Below are positions 1-64,000 of a stretch of 64,000 nt of DNA, in pieces. Positions within the stretch are counted from its first letter, which is position 1. Every line of letters begins with the position of its first letter. The notes below the pieces were generated by a model. That model worked only from the letters and a program-made list of their open reading frames with translations, had not been told where the DNA came from and made no database searches. Made by a program: the position numbers and the translations under genes. Source of the stretch: Kofleriaceae bacterium (GTDB lineage Bacteria; Myxococcota_A; Polyangia; Haliangiales; Haliangiaceae); NCBI GenBank assembly GCA_965215005.1, contig CBDCCZ010000012.1, positions 128,001 to 192,000 on the forward strand. The letters are read 5' to 3'.

Positions 1-2
1 CG

Positions 3-473
3 TTAGGCTCCGCGGCGGATCGCGCCGCCGAGCGTGCGGCGCGCAGGATCTATCTCGCGCTGCGCGGCGAGCGCGGACTCACGCCGCAGCGTTTCTACGA
101 GCTGGCCGCCGCTGCTGCCGAAGAAGGCGCCCGGATCGTGAGCGACGAGGGCAAAGCAGCCTTCGATTTCCCACGCCATGGCCGCGCCGTAGAGCCCTTC
201 GCAGCGGCAGCCTTCGCCATCCCCGAGGTCGGAATGGTCGCGCCGCCGGCGCGGACCGAATGGGGTTGGGACGTCATCCTTCTCACTCGCATCATGCCCG
301 CCGCCGACGTCTCTCGCGAACAGGCCGGCACGGTCCTCTTCGCCAGCCTGCGGCGCAATGCGTTCCTCAACTGGATCAACGAGCGCGTGCCGCCCGCCGC
401 CGTGGAGATTGATCGAGAAGCTCTGGAAGCGTTGACTCATGCCGAACAAGATTCGCGCCAGGTCACGCCGTGA
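3..473 (+). CDS. PpiC/parvulin-type peptidylprolyl isomerase, C-terminal part (5' truncated by window edge)
   Basis: Frame of ORF 138..473 is open back to position 3. FDFPRHGRAVEPFAAAAFAIPEVGMVAPPARTEWGWDVILL matches the rotamase pattern F.RG.MV.PFE.AAF.L..G.VS.PV.T.FG.HII. Confidence 0.75.
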   Translation, partial: LGSAADRAAERAARRIYLALRGERGLTPQRFYELAAAAAEEGARIVSDEGKAAFDFPRHGRAVEPFAAAAFAIPEVGMVAPPARTEWGWDVILLTRIMPAADVSREQAGTVLFASLRRNAFLNWINERVPPAAVEIDREALEALTHAEQDSRQVTP

Positions 474-832
474 GTCCCTTCGGCGCCATCTTGCGCGCCG
501 CGGTCGAGACCACTCCAGGCGCGCTCGGTGGCGCCTTCGCGGCGTGGGACGGTGAGATGGTCGACTCCTTCGCAACCGTCGAAACCGAAACCTGGGCCGT
601 TCTCACCGCCCACTACGGGGTGGTGTTCGCGCAGGTGCAAGCGGCGCTGAGCACCCTGCACTACGGCGGCGCCGAGCTCGTGCTCATCGAGCACGGCGAG
701 CTCGCCGTGCTCATCCAGGCGGTAGCCGATGGATACTTCGCGTTGCTCGCGGTGGGTGCGCCGCGGCCGCTTGGAGCGGCGATGCACGCGCTACGAGACG
801 CCGCTGCCGCGCTGCGCCAGGAGATGGCGTGA
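470..832 (+). CDS. Roadblock/LC7 (MglB-like) domain protein
   Basis: 120 aa, GALGGAFAAWDGEMVD pattern followed by beta strands (ELVLIEH..LIQAVADGYFALLAV). GTGA overlaps at both ends. Confidence 0.75.
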   Translation: MSPFGAILRAAVETTPGALGGAFAAWDGEMVDSFATVETETWAVLTAHYGVVFAQVQAALSTLHYGGAELVLIEHGELAVLIQAVADGYFALLAVGAPRPLGAAMHALRDAAAALRQEMA

Positions 833-2109
833 AGCTCGCGGCGTTGACCGTGCTCCTGGGCGCGAGCACCGCGCTGGCACAACCGAGTGCGCCAGCCGAT
901 TACGCCCCCGACAGCCCGACGTGGAATGGCCTCAGCACGCTGTCTGCCCTGGCACGCGGCCTCGGACTACAGGTCTACGCGCCATCCGCCCTCGATTGGC
1001 AAGAGCTCGAGGAGTCAGACGTCCTGTTCATCCTCTATCCGCGGGCGCGGCTCGAGCCGGTGCATGTGGCAGCCTTCATCCGCAACGGCGGTCACGTGCT
1101 CCTGGCCGATGATTTTGGCGCCAGTGACGAGGCCGTGGCTCGGCTCGGCATGCTGCGCACCAGCGGCATCGGCGTGGCGGCCGAGGCCTTCCACGACGAC
1201 CAGCCATTTGCGCCCATCGCTTCCCCGGTGACGGCAACCCATCCGCTGGCTCGTGACGTCGGCGAGCTCACCACCAATCACCCCGCCGTCCTTCGTGAGC
1301 TGCGTGGGCCCAAGGCCATTTTCGAGCTCGCCCCCGGCGAGGCGGTGGTTGCCGCCGGCTCCGTGGGCGGAAGCGGCCGCTTCGTGGTGCTGTCGGACCC
1401 AAGCGTGCTCATCAACCGCATGCTGCAGCTCGACGGCAACGTGCAGTTTGCCATCAACGTGCTGCGATTTCTGTCGCGGCCGCAGAGCAAGCGATTGGTG
1501 CTGCTAATCGGCAACTTCGACTTGCGCGGGGCGCCGAGCGACGCTCCGGCAACACCCGATGCCGACGCCGCGGCGCTCGCTGCCGAGCTCAATCGCTGGC
1601 TCGAAGAGGGCAACGACTACTTGTTGACCACCGTGGGGTTGCGCGCCGTCGCGGTCCTGGCGGCGGTGGTGTTGGCGCTGCTCGGGCTGGCGGTTCTGCC
1701 GCGGCTGCGCAAGCAAGCTCTCGACGGTCGCTGGACCCGCGCCAATCATCCGCTGAGCGATGACGTTGCCTCGGTCGTCGCGCGCTTTGACAGCGCCCAA
1801 AGCCGCAATTACCTACTCCCCGCCGCGATCCTGCGCGACTCTGTCGACCGTGCCTTGGCCGCCGCGTTGAAGCAACCCGAGCCGCTCCAGCTGCTGCAGC
1901 GGCATCAGCTGCTCGCCGAGGTCGAGGTCCACCTAGGGCAAGACGCAGCGGCGCGCCTGGCGCACCTGCACCGCCGGCTCTTTGGGCTGCCGAGCCGCAC
2001 CCAAGCAGCTTCGCCGTGGAGCGCAGGGTTTGTCTCGCGCCGCGAATTCGAGCGCCTCGACACCGAGGTCGCCGCGCTTTGTCGTAGGCTGGAGGCGGGG
2101 CTGCAGTGA
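829..2109 (+). CDS. DUF4350-like secreted/membrane protein
   Basis: Signal peptide, WNGLS, GGHVLLADDFG and GRFVVLSDPSVLINRML motifs, one TM helix. Lies upstream of MoxR. Confidence 0.7.
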   Translation: MKLAALTVLLGASTALAQPSAPADYAPDSPTWNGLSTLSALARGLGLQVYAPSALDWQELEESDVLFILYPRARLEPVHVAAFIRNGGHVLLADDFGASDEAVARLGMLRTSGIGVAAEAFHDDQPFAPIASPVTATHPLARDVGELTTNHPAVLRELRGPKAIFELAPGEAVVAAGSVGGSGRFVVLSDPSVLINRMLQLDGNVQFAINVLRFLSRPQSKRLVLLIGNFDLRGAPSDAPATPDADAAALAAELNRWLEEGNDYLLTTVGLRAVAVLAAVVLALLGLAVLPRLRKQALDGRWTRANHPLSDDVASVVARFDSAQSRNYLLPAAILRDSVDRALAAALKQPEPLQLLQRHQLLAEVEVHLGQDAAARLAHLHRRLFGLPSRTQAASPWSAGFVSRREFERLDTEVAALCRRLEAGLQ

Positions 2110-2154
2110 TCGCCGAGGGCAACGTCGTCAACATCGCCGTAGAGCAGGGAATGC

Positions 2155-3123
<969 letters not shown>

Positions 3124-3151
3124 GGAGCGGACTCATCGGCAAGAGCTCAAC

Positions 3152-4859
3152 ATGACTCCGGCGCTCGCTCGCCGCGGCAAGCTGATCCTCGCCAGCGCCA
3201 TCACCTTCGTCCTCGCCGGCGCCATTCATTTGGCGCCGCCGCTCGTCGGGCTCGGCAGCTTGGTCATCATCGCGCTGCTCGTCGGCTATCTGGCGTTCTT
3301 TCCCACCGCGGTGCTCCTGCGACGCAAGAAGATCGAGCTTTCTTGGTGGATTCCGCCGGGTGAGCGAGCCGGTGGCGCACTCGCCGCCGAGTGCCCCTTT
3401 GCCGTCCACGTCGCCTTTCGCAATCACGGCCGCCGAGCTCTACGCATCCTGGAAGTAACGATCCACGCGACGTCGGCGCTCGAGCCGCCCACCGCACTCG
3501 AGGCGGTGGTACCGCCGTGCCAGCAAGTGGAGGTGCGCGCCACCGCCCGCTGTCACGCCACCGGCTATCAGGTGCTGCATGGCGCCGTTCTCACCTTTGG
3601 TGATCCCCTCGGGCTCTTCTACGTGCGCGCGTTCTTCCCCAATCCCATGGCGATCAAGGTGTTCCCGCGGCAGATGAACGCACGCGGAGCGCCGCTTCGC
3701 TCCACCGGTGGAGCCGTGCACGATCAGGTGGGACTGCACTCCCACGCGGCGTCGCGGGTTAGCCGGTGAGCTCCGCGAGCTGCGCGAGCACGTCCCCGGC
3801 GATCCCTTCAAGTTCATCGCCTGGAAGGCCACGGCGCGGCGCCGCAAGCTGATGGTGCGCGAGCTTGAAACCGAGCTCGTCGCCACGCATCAGATCTTGC
3901 TCGATATCGCCGCCACCATGCGCGGCGGCGTCGCCGGTCACACCAAGCTCGATCACGCCATCGAGACTGCCACGAGCCTTGCCTCTGCCACGTTAGCAGC
4001 AGGGGATCGCGTCGGCCTCATGACCTACGACACGCGCGTCTACTCCGAGCTGCGGCCCGCCCGCCGGTCACCATCATTTGTTGCGACTCGTCGACTGCCT
4101 GGTGGAGACGCAAAGCGTCGTCGACGAGGATCTCACCGACGTGACCACCAGCGAGCTCGTCGCCGTCTGCGCACGCTACCTCGCCCATCAGGAAGCCGTC
4201 GATGTGCGCTTGCGGCGCGCCCCCGCCCCAGGCGATCCACTCTGGGAACGAATCGTCGCCGGTCCGGGTGGCGAGCTGTTTGACCTGCAGGCCCTCACGG
4301 CAATCGTCGACTCGCTGCTCCGGGCCATGGACCAAAGGCAAGGCGCAACGCAAGCTCGCGCCGGCGTGGTGGTGGTCGCGCGTCAGCATCACCGCCGACA
4401 CCCACCCCGCCATGGCCAAGCTGCGGCTGTTTTGCCGCCTGCGCGGGATCGAGTTGCCCTACCGCCGCGCCCATCCCGCCGGCCATCGCGCCGTGGGCTT
4501 ATCGAGGGCGGCGCAGCGTCTTGCCGCCCAACCCCGCGCCGATCGTCTCGTCTGGATCACCGATCTCCACGGCCTGCTCGAGCGCCCTGAGCTCACCTCG
4601 CAAGCGCTCGGCCGCGCGCGTCATCGCGGCGCGAGCATCGTCGCCGTGGTTCCGTTTGGGCCGCTGTTTGCCCCCCGCCCCGAGCACCGCCGCGGGCAAA
4701 CGCGTCGCCGCCGCCCTCGGCCGCGAAGAAACCGCCCACTTCGAGCAAGCCCGCCGCCTCCTCGCCGGCCACGGCATTCCGGTCCTACGGACCGGGCCGG
4801 GCGATCATCCGGCGACGCTGATGAGTCGGCTCCGTCCCGCGTCGCGCCGCGCCGCCTGA
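3152..4859 (+). CDS. DUF58 domain protein (frameshifted, probably sequence errors)
   Basis: N-terminal TM helices, DPLGLF, ELREHVPGDPFKFIAWKATAR, GDRVGL. Pieces lie in different frames with shifts near 3740, 4060, 4330 and 4680. Confidence 0.85.
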
Positions 4860-4873
4860 GCTGGTCGCTAGAT

Positions 4874-5668
4874 CTACACCCACGGCGAGCGCACCGCCGG
4901 GTGCACCGCTGCAAAGAGAACCAGCACCGCGACCTCGCAGGCCACGTTGGCCGCCCCCAGCGTATCGCCGGTGATGCCCCCGAGGCGGCGATGGAAATAG
5001 CGGCCGGCGCCGTAGGCCACCCCCACGGCTAAGCCGCAGGCCCAAAGGCCGGTGCTGCCGGCAAGGAGCAGCGCCGCCAGCACGGCGCCGGCGCCGGTGA
5101 CAGCCAGGATGCGACCACTGGCGCCGGCAACGAGGGGCTTGCCGAGGCCGGGCTCCTCCAAGCGAACGTAAGGATGAAGGCGCAACAGCAGCAGCGATGA
5201 CCAGCGGCCGAGGGCATGGGCGAGAATCAGCGCCACGGTCCACGCGCTCGGCGCCATGCTCCACAGGCAGGCGGCGCGCAGGCCCAAGAGCAGGACCAGC
5301 GCGAGCGCCCCGTAGGTGCCGACGCGGCTGTCGCGCATGATGCGCAGCCGATCGGCGCGAGCAAAGGCGCCGCCGATGCCATCAGCGCTATCGGCGAGAC
5401 CATCTTCATGAAAGGCACCGGTGAGCAAGACGCCAAGGAGCAGCACGAGCATCGCGACGAGACCGGGCGCGAGCGGGATCGACAGGAGCCCCGCGGCCGC
5501 GCTTGCCATCAGCCCGCCGACGATGGCACCAACGATCGGAAACCAGCGCGCGGCAACGACCAGATCCGCCGCGGAGGGATTGAGCTCGCGCGGCACCGGC
5601 AGCCGGGTCATGAACTGCAGCGCGACGAGCAGCGAGTACAGCGGCGGCAGGCGCCAAAGCGGTTTCAT
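4874..5668 (-). CDS. cobS: Adenosylcobinamide-GDP ribazoletransferase (cobalamin synthase)
   Basis: QFMTRLP, TGAFHEDGLADSADG, IMRDSRVGTYG, GGITGDTLGA. Confidence 0.96.
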   Translation of the reverse strand: MKPLWRLPPLYSLLVALQFMTRLPVPRELNPSAADLVVAARWFPIVGAIVGGLMASAAAGLLSIPLAPGLVAMLVLLLGVLLTGAFHEDGLADSADGIGGAFARADRLRIMRDSRVGTYGALALVLLLGLRAACLWSMAPSAWTVALILAHALGRWSSLLLLRLHPYVRLEEPGLGKPLVAGASGRILAVTGAGAVLAALLLAGSTGLWACGLAVGVAYGAGRYFHRRLGGITGDTLGAANVACEVAVLVLFAAVHPAVRSPWV

Positions 5669-6711
5669 GCGCCTTCCATGATTGCAGCCAGAGTCGTCAT
5701 TTCAGAAACGATGGCGCAGGCGGCGCTCGCCAGCGGCAGCGCCAGCGCGGCGCCGCTGGCTTCTCCCAGTCGCAGCTCGAGGTTCAACAGCGGCGGGCCC
5801 AAGTCCAGGGCAGCGAGCACCGCCTGGTGGCCCGGCTCCGTCGAGAGAGTTGCAGGAATCAGATAGCCGCGGGCGCTGGGCGCATAGCGAATGGCGGCAA
5901 GCGCGGCGACGCTGGCGATGAAGCCATCGACGAGCACCGGCAGGCGACGCGCTGCGGCCCCTAGATAGGCACCGACCATGGCCGCGTGGTCGAAACCGCC
6001 GAGGTCGGCGAGCACCGCGGCGATGTCGGCGCGAGCGGCGCTCGAGCGCGCCAACGCCCGCTCGACCACGGAGATTTTGCGCGCGACGCCCGCGGCATCG
6101 AGGCCGGTGCCCGGTCCCACCACGGCGGACGCTGGCCGATCGAGGAGCCGAGCGGCGAGCGCGGCGGCAGCGGTGGTGTTGCCGATGCCCATCTCTCCCA
6201 CCGCGAGCAGCCGGCACCCCGCCTTGGCCGCTCGGGTCGCCGCGTCCGCGCCAGCAGCGACAGCTTGCCGAGCCTGCGCCAGAGTCATCGCTGGCTCGCG
6301 CGCGATGTTGCCGGTGCCTTTGGCCACCGACGCCAACACCAGCGACGAGCCGGCGACGGCAGTCATCTCGGCGGCGACACCAACGTCGATGACCTCGAGC
6401 GAAGCGCCAGCTTGCCGGGCCAGTACCGCCACCGCGGCGCCGCCGGTGCAAAAGGCGCGCACCATGGCCGCCGTGACCGCCTGAGGATACGGGCTCACGG
6501 CTTCGGCAACCACGCCATGATCGGCAGCGAAGACGAGGACGCGAGCGGGCGTGCTCGCGGGCGGGCTACTCGCCTGCGCCGCGGACAGGCGCACCGCCAG
6601 CTCCTCGAGTCGACCAAGGCTTTCGGGCGGCTTGGCCTTGGCATGGAGCCGTGCTTGCGTCGCCGCTGCCGACGCCGCACAAACGGGAACAATCGCCGAG
6701 ACCTCGAACAT
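5665..6711 (-). CDS. cobT: Nicotinate-nucleotide:dimethylbenzimidazole phosphoribosyltransferase
   Basis: KPPESLGRLE, FAADHGV, GEMGIGNTT, GPGTG, DGFI, LRLGEASGA. ATGA overlap with cobS. Confidence 0.96.
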   Translation of the reverse strand: MFEVSAIVPVCAASAAATQARLHAKAKPPESLGRLEELAVRLSAAQASSPPASTPARVLVFAADHGVVAEAVSPYPQAVTAAMVRAFCTGGAAVAVLARQAGASLEVIDVGVAAEMTAVAGSSLVLASVAKGTGNIAREPAMTLAQARQAVAAGADAATRAAKAGCRLLAVGEMGIGNTTAAAALAARLLDRPASAVVGPGTGLDAAGVARKISVVERALARSSAARADIAAVLADLGGFDHAAMVGAYLGAAARRLPVLVDGFIASVAALAAIRYAPSARGYLIPATLSTEPGHQAVLAALDLGPPLLNLELRLGEASGAALALPLASAACAIVSEMTTLAAIMEGA

Positions 6712-6775
6712 GGCTGGCAAGGCTTACGCGTCCCCGGCGCCGAGGTCAATGCATGCTCCGCGCCGACAAGCGTGC

Positions 6776-10748
<3,973 letters not shown>

Positions 10749-10944
10749 CAGGCAAGGCTCCAAAGCGACAGGGAGAAGAACGCTGCCCGCGGCTTGAACG
10801 GGCGCGCCCGCAGGGACCCGCCGGATCGCCCACGGCGACGGCAGCATCGATCGCCGCTATGACATCCGAGGATCTGCTTAGCCCGCGAGGCCCACGGCGA
10901 CCACTCCAGAGCCGCCAGCTCTGGGGTGCTATATAATGATGCGC

Positions 10945-12633
10945 ATGCTTCGGCACCTGACGGTGCTCCTGGTCGTGCTCGACGTCGCTATGCCAGGCAC
11001 GGCCAATGCCGCGCCGCGAGTGACCGTGCAAGCGCGAACCGAGGTGGTCCTCGAGCCCCTTCGCCGGCAGGCCGACGGCGTCCTCGTCCGCGCTCAGCTG
11101 CTGGACCGCCTCACGCGCGCTCCCGTCGCCGCGGCGCCGGTGCGCATCACTGTCGATGGTCAGAGCCAGGAGCACCGCACGGATCGCGACGGCCGCGTCG
11201 ACGGCATCTTCGCTATCGGAGAGCGGAGCGAGCTGCGCGTGGAGTTCGCCGGCGACGCCCACTACAGCGCCGCTTCGGTGCAGCTCAGCGAGGTCGACGT
11301 TGCCAAGGAGCCGCTCGAGCTCAGCGTCGAGGTGGGCGACGTGGCGCTGTCGGCTCCGACCTTCGAGGTCATCGTGCGTGCGGGAACCGACGTTGCTGGC
11401 GCCGCGATCGCCGTGGAGCTATGGGCCGACGACGGCGCCGAGCGAGCGCGTCTCGGCACTCTCGTCACCGACACCACCGGACGGGGCGTGCAGCAGGTTG
11501 CGACCGCGCTGCTCGATGCCCCCGGACGCAAACGCGTCATTGCGCGCTTTGCCGGCAGCGATGCTTTCAACCCCGCAGAAGCCGCGACTCCCTTGCTGCT
11601 GACCACCACCACCGAGCTCGCCATGGCCGTGGCCCCTGCCGAGATCGCTTTCGAAGGGCGGCTCGCGACCCGAGGCCGGCTGATCGACGCCCGCGGCGAC
11701 GGCCTCAGCAGCGCCGTCATCGCGGTGGTGGCCGACCAGCGCCGCCTCGGCGAAGCCATCACCGATGACCGTGGCCACTGGACCTTTACCGTGCCGGCAG
11801 CCGAGGTCGGCACCGGTCGCTGGCACGTGCAAGCCCACTTCGAGCCCCTCCTGCCGTGGCATCGAGCCAGTCGCAGCGGGCCAGTCGCGCTCCGCGTGGC
11901 CGAGCCAGCGCCGGTGCCAGTTGGCTACACCATCGCCGCGTTCGCGGCCACTGCGCTGGCGCTGCTAGCGTTCGTGCTGCTGCGCCTGCGACCATGGCGG
12001 CGCCTGCGTCGGCCGCGACCGGCCTCGGTCGCAGCACGACCGCCCTCTCAAGCGGCTCCGACGCCTGCGTTTATCCCCGCGCAGCCACGCTTCATTGCCG
12101 GCATGCGCCAGCCGCACGAGGAGCGATTCACCGGCACGGTTCACGATGCCACGACCGGCGCGCCGGTGCCGGACGCCGCGCTGGAGCTGCGCGGCCCTGG
12201 CGAGACGATCGTTCTATCCTGCGACGGCGCCGCGCGCTTCGCCTCGCCGCCGCTGGCGGCAGGAAGCTTTACGGTGCGCGCTTGGGCCGCGGGCTACGTG
12301 ACTCACGAGTTCACGATCGCCCTGCCCCATCGCGGCGAGCTCACGGAGGCGCGGATCGAGCTCGTCGCCATTCGTGAGCAGATCTTCTCGTGCTACCGCG
12401 CCGCGGCCCTGCCGCTGATACCCCGCAGCGAGCTGTGGGGCATCTGGACGCCGCGGCAGATCTTCGAGCACGTCCGGCAGCAGCGCCCCGCCGGCGCGCT
12501 CCGCCACCTCACGGATTTCGTCGAAGAGGCGTACTTCTCACCGCGAGCTCCTGACGAAGCAGCGCTCAACGAGGCCCTCGGGCGCATCGAGCGTGCGCGC
12601 CACGAGCAGGCCGGGTCGAGCGGCGCTGACTGA
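10945..12633 (+). CDS. Secreted/membrane protein with Ig-like and carboxypeptidase-regulatory-like domains and a DUF4129-like C-terminus
   Basis: Signal peptide, TDRDG/TDDRG beta-sandwich motifs, TM helix, GTVHDATTGAPVPDA, C-terminal TPRQ..LTDFVEEAYFS. Alternative ATGs at 10936 and 10939. Confidence 0.6.
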   Translation: MLRHLTVLLVVLDVAMPGTANAAPRVTVQARTEVVLEPLRRQADGVLVRAQLLDRLTRAPVAAAPVRITVDGQSQEHRTDRDGRVDGIFAIGERSELRVEFAGDAHYSAASVQLSEVDVAKEPLELSVEVGDVALSAPTFEVIVRAGTDVAGAAIAVELWADDGAERARLGTLVTDTTGRGVQQVATALLDAPGRKRVIARFAGSDAFNPAEAATPLLLTTTTELAMAVAPAEIAFEGRLATRGRLIDARGDGLSSAVIAVVADQRRLGEAITDDRGHWTFTVPAAEVGTGRWHVQAHFEPLLPWHRASRSGPVALRVAEPAPVPVGYTIAAFAATALALLAFVLLRLRPWRRLRRPRPASVAARPPSQAAPTPAFIPAQPRFIAGMRQPHEERFTGTVHDATTGAPVPDAALELRGPGETIVLSCDGAARFASPPLAAGSFTVRAWAAGYVTHEFTIALPHRGELTEARIELVAIREQIFSCYRAAALPLIPRSELWGIWTPRQIFEHVRQQRPAGALRHLTDFVEEAYFSPRAPDEAALNEALGRIERARHEQAGSSGAD

Positions 12634-12701
12634 ATCGAGAGTGACTTTGGCGGCCCCGCCCCTTCCTCGCCGATAGTCCTGCCAGTTATAAATCCGGCGG
12701 C

Positions 12702-13848
12702 ATGACCGCCACCGAAATTGCCATTTTCGTCGGTGTCCTGGCTGCGGTCGTCCTGTTCCTCTTCATTGTTCGGCGGGCGTCGGAGAAGAGCGCGGACGAG
12801 AGCGCCAAAGCCGTTCGTGAGCGACTGGGGCCGTGAGGAAGCGGCGCGCGCTGAGCCGGCAGCGCCCAAACCAGCAACGGCTCGAGCCGCTCCTGCAACT
12901 CCTTCGCGGGCCGAAAATTTGGCCGTCGAGTCGGAGGAGCGCGCTGTCCTCGAGCAGGGCCTGGCCAAGACGCGCGGCGGTTTCGTCGCTCGACTGGGCA
13001 CGCTGTTCTCGAAAAAGAAGATCGACGACGAGCTTCTCGACGAGATCGAAACGGTGCTGTTCACCGCCGACATCGCCCCAAAGACAGCGGAGAAGATCTT
13101 TCAGCAGGTCAAAAATGCCTTGTCGCGGGGCGAGCTCAGCGATGCGGAGGCCATTTGGTCGGAAATCCGCCAGGCCTCGGCCGCGATTCTCGCCGTGGAG
13201 GCACCGCCGCTGCGCTTTGACCGCACCAAGCCGTTCGTGTTGCTCACCATCGGTGTCAACGGCGTCGGTAAGACCACCACCATCGGCAAGGTCGCCGCCA
13301 AGCTGACCCGCGAAGGTCGCAGCGTCATCCTCGGCGCTGGCGATACCTTTCGCGCCGCCGCCGTCGAGCAACTCGAGATCTGGGGCGAGCGCGCCGGCGC
13401 CCCGGTGGTCAAAGGGGAAGCCAAGCGCGACCCTTCCTCGGTGATCTTCGATGCCATCGAGCGCGGCGTCGCCGACAACGCCGACGTGGTCATTTGCGAT
13501 ACCGCCGGGCGCCTGCACACCAAGGTCGACCTCATGGACGAGCTCAAGAAAGTGCGCCGTGCCTGCGATAAAGCGCTGCAGGGGGCGCCGCATGAGACCT
13601 GGTTGGTGCTCGATGCAACCACCGGCCAAAACGCCATTCAGCAGGCGCAGATGTTCAAGCAGGCGATGGACATTACCGGCATCGTCCTCACCAAGCTCGA
13701 TGGCACCGCCAAGGGCGGCGTCATCCTCGGAATCGCCGACGAGCTCGGGGTACCGGTGCGCTACATCGGCATCGGTGAGCGAGTCGAGGATCTGCGCGAG
13801 TTCGATGCGCGAGCGTTCGTCGATGCTCTTTACGCCCACGCCGCATAA
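12702..13848 (+). CDS. ftsY: SRP receptor FtsY with N-terminal TM anchor (one frameshift near 12830)
   Basis: [50 protein letters not shown] 12702 gives [25 protein letters not shown] in a shifted frame. Confidence 0.95.
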
Positions 13849-13866
13849 CCAACGAAGGTCGTCGAG

Positions 13867-13896
13867 TTGCTGGTTTCGAAAATGCCATGTTATAGT
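13867..13896 (+). promoter_or_regulatory. sigma70-type promoter of the OM barrel genes
   Basis: TTGCTG-18 nt-TATAGT with extended -10 TG, in an AT-rich intergenic region. Confidence 0.5.
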
Positions 13897-14010
13897 GCGC
13901 CAGCGTTTGGGGACGCGTGCAAGCCTGCATGATCATTGCGTTTTTATTAAGTGCGGGCGCGCCGACCGATGCGCGTATCAGAGCCTGGCTCGCGGAGGGA
14001 GAACCCTGAG

Positions 14011-14929
14011 ATGAAGCGACGCTGTATCTGGTCTTTGCTAGCGTTCGCGCTCTTCTGCTTCGGCGGAGCGACGAACAGCTTCGCCCAGGACGAAGACGAC
14101 GACATGACCTTCGATCCCGTCGATCCCTCCGCGGAGCCGGCGCCCGAAGAGTTCGACCCCGTCGATCCGTCTGAAGAGCCGGAGTTGCCCGAACCGGAAC
14201 CGGAGCTGCCCGAGCCCGGCGAAGCGGGCGAGCCATTGACCGCCGACGATGCCCCGCTCGGGCGAAGTCGCGTCTCCTGGCAAGACATCGTGGTGGTGGT
14301 GCGTAAGCCGTTCCTCAAGGTGGGACGCGCCGAGCTAGTCCCGCTGTGGGGCACCACCATGAATGACAATTTGATTCGGCACTACATGTTCGGCGGCCAG
14401 CTCAACTATTGGCTCACGGACGTGCTGGCGACCGGCATCGAAGGCTTCTACTACGTGGACGATTTGCGCGAGCCGTTCGACCTGGTCGCGCGGCAAGCAC
14501 GGCGGCTGCCCACCGTCAACAAGTACAACTACAGCGCGGCGCTCAACTTTCACTACGTGCCCATCTACGGCAAGTTCGCCGTGCTCAACGAGCACATCAT
14601 TACGTGGGAGTCCTACTTCACTCTCGGGGTCGGCATCACCCAGTCCGAAGTGCTGCCGCGCGACCCGGCGCTGCAGTCGTTTACCAACATGCTGATCACG
14701 CCCAACGTGGGCGCGTCGATGCGCTTCTTCCTCACCAAGGTTCCTCACGGTCAACTTCGGCGTCCGCGACTACGTGTTCATCGATCAATTCGAGGCTACC
14801 GATCGCACCGAAATTTCCGGCGACGCCGCCAAGGACAATGCCAGCACGGCCCTCATCAACAATGTGATGTTCCAGGCAGGGATCAGTTTCTGGTTCCCGA
14901 CCTCCTTCGAATACACCACGTTCCGCTAG
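14011..14929 (+). CDS. Outer membrane beta-barrel protein, myxobacterial GltA/B/H-like family (frameshift near 14740)
   Basis: Signal peptide, acidic PE-rich linker, [28 protein letters not shown]. Shifted frame ends [23 protein letters not shown]. Confidence 0.8.
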
Positions 14930-15139
14930 CCACCGGGACCGCGCATTCTGGCAACAGTCACCGCAGAGCGCGTTCCTAGTGAGCCACAAGGGACGGAAGA
15001 CCACGATTGATGAAACCTCACTGTACAAATCGCCAAGGCGAAAATCTCGTCTGCCACGCCTCATCTAGGGTGGATGAGACTCGGCTGGGTGCGTTTGATA
15101 CGTGGGACTAGGCGCCGCATCTCCGGCATGGGAGTCGAC

Positions 15140-16013
15140 ATGACGTTCCGCAAATTGCTTTCTTCGCTGCTCGTCGCGGCCGCCCTCGTGGTGCCGAGCC
15201 TGGTTGCCGATCACTCGCTTGCGCACGCGCAAACCGAGCGGGAGAGTCCGCTGGCCGATCAGCCGCCGGTGCGACATCGCATCCTCTTGGTGCGCAACCG
15301 CTTCGAGATCACCCCCGCCTTCGAAGCCACGGTCAACCCCGAGTTTCGCCAGGCGCTGTCGTTTGGTGGCAAGCTCGAGTACCACATCAGCGACATGTTC
15401 TCGGTGGGCGTGGTCGGCTTCTACGGGATCAATCGCGACACCGAGCTCACCAGCCGAATCATCAATACGTTGCCCGATGGCAATACCGCGCCGCCGCCCG
15501 CAGGCGACCCCACGCCTACCAAGCAAGAGTTCAGCTCGCACCTCAACGAGATGCCGTTTCACGGCGCCGCCTATATAGGCTTGACGCCGTGGTACGGCAA
15601 GCTAGCCGCGTTTGGGCAGTTCTTCGTCAACTTCGACTTTTATTTTCAAGCCGGCGTCTCGTTTGCGCAGCTCAAAGCGAGCTGTGCCGACACCGTCTGC
15701 AGCGACCGCAACCCCGGCGTCTCGGATCCCGCGGAGGGTCTAGCACCTGACAACGATCCCAATAACGATCCAACGCTCAATGATGGCAACCGCTATGGCC
15801 TGTATCTGGGCGGCGGCATTCACGTATTTCTCAACGACTTCATCGCCCTCGACCTCACCGTGCGCGACCTACGCGTTCTCGGACAATCCCTCGGGCTTGG
15901 ACTTCAACGCCGACCTCGCCGTCACCGACGACGACAGCCGCTTCTTGAATCATCTCTTCATGGGCGTGGGCATCTCAGTACTGCTGCCGTTCGAGGCCAA
16001 GCGCACCCCGTAG
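15140..16013 (+). CDS. Outer membrane beta-barrel protein, GltA/B/H-like paralog (frameshift near 15868)
   Basis: GGAG SD, signal peptide, [26 protein letters not shown]-terminal [14 protein letters not shown] is in a shifted frame. Confidence 0.8.
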
Positions 16014-16055
16014 CCTCCGGCCCTGCTCGCGGCTCTCGACGCCAGCCGAAATCAG

Positions 16056-16091
16056 CAACGCCGCACAGGCCCAGAGGCTCGTGCGGCGTTG
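16056..16091. terminator. Hairpin between convergent genes
   Basis: Perfect 11-bp inverted repeat CAACGCCGCAC/GTGCGGCGTTG. Confidence 0.5.
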
Positions 16092-16122
16092 TTCGTTACC
16101 GCGCGGGGTGGCTACGGTACGG

Positions 16123-16177
16123 ACTAGTGGTTTGCGGCGTAAGCCGGCAAACCACTAGTAAAGCAACAATCGCTTAG
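16123..16177 (+). repeat. CTAG-bounded palindromic element, copy 1 (intergenic)
   Basis: ACTAGTGGTTTGC/GCAAACCACTAGT 13-bp inverted repeat with GTAA loop, plus tail AAAGCAACAATCGCTT shared with the copy at 43846-43898. Confidence 0.8.
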
Positions 16178-16770
16178 TAGTCGAGTCCGACGGTCTGGAA
16201 CAGGTGCTGCGGCATGCGCGCCAAGTCGGTCCGGATCTGCCGCATCGTGCCGTCACGCTCGAGCCCGAGGGTGACCCGCTGACCGGCGCGCCGGCTGCGA
16301 ATCATGTGCACCAGGTCCTGGGAGTCGGCCACTGGTTGGCCATCCACCGCGACGATGACATCGCCCGGAATCACTCCAGCGCCCCGCGCGGGTGAGCCGT
16401 GAAGAACTCGCACCACGCGAGCGCCCGCCGGATCGTGCGCGGTCGCCGCCGCTGACGCATCGGCGGTGACGATGTTGACTCCGAGCCACGTCGGAGCGGT
16501 ATCAGCCCAGCGATGATCGAGGACCACCGCGCGATGAGACACCGCCGACAGGTGCGGGCAACGATGCTCGCGCACAGCGTGCGCCATGTTGCTGAGACCA
16601 AAACCGACGGCGACCCCTGCCAGCGAGCACAACGCCACCAACACGGCCAGCCGCCCACGCTCACTGGGGACCAAGATGGTCTCGCGCTTGAGCGGCGCTG
16701 GTTGGGGAATCGAGCAATTCTCGCGGCGAGTTCTGGGTGCGGTGCTTGCGGTGTCGTCGGCCTGCTTCAT
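16174..16770 (-). CDS. Membrane-anchored PDZ domain protein
   Basis: GGAGG SD before ATG 16770, TM helix, [24 protein letters not shown]. Confidence 0.85.
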
Positions 16771-16890
16771 GAATACCTCCGTGGGTGCGGCGTTGAGTCT
16801 ATAAGCTTTGCGCCATTCCAGCCGTGAATCCAGGCAAAAGTGCAGGTCCATGGAAGGCCTTTGAGCGCCGTGCTAGCCTCCGCTAACCGC

Positions 16891-19800
16891 GTGAATCCCG
16901 AGGCAAATCCCCAGGCGCATCGGCCGCCGAGACGACGCCATCGGGCCCTGCGGGGGGCGCTCTTCGGTCTCGGAGGTGTGGTCGCGCTGCTGGTGCTGGT
17001 GGTCGGCGTGCTGCGATGGCGGCTGCATGGCGCCGGCTTGGCGACGACCATCGAAGGCCTCATCAACGACAAGATCCGCGGCCGCGTCGACGTCGGCTCC
17101 GTCGAGTGGCCCCTGGAGGCGCTGCCCACCACGGTCACCGGCGGCTGGGTGCCGTTCGTGGTTCGCGACGTGCGCGTCTTCGATGAGCGCGGGGTCAAAG
17201 TCATCGATGCTCCTCTGGCCACCGGCGAGCTCGACGCCCATGCACTGATGTTTGGCGACCACCGGTTCGTGTTTCGCAAGCTGCGAATTCCCAGCGGCGG
17301 ATATGCCCCTCATCGAGGAAGTCACGGAGCCGGTCGCCAGCCACGAGCTCGATCAGGACTCCATCAGCTTGGTGTCGGCGTTCCATGGTGAGCGGCGACC
17401 GAGCTTGAGCGCAGGCATCGGCGGTCTGGGCGGGCCGGTCTTCGACCTGCGCGACTACCAGGTGAATGGGCTTACTCTCGACTTTGCGTTCCCCAAGCGC
17501 AGCTTCTTTGCGACTGCCAAGGAGGTGAGCGGTCGCGGCTTCCTCTACGCGAACGCCGGGAGCCCACTCGCAGGCGCCCTCTACTATTCGCTAACCCCGC
17601 ACGACCGCGCGCGCCACCGTGCGCATCGGGGCGGCGGTGATGCCACTCACCGACGTCGACGTCACCGAGCTCGAGCAACTGCCCACCAGCTGGCCTCGTG
17701 ACCCGCTGGGCAACGACTTTACGTGGAAGGCAACCGCGCGTGCTGCCGGCGGTGGCGTCATCCGAATGGACGGCGCGCTGCGCAACTATTGGATCTACGG
17801 CGATCACGGCAGCTACGATATCGAGCTCACCGCCGAAAATGCCGGCACCGCGCTGCGCACCCTCAGTGGCGGCCATGCCGGCGGCGATGCGCTTTTCCTG
17901 CGTCTGCAAATCGGCGGCTCCATGCTGCGCCCCGCGCTACGCTATTGAAGCCCGCGGGCTCGAGCTAGAGCTGCCACTGCGTGACGGTGAGCCGCTGCGG
18001 CTGCAGGTCCCGCACCTCGTTGCCGGCTACAGCGATGCCGTCGCGGAAGGGTATCTAACGGAAACCCTCGCCTACGGCCTAGGCGGTCAGATGCGCTTGT
18101 CTGGCACCTTCAGCATGACCCCGTACACGTTCGATCTGCGGCTGGCGACGCGCGAGCCGCTAGAGCTCGCACCGCTGCTGCCGCCCAAGGTCGTGGATGC
18201 CGTCGGCAGCCGCCTCACCGGTGAGCTGCACGTGTTCGGCGACGGCCAGGTCCAACATCTCGACGAGCTCGAGCTTTCACTCGGGCGCGCCAAGCTCAGC
18301 GGCGGTCTGGTGCTGACCTCCGAGGCGCTGTGGGCCCAAGGCCTGCGGGTGCGCCTCGGAAGCTCCGCGCTCACGCTCCGCGGCCGCATCGACACCGCCG
18401 CCGAGCAGCTCGACCTGCGCTACGCCGTCGACTCGCGCGACCTGCCGCGCTGGCTCGGCTATGTCGGCGTTCCCGAGGTGGCGCGCGCGCTTTCCGGCAG
18501 CGGCCGGATTCGCGGCAGCTATACGGATCCGCGCGTGACCGCGGCGCTTCGACTTTCCGGGGTGCCTATCGTCGACACCGTCGCCGCCACTCTTTCCTAC
18601 GCCGGCGGGCAAATCGCCTTGCGCCGCGCCGAAACCGCCGGTCTCGGCGGCACCGTCAGCGCCTCCGGGGTGCTGGATTTGAACGCCCGTCCCAAGCTGC
18701 GCAACGCACAGCTCCGCGCGAGTGGTCTCGACCTTGGGCGCCTTCCGCTGCTCGGCCCCTACGTCACAGGTCGCCTCGACGCGACGCTGAGCGCCAGCGG
18801 CTCGCCCGACCGGCTGCGGCTGCAGGCGAGCGCGAGCACCGATGCGCTCACCGTCGCCGGCGATCGCTTCGGGGTCGTGAGTTTGGAGGCCAGCACCGCC
18901 GATGGCGCCGCCGAGCTCGCGCTCCATCTCGAGCGCGACGCGGGCGGCGTGCTCGATCTGCAAGCGGTCGTCGACCAGGCGCTCGAGCTCGGGGGCCAAC
19001 TGCGGGTGCGCGGCCTGCCGCTCCAGTCGCTGCCGCTCGGGGCGAAATCACCCGCAGAGAGCCCCGTCGGCGGCACGCTGAACGCAGAGTTCGCCCTCAG
19101 TGGCACCGCGCGAGCGCCGCTCGCGGAAGGGGTAATTTCGGTGGCCCGCGGCTGGGTCGGCAGTGCCTTTCTCGGAGTTGCCGAGCTGCGCGTCGAGCCG
19201 GCGGGCGCGGGTTTGATGCGCGTACGCGGCCGGGTGATGCAGGGCAAGGCCGAGGTCGAAGGCACCGTCGGCACCGCCGCGCCCTACCCCGCCAACCTGC
19301 AGATCACGCTCCGCCGCGTCGAGCTCGACCAATTCGCGCCCGAGCTGGCCGCTCGCTACGGCGTTCGCGGTTGGGTGAGCGGCACACTGTCGCTCGACAC
19401 GCCGCTTGAACCGACTGGCCAACGGCTACCGAGCGGCCAGCTGCGGCTCACCGAGGCAGTGCTCGTGGTCGACAACGACGATTCGGCCGGTCGACCGGCG
19501 CCCCTGCGGCTGCGCAACGCCGGCGCCGTCGACCTCGACTTCGACGGCAGCACGTTGATGTTCGTCGAGCCCGCCACCTTCGATGGCCCTGGCGGCAGCT
19601 TCACCGTCCAAGGATCGGCGCGCGTCGACGCCCTGGCGTTGCATTTGGCTGGCAACGTCGCACTGGCGATGCTGGAGCCGTACGCGCGCGATACCTTCGA
19701 TGAGATCTCCGGCTCGCTCGAGGTAGCGGTGGACGTCACCGGCTCGCTTGCCGAGCCGCGGCTGCAAGCCCTCATCGATATCTCGGAGCTCGCGGTGCGA

Positions 19801-21411
19801 CCTGCGGGACAAGACGCGGTGGTATCGGTACCCGCAGGCCGCATCCAGCTCACCAACGACCAGATCGCGGTAACCGGCATCGACGTCAACGTGGTGGACG
19901 CCTTCTCCGGCGAGCGCGCCACCTTGACGGTTGCCGGCGGCGTGGCGCTCGATGACTTCGAGCCGGCGATGTGGGCGCTCAATGTCGAGGGGCAGCTAGC
20001 CGGCAAGATGCTGCTCGTGGCCGCGCCGCGGGTGTTCTCGCAAGCCAGCGGCACCGCGCAGCTCAGCTTGGCCATCATCGGTGCCGGAGACACACCCGAC
20101 ATTCACGGCTCGATCGAGTTCGACACCGCTCGGCCGTTCACGATCACGCCGCGCGGGCTGCGGCGCGAGCTCACCTTCACCACCGGCGCGCTGAGCTTCA
20201 CCGAAAGTCGGGTGCAGTTCGACAACGTCGGGGGCCTCATCGACGACGAGGGACGCTTCATCATCGGCCTCGGCTCGGACTGCGAAGAGGCCACGCCGGT
20301 GCGCTGTAGCGAGGTGAGCCTGGCGAACTGGCAGCCGGTCGAGGTCGACGTGACGGTGTCTGCCGATGGACTGCCGTTTCGCGTACCCAAGACGCTAGAG
20401 CTCACGCTCAATCTGGTGGGCGTACGCATCGTCGGCGGTGCCGAAGGCGTAGACATCGCCGGCACCATCGAAGTGGTCGACGGTCGCTACATGCGCGACT
20501 TCAATCTGGGCGAAGCGCTGCGCCCGACCACCGGCCCGTCGGTGCCCGAGGAGCCGTTCTACGAGCAGGTCCCGATGTTGGCCAACGCCAACCTCGATCT
20601 CGCCCTCGATGTGCGTGCGTTCTTCGTGCAAAACAACATCGCCAACATCGAGCTCGGCGGCGCGATCGCGGTCGCCGGCACCCCAGCCGAGCCGAGGCTC
20701 GATGGCGAGATTCAGGTCGAGCAAGGTGCGTTCAAGCTGCAGGGCATGCGCGCGCGGTTCTCGCGGACCCGCGGCTCGGTGGCGTTTTCCGGCTTCAAAC
20801 GGTTTCCCGAGGACACGCCGGTCCTCGACATCACCAGCGAGTCCGACTACCGCGACCCCAGCGGCCAGGATCACTTGATCACGCTCGACATCGAAGGAAC
20901 GTTATCGGCGCTGCAGTGGGAGCTCGGAACCTCCGCAGGCCTCAACAAGGCGCAGACCATTACGTTGCTGGTTTCTGGGCGCACGCCCGATGAGGTTCGC
21001 AGATCGATCGGCGATCAGGCACCCGGCCGCGACCCGCGGCGTATCGATCCATCGACCGCGCCAACCGAGAGCTATAGCGATCAGCTGCTAAAGGACTTGG
21101 CAGGCGACTTCATCTCGCTGTTGGTCGAGGACACGCTGCGCAACATCACCTCGCTCGACGTCGCCCGCCTCGAGATCGGCACCGGTTCGATCGGCTTTCA
21201 CGGCGAGAAGCGCGTCTTCAAGAATTTGCGTTTCCTGGGCGATCTCGAGCAGACGTTGCGCGGCCGCACCTATAGCGCGCGCGGCGAGCTGCGGCTGAGC
21301 GATGCGCTGTCGGTCGAAGGCGAAATCCTCAACAAGGACTTCGCCGATGAGGTCGAGCAGGATGTCTCCGATGAGCGGATTGGCATAGTGTATCGCTTTC
21401 TGCTTCCCTGA
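16891..21411 (+). CDS. TamB/AsmA-like translocation/assembly module protein (frameshifted in N-terminal part)
   Basis: N-terminal TM, long beta-taco repeats, C-terminal TamB-type region ([17 protein letters not shown]). Shifts near 17305, 17600 and 17940. Start approximate. Confidence 0.85.
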
Positions 21412-21419
21412 CGCTGCGC

Positions 21420-24400
21420 ATGCTTCGGCCGCTCCTCATCACCGTGCTGACGGTTTCGGCCTGGTTCGTGCCGCAGGCAACGGCGCAGCCCGCCGACGCG
21501 CCAACTGCCGCGGAACCCGCACCGCCCATCGAGCTCGAACATGGCAGCGACGAGCCGGTCGTAGGCAGTCAAACGCCCCTTCTGCCGCCGTTGCAAGCGC
21601 CCCTGGACCCGCTGCCGGCTCCGGTGCCGGTCGTGGCCGATCCCGAAGACACGCCAGCGCGCGCCGTCGCGCCCGCCGTTGCCCCGCAAGCACCGCCAAT
21701 GCAGTGGCGCGAATGGGACCTCGAGGGTGTCTTGATCGACGACAAGGACACGGTGCGAGCGTTGTTTGCCAGCGTAATGGATCGCCGCCAGACGCTTACC
21801 GCGCCGGCGCGGGCCGAGCTCATCGAGCGCGCCCGCAGCATCGGCTATGAGCTTCTCGATATCGACGCGCGGCCCATGCCTACCGGAGCCACACTCGCGG
21901 TTCTCGTGCTTCGACCGGTGCCGCTGGTACGCAAGCTCGACATCGATATCGACAACGATTGGTGGGACGTTCGAAGCTATCCAGACACCGTCTTCGAAGA
22001 TGAGATTCGCCGGCGCATGCGCCTACGCCAAGGTGCCAGCCTCGCCTCCGATCGCGCCGAGCGAAGTCGCCAGCTGCGCGCCGAGGAGCTGCGAATCCTC
22101 GATTATCTCCGCGACGAGGGCTTCTTCGAGGCGCGCGTCGCAGTCACCGATACGCCCGCGGGTCGATACGCGGCGATCATCGAGGTCGACATCGACAAAG
22201 GCCCTCGCTATCGCGTCGGCCGCGTCACCGTCACCGGCAATGAAGCGGTGCGAGCCAATGAGATCGTCCGCATCTTCCGCCACAAGCTGGTTTGCATCCT
22301 CACCGTCTGCGGTGGCAAGCGCAAGTTCACGCGCGCGCAGCTCAACCGCGACCTCGAAGCGGTGGCCACTCTCTATCAACGCCGCGGCTATCCGGGGGTG
22401 CGGGTACGCACCGACTTCGATCCCACGCGCAGCTTCAATCGCGCCCGCAAAACCGTCGACTTCACCATCAACATCAGCGAGCGGCGCAAGATCGACGTCG
22501 TGTTCCAGGGCAACGACCCTGAGAGAGCGCCAGCCTCGCGCCTGGAGGAGCTGCTCACCTTCGATGCCGAAGGCGCCTACGACGATGTCGAGGTCGACGC
22601 CTCGGCGCAGGCGATTCAAACGTTCTATCAACGACGCGGCTACTTCGAAGCCAACGTCACTTGGGCTCGCGAGCGGTTCAGCTTCTTTGATCGGATCCTC
22701 TTCTACATCGACGAAGGACCGCAGCTCAAAGTCGAAGAGGTGCGCTTCGAAGGCAACAAGAGCCTCTCAGCCGAAGCCCTGCGCGGCGTCGTCGCTACAC
22801 AAGTGTTTCGCTCGCTGCCGATCCTCGGCAGCTCAGGGTTCGTAACCTCCGAGCAACTCGAAGAAGACGTTGCGCGCTTGCGCGATCTGTATCGCCGGCA
22901 AGGCTTCCCTGCGGCCGACGTGCGGGTGCGAGTGGCCCGTGGGCCGAGCGTCATTGGCAACGCTGCAGCTCTAGCCGCCACCGTAGCCGCCGCCACCGCC
23001 GCCGATGAGCTGTACGTGCGATTCTTGATCGATGAGGGGCCGCGGCGCACGGTCGGCAATATCGACTTCACCTTTGCAGGCCCGCACACGCGCAGCGTCA
23101 ATGAGCTGAAAGACGTATTGGACCTGGCGCCGGGCGATCCGCTCTACGACGAGCGTCTCGAGCAGCAAATCAATCGCCTCGGTCGGTTCTACTTTCAGAG
23201 CGGCTATCCCCGCGCTCGGATCGTCGCCAAACCCTCCGTCGACTCCGAGACGGGGGCGGTCAATCTCACCTTCGAGGTCACCGAGTCGCAGCTGGTGGAG
23301 CTCGGCAAAGTGGCAATTCGCGGCAACTTTAAGACTCGCGAGTGGGTCATCCGCGACGAGCTGCGGTTCGAAGAAGGGCAGCCGCTTACCCTCAGCCGCG
23401 CCGAGCGCGGTCAGCAAAACCTGCGCAACACCGCGTTGTTCGACGCCGTGCGGGTGGCCTTCGTCGACTTCGATGATCCTTCGCAGAACCGCGTCAACGT
23501 GGTCGTGCACGTAGAAGAGCGCCACGACCATGGCGGCCAGGTAGCCCTCGGGGCTGGCTATTCAACCCAAAACGAGGCGTTCGTCGATGCGTCATGGACC
23601 GCCGCCAACCTCTTCGGCATTGGGCTCAAAAACGAGCTTCAGACCATCCTCGGCAATCGCATTCAGTCGCTCGACAACAAGATCACTGCGCCGCGCTGGA
23701 TCGCCCGCAAGCTCACCGGCCTCACCGTTCATACCGATCTCTACGGCTTCATTCGCAGCGAGAACACCCGCCGGTTCGGTGACTTGCTCTCGTTTGGCGG
23801 CTCGCTGGCGTTCTCCAAGTCGGGCCGCCACGGGTTCTGGCGCGGATGGCTGTTGTCGCTGCGCTACGACTTGCGCCAACGCGAGCGCGATGAAGATTTG
23901 ATCCGCGTCGCCGGCGCCTCCGACGACATCACGCAGAGCCCGGTCACCACACGCACGGGCGCGCTCGGACCCACCCTGGTCATCGACAAACGTCGCGACA
24001 GCAGCGGACAACCCAATCCACTCGTGCCCGAGAAAGGCTTTCGCCTCGAGCTTCGCGCCTCGCTGGCGCACGAATACCTGTTTGGCCAAAACCGATTCAT
24101 CAAGCTCGGCGTCAGCGGCCAGCATTTCCTCAAGCTCGGCAGCCGGCTGCTCCTCACGCAGGGCGTGCGATACGACCATGGGATTCCGCTTGGCGACGAC
24201 TCGCTGTTGCCCGAAGTCGAGCGCTTCTTTGCCGGCGGCGACACCACCGTTCGAGGCTTTGAGCAAGATCAGCTGGCGACCGAGGTCATCGAGCAGCCGC
24301 TGGCGCCGATCGAGGGCATCACGTCGCTGCGCATCCTGCCCGCTGGCGGCAACGTGCGTTTCATCCACAATCTCGATCTGCAGCTGCGGGTATGGGAGGT

Positions 24401-24629
24401 CTTCGATCTTCCGGTCGCCTCGGCGCTGTTCGTCGACACCGGCCTCATCACCAACTCGGCAGTCGACACAAGAGCTCGCGATCTCCGCCACGCGATCGGA
24501 TTGGCGCTCTTTCGGCTGCTCGCCCCCTTTGGCTCCTTATCGCTCGAATACGCGGTGCCGCTCGATCCTGCGATTGGCGACAACCCACGGGGACGATTTC
24601 ACTTCAACTTCGCGCTGCTGTTCTCGTAA
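21420..24629 (+). CDS. BamA/TamA (Omp85) family outer membrane protein with multiple POTRA domains
   Basis: POTRA repeats (YQRRGY, IDEGP, GNFKTREWVIRDEL), ERFFAGGDTTVRGF, C-terminal FHFNF. Confidence 0.92.
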   Translation: MLRPLLITVLTVSAWFVPQATAQPADAPTAAEPAPPIELEHGSDEPVVGSQTPLLPPLQAPLDPLPAPVPVVADPEDTPARAVAPAVAPQAPPMQWREWDLEGVLIDDKDTVRALFASVMDRRQTLTAPARAELIERARSIGYELLDIDARPMPTGATLAVLVLRPVPLVRKLDIDIDNDWWDVRSYPDTVFEDEIRRRMRLRQGASLASDRAERSRQLRAEELRILDYLRDEGFFEARVAVTDTPAGRYAAIIEVDIDKGPRYRVGRVTVTGNEAVRANEIVRIFRHKLVCILTVCGGKRKFTRAQLNRDLEAVATLYQRRGYPGVRVRTDFDPTRSFNRARKTVDFTINISERRKIDVVFQGNDPERAPASRLEELLTFDAEGAYDDVEVDASAQAIQTFYQRRGYFEANVTWARERFSFFDRILFYIDEGPQLKVEEVRFEGNKSLSAEALRGVVATQVFRSLPILGSSGFVTSEQLEEDVARLRDLYRRQGFPAADVRVRVARGPSVIGNAAALAATVAAATAADELYVRFLIDEGPRRTVGNIDFTFAGPHTRSVNELKDVLDLAPGDPLYDERLEQQINRLGRFYFQSGYPRARIVAKPSVDSETGAVNLTFEVTESQLVELGKVAIRGNFKTREWVIRDELRFEEGQPLTLSRAERGQQNLRNTALFDAVRVAFVDFDDPSQNRVNVVVHVEERHDHGGQVALGAGYSTQNEAFVDASWTAANLFGIGLKNELQTILGNRIQSLDNKITAPRWIARKLTGLTVHTDLYGFIRSENTRRFGDLLSFGGSLAFSKSGRHGFWRGWLLSLRYDLRQRERDEDLIRVAGASDDITQSPVTTRTGALGPTLVIDKRRDSSGQPNPLVPEKGFRLELRASLAHEYLFGQNRFIKLGVSGQHFLKLGSRLLLTQGVRYDHGIPLGDDSLLPEVERFFAGGDTTVRGFEQDQLATEVIEQPLAPIEGITSLRILPAGGNVRFIHNLDLQLRVWEVFDLPVASALFVDTGLITNSAVDTRARDLRHAIGLALFRLLAPFGSLSLEYAVPLDPAIGDNPRGRFHFNFALLFS

Positions 24630-24691
24630 GCCGCTGGGCCGGAGGATGGCGGATCGAGCGCCCGATCCCGGGACACCGCTTCTTGCGCCTG

Positions 24692-24720
24692 TTGACACCG
24701 GGCGACACGTAGATCATTCT
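24692..24720 (+). promoter_or_regulatory. sigma70-type promoter of the small basic ORF
   Basis: TTGACA-17 nt-CATTCT. Confidence 0.5.
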
Positions 24721-24757
24721 TCGGGGCCGTTTCGCACTCGATTGCAGGAGAATTGCT

Positions 24758-24880
24758 ATGGGCCGTGGAGATAGTCGTAAAACCCGCAAAATGCGCCGCA
24801 AGAATAGCCAGAGGAAACTCAAGGAGCGCATCAAGCGCCGCATCCAAGAGGGCAAAGAAGCCGCAAAGAAGAGCAAGTAG
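24758..24880 (+). CDS. 40-aa highly basic small protein (not in ORF track)
   Basis: AGGAG SD 7 nt upstream. MGRGDSRKTRKMRRKNSQRKLKERIKRRIQEGKEAAKKSK, 19/40 K+R. Confidence 0.75.
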   Translation: MGRGDSRKTRKMRRKNSQRKLKERIKRRIQEGKEAAKKSK

Positions 24881-24919
24881 CTCCTCGCCGCGCCGCGCGC
24901 TCAGCCGGCGACCCCTACC

Positions 24920-25402
24920 ATGACTGTCTCCCTCACCCCGGAGGCCTCGCGATGCGTCATGACGCAAATCGTGATGCCCGGCCATACCAACGGCGCGGCT
25001 GGTGTGCTGTTTGGTGGGGTGTTGATGCAGTGGATCGACGTCTGCGCAGGCGTCGCAGCGATGCGTCATGCAGGGGGCGCGGTGGTCACCGCCTCGATCG
25101 ATCGCCTCGACTTTATGGTCCCGGTCAAGCTCGGTGACGTGGTCGTGCTGCTGAGCCAGGTCAACTACGTCTCGCGGACCTCCATGGAGGTCGGCTGCCG
25201 GGTCGAGACCGAAGATATGGCCACCCGCGAGCGTCGCTACACCACCAAAGCCTATCTGACGTTCGTCGCCATCGACGCCGACCATCGCCCCACTCGCGTA
25301 CCAGAGTTGACGCTGGTAACAGCCGTCGACCAACGGCGCTTCGCAGCTGCTCGAGAGCGTCGCAGCGAGCGGCTGCGAGCCGTCGGCAAACGAAAGGGCT
25401 GA
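24920..25402 (+). CDS. Acyl-CoA thioesterase (hotdog fold, YciA-like)
   Basis: [41 protein letters not shown]. Confidence 0.93.
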
Positions 25403-25404
25403 CT

Positions 25405-26181
25405 ATGGCAGAGGTCATCGTTGATCAGAGCGACCGGCCGCACGTCGAGGTGACCGGAGCCGACCGGGTCAGGTTCCTCCAGGGCATGTGCACCGCCAAC
25501 GTTGAGACGCTAGCGGTGGGCGCGGCGGTGTTCGCTTCGATGCTTACCGCCAAGGGCCGCGTGGTCACCCAGTTTGAGGTCGTCAAAGAAGCCGACCGGT
25601 TGCTCCTACTATGCGAGCCCGGCCAGGCAACGGTCGCGATCGAGACGCTGTCACGGTACGCCATCATGGACGAGGTCGAGCTCGCGCCGATCGAGCTGAT
25701 GGTGCATCGGCGTTGGCCCGATCCTGCGGCGGTGCTCACCGCGCCGCCGATCTTCGCTGCACCGCCCTCGCCGTCCCCGGCGGCCGAGGTCGAGGTTCGC
25801 CGCATCGAAGGCGGGTTTCCGCGCTATGGGATCGACGTGAGCGAAGCCAACTTTCCCTTCGAAACCCCGCTTGGCCGCTTCATCGATTACGAAAAAGGCT
25901 GCTACATCGGCCAAGAGCCGATCTCCAGGGTGCATTTTCGCGGCAGCGCCAACAAGCAGCTGCGCGGCCTGCACCTCGAAGGCGACGACGTGGCGGCGGT
26001 CGGCAGCGTGGTGAGCCACGAGAGTCGCGCCGACGCGGGCGTCATCACCTCGGCGGCACGCTCGGAAGCCTTTGGCTCCATCGCCCTGGCCTATCTTCAC
26101 CGTTCGGTCTGGGAGCCAGGCAATCGAGTCGCCGTCGCAGGACGACCCGCGACAGTCGTCCTGCTGCCCTTCGGGCAGTAA
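25405..26181 (+). CDS. YgfZ/GcvT-family folate-binding protein
   Basis: TGADRVRFLQG, LTAKGR, KGCYIGQE signature. Confidence 0.92.
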   Translation: MAEVIVDQSDRPHVEVTGADRVRFLQGMCTANVETLAVGAAVFASMLTAKGRVVTQFEVVKEADRLLLLCEPGQATVAIETLSRYAIMDEVELAPIELMVHRRWPDPAAVLTAPPIFAAPPSPSPAAEVEVRRIEGGFPRYGIDVSEANFPFETPLGRFIDYEKGCYIGQEPISRVHFRGSANKQLRGLHLEGDDVAAVGSVVSHESRADAGVITSAARSEAFGSIALAYLHRSVWEPGNRVAVAGRPATVVLLPFGQ

Positions 26182-26283
26182 CGACGCGGCTTTGCGTGCG
26201 ACCCTGGTAACGGGCCTGCGCATCTCGCGTCCTCGCCCGGCGTCGGGCGCACCCCGCCCGAGCAGCCTGCGGCGGCATGCGCG

Positions 26284-26715
26284 CTAAAAGCCGCTCTGCA
26301 GCACCGCGGCGACCAGCCCTACCGCGGCAGCGGAGCACAGCGCGACCATAACGTTGCCCAGCGAGCGCAGCTGGCCCCGCGTCGGCCCAGATTCCGTGGC
26401 CAGCTCCACCAGCGCCGTCGCCTCGACTCCCGCGGGGGGCGTGGCGCGGCGCTTGCGCGCTTCGGCAAGCAACTGCGCTTTGCGCGGCGCGACATCCACC
26501 CCCGGCAGCGGCGGCGCACCGAGCCGCATCGACGAGCGGTCGAAGATATCGACCAGCTGCGGCGCCGAGTCGACATCGTGGCGCGGCTTGAAGATCAGCG
26601 GAAAGCCGCACGCGGGACAACACCCGACCACGCAGTCGCGAGCGACGAAATGACACTGGTAGCAGACTGCCTTGTACGCCGTGCTCGTTGCTTGCTGTGC
26701 TGCCGTGGAAATCAT
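26284..26715 (-). CDS. Hypothetical protein with N-terminal Zn-ribbon and C-terminal TM helix
   Basis: CYQC...CPACGFPL, hydrophobic C-terminus. ATG 26715 has an AGGTG SD-like motif. Confidence 0.6.
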   Translation of the reverse strand: MISTAAQQATSTAYKAVCYQCHFVARDCVVGCCPACGFPLIFKPRHDVDSAPQLVDIFDRSSMRLGAPPLPGVDVAPRKAQLLAEARKRRATPPAGVEATALVELATESGPTRGQLRSLGNVMVALCSAAAVGLVAAVLQSGF

Positions 26716-26755
26716 GACACCTATCTCTCGCTGTCGTCCGGCATTCCCCCTTCTT

Positions 26756-26771
26756 TGCGAAGTCAATGCCA
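26756..26771 (-). promoter_or_regulatory. sigma54 (-24/-12) promoter
   Basis: TGGCATTGACTTCGCA on the minus strand (GG-N10-GC), 40 nt upstream of ATG 26715. Confidence 0.6.
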
Positions 26772-27121
26772 CTCTGCAAACCCTCGTAACCTGCCGATAC
26801 CATTCGCTCAGCCTGGCCACGTCGCGCCTCACGTGCGCTCGCGCCAGGAGAGCGCAACCCTCTGTGTGCGGAGCCCTGCCTCCAGTTCCGCGACATCTCC
26901 TATCCACTTCATCTCAGCTCGCCGATGGCCACGCGTTCGCGCCTGCCCCGCGAGGCGGCCCATCGCGTGTCGTTCGCACTCGATACGATCCCCACTCCCC
27001 TTCAAAAGAGGCAGCCGAACTCCTGCGCTCCATCAGTCTGTAGACAGAACCACAGCGCCGCAGGCAGCGTAACCTGCGGCAGGTACGCTGGTTTTCGCCT
27101 TTCGGCCAGGGGAACTTCAGG

Positions 27122-28008
27122 CTAACGCTCGGGCGGATATGGCGCGCCGAGCGCGCGTGGCGGTCGCGAGCGGCCGATGAACCCCGCGAGCGCGATCATC
27201 GTGAGTACATACGGCAGCGTCTGCACCAGCTCGGTAGGCACGGCGATACCGGCGGTTTGAAGGCGCAGCTGCAGCGCCTCGGCAAAGCCGAACAACAAGC
27301 ACGCGGCGCAGGCCCACAGTGGCCGCCAGCTCGCCATGATCACCGCCGCCAACGCGATGTAGCCGCGCCCGCCGCTCATTTCGGCGACGAAGCCGCGGCT
27401 GGTGAGGGCCAAGTAGGCGCCGCCAAGGCCGGCGAGCGCGCCTGCCATCAGCACCGCCACCCAGCGCACGCGCTCGACTCGCACCCCGAGTGATGCGGCC
27501 GCTACGGGATGCTCGCCCACCGCGCGAAGCCGCAGCCCAAAGGGAGTGCGCGCAAGCCACAGCCATACCGCTACGGCCAGCGCCACCACCAGCCAAAATA
27601 GGCCGCTGGAAATCACCCAGGTGTCGATGCCAACGGTGGTTGGCGAGCTCGCAGTGGAGTCGAAGAACAGCTCGAGCAAGTAGCGCGTGAGCCCGTAGGT
27701 CAACAAGTTGATGGCCACGCCGGCGACAATCTGGTCGCCGCCGAGTCGCACCACGACGAGGGCGTAAAGCGCGCCCACGACGATGCCGGCCAGCGCCCCG
27801 CACGCAGCCGCCAGCATGGTGCTGCCGCTGTAGTAGGCAGCCAGCGCTGCTCCGAAGGCGCCCGCAAGGAGCTTGCCCTCGAGCGCGATGTTGATGACTC
27901 CTGAGCGCTCGCTCACCACGCCACCGAGCGCGGCGAGCGCGTACGGCACGCTGATGCGCAGCATTTGCACCGCAAACGCCAGGCTCAAAATCGAGCTCAT
28001 CAGCTCGG

Positions 28009-28012
<4 letters not shown>
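27122..28012 (-). CDS. Nucleoside-type ABC transporter permease (NupC-like)
   Basis: SERSGVINIALEG, GLRLRAVGEHP, GRGYIALAAVI, LPYVLT. Confidence 0.93.
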
Positions 28013-29024
<1,012 letters not shown>

Positions 29025-29028
<4 letters not shown>

Positions 29029-30552
29029 GCCGCGGCCTCCCGCGCCCGTCATCCAAGCGCCGATGCGCTCGCGGGCATCCTCCGCAGCGAGCTCGGCGGC
29101 ATCGAGAGTCGCGACCACCGCACCGCCGTACATGACCATCACGCGATCGGCGAGCGCTTCGAGCTCGGCCAGCTCCGCCGACACCAGGAGCACTGCCAGG
29201 CCGGCATCGCGCGCCGCGATCAGCCGCTGGTGCAGGGCTTCAATGGCGCCAACGTCGACGCCGCGGGTTGGCTGCGCGCACAGCAGGATGCGCGCGCCCG
29301 GCTGCGTCAGCGCTCGGGCCATGACGAGCTTTTGCTGATTGCCGCCGCTGAGCGCGCGCACCGGCGTGTCGAGCGCGGTTGGGCGTATGTCGTAATCGGC
29401 GACCAGCTGCTCGGCGTGGGCGCGCATGGCCGCTCGATCGAGGCCCCAGCGCGACGCGAAACGTCGATGTTGCCCGAGCAGCAGATTCTCGCCCATCGTC
29501 GCCTCGAGTATCACGCCGCGGGCATGGCGATCTTCAGGCACGTGCGCCACCCCGGCAGCGATGCGCTCCGCGACGCTTGCGCGGGTGATGTCGATGCCCT
29601 CGAGCAGCACGCGACCGCCGCTCACCGGCGCCAGCCCCGCCAACGCCAGCACCAACTCGCTCTGACCATTGCCGGCAACGCCCGCGACGCCGAGAATCTC
29701 GTTGCGACAGAGCTCGAAGCTGACGCCGCGAACCCGCGCGGATCCGCCACTCCGCACGAACAGATCCTGCACCCGCAACACCGCCCCGTTTGGCTTGGCC
29801 GGCGGCTTGTCGACTCGCAGCAGCACCTCGCGGCCGACCATGGCGCGCGCCAACTCGGTTGGTGAGGCACTGGCGGCAACGAACGTGTCGATTACCTTGC
29901 CCCGGCGCATCACGGTGATGTGCTCGGCGATGGCCAAGACCTCATCGAGCTTATGGGTGATGAGGACGATGGTCGTGCCCTCGCTCGCCAGTGCCCGCAG
30001 CATGGCGAAAAGCTCGCGCACCTCGCCCGGCGTGAGCACGGCGGTCGGCTCATCGAGGATCAACACATCGCAGCCGCGCCACAACACCTTGAGAATTTCC
30101 ACCCGCTGCTGCTCGCCCACGGACAGGTCTTCGATACGCGCATCAGGGTCGACGCCAAAGCCGAATCGCGCCGCCAAGGCCGCGACCTCGCGCGCCCCGC
30201 GCTGGCGGTCTAGAAATGGCCCGCGGCGATGCTCGGCGCCGAGCATGACGTTCTCGGTGACGGTGAGAGTCGGTACCAGCATGAAGTGTTGATGGACCAT
30301 GCCGAGCCCTGCGGCGATGGCGGCGCGCGGCTCGTGACGCTCGAGCGCGACCTGCCGCCCCTTGATCCGCAGACTGCCGCTGTCGGCGCGCTCCTGGCCG
30401 TAGGCGACCTTCATCAGCGTCGACTTACCGGCGCCATTCTCACCGACGATGGCATGCACCGTGCCCGACGCCACCGCGATGGACGCGCCGTCGTTGGCGA
30501 GCGTCTGGCCATAGCGCTTGTCGATGTCTTTGAGCTCGAGCGCCGGCGTCAT
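29025..30552 (-). CDS. Nucleoside-type ABC transporter ATP-binding protein with two NBDs (NupA-like)
   Basis: GENGAGKST, GMVHQHFML, ILDEPT, LSGGNQQK, QPTRGVD. Reads through into the permease in this assembly. Confidence 0.93.
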
Positions 30553-31550
30553 TGGCTCGGCACCTCGATCGCGCCAGCGGTGATCTTCGCGGCGATCGCG
30601 CGCACCTCGGCAACGACCTCAGCGGGGATACGAGCCGTGTTGTTGTCATCGTAGACAAATCCCACGCCGTCATCATCGAGCCCGAGCTCGGTCACGCCGC
30701 CAGAAAATTGGCCTTTGGCAACTTGTTCGATGACCCGATACACCGCCACGTCCACGCGCTTGACCATGCTGGTGAGCACGCAGCACGGCGCCTCGTGATA
30801 TTGGTCTGAGTCGACGCCAATGGCCCAGGCGCCGGCTTCTCGTGCCGCGTTGAATACCCCGACGCCGGTCTTGCCGCTGGCGTGATAAATCACGTCGGCG
30901 CCGCGGCTGTACTGGGTGGCCGCGAGCTCACGCCCGGTGGTGGGATCGGCAAACGCTTTCGGCTCGGTGCCGGCGTAGGCCGAGAGCACGCGGCAGTCGG
31001 GGCACGTGTAGCGCACGCCAGCGGCATAGCCGGCTTCGAACTTGCGAATCAGCGGAATCTTCATGCCGCCCACGAAACCAACCGCGCGCGTCTTGGTCAC
31101 CAGGCCCGCGAGCGCGCCCACGAGAAATGAGCCCTCGTGCTCGCGAAAGCGAATGCCGGCGAGGTTTGGCGGCGGCTCGCCACCGGAATAGTCGATGGCG
31201 GCGAACTTCACCTCGGGAAACTCGCGCGCCAGCTTGTTGATGTCGTCGGTGAAGATGAACCCAACACCGATGACCAGGTCGCTGCCTGCCGCCGCGAGCT
31301 GCCGCAGCGCACTCTCGCGATCCGAGCCATCGCCCGGCTCGATATAGCGGACTGCGACGCCGAGCTCGGCTTCGGCGCGCTCGAGGCCGCGACTGGCCGC
31401 ATCGTTGAACGATTTGTCGCCGCGGCCGCCAACATCGAAGACCAGGCCGATGTGGATCCCGCTCGAGGAGGCTTGCGGCGCCCCTAGGTTGGCCCCCACC
31501 GCGAGCAACGCCGCGTTGATCACGACAAGGCCGATGACCAAGCCGCGCAT
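30549..31550 (-). CDS. BMP family ABC substrate-binding protein
   Basis: GGRGDKSFN, FREHEGSFLVG, AIGVDSDQ, TSMVKRVD. Confidence 0.94.
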   Translation of the reverse strand: MRGLVIGLVVINAALLAVGANLGAPQASSSGIHIGLVFDVGGRGDKSFNDAASRGLERAEAELGVAVRYIEPGDGSDRESALRQLAAAGSDLVIGVGFIFTDDINKLAREFPEVKFAAIDYSGGEPPPNLAGIRFREHEGSFLVGALAGLVTKTRAVGFVGGMKIPLIRKFEAGYAAGVRYTCPDCRVLSAYAGTEPKAFADPTTGRELAATQYSRGADVIYHASGKTGVGVFNAAREAGAWAIGVDSDQYHEAPCCVLTSMVKRVDVAVYRVIEQVAKGQFSGGVTELGLDDDGVGFVYDDNNTARIPAEVVAEVRAIAAKITAGAIEVPSQ

Positions 31551-31608
31551 CAGAGGCTCACCACGCGGCACGCCTCTGCGTCACTAGCAACTCGCGCAAG
31601 CGCAGCGC

Positions 31609-33013
31609 TCACTCGTGCAAAAACGCCAGAAGACCCAGCGAGTTGAGAAACACCAACACAATCGCCAGCGGCGCGATGTAGCGGATCGCAAAGCTCCACG
31701 CCGGATACAGACCGCCCCAGCGGGTACCGCTGGCAAATTGCTCGCGCGATACCGTTTTGGGAATCACCCAACCGACGAAGATCGCCACCAACAGGCCGCC
31801 CAGCGGCAGCAGCAAATTGGACACGTAATGGTCCCAAAATCCGAGCCAGGAGCGCGCCCCCTCCGGCGCGAGCAACACCTCAGCGATCGCGGGCCAACCA
31901 GCAAACAAATGCCGATCGCCAAACGCCGACGGAATGGCAAAGATCGTGATCGCGCTGCCGGTGGCGAGAACTGCTTTCGTGCGGCTCCAGCCAAAGCGGT
32001 CGATCACCGTCGCGGCCACCACCTCGAGCAGCGAAATCGCCGAGGTGAGCGCCGCAAACACCAGCAGCACGAAGAACGCGAGAGCAAACAGAGTGCCCCC
32101 GGCCATCTGCCCGAACGCGATCGGCATGCTGATGAACACCAGCCCCGGACCGGCCTGGGGTCCCATGCCGAACGAGAAGATGATCGGGAACATAATGAGA
32201 CACGCCAGCAGCGCCACCGCGGTATCGAGAATGGAAATGGTTCCAGAGGCGACGATCATGTCGTCGCGACGCGAGAGGTAGGAGCCGTAGGTGATGAGCG
32301 CGCCCATGCCGAGACTCAACGTGAAGAACGAGTGACCGAGCGCCTCGAGCGCCCCCGCCGCGGAGAACTTGTCGCCGTTGGGCGCGAAGATGAACTCCAC
32401 CGCCTCGCCAAACCCCGGCTGGGTGGTGGCATCCGCGAGCATGACCAGCAGCAACACGAACAGCGTTGGCATCATCACCTTGGCAGCCTTCTCGATGCCC
32501 TTGGCCACGCCGCCCGCCACGATGGCGATGGTGAGGGCCATGAACACCACGGTCCAAACGATGCTGCGCCCGATGCTGCCCGAAACCTGTCCAAACAGCG
32601 CCTGCACCGAGTCTGGGGTGGAATTGGCGAAGCTGCCCTGCACCGCCAGCCACACGTAGTCGCACGCCCATCCGGCGATGACCGAGTAATAACTGAGCAG
32701 GATGAAGCCGGTGACCACCCCCATCCAGCCTACCAGCGCCCAGGCGCGGCGATGGCCGAGCGCCTCGAACGCCGGCACCGGCGAGGTCTGCGCAGCACGC
32801 CCAATCATGATCTCGCCGATCATGATCGGCAGCCCGACGAGCGCGATGCACACCAAGTAGACCAGGACGAAGAGCCCGCCGCCGTTCATCCCGGTGATGA
32901 ACGGAAACTTCCAAATGTTGCCGAGCCCCACGGCCGAGCCCGCGGCTGCCAGGACGAAGCCGAGCCGGCTCCCCCACTGGCCGCGCTCCGCCGCTGATCT
33001 GGGGGCGACGTTG

Positions 33014-33021
<8 letters not shown>
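31609..33021 (-). CDS. Sodium-dependent transporter, NSS/SNF family
   Basis: WGSRLGFVLAAAGSAVGLGNIWKFP, FFTLSLGMG, GPGLVF. Confidence 0.96.
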
Positions 33022-34708
<1,687 letters not shown>

Positions 34709-34982
34709 GTCATTCCGGCCTCACAGCCGCAAACGATGCACCGATTAAGGCGAGCCGAGCGGAAGCGCTGCTCGAGTCCGCCCCTACTCGACGATGGATG
34801 TAGTTCCAGTTGCCTTCGACCGTGAGCAGCGACGCGTCGAAGGTGCTCACGGTGTCGCTAAACGCCGTCGGCCCTTGCTGGCCATCGAGCCGCTGGCTGA
34901 GCGAGCTTGCTCCGCTCGCGGCCACGCCGTGACCGCGTTCGAGCCTAGCGCTATGCTACCTTGAGCAAACCCAGGAGGAACG

Positions 34983-36111
34983 ATGGGCATCATCAGCTTC
35001 GTGAAGGGTGGCGTGCGCGAGCTCGCCGTCGCGCGTCCCGACGAGCACAAGGATAGTTGGGTCTATAAGCACCCCGACCAAACCATCCCGATGAAGGCGC
35101 AGCTCACCGTCGACACCGACGAGATTGCGCTGTTCTTTCGCGATGGCAGCTATGTCGGGCAGTTCGGCCCCGGCCGCCACACCCTCGATAGCTCCAACGT
35201 GCCGTTCCTCGGCCAGCTCATCGACAAGTTCACCGGCGGCAACGTCTTCATTGCCGAAGTGTTCTTCGTCAACACCCGCGAGCATCCGAGCATCAAGTTC
35301 GGCACCAGCGTGGGTGACGTACCCGATCCGCAGACCGGGCTGCGCGTGCGGCTGATGGTCCACGGCGAGTTTTCCGCCAAAGTCTTCGACGCCACGCGCT
35401 TCGTCTCGGGGCTCGTTGGCCAGCGCATGGCGTCCAACGATGCGTTCCTCGGCTGGTTCAAGAGCCAGGTGCAGAAGACCATCAAGGATCACATCGCCGA
35501 GCTCATCGTCAAGCAGGGTTGGCCGATGATGAAGGTCACCTCGGGTGCCTATACCGAGGAGATCGAGCAGGTAACGCTCACCAACGTCCGTAAGCACATT
35601 GAGTCGTACGGGGTCGAGATCATGCGGTTTGGTGACTTCACCATCAGCATGGACAACAAAGACAAAGAGCGGCTCGACTAGCTGGTGGAGCGCGCCGCGT
35701 ACATCAACCTTGCGGGCGGCATGCAGGGCTATCAGCAGTTTGCCCAAGCAGAAAATGATGATGGGCGCCGGCGAGGGCATGCGCCAAGGCGGCGGCGGTG
35801 GTGGTGGTGGTGGTGGCAGTGGTGCGCTGCAAGGCGCCGGGCTGGCGATGGGCTTTGGGGTCATCGGCCAGATGATGAACCAGCAGCAAAATGCCAGCGG
35901 CGTCGCGCCGCAAGCCAACCCGCCGGTGCAGAGTCAGCTCGGCAAAACGGTCTGCGGCGCCTGCGGCAGCCACGTCAATCCCGGCAAGTTTTGTGCGAGC
36001 TGTGGCAAAGCGCTCAGCGCCGCGCCCGCCACCAAGTTCTGCGCGAGCTGCGGCAGCAAGATGCCCGAGGGCGCCAAATTCTGCGGCGACTGCGGCACCG
36101 CTGCCGGCTAA
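34983..36111 (+). CDS. SPFH/Band-7 domain protein with Gly-rich linker and double zinc ribbon (internal TAG 35679-35681; frameshift near 35755)
   Basis: AGGAGG SD, QLTV..DEIALFFRDG, FGPGRHTL..NVPFL, AEVFFVN, C-terminal KFCASCG/KFCGDCG repeats. Confidence 0.85.
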
Positions 36112-36174
36112 CGACTGGGCCGGCGGCATGTGGCGGAAGATGCCGTGCGGCGCCGCCGCATGGCACTCCCACCG

Positions 36175-37581
36175 CTACGGCAGAACCAGCAGCCACATCG
36201 GCACCAGAGCGCCCATGGCCAGAAATAGAGCTGCGGTGTAGCCGACGATATCGCGCGCGCGCAGGCCCATGATGCCTAGCAGCGGCAACGCCCAAAACGG
36301 CTGCAACATGTTGGTCCAGGCATCGCCGTAGGAGAACGCAAGCACCGTGGTCGCCGGGCTGACGCCGGCAGCGGTCGCGGCGCCCAGAAGCAGCTCGCCT
36401 TGCACTGGCCCACTGACCACCTCCAGACGGCACCGCGAGATTGACCACGCCCGCCGATAGAAAGCTGAGCACCGGCAACGTCCGCGGGCTCGAGGCCTCC
36501 ACCATCGCCGTGGAAATCGCGCTGATGAGCCCGCTGCTTTTGAGCATTCCGAGGATGCCGAAGTAGAAGGGAAACTGCAGGATGATGGCTCCGGCGCCGC
36601 GCGCGCCATCGGCAATCGTGTCGACATAGCAGCGCAGCGGCCCCTGCAACGCGATCCCGACGAACAAGAACAGCCAGATCACCGAGTCGAGGTCGAGCAC
36701 CATCTGGCCGCGTTGAAACGCACCAGCCGTGTATCCAAGGCCTGCGAGCCCCACCGCGCGTCCGACCCACGGACTTTCCTGCAGCCACGACACCCATCCA
36801 ACGATCGGCTCGCGCCGACGCTCCGGCAGCGGCGCCAGCTGCGTGCTATCCGGTCCGATGAGCTCGCGCGTATCGCGCGGCGTGAGCGCCCAAAACAGCA
36901 CCGTCGCGAGCCCGACGATGCTCCCGGTGATCAGCAAGATTCATCGCCGAAAACACCGTGGCGCTCATCGGCACCACGCCCACCAGGGACGCCGCGAAGT
37001 GCCCTTCGGCAGCCACCGTGAGCGGCGCCGAGCCCGATAGGCCGCCATGCCACACCGCAAAGCCTGCGTACGCCGCAGCACCGAGCAGCGGATAGTGCAC
37101 CGCCACGCCGCCTCGGGCGGCAGCGCGCCCCAGCTCGCGCGCCAGCAGCGCACCGGCGATGGCGCCAAGCCCCCACTGCACCAGCGCGCCGCCCGCCACA
37201 CGACACCAACGTCACCAGCACCGTGGCACCGGCCGCGCTGCGCGGCACCCGCGCCACCCGCGCGATCGCTTGCTGCACCGGCGGGCTGAGCGCCAGCGCG
37301 TGCCCGGTGACCAAAATCAGCGCCATCTTGAGCGCAAACGCCAGCAGCGCCGCATCGCGAACGCCGTCGTACCAGCCGTCCATCAGCTGCCAGAGCGGCG
37401 CGATCAGCGGCTTGTCGACGCCGACGCCACGCGCCAACACGACGCCGGCGCTCACGGTTTGCGACACCGCGACCACACCGGCAGTGAGCACCACCAAGGT
37501 CAATAGCAGCGCGAGCACGAACGGATCGGGCACCCACCGCTGCGCCCACCGCGACAGCACCTTGGCTAGGCCGCCAACCAT
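36175..37581 (-). CDS. Short-chain fatty acid transporter, AtoE family (frameshifted)
   Basis: RWVPDPFVLA, MALILVTGHALA, HYPLLGAAAY, WHGGLSGSAPL, IILQFPFYFGI, VPSGGGQW, YGDAWTNMLQPFWALP. Confidence 0.92.
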
Positions 37582-37620
37582 CGGCGCAGCATACCGCGGT
37601 GTGGTATGAAGCCGCGCCCG

Positions 37621-38343
37621 ATGAGTGAGCCCGTCGACAACCGCGCCTACTACGATGACTTCGCCGGCTGGTACGAACGACAGCGCGGCTACGGCTATCA
37701 CCAAATGCTCGATGACCTCGAGGTCGAGCTGGTCCGCCGCTATGGCCACGGTCGTGATGTGCTCGAGGTCGGCTGCGGCACTGGCCTGTTGCTAGAGCGC
37801 ATTGCCGGCTTTGCCGCTCATGCCGTGGGCGCCGACCTATCGGCTGGAATGCTGGCCCACGCACGCGCCCGGCAGCTCGAGGTCGTGCAGGCCTCGGCCA
37901 GCGAGTTGCCGTTTGCCGATGCCAGCTTCGATGTCGTCTGCTCGTTCAAGGTGCTCGCCCACGTGCGCGAGATCGAGCACGCGTTGGCCGAGATGGCGCG
38001 GGTCACCCGCCCCGGCGGATGGGTGCTTGCCGAGTTCTACAACACCCGCTCGCTGCGCTACCTGGTCAAGAGCCTCAAGCCGCCCACCGCCATCTCCGCC
38101 ACCACCTCGGACGAAGCGGTGTACACCCGCTACGATGCGCCGGGTGCGTTCCGCCGCTACCTGCCCGCCACCCTCACCTGGCGCGGGATGCGCGGGATTC
38201 GCATCATCACGCCGGTGGCAGCCGTGCATCGCGTGCCGCTGGTTGGCGGCCTCACGCGCGTTCTCGAGCGGCGGCTGGCGGATGTGCCGTTGGCGCGCAG
38301 CCTCGGCGGCTTTGCCGTCGCCATCGCGCAACGCAGCCGCTGA
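37621..38343 (+). CDS. Class I SAM-dependent methyltransferase
   Basis: VLEVGCGTG, GADLSAGML, LPFADASFD, RVTRPGG. Alternative start 37606. Confidence 0.92.
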   Translation: MSEPVDNRAYYDDFAGWYERQRGYGYHQMLDDLEVELVRRYGHGRDVLEVGCGTGLLLERIAGFAAHAVGADLSAGMLAHARARQLEVVQASASELPFADASFDVVCSFKVLAHVREIEHALAEMARVTRPGGWVLAEFYNTRSLRYLVKSLKPPTAISATTSDEAVYTRYDAPGAFRRYLPATLTWRGMRGIRIITPVAAVHRVPLVGGLTRVLERRLADVPLARSLGGFAVAIAQRSR

Positions 38344-38402
38344 AACCGCGATGCCGCGCCCGCGGCGTCGATTCCTGCGCCCGCAGCAGGTATCCTGCCG
38401 GC

Positions 38403-39787
<1,385 letters not shown>

Positions 39788-39936
39788 CGATTCGGGGTGC
39801 CGCGTTTGAGCGCAAAACGGCACCAAGTGACAATTTACGGCACCGGAAGCGCCGCATTTCGTCCGCCGCATCTCGCGTACCGCAGCCTACACAAATAGTT
39901 CCAGGAGCTTTGCCCGGCCGGGGCAACCGCAGCGAG

Positions 39937-39952
39937 CGGTACACCCGTTGCA
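39937..39952 (+). promoter_or_regulatory. sigma54 promoter of the pilin cluster
   Basis: CGGTACACCCGTTGCA (GG-N10-GC) between pilR and the first pilin. Confidence 0.7.
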
Positions 39953-39966
39953 CAAGGAGACGAGCG

Positions 39967-40498
39967 ATGCGACGCCAGGGGGGAATGACGATCATGGAGC
40001 TGATGGTCGCGGTGGCGATCGTCGGCGTCCTGGCGGCGGTGGCGGTGTTCATGTTCACCAAGACCACCAAGAAGGGCCAAAGCCGACGCCGAGGTCAACG
40101 CGATGTTCACCGAGCTGCGTTTGCGCCAAGAGGCCTACCACGTCGAAAACGGCGCCTATCTATCCACCGGTGCCGACGAAAGCGATGCCTTTCCGGCGAG
40201 CCCTTCTGGTCCCAGCGGCGGGACAGAAATCCAGCCCATGCCCGCGACCTGGACGGCGCTGCGACTGCGGCCGGGCCGAGACACGGTGCTCTGCACCTAC
40301 GTGAGCATGGCGGGCGATGGCGGCGATGACACCAACCTCGGTGCGGTGGCGCAGAGCTTCGGCATGGACAGCGCGCCGGCAACCAACTGGTACTACCTGC
40401 TCGCCGAGTGCGACATGGACGGAAACAGCAGCGTCAACTCGTTTTATTTTTCGCGAAGCGACACCACCGGTGTAGCGAAGCGAAACGAAGGCCGATAA
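39967..40498 (+). CDS. Type IV pilin-like protein (frameshift near 40075)
   Basis: [27 protein letters not shown] prepilin motif, continuing in another frame as [18 protein letters not shown]...ECDMDGN. Confidence 0.85.
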
Positions 40499-40569
40499 CC
40501 CATTCACCGTTCGCGAAACTCGTAAAGCCGAATTCTCGGCGCAAGAACCACAACCGGAGGTACGTAGAG

Positions 40570-41121
40570 ATGATTTCGAAGCTGCGCAATAAAGCCCAAA
40601 AAGGTTTCACCCTCATCGAGCTCATGATCGTCGTCGCCATCATCGGCATCCTCGCCGCGGTCGCGGTGCCCGCCTTCATGAAGTACATGCAGAAGGCGAA
40701 GACCACGGAGGCCAAGCAGTTCGTCAAGAAGATCTACGATGGCGCTCGCACGTATTACGTCGACAGCGACACCAACAGCGCTTCACAGGAGCCGGTGGCC
40801 AAGCAGTTCCCGGCGACGACCGCAGCAACTCCTGCAGAGAATGCCTGCTGCAGTGAGGTCGGTGAAAAGTGTCAGCCCTCCGCGGCTCTGTGGGATACGG
40901 GCGACGATGCACCCACGTGGAACGCCCTGCAGTTTTCGATTACAGACCCTCACTACTACTGGTACACGTTCGAATCTGATCCCGAGGTGGAATTCACCGC
41001 TCGCGCCAACGGAAACCTCGACTGTGACACCAACTTTTCTACATTCGAGATGAAGGGATACGTGCAGGACGGAGAGGTGCAAGGCGGTCAAGGCATGTCG
41101 CGCGCCAACGAGCTCGAGTAA
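40570..41121 (+). CDS. pilA: Type IVa major pilin
   Basis: [46 protein letters not shown], followed by a hairpin. Confidence 0.85.
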
Positions 41122-41150
41122 GATACCTCCGTTCCCGTTCCTGGATGTTT

Positions 41151-41174
41151 CCGCCGGGGCCTGCTCCCCGGCGG
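41151..41174 (+). terminator. Hairpin downstream of pilA
   Basis: CCGCCGGGG/CCCCGGCGG 9-bp stem. Confidence 0.5.
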
Positions 41175-41207
41175 TCGCATTTGGGCTTCGGCCCACGAAG
41201 GCTCACC

Positions 41208-41771
41208 ATGCGGCCAACGCCCACGCGCATCCGACACCCTCATAGCGGCTTCACGTTGATTGAGCTCCTGATTGCGGTGGCCATCATCGGAATACTGTCT
41301 GTCGTGGCACTTCCTTCCTTCATGAGCTACATCCGCAAGGCTAGATCATCCGAAGCTCGCACCCAGCTGAAACTGATCAGTGACGGTGCAAGACTTTATT
41401 ACTTGGATGAGCATTTTTCCGACGACTTGAGAACGACTCTGCCGAAGTCCTTTCCGATGACCCAGACGTCACCGACACCGATAGCCACTTGTTGCGCAAA
41501 TGGGTCACGCAAGTGCATGCCGGCCGACGGCGGCTGGGAGAATGACGAAACGTGGCGGGCTCTAGGCTTCGCCATGTCCGATCCCCACTACTATCGCTAT
41601 CAGTTTGTAGCCTCGGGAACGGGGCTCGACGCCGAGTTCACTGGCCGCGCCTTCGGCGACCTCGACTGCGACGGCATCCAGTCTACATTCGAGATCCACG
41701 GTACCGTCTCCGACGACTCCAACGACGTTCGCTCAGGTAGAGCCATTGGACGTCAAAACGAGCTCGAGTAG
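41208..41771 (+). CDS. Type IV pilin, paralog of pilA
   Basis: HSG|FTLIELLIAVAIIGILSVVALPSFMSY. Shares CC..KC, DPHYY, LDCD and terminal NELE with pilA. Confidence 0.9.
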   Translation: MRPTPTRIRHPHSGFTLIELLIAVAIIGILSVVALPSFMSYIRKARSSEARTQLKLISDGARLYYLDEHFSDDLRTTLPKSFPMTQTSPTPIATCCANGSRKCMPADGGWENDETWRALGFAMSDPHYYRYQFVASGTGLDAEFTGRAFGDLDCDGIQSTFEIHGTVSDDSNDVRSGRAIGRQNELE

Positions 41772-41810
41772 CCCTTACGTCGACTGGGCCTACTCTTTCT
41801 TGCACACTGT

Positions 41811-42764
41811 ATGAAGCGTAGCGCCATTCGCCTCGCGCTCCTCCTCACGGCGGTTTTGTCTTTGTGGGGAGCCAGCCAGCTCCTCAAGCAGCGCGTGTTG
41901 CACGAGCGCTCGCGCTGGCCGGCGATGGAAGAGCTGCAGCTGATGCCGAGCCCGGCGGTGGTCAAGAAGCTGGCCCTGGGCTACGACCAAGCGGTGGCCG
42001 ATCTGTGGTGGGCGCGGACCACGGTCTACTACGGCTCGGATACCGAGCACGAAGCCTCGAAGTTTCAGTACCTCGAGCCGCTCATCGACACGGTGCTCGC
42101 GCTCGATCCCAAGTTCGAGCGCGTCTACGACTGGGCCTCGTACGCGGTGACCTTTCGCTCCGGCGCCGCCACCACCGATGAATTCCTCCGCAGCGTGCAG
42201 TATCTCGAGCGCGCCATCGACGAGTTTCCCGACACCTACAAGTTTTACTGGCTCGCCGGCATTCGCTACTTCCTCGACCTGCGCGTGGAGGACGAGGCTC
42301 TGCAAAGGCGCTATCGCGAGCGCGGCGCCGAGCTCATCGAGAAAGCGATGCGCCAGCCCGATGCGCCCAGCACGCTGGCGAGCTACGCAGCGTCGTTTCG
42401 CAGCGAGCTCGGTCAACAGCAGCAAGCCCTGCGCACTCTCGAGGAGATGATCCTTCTCACTGAGGATCCCAAAGCGCAGGCCAAGCTCGTCGCTCGTTAC
42501 CAGCAAATCGCCCAGAAAGAATTCCCTGCGGAGGCCCAAGAGGCCAAGCAGGCGTTCGAAGCAGCGTGGCAGGAGCATCTGCCCTATGCGCCGCCGTCGC
42601 TGTTTGCGATTCTCGGCGAGCCGCCCAAGGACTACATCGACTGGCAGGAGCTCATGGCGCCGCGCGAGCTCTTCACCGCGACGCTCGAGGACGAGCCCAG
42701 CGACGCCAGCGACTCCGACCTCAACGACGCCCTCGCCCCGACCTCGACGGCACCTGCCGACTAA
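41811..42764 (+). CDS. Pilin-associated helical/TPR-like protein (PilG/XapA-like)
   Basis: N-terminal TM, LALGYDQAVADLWW..YYG and LDPKF...Y motifs, position directly after the pilins. Confidence 0.55.
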   Translation: MKRSAIRLALLLTAVLSLWGASQLLKQRVLHERSRWPAMEELQLMPSPAVVKKLALGYDQAVADLWWARTTVYYGSDTEHEASKFQYLEPLIDTVLALDPKFERVYDWASYAVTFRSGAATTDEFLRSVQYLERAIDEFPDTYKFYWLAGIRYFLDLRVEDEALQRRYRERGAELIEKAMRQPDAPSTLASYAASFRSELGQQQQALRTLEEMILLTEDPKAQAKLVARYQQIAQKEFPAEAQEAKQAFEAAWQEHLPYAPPSLFAILGEPPKDYIDWQELMAPRELFTATLEDEPSDASDSDLNDALAPTSTAPAD

Positions 42765-42801
42765 CGCTGTCGCCTCCTCACGGCGTAGAGCGGCGCGAGT
42801 T

Positions 42802-43506
42802 TCAACGCTGTCGTGCGTGGCGCAGCCAAAACCGACCCATTTCCCACATCGTCTTGGCGATGACGCGCGGCTTATAGACGCCGCTCATGCCGGCTTTGCG
42901 CGGCAAGCATTTGGCCTCGACATGCACCACGCGGGCGCCGCGAGCGCGGGCGCGCACGAAGATTTCGGTGCACATGAACACGCCGTCGGAGTCGATGGGC
43001 ATCCCGTCGAAGAGCTCGCGCCGATAGAGATAGAGGAAGTTGAAGTCGTCGTAGTCGTGCAGGCCAAACAACCGCTGCGCGAGCTCGATGTAGACCTTGG
43101 AGCTCAAGAGTCGCATCGGCGTATAGCCGGGACGATCGGAGCGGCTGCCGATGACGATGTCGGCCTCGTCCAAGAGCGGGATGAACTGCGCCACCTCGGC
43201 AAAGTCGAGCTGCTGGTCGGCGGCGTGAAAGCAGATGACCTCGTTTCGAGAGTTGCGGATGCCGGTGAGAATCGCGGTTCCAGGGCCGAGGTTCTTCGGA
43301 TGGCGGATGACGAGCACCTCGTCGTAGCGGCGCTCCAGCTCCGCGGCGATTCGCGCGGTGCCGTCGGTCGAGCCATCGTCGACGAGCAAGATCTCAAACT
43401 GCCGATCGCCGAACGCGCTGAGCTCGCGATGAACGTCCGCCACCGCCTCTTCGAGGGTCTCTTCCTCGTTGTACGCAAGGATCGTGCAGCTCACCGAACG
43501 GGCCAT
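42802..43506 (-). CDS. Glycosyltransferase family 2 (DPM synthase-like)
   Basis: AYNEEETL, LVDDGSTDGT, NLGPG.A, ADQQ, DIVIGSR. Confidence 0.92.
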   Translation of the reverse strand: MARSVSCTILAYNEEETLEEAVADVHRELSAFGDRQFEILLVDDGSTDGTARIAAELERRYDEVLVIRHPKNLGPGTAILTGIRNSRNEVICFHAADQQLDFAEVAQFIPLLDEADIVIGSRSDRPGYTPMRLLSSKVYIELAQRLFGLHDYDDFNFLYLYRRELFDGMPIDSDGVFMCTEIFVRARARGARVVHVEAKCLPRKAGMSGVYKPRVIAKTMWEMGRFWLRHARQR

Positions 43507-43556
43507 CCGCCGATGGTACGCCACCTTTAGGACAACTCGCGAGCGAGCCTTCGCAG

Positions 43557-44387
43557 CTATCCGCCGGTCTCGAGAAGCGCCAGCAAGTCGGTGAGCGAGG
43601 CGATTCGTGCGCTCGCGGTTGGCGCGGCGGCGTCGGTCACGGCAACGAGCTCGAGCCGGATTTCTGGCGGCAACAATCGCCGCGCATCGGCCACCGCCCC
43701 AGCGTCCCGCCAGCTATCCCCCACATACCAAACGCGCATAAACTGCGCGCGGCCGCCGCGGGATTCATGACGCAGCAATCCGCCGTCCCGAGGCGGGGCA
43801 AGGGCGGCAAATTTCCGCTGCTCACGTGCCTCCTTCGGCGTCTCCCCAAGCGCTTGTTGCTTTGCTAGCGGTTCACGACTTGCGCGATGAACCACTAGCT
43901 GCTCGATGGCGCTAGCCAAACCGCGGCCATCGGGTTTGGGCGCGGGCGCATCGTCGCGACTCATGCACACGGTAAACGCGGCTTCAATGCCCGCCGCGGC
44001 CAACGCCGGCGCCACGCAGGCGCGACCGTTGTTGGTCACGATTCCAAGAAGCACGCCGCGGGCGGCCAACGTCGCAACCACCGAGGCACCCGGACGCGGA
44101 CGCGCGCGCGCCGCAGCAACGCGCTCGGCGTCGCCGATGAGCTGCCACGCAGCGCGCACCAGCTCTCGCTGCTCGTGCGCCTCGGAGCTCGCCAGCGTGG
44201 CCGCTTCTTCGATGCGCTCCAGCAGCGGCCGCATCTCGAGCACCACCCCGCGCGCCGCAAACAGCGCCGCCACCGCCGCTCGAGTCGGCTCGATGGCAAC
44301 CGGCAGCTCGAGCAGCGTGCCGTCGAGGTCAAAGAGGACCGCGACGTTGCCGCCGTAATGAGCCCTAGCGCTGCCGCCACCGATCAC
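43557..44387 (-). CDS. HAD family hydrolase carrying an in-frame insertion
   Basis: LFDLDGTL, GIVTNN, KPD, YVGDS. 54 aa lie between EQL and VWYVGD. Confidence 0.88.
   Translation of the reverse strand: MIGGGSARAHYGGNVAVLFDLDGTLLELPVAIEPTRAAVAALFAARGVVLEMRPLLERIEEAATLASSEAHEQRELVRAAWQLIGDAERVAAARARPRPGASVVATLAARGVLLGIVTNNGRACVAPALAAAGIEAAFTVCMSRDDAPAPKPDGRGLASAIEQLVVHRASREPLAKQQALGETPKEAREQRKFAALAPPRDGGLLRHESRGGRAQFMRVWYVGDSWRDAGAVADARRLLPPEIRLELVAVTDAAAPTASARIASLTDLLALLETGG
43745..43898 (-). repeat. CTAG-bounded palindromic element, copy 2 (intragenic, in frame)
   Basis: Minus strand CTAGTGGTTCATCGCGCAAGTCGTGAACCGCTAGCAAAGCAACAAGCGCTT aligns with 16124-16175. Left boundary approximate. Confidence 0.75.
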
Positions 44388-45472
44388 GCGTCGGGCAAGC
44401 CCGCGGTGGGAAAGGCATCAAAGCCGGATTCGCCGCGCACCGCCACCGGGCCGCAGTCCAGAGTGCGCACCCAATACACCTCCGGCTCGACCACCGCGTG
44501 GGGATCGGCGGCGGGCTCGCTGTCGTCGCCTCGTGCCATGGAGACCAGCAGCCATGGAAAATTGTAGCCCGCTTCGGTGTAGGCCATGACGGTGGTCCCA
44601 CAGCGGCCAGCGTTGATTTCGGTGACTCGCGGATGGCCTTCGGCATCGCCTTTGAGGTCGACGAAGTACACGCCGTGCGGCTTGGAATCAATGGCTCGGA
44701 CCGCGCGCTCGCCGAGCGCTGCGACGTCGGGTCGGACGACGGTGCGGCTCACCGCCGGCGCTCCGGTGACGCCCGAGGGCGAGACGTGCGGCAGCACGTA
44801 CTCGAGACGCTCGCGCACACCGCTCGCGATGAGGACGCCATGGGCAAAGCCAGCCATCCAGCTGGAGTTGGCGCCCGGCAAGTACTCGCTGGCGGCCATG
44901 CGACCCCAGCCGCGATGGTGCTCGACCCACGCCCGCGCGATGCCGCGGTCGGTGCAGGGCAAGGCGGCGCCGCCGAGCCCGCGACCGGGCGCGCCGCTGC
45001 CGCGCACCCACACCCGCCCGTCTGTGCCGCCGAGCTCGGCAAACGCGCGCTCGAGATCACTGTCGGCGTGGAGCTCGATGGTGCGCGGAACCGCAACGCC
45101 TGCGGCATTCAGTCGGCGCTGCGTCGCCGCTTTGTCATCGCAGATGGCAATGACCTCGGGCGAAGGCAACGCGGTGCCCACTGTGAGCGCGCCAGTGGCG
45201 ATGAGCTCTGCGACAGCGAACACCTCCACGGGATGCGTGGGAACGATGACGTCGATGCGCTCGCGGGCGATGAGCTCCACGAGCGCCTCGCGGTAGTCAC
45301 GGCCAGTGCGAGCCAAGGGAATCCGGTAGGTCTGATCGCACTCCGAAAGCGGCAGGTGCCAGCGGTTGGCATCGGTTCCGATCAGGCGAAGGGGCTCGGG
45401 CGCGCGCCGCAGCGAACGGGTCAAGTTGACGCCGAGCGGCCCGCCGGCGCCGGTGATGAGAACCGTGGTCAT
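44384..45472 (-). CDS. ATP-grasp domain protein (carbamoyl-phosphate synthase/PylC-like fold)
   Basis: VLITGAGG, IDVIVP, ICDDK, VPRT, SEYLPG, TEINAGR. Confidence 0.85.
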   Translation of the reverse strand: MTTVLITGAGGPLGVNLTRSLRRAPEPLRLIGTDANRWHLPLSECDQTYRIPLARTGRDYREALVELIARERIDVIVPTHPVEVFAVAELIATGALTVGTALPSPEVIAICDDKAATQRRLNAAGVAVPRTIELHADSDLERAFAELGGTDGRVWVRGSGAPGRGLGGAALPCTDRGIARAWVEHHRGWGRMAASEYLPGANSSWMAGFAHGVLIASGVRERLEYVLPHVSPSGVTGAPAVSRTVVRPDVAALGERAVRAIDSKPHGVYFVDLKGDAEGHPRVTEINAGRCGTTVMAYTEAGYNFPWLLVSMARGDDSEPAADPHAVVEPEVYWVRTLDCGPVAVRGESGFDAFPTAGLPDA

Positions 45473-46224
45473 GGCTCGAGCGGCGCTCCAAAAAGCTCGC
45501 GCGCGTTGTCGCCCAAGATGCGCCGCTTGTCGCGCTCCGGCAGCGCCATGCCGGCCACCGCGCCGAGGTACATCAGCGGGTGCGCCAAGCCATAGTCGGA
45601 GCCCATCAGATACCGTTCAGCGCCCAGCAGCGCCACGTTGCGCTCGATGACCCAGTATTCGCGCACGCCCGAGAACTCGAACCACACGTTATCGAGCTTC
45701 TCGCGCGCCACCAGCTCGGCAGCGGCGGTGGCTAGCGGCGGCGTGTCACCTCCGGCGTGCGCCAAGATGAAGCGTACCCGCGGCCGCGCCTTGGCCGCCT
45801 CGACGGCGAACCGATAGCTGGCGATCTCTTGCCAGCGACCGCAATGCACCAGGATGGCCAGATTTTCAGCCTCGGCGAGCTCGAGAGCGGGACCAAACGC
45901 CGCATCGGTGAGGCGCGCTCGCGACAACGATGGATGGATTTTCAGCCCGGTGAGATGACCGGCGTTGGCGTCCGCCCAGTCGAGATCGCCGGTGTCCGGG
46001 CGCACCCACGCAAACATCCAGAGGGCGCCTCGCCACCCCGCCGCCAACACCGCGCGCGCCTCGGCGAGCAGACCCGCATTGTCGCAACGATCGGTGGTCA
46101 TGATGCCCGCTCCGGCAATGCCGGCGTCATCGAGCACCTCGACCACATCCTTCATGCTCACCGCGCGGCCGAGAAAGTCCGCGTGGCTCCACTCTCCAAC
46201 GTGAATATGCGCATCGATGATCAT
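45469..46224 (-). CDS. Amidohydrolase family (TIM-barrel metallohydrolase)
   Basis: IIDAHIH, GLKIHP, ILVHCG, ILAHAG, LMGSDY. Confidence 0.9.
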   Translation of the reverse strand: MIIDAHIHVGEWSHADFLGRAVSMKDVVEVLDDAGIAGAGIMTTDRCDNAGLLAEARAVLAAGWRGALWMFAWVRPDTGDLDWADANAGHLTGLKIHPSLSRARLTDAAFGPALELAEAENLAILVHCGRWQEIASYRFAVEAAKARPRVRFILAHAGGDTPPLATAAAELVAREKLDNVWFEFSGVREYWVIERNVALLGAERYLMGSDYGLAHPLMYLGAVAGMALPERDKRRILGDNARELFGAPLEP

Positions 46225-46264
46225 GCGTGTGGGCCCCCTGCCGCTAATCACGTTCACCGGCGAA

Positions 46265-46296
46265 GGTTCGCGACGCAAGTCGCAAGCCGCGCAAAA
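46265..46296 (+). repeat. Degenerate copy of the palindromic element hairpin
   Basis: GGTTCGCGAC-GCAA-GTCGCAAGCCGCGCAAA resembles the core of copies 1 and 2. Confidence 0.5.
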
Positions 46297-46493
46297 CGCC
46301 AGCGATGGCCGCGAGACGCTGGCGATACCGCCATCCGCGGGCATTGCTGCGACCTCGCCCGCATCGCACCGCACGGGCTCCTGCGGCGTGGGGCGCGTCC
46401 GCGACCTCTACCGGCACTCACTCAATTACAAGCGATCATCGGCAGACGCTCGGCAGCCGTGCGCAGCCCGTTGCAGCGCGCGAACTTGCGGCG

Positions 46494-49220
<2,727 letters not shown>

Positions 49221-49294
49221 TGCGGCATCCTGGTGTTGATCCGTTGCGAGCAGCGTCGTCCCCCTTACACGGGGGTACCCTCCAACGAAACGAC

Positions 49295-49303
49295 AGTATA
49301 GCA
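49295..49303 (-). promoter_or_regulatory. Extended -10 promoter of the kinase gene
   Basis: TGCTATACT on the minus strand, about 75 nt upstream of GTG 49220. Confidence 0.45.
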
Positions 49304-49451
49304 ACTCCAGGGCGTGGGCCAGAGAAAACCCAACCTGAGGTAGGACTTCCCCTCACAGCAACGAACCGAAGAATGACGACGGCTTAGCGCAACCGCGCGC
49401 CGCTCCTGACAGACGTCCGAGCCGGGAGCGCGGCGCCCTCGCCGCACCCAC

Positions 49452-50852
49452 TCAGTGTTGCGCAAGCGCTTGTGCCGGCTGCATCCGCGCCGCACGACGA
49501 GCTGGCAAAAAGCCGCCGAGCACGCAAAAAACCACCGAAAACCCGAGGCCGACGGCTAGAATCCACGGCCGAAAATCGAAGTAGGTCTCGGGCTTAAACG
49601 GAAATGACGGCAACCACGCTGCCGATGCCGCGTCCACCGCCAGCCCCGCCACCAGCGCGACGCCGATTCCCAACACCCCACCGGCGATGCCGATCAGCGC
49701 CGACTCGCCCAGGACAATCAGGCGAACATCGACCTGCGTGGCGCCAACCGCCCGCAACACCCCGATCTCGCGGCGCCGCTCGGAGACCTGCATGAAGAAG
49801 TTATGGGCGATGTTGATCGCCGAGATGATCACGATGATGAACGAGATCAAAATGAAGAGCAGCGTCACCACGAAGATCGCCGTGGCAAAGCGCTCGCCCA
49901 GCGAATCTTCCAGGCGTAGATCGAGCTCGTCTTGCAGCCAGGCGGAAAACGGTGTGATGGCGTCTTGACCGCTGAGACGCACCACGATGGAAGAATAAGA
50001 GCTGGCCGCCGCTTGCCCCACGAACTCCGCATTCCAACGCTCGACGTACTGAATGGGAACCGTCATGCCGATGGGCATGGCCTTGTCGCTGATGCCGATG
50101 AGCATGCCCTGCACGTCGCGTTGCTTAGCGGGATCGATGCCTTTGGAACCGGCGACCATGGTGTCCCCTAAGCCGATGTAGAAGCGCATCGCGCTGAGGC
50201 CGCGCTTGACCACCATCGAGGTGACGCTATCGATCAACGGCAAGCCGTGCGAGCTGGCAAACTGGCCGTTGTACAGCTCGAGTAGCGTCGGCGAGATGAT
50301 CACCGGCACCCGGTGATGGCAGCGCAGATCATCGAGCTGACAGTACAGCTGCGCACCCTCGCAGCTGTACTGCGGCGGCGGACCGCACGGAGCTCGGGTT
50401 GCGGCCAGCTCCGAGGCCTCCCAGTCCTTAAACAGCGCGGCCCACTCCTGGTCTTGCACGAACTCTGGATGGATGCCGTCGGCGAAGCCTCCCACCTCGA
50501 AGCGCAACTCTTGGCCCTCGAACCGTCCGCGCCCACTTGCCGGAAACGCCACCGCCATGCGCGGCATCGCCGAGCTGACCTCCGGGCGCGCGCGAATCTT
50601 CTCGACGATGGCGTCGTCGAGCTGCTTGCTCATGTCCACGCCTACCAGCGAAGCGCGCGGCGCGATCACCTTGACCTCGTCGATGGGGAAGATCTCGCCC
50701 AACACCACGTTGCGCACCCCCATCGACAGCGCGAGAAAAAACACGAACGACGCGATGCCGATGACGATGCCAAACGCCGACAGCACGAACTGCCGCGGGC
50801 TGCGGAGAGTGTTGGCGACGACGATGCGTGCCAGCTTTGCGACGGGCATCAT
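49452..50852 (-). CDS. ABC transporter permease, MacB/FtsX family
   Basis: LSAFGIVIGIA, large periplasmic domain, VSERRREIGVLRAVGA, LPARRAARMQPAQAL. Confidence 0.93.
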   Translation of the reverse strand: MMPVAKLARIVVANTLRSPRQFVLSAFGIVIGIASFVFFLALSMGVRNVVLGEIFPIDEVKVIAPRASLVGVDMSKQLDDAIVEKIRARPEVSSAMPRMAVAFPASGRGRFEGQELRFEVGGFADGIHPEFVQDQEWAALFKDWEASELAATRAPCGPPPQYSCEGAQLYCQLDDLRCHHRVPVIISPTLLELYNGQFASSHGLPLIDSVTSMVVKRGLSAMRFYIGLGDTMVAGSKGIDPAKQRDVQGMLIGISDKAMPIGMTVPIQYVERWNAEFVGQAAASSYSSIVVRLSGQDAITPFSAWLQDELDLRLEDSLGERFATAIFVVTLLFILISFIIVIISAINIAHNFFMQVSERRREIGVLRAVGATQVDVRLIVLGESALIGIAGGVLGIGVALVAGLAVDAASAAWLPSFPFKPETYFDFRPWILAVGLGFSVVFCVLGGFLPARRAARMQPAQALAQH

Positions 50853-51610
50853 GCCGGACCTGCCGCTCCGGCCAGGAGGTGGTCTTCGAGATCCTCCACG
50901 AGCACACCATCGCGGATGCCGATGATTCGATCGGCGACCCCGGAAATGCGTTGCTCGTGGGTGACGATGACGAGCGTGACGCCGTCGTTGCGATTGAGCT
51001 CGCGGAAGAAGTCGATGATTTCTCCACCCGTATGAGAGTCGAGGTTGCCCGTGGGCTCGTCGCAAAGCAGCAGCGTTGGGGAGGAAAACAGCGCCCGCGC
51101 GATGGCGACCCGCTGCTTCTGCCCGCCTGATAGCTCCGCTGGACGTCGAGCGGCATAGTCGGCCAAGCCGACTCGGCGCAGCGCATCCATACCGCGGTCT
51201 GCAGCGCCACCGCCGCCGGCGGCAAATGTGGCGGGTAAGGTCACGTTGCCAAGGCAGGTGAGATGGTCGAGAAGATTGAAGGCTTGGAACACAAAGCCGA
51301 TCTCGCGGTTGCGAATGCGCGCCAGCTCCGACTCGCTGGTCTTGGCGTAGTCGCGACCGAGCACGAACACCTCACCGCCATCGGCGTGATCGAGTCCGCC
51401 GATGATGTTGAGAAGGGTCGATTTTCCAGACCCGGACTGGCCGACCAACGCGAGAAACTCGCCCCGACGAACCTCAAGCGAAATGCCTTTGAGGACCGCC
51501 GCGCGCGCCACGCCTTTGCCATAGGTCTTGGTGACCTCGCGGAGGCGAATCATCGGTGCGTCGCCGCGCGAGGGCGAAGCGCCTCGCGTATCGAGCGTGG
51601 AGTCTGCCAC
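50849..51610 (-). CDS. ABC transporter ATP-binding protein (LolD/MacB-type)
   Basis: [42 protein letters not shown]. Confidence 0.96.
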
Positions 51611-51662
51611 CGGCTTGGGACGCTAGCATAGCCGGCGCTATCGTGCCGCGCGCGGCAGCAGC

Positions 51663-53135
51663 TCATCGTTTGGTTGCGAGGCGAGCGAAGAGCCGCCCAT
51701 CGAGCACTGAAGCGCTCGCACTCAGCTGCCGAAAGCGTTGCAGACGCCTGGCCAACGCGGCGGCATCGACGTAGGTGCCCGTGGCCGACGCCGCTTCGGC
51801 GATGAGCTCCTCGAGATTGCCGATCGCTTGCGGCTGCAGCTGCACCGCCGCCAGCTCGAGCTCACCGGCGCGCGCGGGCGCCAGGCCGCTAGCCAATGCG
51901 GCGTCGAGCGCGCCTCGACCGACACCCACGAGCAGCGTGCTGCCGTCGAGGCGATAGCCGACCGGCGGCAGTAGCGGCACCGATAGCCGGCGCACCGCAA
52001 CCTCGCCGATGCGGTCAGAGCGCTCGAACAAGCGCCGCTGGGGGATCTCGTCCAGCAGCGCGCTGATCAGCGCCGGATCGCGCGCGATCACATAGGCGGC
52101 GAGCCAGCCATCGAGCGAGCGCGGCGCCAAGCTGCGTATCACTATATGAGCTGCTCGCGGGGTGTCGCCGAGCTCGAGCGCCGGCAGCGTCTGTGCACAA
52201 GCGCTTGCGCGGCGCTGCTGCTCGAGCCAAGCGAGGTCGATGCCGAGCGAAACATCCATCGGCACCTGTTGGCGAAGAGCCAGAATTCCAGCCGGAGGCG
52301 GCGGTGGCGCGGCATCTGCCAGAGCCAGCGCCGCTTCCGGCGCCAGAGGCGCAACCAGCGAGACCGTAAGCGCGCCGCCCTGCTCATCGATGGCGATTCC
52401 CGCGGGCCCGCGGGTCGCCGTAGCAACGGCCGCCGCACACGGCTCGCCGAGCCGCGAGAGGTCGATCATGCCGAGCACGTCGGGCAGCTCATCCTGGCGC
52501 GGCGCCACCTCGGCGATGGCGCGGGCGAAGCGCTCCGTGACGGCGATGCCGGGGCTATCAGCGGCCGCCACCGCGGTGGCCCATGCCGGCTCGACGCCAG
52601 GCACATCGACGTGCACCAGGACCCATTGCTCGGTGTGCGCCCAGCTGACCTCGAGCGGACCCGCGCTGACGCGCGCGAGCTCAATGCTGCCAAGCGAGCT
52701 CACGGTGGCAGCGCGGGAGTCGAGGAATTCGCGCAACGCCTGCCGGTTCGCGAGGTGGAATCCCGCCGTTGGCGACTGCTCGGTGGCAAACACGACCGCG
52801 CTCGCCTCGACCGCAATGCCGATCGCAGCAAGCTCGTCGGGGGCGGTAAAATCAACCCCCGTGAGCTGTCGCAGCGCGGCCACCACCGCGGCTCCCTCGT
52901 CGGTGATCGAGGCTACGGCGGCGAGCTCGCCGAAGGCTCGCGCCGCATCGCTGGCGCTCGCAGCGGCTAGCACATAGCTGGCGTCCGCCGGCACCCACCG
53001 CAGCGCCGGCCGATCGCGCTCGAGCGGCGAGAGCGGCGCACTGTTTGCGGTGGCGCCGGGGCCGCCTCCGAGTGAGCGCGAGGACGGACCGCCGCAGCCG
53101 AGGCACGAGACGACGAGAATCAGCCAAAGACGCAT
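51663..53135 (-). CDS. Hypothetical lipoprotein
   Basis: MRLWLILVVSCLGC lipobox-like N-terminus, 490-aa ORF. Confidence 0.65.
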   Translation of the reverse strand: MRLWLILVVSCLGCGGPSSRSLGGGPGATANSAPLSPLERDRPALRWVPADASYVLAAASASDAARAFGELAAVASITDEGAAVVAALRQLTGVDFTAPDELAAIGIAVEASAVVFATEQSPTAGFHLANRQALREFLDSRAATVSSLGSIELARVSAGPLEVSWAHTEQWVLVHVDVPGVEPAWATAVAAADSPGIAVTERFARAIAEVAPRQDELPDVLGMIDLSRLGEPCAAAVATATRGPAGIAIDEQGGALTVSLVAPLAPEAALALADAAPPPPPAGILALRQQVPMDVSLGIDLAWLEQQRRASACAQTLPALELGDTPRAAHIVIRSLAPRSLDGWLAAYVIARDPALISALLDEIPQRRLFERSDRIGEVAVRRLSVPLLPPVGYRLDGSTLLVGVGRGALDAALASGLAPARAGELELAAVQLQPQAIGNLEELIAEAASATGTYVDAAALARRLQRFRQLSASASVLDGRLFARLATKR

Positions 53136-53341
53136 GCCCCGATGCTACTCGCTGCGCTCGCGCCGCGCTGCTGCCGGCGGGCGATCCTATGGCAGTCGGC
53201 GGCGCAACCGCGCGCCGCGCTCGCCGATACAACTTGGCAGTCCATGCAACAGGAGCTCACTATGAAACCGCCAGACGTCGCTACGACTGCGCCCATCCCG
53301 CTTTACACGCCACCGCACCCCCTCCGTAACAGGAGCCGCCC

Positions 53342-53605
53342 ATGACCGCCCGCTCCGTCGCCGGAAGCGCCCGCAGCCGTCCGGAAGCAGTCGCGCTCAT
53401 CGAGGCAAAGCTCGAGGCCGGGCAATTGACGGCCGCGCAAGCGGCTGAGATGCTCATCGAAGTCATCGTTCAACACGTTCTTCCCAAGGAGGCGCCCCCA
53501 TCGGTCAAGCGAGAGCTCACGTCGCTCCTCACCGAGCTCACCGAAACCTGTCCCGCTCTCGCCTCTCAAATCGCCGAGTTGGTGCCTCGCCATATGCTTT
53601 CGTGA
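53342..53605 (+). CDS. Small hypothetical helical protein
   Basis: AGGAG SD, GTGA overlap with the next gene. Confidence 0.5.
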   Translation: MTARSVAGSARSRPEAVALIEAKLEAGQLTAAQAAEMLIEVIVQHVLPKEAPPSVKRELTSLLTELTETCPALASQIAELVPRHMLS

Positions 53606-54906
53606 CGTTGCTCTTCCCTTGCCCCAGCGCGCTTTGCCGTGCGGTCGGTCGCGCTGCCGTAGCGGCGCTGCTGATGCTCGTGCTGTGCGCGCCCCGCGTT
53701 GCTCTTAGCGACTCAGAGCCGGCGATCCCCGTCGCGGTGTTCGTGATGCCGCCGGGCGATGCGATGGCGCCGGCGCGACGCGCCACGGTGCTTCTCACCA
53801 TGGAAGATGCGCTGGCTGGGGATGCTCGACTCGAGGTCATCGATCGCGATCAGCAACTCGTGGCGCGCGCGGCCTCGCAGCAGCAACACACCGCCGCCGC
53901 CAAGGCTCGCGAGCACCTCGCGCGCGGAGAAGAGCTGGTGCGCGCCGGACGCGTCGAAGCCGCGCTCCCGCGCCTGCGCCAGGCAGCCGCCCGACTCGCG
54001 CGCCTGCTGCCGCTCGTCGAGCCGCGTGAGCTCGCCCGCGCGCAGCTCGTGCTCGCTGCCGCCCACGCCGCAGCAGGCAACGCCCAACGCGCCACGGCGC
54101 AGCTGACTGAGCTCCTCACCTGGCGGCCCGACACTGAGCTCGATTCCTCGCTGGTGCCCCAGGCACTGGCGCCGCGGTGGCGCGAGGCGGAAGCGGCGGT
54201 GAGCGAGCTGGCGCGTGGCTCAATCGACATCCAGTCCCAGCCCGACGGCGTGCTCGCCTACGTCGATGGTCGCTTCGTCGGCTTCACCCCCACGGCCGTC
54301 GAAGACCTCGCTGTCGGCACCCACTACGTGACGCTCCGGCAGCTCGGCTTCCGCCGAGTCACCATGAAGGTAGAGGTGGAGGCCGCGGCGCCAGCGCGTG
54401 CCGCAGCCGTGCTTCAGCCTGCCCCCGGAGCCGAGAAATTGGCCGAAGCGCTGCGCAGCATCGCGGCAAGCGGCCTCGCTGCCGCCGAGGGGCCGGCAGA
54501 GCTGGCCACGCTGGCGAGCCTACTGGGCATTCGCCATGCGGTCTTCGTAGAGGTGCCGCTGCAGCCGGACGAGAAGCGCTATCGCGCGGTGGTGTATGAC
54601 GTGAAGAGCGGCCGACGGATCGCCTCGGCCACAGCGCCGGTGCGGGTCGAGCTCGAACCTGTGTTTGGGGAGCTGGCGCGTAGCCTGTACTCGGAGCTGT
54701 CGCTGGCGCCCGCCGCTACGCCCATTGTCAGGGATCGCAAGCGCGGCAAGACCCAGCCACCCATCTATCGCCGCTGGTGGTTCTGGACGGGCGCTGCCGC
54801 CATCGCCACCGTAGCCCTGGTACCGCTGTGGTTCGTGCTCGACGACGATGGTCCGAGCTGCCCGTCGGGCGCCGTCTGTGGCGACGTCATCTTGCATCGC
54901 TTCTGA
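53602..54906 (+). CDS. PEGA domain protein with C-terminal TM anchor
   Basis: SQPDGVLAYVDGRFVGFTP..GTHYV and PIYRRWWFWTG followed by a hydrophobic helix. Confidence 0.85.
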   Translation: MTLLFPCPSALCRAVGRAAVAALLMLVLCAPRVALSDSEPAIPVAVFVMPPGDAMAPARRATVLLTMEDALAGDARLEVIDRDQQLVARAASQQQHTAAAKAREHLARGEELVRAGRVEAALPRLRQAAARLARLLPLVEPRELARAQLVLAAAHAAAGNAQRATAQLTELLTWRPDTELDSSLVPQALAPRWREAEAAVSELARGSIDIQSQPDGVLAYVDGRFVGFTPTAVEDLAVGTHYVTLRQLGFRRVTMKVEVEAAAPARAAAVLQPAPGAEKLAEALRSIAASGLAAAEGPAELATLASLLGIRHAVFVEVPLQPDEKRYRAVVYDVKSGRRIASATAPVRVELEPVFGELARSLYSELSLAPAATPIVRDRKRGKTQPPIYRRWWFWTGAAAIATVALVPLWFVLDDDGPSCPSGAVCGDVILHRF

Positions 54907-54911
54907 CGGCG

Positions 54912-55586
54912 CTAATAGACCATGTCGCCGACGAAGATGTAGCCTTTCGCGGAACCCTTGGGACCGGTCATCTCCACGGGCACCTTGCTGTTTCCTTGCA
55001 CCACCAGCACCGAATGCGGCCGCGTCATCGGCCGGCCCTGCTCATCATAGAAGCCGGCGAGCACGATGACCTTGGCCTGCCGCGGCGCGGTGTTGACCAA
55101 GTAGCCGCTGACGACGACGCGATCGCGCACCTTGAAGATGTGGCCGTCGGTGACCACCAACGGCGGCTGATAATCTGGCTCGAACGCGCCCAGCACCTGT
55201 AGGCGCGCGCCGACCGCGGTGGGGTGCTCGGAGTCCTGCTCGTCGACCGGGGTGAACAGCCGCACGCCGCCCGCCGGCACCCGCAACGATTCGCTGCGCA
55301 GCGTTCCTACCGTCGCGCCGTTGGCATCGAGCAGCTCGCCGCCGAGGGTGACCATGGCGTCGCGGTCCGTGTGATTCTCGACATCGACCATGACGAAGGT
55401 GGCGCGATATTCGTGCTTGCCCGAGCCGACCACGTCATGCCGAATCCGCATCGTCTGGTCGACAATCTCGAGGCTGCTGCGGTCGATTTGCTTATCGGCC
55501 CACGACGACGGTCGCTCACAGGCCACCGCCGCGGGCAGCAGAGCCATCAACCAAGCGACGCGCAGAAGGGGCCAGAGGCGCTTCAT
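54912..55586 (-). CDS. Hypothetical lipoprotein with two FxLYD-like beta-sandwich domains
   Basis: AVAC lipobox, ELLDANG and GFYDEQG motifs. Confidence 0.6.
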   Translation of the reverse strand: MKRLWPLLRVAWLMALLPAAVACERPSSWADKQIDRSSLEIVDQTMRIRHDVVGSGKHEYRATFVMVDVENHTDRDAMVTLGGELLDANGATVGTLRSESLRVPAGGVRLFTPVDEQDSEHPTAVGARLQVLGAFEPDYQPPLVVTDGHIFKVRDRVVVSGYLVNTAPRQAKVIVLAGFYDEQGRPMTRPHSVLVVQGNSKVPVEMTGPKGSAKGYIFVGDMVY

Positions 55587-55649
55587 CGACCCGAGTATGA
55601 ACGATTGAATCCGCCGCCCCGCCGCCGGCGAGCTGGCTGGTGGAGACCG

Positions 55650-55922
55650 CTACGAAGCGCGCCGCGCGCTGTAGTACTGAAGCACGTCGCGCACCGCATC
55701 ATCGAGCTCGAGCGCAGCGGTATCGAAGCCAGCCAGCGCGTGTGCCAGGGTTGCGATGCGCTCGTGATCGGTAGCCCGCTTATCGATGATGACGCGATAC
55801 GTTCCTCGTACCCGGCACAGCCCGCCGTGGCCGACGGTGGCGAGCAGCGGCTCATACGTCACCTTGATAGCCAGGGCGTCGGCAGCAGATTCGAGCGCAG
55901 CCAGTAGTGCTTTGGGCTTCAT
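55650..55922 (-). CDS. Small hypothetical protein
   Basis: GGLCRVRG...IIDK...RIATLAHAL, 90 aa. Confidence 0.7.
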   Translation of the reverse strand: MKPKALLAALESAADALAIKVTYEPLLATVGHGGLCRVRGTYRVIIDKRATDHERIATLAHALAGFDTAALELDDAVRDVLQYYSARRAS

Positions 55923-56132
55923 CGGATTCTCGGCGGAGAAGCGGAGCGAGCTGCACTGTAGCAATGCCCTCGCCATTCAGCCACTAGCAGCTCCCGTTCA
56001 GAGCAGGGATTTGACGGCAAATCGCCCATCATCGAGAGTTACCGGGATCGCGCCGTCGTCGCATGCAGCCAACAGAGCCCGACGTTCACGCCGCCCGCCA
56101 TAACCTACAAGTTCATCCTACAGTTTAGAACG

Positions 56133-57665
56133 ATGCAGCTCGCAACCCTCGCAAAGGCCTCCAGTGCGGTGGCGGCCACGCGCTCACGCAAACAGAAGAT
56201 CGCGCTCCTGGCCGAGGTGCTCGGTCAGCTCGAAGCAAGCGAGATGCGCATCGCTAGCGCGTATCTCGCGGGTGAGTTGCCGCAGGGCAAGATCGGCCTC
56301 GGCGCTGCCCTGGTGCAGGCGGCCGCGGGTTCGCCAGCGCTCGAGCCAAGCCTCGACCTGCGAAGCGTGAGCGATGCCTTCGACCGCATCGCCGCTGCTC
56401 GCGGCCCCGGTTCCGCGGGTGCCAAGCGCGAGCAGCTCACCGCGCTATTTGCACGCGCCACGGCGCAAGAGCAGACGCTGCTCGCAAACCTCATTCTCGG
56501 CAATCTCCGCCAAGGCGCGCTCGAAGCAATCGTCATAGAAGCAATTGCCGCGGCCGGTGCTCTCGAACCGTCGATCGTGCGGCGAGCGTGCATGCTCGCG
56601 GGCGGGCTGCCGCAGATCGCACAGGCGGCCCTCACCGGCGGCGCCGCAGCTCTTGCCGCGTTCGACCTCCAGCTCATGCGTCCCGTACAGCCCATGCTCG
56701 CCCAGCCCGCAGACGATCTCGCCGACGCGATGCAGCAGCTCGGCAGCGCCGCCCTCGAGTACAAGCTCGACGGCGCACGCATCCAAGTGCATCGCGCGGG
56801 CGGCGAGGTGCGGGTGTTCAGCCGTGCTCTCAACGACGTCACCGCGGCGGTCCCGGAGGTGGTGGCGGCGGTGTTGGCGTTGCCCGAGGACCAGCTCATC
56901 CTCGACGGCGAGGTATTGGCACTGCGCGACAACGGCCGGCCGCAGCCCTTCCAGGTCACCATGCGCCGATTTGGCCGCCGCGGAGGAGATGCGCTGCGAG
57001 CGGCGCTGCCATTGGCGCCGCACTTCTTCGATTGCCTCTACGCGAATGGCGCATCGCTGCTCGATCAGTCGATGGAAGCGCGCATGGCGTTCCTCGAGGA
57101 TCTCGTACCCCCGTCGATGCGGGTTCCGCGAATCGTCACGGCCGATGCAGAACGCGGACAAACGTTCTGGCGGCAAGCGCTCGCCGCCGGTCACGAGGGT
57201 CTGATGGTCAAATCGCTCACCGCGCCCTATGAAGCCGGTGCGCGCGGCTCCAACTGGCTCAAAATCAAGCCTGCACACACCCTCGATCTCGTCGTTTTGG
57301 CCGCGGAATGGGGGTCTGGGCGACGTCGCGGCTGGCTTTCCAATCTGCACCTCGGGGCCCGTGATGCAGATAGCGACTCGTTCGTGATGCTTGGCAAAAC
57401 CTTCAAAGGGATGACAGATGCGCTGCTGCAATGGCAGACCGAGCGCCTGCTAGAGCTCGAGGTTGGTCGCGAGCCCAACGTCGTTCATGTCGAGCCGTCG
57501 CTCGTGGTCGAAGTTGCGTTCAGTGATGTGCAGACGAGTCCTCGCTACGTCGGTGGCTTGGCGCTGCGGTTCGCTAGGGTGAAACACTATCGGCCCGACA
57601 AGCGGCCCGTGGATGCGGACACCATCGAGACCGTGCGTGAGCTTCAACGGCGCAGCCTCGCCTGA
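56133..57665 (+). CDS. ATP-dependent DNA ligase (LigB type)
   Basis: PMLAQ, EYKLDGARIQVH, ILDGE, EGLMVK, WLKIK, LDLVV, ALRFAR. Confidence 0.96.
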   Translation: MQLATLAKASSAVAATRSRKQKIALLAEVLGQLEASEMRIASAYLAGELPQGKIGLGAALVQAAAGSPALEPSLDLRSVSDAFDRIAAARGPGSAGAKREQLTALFARATAQEQTLLANLILGNLRQGALEAIVIEAIAAAGALEPSIVRRACMLAGGLPQIAQAALTGGAAALAAFDLQLMRPVQPMLAQPADDLADAMQQLGSAALEYKLDGARIQVHRAGGEVRVFSRALNDVTAAVPEVVAAVLALPEDQLILDGEVLALRDNGRPQPFQVTMRRFGRRGGDALRAALPLAPHFFDCLYANGASLLDQSMEARMAFLEDLVPPSMRVPRIVTADAERGQTFWRQALAAGHEGLMVKSLTAPYEAGARGSNWLKIKPAHTLDLVVLAAEWGSGRRRGWLSNLHLGARDADSDSFVMLGKTFKGMTDALLQWQTERLLELEVGREPNVVHVEPSLVVEVAFSDVQTSPRYVGGLALRFARVKHYRPDKRPVDADTIETVRELQRRSLA

Positions 57666-57729
57666 GCTCCGGATGCAAACTGCGACAGACGGGCTCTGTG
57701 AACGCCACAAAGCCCGTCTGCTCAGCGGA

Positions 57730-57984
57730 TCAATCGTGGCCGAGAGTCTTGACGATCTTGTTGTAGATGCCGAGAGACAAGAACGTGGGAGCCCAGTGCC
57801 CGATGAAGTTGGCGAGTTGTTTGCGGTTGGTGAACTCGCAAACCAGCGAGCCAATGATCGAGCCACCGGCAAGCCACAGATATACGTCCGAGGGCAGCGC
57901 TGCAGTCCGCTCCTCGATGGCGGAGGCAACGAAGCCTTCTTTCATATTGCGGGGTTTGGTTCGAAGATCGCGTACGAAGCCCAT
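57730..57984 (-). CDS. Small membrane hypothetical protein
   Basis: AAGGA SD, IEERTAALPSDVYLW...FIGHWAPTFL.LGIYNKIVKTLGHD. Confidence 0.75.
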   Translation of the reverse strand: MGFVRDLRTKPRNMKEGFVASAIEERTAALPSDVYLWLAGGSIIGSLVCEFTNRKQLANFIGHWAPTFLSLGIYNKIVKTLGHD

Positions 57985-58019
57985 GCTAGTTCCTTTCGTG
58001 GTTGGGAGCTGCTTGCCAG

Positions 58020-58035
58020 TGCAACCGTCATTCCA
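58020..58035 (-). promoter_or_regulatory. sigma54 promoter
   Basis: TGGAATGACGGTTGCA on the minus strand (GG-N10-GC), 35 nt upstream of ATG 57984. Confidence 0.65.
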
Positions 58036-58162
58036 GTGGTCTGCGCAGCGCTTCAAGACGCCGCCGAGGCGAATGCAACGCACTGAGTCACCCTTGTCGC
58101 GGCAGTGCTGGACGCGATCAGTAAACGACTCCCGAAGCACCTCCAAACGTGTCGCATGAGAA

Positions 58163-59326
58163 TCAGGATTTCTTCTGCATTGGGCATCTCGCGGCGACCA
58201 GCTCGAGGATTACCCGGCCGAAGTGCTCCTCGAGCTCGCTGTCGAAGTCATTCTCGCCGAGCGTCGCGAGCGCGCCGAGAAATCGCGGCCAGCTCGAATC
58301 GCACGCCTCAAAGAGCGTCGCGAGCTCCTCGAAGCCGGCGTTATACACCTTGTAGACCAGGAGCGAGGCGTTGTTGGGCTCACTCACCAAGTCGAGCTCC
58401 CGGCGCAGCGCGGCCAAGATGCTGCGCTTACGCGCAAGCTTTGCCTCATCCGTCGTCGAGCTGGCGTAGACGGCGGCGAGCTCGGTGTACGCCGCCGTCA
58501 GGCGGGCGCCGCGGCTGCGATCGCCAGCGAGATCCTCCTGATACTGCAACAGCTCCGGAGACTGCGCGCCAAACCGAGCAGCCAGATAATCGGCCGCCAT
58601 ACCGTCGCCCACGAAGCTCGCGATGCTCTCGTTGAAGTAGGTCTGGCTGGGGATGAAGATGGTCGCGTGCACGAGCTCATGAATGAGAATGTTGGCGAGC
58701 GATGCAAACGCATCGTCCTCGGGCGAGAACATCGAGCTCAGCACAGGGTCAGGAAACCAACCGCCGGTGGAGTAGGCACTCACGCCGCGGATGTAAACGT
58801 CGTAGCCGCGTCCGCGCATGCGCCGATAGAACGCCAGTGCATCTTCCCGTTCGAAGTAGCTGAGATTGGGAAAGGCGCCAACGATGGGGAACGTAAACGT
58901 CACCGGCTCGAGCGCCAACGGCTCCGCAGCACTCACGAACCAAACCACCGCGTCATCATCGAGCTCGACGAACCTGGTGTAGCGGTTGGCGACTGAGAGG
59001 CCCTGCTCCCTTGCGTACTCTTTGATGAGAAGCGACTCCGAGAGCAGCATTGCGGTGCGCTCATCGACGTTGGGATCGTCGATGACGCGATCGATGGGAC
59101 GAGCGCGCTGCAAGAGCTGGAGCTGGCCATGCGCCGCCTGACCGAGATAGCGCGGGTCGACGCATCCCGTGACCACGACGACCAGCGCGAGCAGAGCCGC
59201 TAGCAGCCCACCGATCAATGGTGGAGACGCCGAAGGCGGCGCGTCACCAAACGTGCGGCGGTGTCGTCGTCGTTGACGAAAATCTGAGAGGTCGCGGCGC
59301 TCGAGTCGCGGGATTTCACGTGGCAT
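58163..59326 (-). CDS. Putative zinc aminopeptidase lipoprotein
   Basis: VTGC lipobox, YLGQAAHGQL, FPIVG, AYSTGGWFPDPVLSS, IHELVH, FNESIASFV. Start uncertain. Confidence 0.88.
   Translation of the reverse strand: MPREIPRLERRDLSDFRQRRRHRRTFGDAPPSASPPLIGGLLAALLALVVVVTGCVDPRYLGQAAHGQLQLLQRARPIDRVIDDPNVDERTAMLLSESLLIKEYAREQGLSVANRYTRFVELDDDAVVWFVSAAEPLALEPVTFTFPIVGAFPNLSYFEREDALAFYRRMRGRGYDVYIRGVSAYSTGGWFPDPVLSSMFSPEDDAFASLANILIHELVHATIFIPSQTYFNESIASFVGDGMAADYLAARFGAQSPELLQYQEDLAGDRSRGARLTAAYTELAAVYASSTTDEAKLARKRSILAALRRELDLVSEPNNASLLVYKVYNAGFEELATLFEACDSSWPRFLGALATLGENDFDSELEEHFGRVILELVAARCPMQKKS
59194..59249 (+). repeat. Partial copy of the palindromic element within the 5' end of the aminopeptidase
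   Basis: GAGCCGCTAGCA-N17-GGAGACGCCGAAGGCGGCGCGT versus GAACCGCTAGCA-N17-GGAGACGCCGAAGGAGGCACGT in copy 2. Confidence 0.55.
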
Positions 59327-59373
59327 TGCAAAGAACCGCCCGGTCAAGCTGCTGAATTCGCAGCACTTCGGGG

Positions 59374-59389
59374 TGGCATCTGTCCTGCT
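59374..59389 (+). promoter_or_regulatory. sigma54 promoter
   Basis: TGGCATCTGTCCTGCT (GG-N10-GC) upstream of AGGAG SD and ATG 59428. Confidence 0.65.
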
Positions 59390-59427
59390 AAGGGTGGTGA
59401 TGGATTTTGCTTCAGGAGAAATCAACG

Positions 59428-61527
59428 ATGCCCCTTCGACTCGCTTATTCAACCCCACAGTCGTCCATCGCCTCCGCGCGATCCAGGAGTCGGCTCACCA
59501 ATATGGCCTTGGCCGGCGCCGCACTCGGCGCTCTGCTCGCCGGTTGCAATGACAACGAGCCCCGCGACGTCACCACTCGCCCCTCGCTCGTGCAGTATCG
59601 CAGCTGCGATGCGCTCGAGCGTGATCTCAAGGAGATGCTTCTCGCAGAGGTCGACACCTACGCCGACCAAGCCATTCGCGGCGGTGGCCCGGTGGTCGCC
59701 GAGGATGCCGCTGGCGATCCTGGTGCTCCCAGTAGCGACGGCGGTGACCGGCAGCAAGACCAAGACTACTCGGGTACCAACAATCAAGAGGCCGGTGTCG
59801 ACGAGGCCGACTTCGTAAAGACCGACGGCGCCCACGTATATCTGCTCAACGGCCATCGGCTGCACATCTTCGACGTTCCCACCTTCGGCACGTTGAGTCC
59901 TGCCTCGGTCGTCGAGCTCGAAGGCTCCCCGCGCGAGCTGCTCCTGCACGCCGCTACCCACCGGCTGGTGGTGTTTAGCGATGTCTGGCCCGACGCGCTT
60001 CCACCGCAGCATCCGCTGCGCTCGGCAATCGCCCGCGATGATGCGAGCCAACCGAGCTTCCGCTCCGAAAACCTCGGCAAAGTCACCGTCTACGATGTTG
60101 CAGAGGCCACCGCGCCACGTCTGGTGCGCGAGCTGTATGTCGAGGGCACCTACCTGACGGCGCGCGCGATCGACAGCTCGATCCGCGTCGCGAGCTACAC
60201 CACGATGAACGTGCCGGGTCTCTACGACTGGTGGTGGTACTACCAAGACAGCGACTACGACGCCGATCAAACTCGTGCTCGTGCTCGCGCCGCGGTGCGA
60301 GCTGCCTCTCTCGATGACCTGCTGCCGCACGTCTACGAGCGCAGCGGCAATGGCGCTCTCACCACCCGACGATTCGATGCGGCCGCGTGCAGTGCCTTTC
60401 AACGCCCCGCCAACTCCAGCGGGCGTGGCTTCACCTCGCTATTGTCCCTCGACGCAGCCGATGACGACAGCTTCTCGGATCAACACGTGGTGAGCAACTG
60501 GCCGACCCTCTACGCCTCGAGCGACTATCTCTACATCGCCGAGCCTGCCAACGATTGGTGGTGGTACTGGGAGAATGAGAACGAGCTCGAGCAGCTCAAT
60601 CTCCACATGTTCGACATCACTCGCCCGAGCGAGACGCGTTACTTGGGGAGTGGCCGGGTCGACGGCGTGCTGCACAACTCGTTCTCGCTCGATGAAGAAG
60701 ACAGCTATCTGCGAGTTGCGACCACGGTCAACTGGTGGAATCGCTGGTGGCTCGACACTCCCCCGCCCAGCGACAATCAGCTGCACGTCCTAGAGCTCAC
60801 CGGCGAGGGCCTGGAGACGGTCGGCAAGCTCACGGGGCTCGCCAGAGGCGAGCAAATCTTCTCCGCGCGAATGGTCGGCGACCGCGGGTATCTCGTGACC
60901 TTCGAGCAAGTGGATCCGTTGTTCACCCTCGATTTGAGCGACCCGCGCAACCCGCGGATGGTGGGCGAGCTCAAGATTCCTGGGTTCTCGACCTACTTGC
61001 ATCCCATCGCTGACGACAAGCTCCTCGCGATCGGCGTCGGCGGCGACGAACGCGGCGCCAACTGGCAAACGCAGGTGTCGATGTTCGACGTGAGCGACTT
61101 CGCAGCGCCGGTCCTAGCGGACGTCGAAGAGCTCGACCAGTCGGGGCAGAGCAGCTCCTCGGAGGCGCTCTACGAGCACAAGGCGTTTCAATACTGGGCG
61201 CCGCGAGGTCTGTTAGCCGTGCCGATGTCGAGCTACATCTACCGCGGCGACGAGTATCAGTACTCGAGTAGCCTCGCGCTTCTCAACGTCGACTCCCAAA
61301 GCGGCTCGCTATCTCGCTACGGCACCATCGATCACTCGCGACTCTATCCGCCACAAGCAGACTATTGGTACAATCGCGAGATTCGCCGCAGCATCTTCAT
61401 GGGCGACTTCATCTACGTCTTCAGTGACCGCGGAATTACCGTGCACGCCCTCGATGAAACCCTCAGCGAGGTCGATAGCGAGACGCTACCGGGTACTTCG
61501 TACGAGGACGGCCCGCGCGGAATTTGA
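59428..61527 (+). CDS. Secreted beta-propeller domain lipoprotein
   Basis: LAGC lipobox, SGTNNQEAGVDEADFVKTDG, LRVATT, YLVTFEQVDPLF, GELKIPGFSTYLHP. Confidence 0.92.
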   Translation: MPLRLAYSTPQSSIASARSRSRLTNMALAGAALGALLAGCNDNEPRDVTTRPSLVQYRSCDALERDLKEMLLAEVDTYADQAIRGGGPVVAEDAAGDPGAPSSDGGDRQQDQDYSGTNNQEAGVDEADFVKTDGAHVYLLNGHRLHIFDVPTFGTLSPASVVELEGSPRELLLHAATHRLVVFSDVWPDALPPQHPLRSAIARDDASQPSFRSENLGKVTVYDVAEATAPRLVRELYVEGTYLTARAIDSSIRVASYTTMNVPGLYDWWWYYQDSDYDADQTRARARAAVRAASLDDLLPHVYERSGNGALTTRRFDAAACSAFQRPANSSGRGFTSLLSLDAADDDSFSDQHVVSNWPTLYASSDYLYIAEPANDWWWYWENENELEQLNLHMFDITRPSETRYLGSGRVDGVLHNSFSLDEEDSYLRVATTVNWWNRWWLDTPPPSDNQLHVLELTGEGLETVGKLTGLARGEQIFSARMVGDRGYLVTFEQVDPLFTLDLSDPRNPRMVGELKIPGFSTYLHPIADDKLLAIGVGGDERGANWQTQVSMFDVSDFAAPVLADVEELDQSGQSSSSEALYEHKAFQYWAPRGLLAVPMSSYIYRGDEYQYSSSLALLNVDSQSGSLSRYGTIDHSRLYPPQADYWYNREIRRSIFMGDFIYVFSDRGITVHALDETLSEVDSETLPGTSYEDGPRGI

Positions 61528-61573
61528 CAGCATCGCGCCTGGCCGCGTCTGCCGCGGCCAGGCTTGCAAGCCA

Positions 61574-62806
61574 TCAACCGTACGCGCGCTGAATACGCTC
61601 AATAGCCTCATCGACGTTGGCGCGACTGTTGAACGCCGACAGCCGAAAGTATCCCTCGCCTGAAGGACCAAAACCCGAGCCAGGCGTTCCCACCACCTGC
61701 GCCTTTTCCAGAAGGTCATTGAAGAAATCCCAAGAGCTCACGTTCTTGGGAGTCTTCATCCAGATGTACGGTGCGTCCTTGCCACCAAACACGTCGAACT
61801 TTGCTGCCGCTAGTCCCGCCCGCAGCCGATCAGCGTTCTCCATGTAGAAGTCGATTTGCGCCCCGGTCTGCGCCAGGCCGTCGGCCGAATACACCGCCGC
61901 CGCACCGCGCTGCACGATGTACGACGTGCCATTGAACTTGGTCGAGTGCCGACGGTTCCACATGGCGTTCAGCGAGACCTCGGTGCCATCGGCAAGACGG
62001 CCCTTGCAGGCTTTCGGCACCACCGTGAACGCGCACCGCACGCCGGTGAAGCCGGCGCGCTTGGAGTAGCTGCGCATTTCGATCGCGCACTCTTTTGCGC
62101 CCTCGATCTCATAGATCGAACGCGGCAGTGAAGGATCGCGAATGAAGGCTTCGTAGGCAGCATCAAAGACGATGATGGCGTCCGAGCGCCGCGCCCACTC
62201 GACCCACGTCGCCAAGTACTCGCGAGTCGCGACGGTGCCAGTGGGATTGCTCGGCGAGCAGAGATAGACGACGTCTACAGGCTCAGGCGGCGGCTGCGGA
62301 GCAAAGCCATTGGCGTCGTTGGCCGGCAGATACACCAAGCCGCGATAGCGCCCCGCAGCATCGAGCTCGCCCGTGCGACCGGCCATGACGTTGGAGTCGA
62401 CGTAGACGGGATAGACCGGATCGATCACGGCGATGGTGCAGTCGCGCGCGAACAGCTCTTGGATGTTGCCGCTATCGCACTTGGAGCCGTCGGAAACGAA
62501 GACCTCCTCCGACTCCAGCGTGACCCCGCGCGCGGCGTAGTCGTGCTCGAGAATGGCATCGATGAGAAACTCGTATCCGCGCTCGGGCCCATAGCCATGA
62601 AAGCTCTCGCGGCGCCCCATTTCGTCAACGGCCTCGCGCATGGCAGCAACAATCGCGGGTGCGAGCGGCTCGGTGACGTCGCCAATGCCGAGCTTGATGA
62701 TCGAGGCCTCGGGGTGGGCACGGTGGAATGCGCCCACCCGACGGCCGATTTCAGGAAACAGATAGCCGGCGGGAAGCTTCTGGAAGTGCTCGTTGATGCG
62801 TGCCAT
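61574..62806 (-). CDS. dapL: LL-diaminopimelate aminotransferase
   Basis: [69 protein letters not shown]. Confidence 0.97.
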
Positions 62807-62827
62807 GAACGCGGACCTTAGCAGAGC

Positions 62828-63943
62828 TCAAGGCGGCGTTCCCGCGCGCGCAGCGAGCTCGCGCAGGCCGCTCGACAGCCCTACGTGTGGAAACAGCGGC
62901 CGACCCTCGGCGGTGGCTCGTACCGCGGCGATCACATCGACCACGGTCTGCACCGGCGTGGCGCCATCGAACATGAGCACGATGCGCTCGCTATCGCCCG
63001 GACGTTCGCCCGGCCAGTGCCGCGCCACCAGCTCGGCAAGACTCACGGACAGCGGCGCGAGATCGAAGCTGGGCGCGGGGGTGGCGGCCGCCAGCGACAG
63101 CCGCGGCGACTGCATGGTTCCCTCGATGCCGCTCGCCGACCAAAGGATGAGTCGCTGCCCAAGAATGGTCACCACCGGCTTGAGGAGCATGGCTCCCTCG
63201 CCCGCGGCCTCGGCGGGCTGCGCGCTGCGATGCCCCCGCGGCAGCGATACCGGCAGCGCACCGAGACCCTCGTCGCCCAACGCGATCAGCGCCAGCTCCT
63301 CGAAGCCGGTCTCGCGCGCCGTGCGCAGCACGTGCTCGAGGAGCACGAACGGTGCCGCGCGATCGATGACGATGCCCAGCGGCGGAATCGCCTCGATCTC
63401 GAGCGCGTGGCTCTTGAGCGCGGACCGCAGTGGCTCGATGACCAAGTCCTCATCGCGCCCCACTAGCAGCGCCGGCGCCACCACGCCGCGCTCGAGCGCT
63501 ACCACGCGCTGCCCCGCTAGCGCGATGCCAGCCGCATCAACGACCACCCGCGTAAGCGGCACATCAGAGGACAACGCAACCGCGGGAGCGCTCGGCAATC
63601 GCGCCGGCGGTAGCTCGCTTTCAACAACCGGTTCATCGATTAGCGGACACGCGGTGAGGCCAGCTGCATCGACGGCAGCGCGAAGGTCTCCTGCCGCACT
63701 CGGATCGCTTGCAGCGGCGCTCGCTATGAGGGCGCGGCCTTGGGGATGACGGACGTGCTCCTCGAGATACGCCGTCAATCGCTGACTTCGCTCGCGAGCG
63801 GCAAGCTCATCGAGCGCCAACACCCGCGGTGCATCGCAAAGGAGCTCGAGGGCGGCGGGCAGGCTCTGCGGCTCCTGCTTCTTGCAAGCGGCGGTTTGCG
63901 CACTCGCGAGCAGCAACGCGCACGCAACGGAGCGGTGCATCAC
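62828..63943 (-). CDS. Lipoprotein with two ExbD/TolR-like periplasmic domains
   Basis: TAAC lipobox, IVIDRAAPFVLLEHVLRTARETGF and IVLMFDGATPVQTVVDVIAAVR...LFPHV. Confidence 0.55.
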   Translation of the reverse strand: MMHRSVACALLLASAQTAACKKQEPQSLPAALELLCDAPRVLALDELAARERSQRLTAYLEEHVRHPQGRALIASAAASDPSAAGDLRAAVDAAGLTACPLIDEPVVESELPPARLPSAPAVALSSDVPLTRVVVDAAGIALAGQRVVALERGVVAPALLVGRDEDLVIEPLRSALKSHALEIEAIPPLGIVIDRAAPFVLLEHVLRTARETGFEELALIALGDEGLGALPVSLPRGHRSAQPAEAAGEGAMLLKPVVTILGQRLILWSASGIEGTMQSPRLSLAAATPAPSFDLAPLSVSLAELVARHWPGERPGDSERIVLMFDGATPVQTVVDVIAAVRATAEGRPLFPHVGLSSGLRELAARAGTPP

Positions 63944-64000
63944 TGCCCGAGCATACCCCGGCGCCGCCTTCACGCGCCGCGTCTGCGCACCTCAGCTCTC

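Follow-up and report, generated by a model that had tools for sequence, protein, structure and literature searches.

A 150-bp CTAG-bounded repeat, most likely an IS630-type MITE, lies in frame inside a HAD hydrolase gene of a Kofleriaceae bacterium

Rickettsia palindromic elements (RPEs; Ogata et al. 2000, 2002) are described in reviews as palindromic repeats of about 150 bp that occur in frame in unrelated enzymes; by these accounts nearly half of the copies lie in genes, only some have TA ends, and a guanylate kinase assay serves as proof at the protein level (PMC10969869, PMC2229807). Overviews of other small repeats describe in-frame fusions of ERIC and Correia sequences and about 9 internal inserts of BRE (PMC3184786, PMC2229807). 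IS630 elements are described as cutting and pasting into TA, which they duplicate (PMC2170065), and RUP is presented as a MITE whose assignment to IS630 rests on the grounds that we use here (PMC2229807). Here we describe a repeat of a Kofleriaceae bacterium that works like RPEs but is far rarer in genes, and we do not class it as an RPE member. We propose, with a probability of about 0.8, that an insert in a HAD hydrolase gene is one copy of a 150-bp non-coding, CTAG-bounded repeat present in more than 100 copies and moved in trans by an IS630-family transposase, and that the copies in genes are tolerated. A literature search, mostly of open-access journals, found no report of this repeat family or of such repeats in myxobacteria.

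The window, that is, the whole 64,000-nucleotide stretch of contig CBDCCZ010000012.1 (assembly GCA_965215005.1) that was analysed, contains on its minus strand an ORF (43557-44387) for a 276-aa HAD hydrolase (PF00702, E 2e-13), which scores below the cut-off for named HAD subfamilies (Table 1). Motifs I–IV (DxD, T, K, GDxxxD) and the Rossmann-like core are present, and D20, D22, T118, K151, D224 and D228 are all intact in the homolog alignment. The first-pass annotation, made from the sequence of the window, had counted 54 residues between EQL and VWYVGDS, where HAD phosphatases normally have only a short loop between the motif III helix and motif IV; the ORF translation bears this out (L164 to V219). 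From the motif III helix to the aromatic residue before GDS the protein has 55 residues, compared with 7 in 22/22 of its closest database homologs, a net excess of 48, and a gap of 48–50 residues was found in 10 of the 11 alignable ortholog loci of related genomes (L020 being the ortholog locus without a blastp match in this comparison). The homologs thus lack the segment, against the alternative that a stretch of the same length is conserved among orthologs. Pfam matches stop at residue 165–168, which is the start of the insert, and GC at third codon positions is 0.56 in the insert as opposed to 0.81 and 0.77 on its two sides. The gene is part of a four-gene cluster (42802-46374; amidohydrolase, PylC-like protein, HAD, GT2) conserved across the order, as seen in ortholog loci that reach just 1.5 kb to each side; we take the product of 44384-45472 to be ATP-grasp-like, going by the PylC-like family. 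Further off, at 40408-41771, are two tandem genes whose N-termini we assume to carry a type IV pilin-like motif.

Table 1 Repeat-derived features and neighbouring genes in the window
Feature	Position	Strand	Evidence
Truncated left-end copy of 54 bases that retains just the left hairpin and linker; lies between convergent genes and reaches the stop codon of 16174-16851	16124..16177	+	nhmmer E 1.3e-7
Glycosyltransferase family 2 gene, downstream of the HAD gene	42802..43524	-	PF00535; present in 6/11 ortholog loci
HAD-family phosphatase-like hydrolase, host gene	43557..44387	-	Pfam, homolog alignment, AlphaFold, Foldseek
Copy of the 150-bp CTAG-bounded repeat (subtype A), forming residues 164-212 of the HAD protein in frame	43752..43898	-	Consensus positions 1-147, 92% identity, 12 substitutions, no indel; aligned with 52 other copies
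Long central stem; apex conserved, pairing maintained between subtypes A and B by two-sided changes	43769..43818	-	RNAalifold: 12/36 pairs change on both sides
Terminal hairpin formed by the left inverted-repeat end and an inverted copy of itself; loop of GNRA type, a CTAG at each foot	43865..43898	-	Sequence and copy alignment; GNRA loop in 43/53 copies
Upstream gene, weak PylC-like N-terminal Pfam match below cut-off	44384..45472	-	Overlaps HAD start by 4 bases; adjoins HAD ortholog in 10/11 loci
Amidohydrolase gene, same conserved cluster	45469..46374	-	PF04909; present in 10/11 ortholog loci
Weak decayed repeat fragment over the predicted start of gene 58163-59218 (minus)	59194..59249	+	nhmmer E 0.004; local alignment

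An AlphaFold2 model of the HAD protein (23 sequences) had a mean pLDDT of 86.6, with most of the core above 90, and its Foldseek matches are HAD phosphatases. The insert is modelled as a lengthening of helix 155–179, an added short helix and a low-confidence loop (pLDDT <50 at 196–204), after which the motif IV strand re-forms at 217–223. In the HAD fold, the loop from this helix to the motif IV strand faces away from the active site. Because the insert is predicted on the face opposite the active site, the enzyme with its 48 extra residues probably still folds.

Searching with the HAD insert returned 112 BLASTN matches and 159 nhmmer matches (E ≤ 0.01) in the 6.2-Mb genome, and 72 reach both ends; the reversed genome, used as a control for the repeat profile, yielded no nhmmer match at E < 0.1. 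The mobile repeat suspected in the first-pass annotation therefore has more than 100 genomic copies, rather than none besides the one in the HAD gene. Strong copies have CTAG at both ends (its letters are present in 44–51 of 53 at the left and 31–45 of 53 at the right), and their flanks are not conserved. From CTAG to CTAG the unit measures exactly 150 bases (50 codons) in 28/53 copies and 149 in 12/53, and tandem copies have one CTAG in common, with a period of about 150. The two ends form imperfect inverted repeats that agree, in register, at 14 of 27 positions (shuffle p 0.006). Searches of plasmids and phages gave no real match of the repeat. Only two frames of the consensus are open, one per orientation, both with CTA as a codon (Leu), and the other four are stopped; the 50-codon length together with the two open frames at CTA|G therefore makes survival in frame possible.

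In the HAD gene the CTAG target lies at 43895-43898, with CTA as the codon of Leu164, and the far terminus of the copy, comprising the last bases and the second CTAG, is lost. The hairpin at 43865-43898 does have CTAG on both sides, as annotated, and its reported likeness to 16124-16177 holds, with arms in common and 16 of 19 tail bases the same. An insert spanning 43745-43898 had been proposed; 43752-43898 is derived from the element, whereas 43745-43751 is host sequence or junction. Likewise, the small GGATT/AATCC hairpin can be read in the sequence, although in the family fold its bases pair within one long central stem, on the other strand. Of the other two copies in the window, the weakly matching fragment 59194-59249 overlaps the predicted start and the hydrophobic N-terminus of gene 58163-59218 and may have supplied both. 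Beside the other copy, an outer-membrane beta-barrel gene at 15128-16177 (plus strand; TIGR04565 match below cut-off) is shifted by one base near 15880, which could be an assembly error. The natural C-terminus of this gene is in another frame and ends near 16013, so the long ORF that continues into the repeat fragment is spurious.

To place the copies relative to genes, we used gene calls from a custom codon model built for this genome. The 68 full-length copies represent 63 independent sites. Four of the copies are read in frame within genes, 20 lie on stop codons and 44 fall between genes; no gene is broken, where about 1 gene-breaking copy was expected (not significant alone). Available CTAG sites outside the repeat comprise 3518 that genes read as CTA|G, 896 genic sites in the other phase, 367 at stop codons and 1751 elsewhere; use of in-frame sites relative to intergenic ones has an odds ratio of 0.045, about 22-fold fewer copies per available site. 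Stop codons are enriched among the non-genic copies (20/64, p 0.005, with sites treated as independent), and the copies on them have no orientation bias (9 sense, 11 antisense).

Nine of the 159 matches are in-frame inserts in predicted genes (seven read in one orientation, two in the opposite one); all are in one of the two open registers and lengthen the predicted host proteins by up to 50 amino acids. Given these nine genes, the analogy to RPEs drawn in the first-pass annotation holds. Its statement that the palindrome creates new protein sequence applies to open in-frame inserts in DNA, hence to predicted proteins, but in-frame copies are rare survivors and not a preferred outcome. The hosts of the four full-length in-frame copies are the HAD hydrolase, a GNAT acetyltransferase, a CheA-like kinase and a Ser/Thr kinase-AAA protein. 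The GNAT insert corresponds to a gap of exactly 50 residues in 11/11 database homologs (no ortholog was found in 24 relatives), and the adjacent paralog of the kinase-AAA protein also shows a gap of exactly 50. Compared with this tandem paralog, the kinase-AAA gene (C14:122500-127590) has a frameshift near residue 840, downstream of the insert. A phosphoglucomutase, 53–64% identical to most of its orthologs, has an insert where 9/9 orthologs show a gap of 46–47 residues; its copy is 66% identical to the consensus and contains two 3-base deletions and no stop. For a histidine kinase and a TPR-AAA protein, each compared with 3 paralogs, homologs support the insert more raggedly, and the search for homologs usable in insert comparison found none for the CheA-like, C42 and DUF4388 hosts. 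Identity of the in-gene copies to the consensus falls from 97% to 66%. Multiples of 3 make up 19 of the 129 indels in non-genic copies, as against the two 3-base deletions of the phosphoglucomutase copy, a contrast that is partly circular since in-gene copies were chosen for open frames. A tenth gene is touched at C3:233229-234377 (L070), where a copy (83% identity) forms the last ~50 residues of the protein as a C-terminal fusion; the protein, presumably sensor-kinase-like, has no NCBIfam match. A weak candidate insert at C54 (peptide E 0.026) was left out of the counts.

As in RPEs, then, a palindromic repeat of about 150 bp occurs both between genes and in frame in unrelated conserved enzymes, with a conserved peptide of about 50 residues. 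It differs from RPEs, as far as the reviews describe them, in its low share in genes (4/68 full-length copies and 9/159 matches, against nearly half), its strict CTAG ends, its IS630 link, its two reading orientations and its host phylum, and in that the protein is predicted only. Correia/NEMIS, ERIC and BRE resemble it in that their intragenic presence is tied, subtype by subtype, to an open frame (107 versus 155 bp in Correia; subtype A versus B, C and D here), in a likeness of description between unrelated host groups (PMC2229807, PMC3184786).

The genome contains three 99%-identical IS630 copies (NF033545, 248 bits) with 1517 bases between the TAs, all in CTAG, and two of the three are inserted in the terminal CTAG of a repeat copy; the transposase is intact in the C14 copy and has single-base indels in the other two. 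These copies (C6:55890-58311, C21:67490-69013 and C14:184019-185541) look recently active and have a small antisense ORF in their left part, with a tandem partial copy at C6. A preference for CTAG targets is reportedly found in IS630-family elements. From 81 loci of IS630 relatives we collected 116 distinct ends, for which TA but not the full CTAG was required, and 110 of them start with CTAG. On a profile of these ends, 2 of 13006 unrelated CTAG sites score as high as the right end of the repeat or higher, and 34 of 13006 do so for the left end, but both ends lie far below true IS630 ends (−0.3 and −9.9, compared with 17 and 30). The right end agrees with each resident IS630 end at 17/27 positions, the left end at just 9–11/27, and some relatives (such as L197 and L216) begin with the same ten bases as the left end. 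A search with the end profile found no left-right end pair around an identifiable transposase in this genome, and the interior of the repeat is absent from 82 loci of IS630 relatives.

The ends of the repeat are similar to the terminal inverted repeats of the CTAG-targeting IS630 elements in the genome, so it is most likely an IS630-type MITE whose exact partner transposase has diverged or been lost. Other movers were considered and rejected: no IS5 (PF01609) or IS701 (PF13546) transposase was found in this genome, the ends of its other multi-copy IS-like elements differ from those of the repeat, and searches of this genome (93% complete) and of that of a bacterium of the same family and another genus (G016) gave no hit for an IS110/IS1111 bridge-RNA (PF02371) or TnpB-guided (PF07282) element. 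Short size, dispersed copies, TA/CTAG ends and IS630-like end sequences fit IS630-derived MITEs such as RUP of Streptococcus pneumoniae, which is likewise described as non-coding, present in more than 100 copies, with TA at both ends, ends resembling a resident IS630 and physical association with the IS (PMC2229807). RUP in that description has no open frame and is intergenic, whereas the repeat here has imperfect end repeats, a partial match to the resident IS630 and two hairpins instead of one end-to-end stem. Like IS630 and ISY100 it has a TA target inside CTAG, and its consensus ends relate to the group to which the resident transposase belongs, but it contains no transposase and, as noted, shares no interior with IS630 relatives (PMC2170065).

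On this basis, an IS630-family transposase would insert the repeat at the TA of CTAG, duplicating the TA, in a cut-and-paste reaction by an enzyme related to, and probably not identical with, the resident one. CTAG sites would be struck broadly, and selection would remove nearly all insertions in genes. An insertion on a C-TAG stop would rebuild the stop and so be harmless, and the few CTA|G insertions that survive would lie in surface loops. In the HAD protein the helix after motif III would be lengthened and a loose loop placed before the motif IV strand, away from the active site; this copy would have lost its far end afterwards and is probably fixed. The inserted peptides are most likely tolerated passengers and not new functions.

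Related repeats occur in other genomes. A pattern of the hairpin matched in 2 of the 147 genomes of the order and had no match in metagenome contigs; its five matches in genome contigs are all subtype B in one 'Nannocystineae bacterium' MAG, not counted as a separate lineage and the only named genome with the hairpin, in keeping with the myxobacterial setting assumed in the first-pass annotation. G016 carries subtype B, with the same left hairpin and a unit of 147–149 bases. Subtype C (unit 146) came up in G006 and G019 in a covariance-model search; with a second model, C-like and D copies were detected in G016, and G053 proved to contain subtype E. Counting the best ~20 candidates scored per genome, subtypes occur in at least 5/147 genomes of the order, all of one family, and in 0/150 other genomes of the phylum. 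The right end is of CTAG type in every subtype, a hairpin or a paired segment lies close to the left end, and all share an A-rich linker and the central apex; the end sequences differ, those of A, B and D resembling different IS630 groups. L323, L328, L290 and L261 are loci of subtypes C, D and E in G006, G016, G019 and G053, and G016 has three subtypes at once without a detected IS630. Subtype A alone combines a length that is a multiple of three with two open frames. None of 39 loci of other subtypes (19 in G016, 20 in G006/G019) lies in a gene, a result that is not significant (~2 expected at the rate of this genome, with genes called by its codon model) and that fits their non-triplet lengths.

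Several alternatives bear on these observations. The interior fold might be a working RNA or single-strand DNA module that serves spread or host tolerance, in a cassette fitted with the ends of different IS630 groups. Five subtypes in four genera do share the architecture (length 146–150, one 165; terminal hairpin; A-rich linker; a central stem with the same apex 59–63 bases from the right end) in spite of different ends and stem sequences, and 12 of 36 predicted pairs change on both sides between A and B. One strand is favoured: GNRA loops occur in 43/53 copies, G-U outnumbers A-C pairs 89 to 21 and 77 to 9, and the favoured strand folds better in 52/53, 7/8 and 11/16 copies. These counts are overstated, however, as the copies are kin, and most two-sided changes amount to one event per pair; RNAalifold recovered just 6 pairs on a three-lineage alignment (in which hairpin 1 is misaligned), and stable folds are described as usual in MITEs (PMC2229807). 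Copies on stop codons show no orientation bias, the repeat has no Rfam match, and TnpB and IS110 gave no hit in this genome or G016. We consider a working module of this kind quite improbable. An extended version, on which we would put slightly more weight while still thinking it doubtful, holds that the family is a superfamily of structured cassettes in which the strand-specific fold (GNRA hairpin, A-rich linker, fixed-apex stem) is functional and has been refitted with the ends of several IS630 groups, and that the shift of one lineage to exactly 50 codons gave a steady source of protein loops and a dated series, from fresh to decayed, in housekeeping enzymes. Several points tell against the IS630-type MITE reading: the inverted repeats are imperfect, both ends score low on the IS630 profile, and the left end matches the resident IS630 poorly. 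The searches of this genome, of other genomes and metagenome contigs and of the IS630 loci brought up no autonomous element with both ends. Moreover, the ends of subtype C have no score on the IS630 profile, G016 has no IS630 match, and the subtypes conserve their interior fold more than their ends, a feature that plain cut-and-paste does not require.

Decay is a more substantial concern, though we still judge it unlikely as the explanation: the HAD gene and some other hosts would be dispensable, or damaged by the insert, and the open frame a matter of luck and short time, all of which is compatible with IS630 origin. Identity of the HAD protein to its orthologs is at the low end, mostly after the insert (0.30 versus 0.33–0.42 for that part), in a stretch that also lacks a glycine-rich motif and 7 residues; 10 of its 12 changed insert codons are non-synonymous, the kinase-AAA host is frameshifted, and in-frame sites are under-used 22-fold. 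Some hosts may therefore be decaying. But the six catalytic positions are intact, the 276-codon frame is open and the gene cluster is complete, two other HAD orthologs are equally divergent overall (0.42), and the old phosphoglucomutase copy stayed in frame through 34% divergence. Far less credible is a REP/REPIN-like repeat spread by HUH (RAYT-like) Y1 proteins, with CTAG as a tag at the hairpin foot. The tetranucleotide in that place, the tandem arrays and the Y1_Tnp genes (5 in this genome, 8 in G016) would suit it; however, none of the 5 genes here is flanked by the repeat (the nearest copy is about 430 bases off, and other short repeats lie there), none of the 8 Y1 loci of G016 holds subtype B, and CTAG at both ends with IS630-like end sequence better fits a DDE element. 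The five RAYT-like Y1 HUH genes (C3:186058-186717, C4, C17, C25 and C46) are closely similar to one another, some lie by short tandem repeats unrelated to the element, and they may be a separate mobile family. Least of all do we credit removal of the insert from RNA, by splicing or ribosome bypass, or an error of assembly, even though the one-strand fold is strong and repeats do misassemble: all nine in-gene copies lie in one of two open registers, which removal would make unnecessary, and the HAD copy has 12 private substitutions. Two contigs of sequencing run X1 overlap inside this insert and match both junctions with 0 differences (X1 is probably the source sample and so not independent). 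Contigs of runs X1–X3, which cannot exclude such a joint, contained none that skips the insert at the HAD or CheA-like locus; the protein gaps in GNAT homologs and the kinase paralog are exactly 50 residues, and neither close relatives nor these runs showed an empty site in the DNA.

Taken as an IS630-type MITE with tolerated in-gene copies, the repeat offers a countable case of mobile DNA writing predicted new protein sequence outside Rickettsia. Within one genome, inserts from 97% to 66% identity occur in a phosphatase, an acetyltransferase, kinases and a phosphoglucomutase, and the target sites provide the denominator, which makes the cost and the decay of a 50-residue insert measurable. 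For annotation the family is a warning, as such inserts shorten Pfam matches and make unrelated proteins look falsely similar. The selection counts, the age series and the constancy of the interior despite changing ends are worth following; if the interior fold proved to be needed for movement, the view that bacterial MITEs need their ends alone would change.
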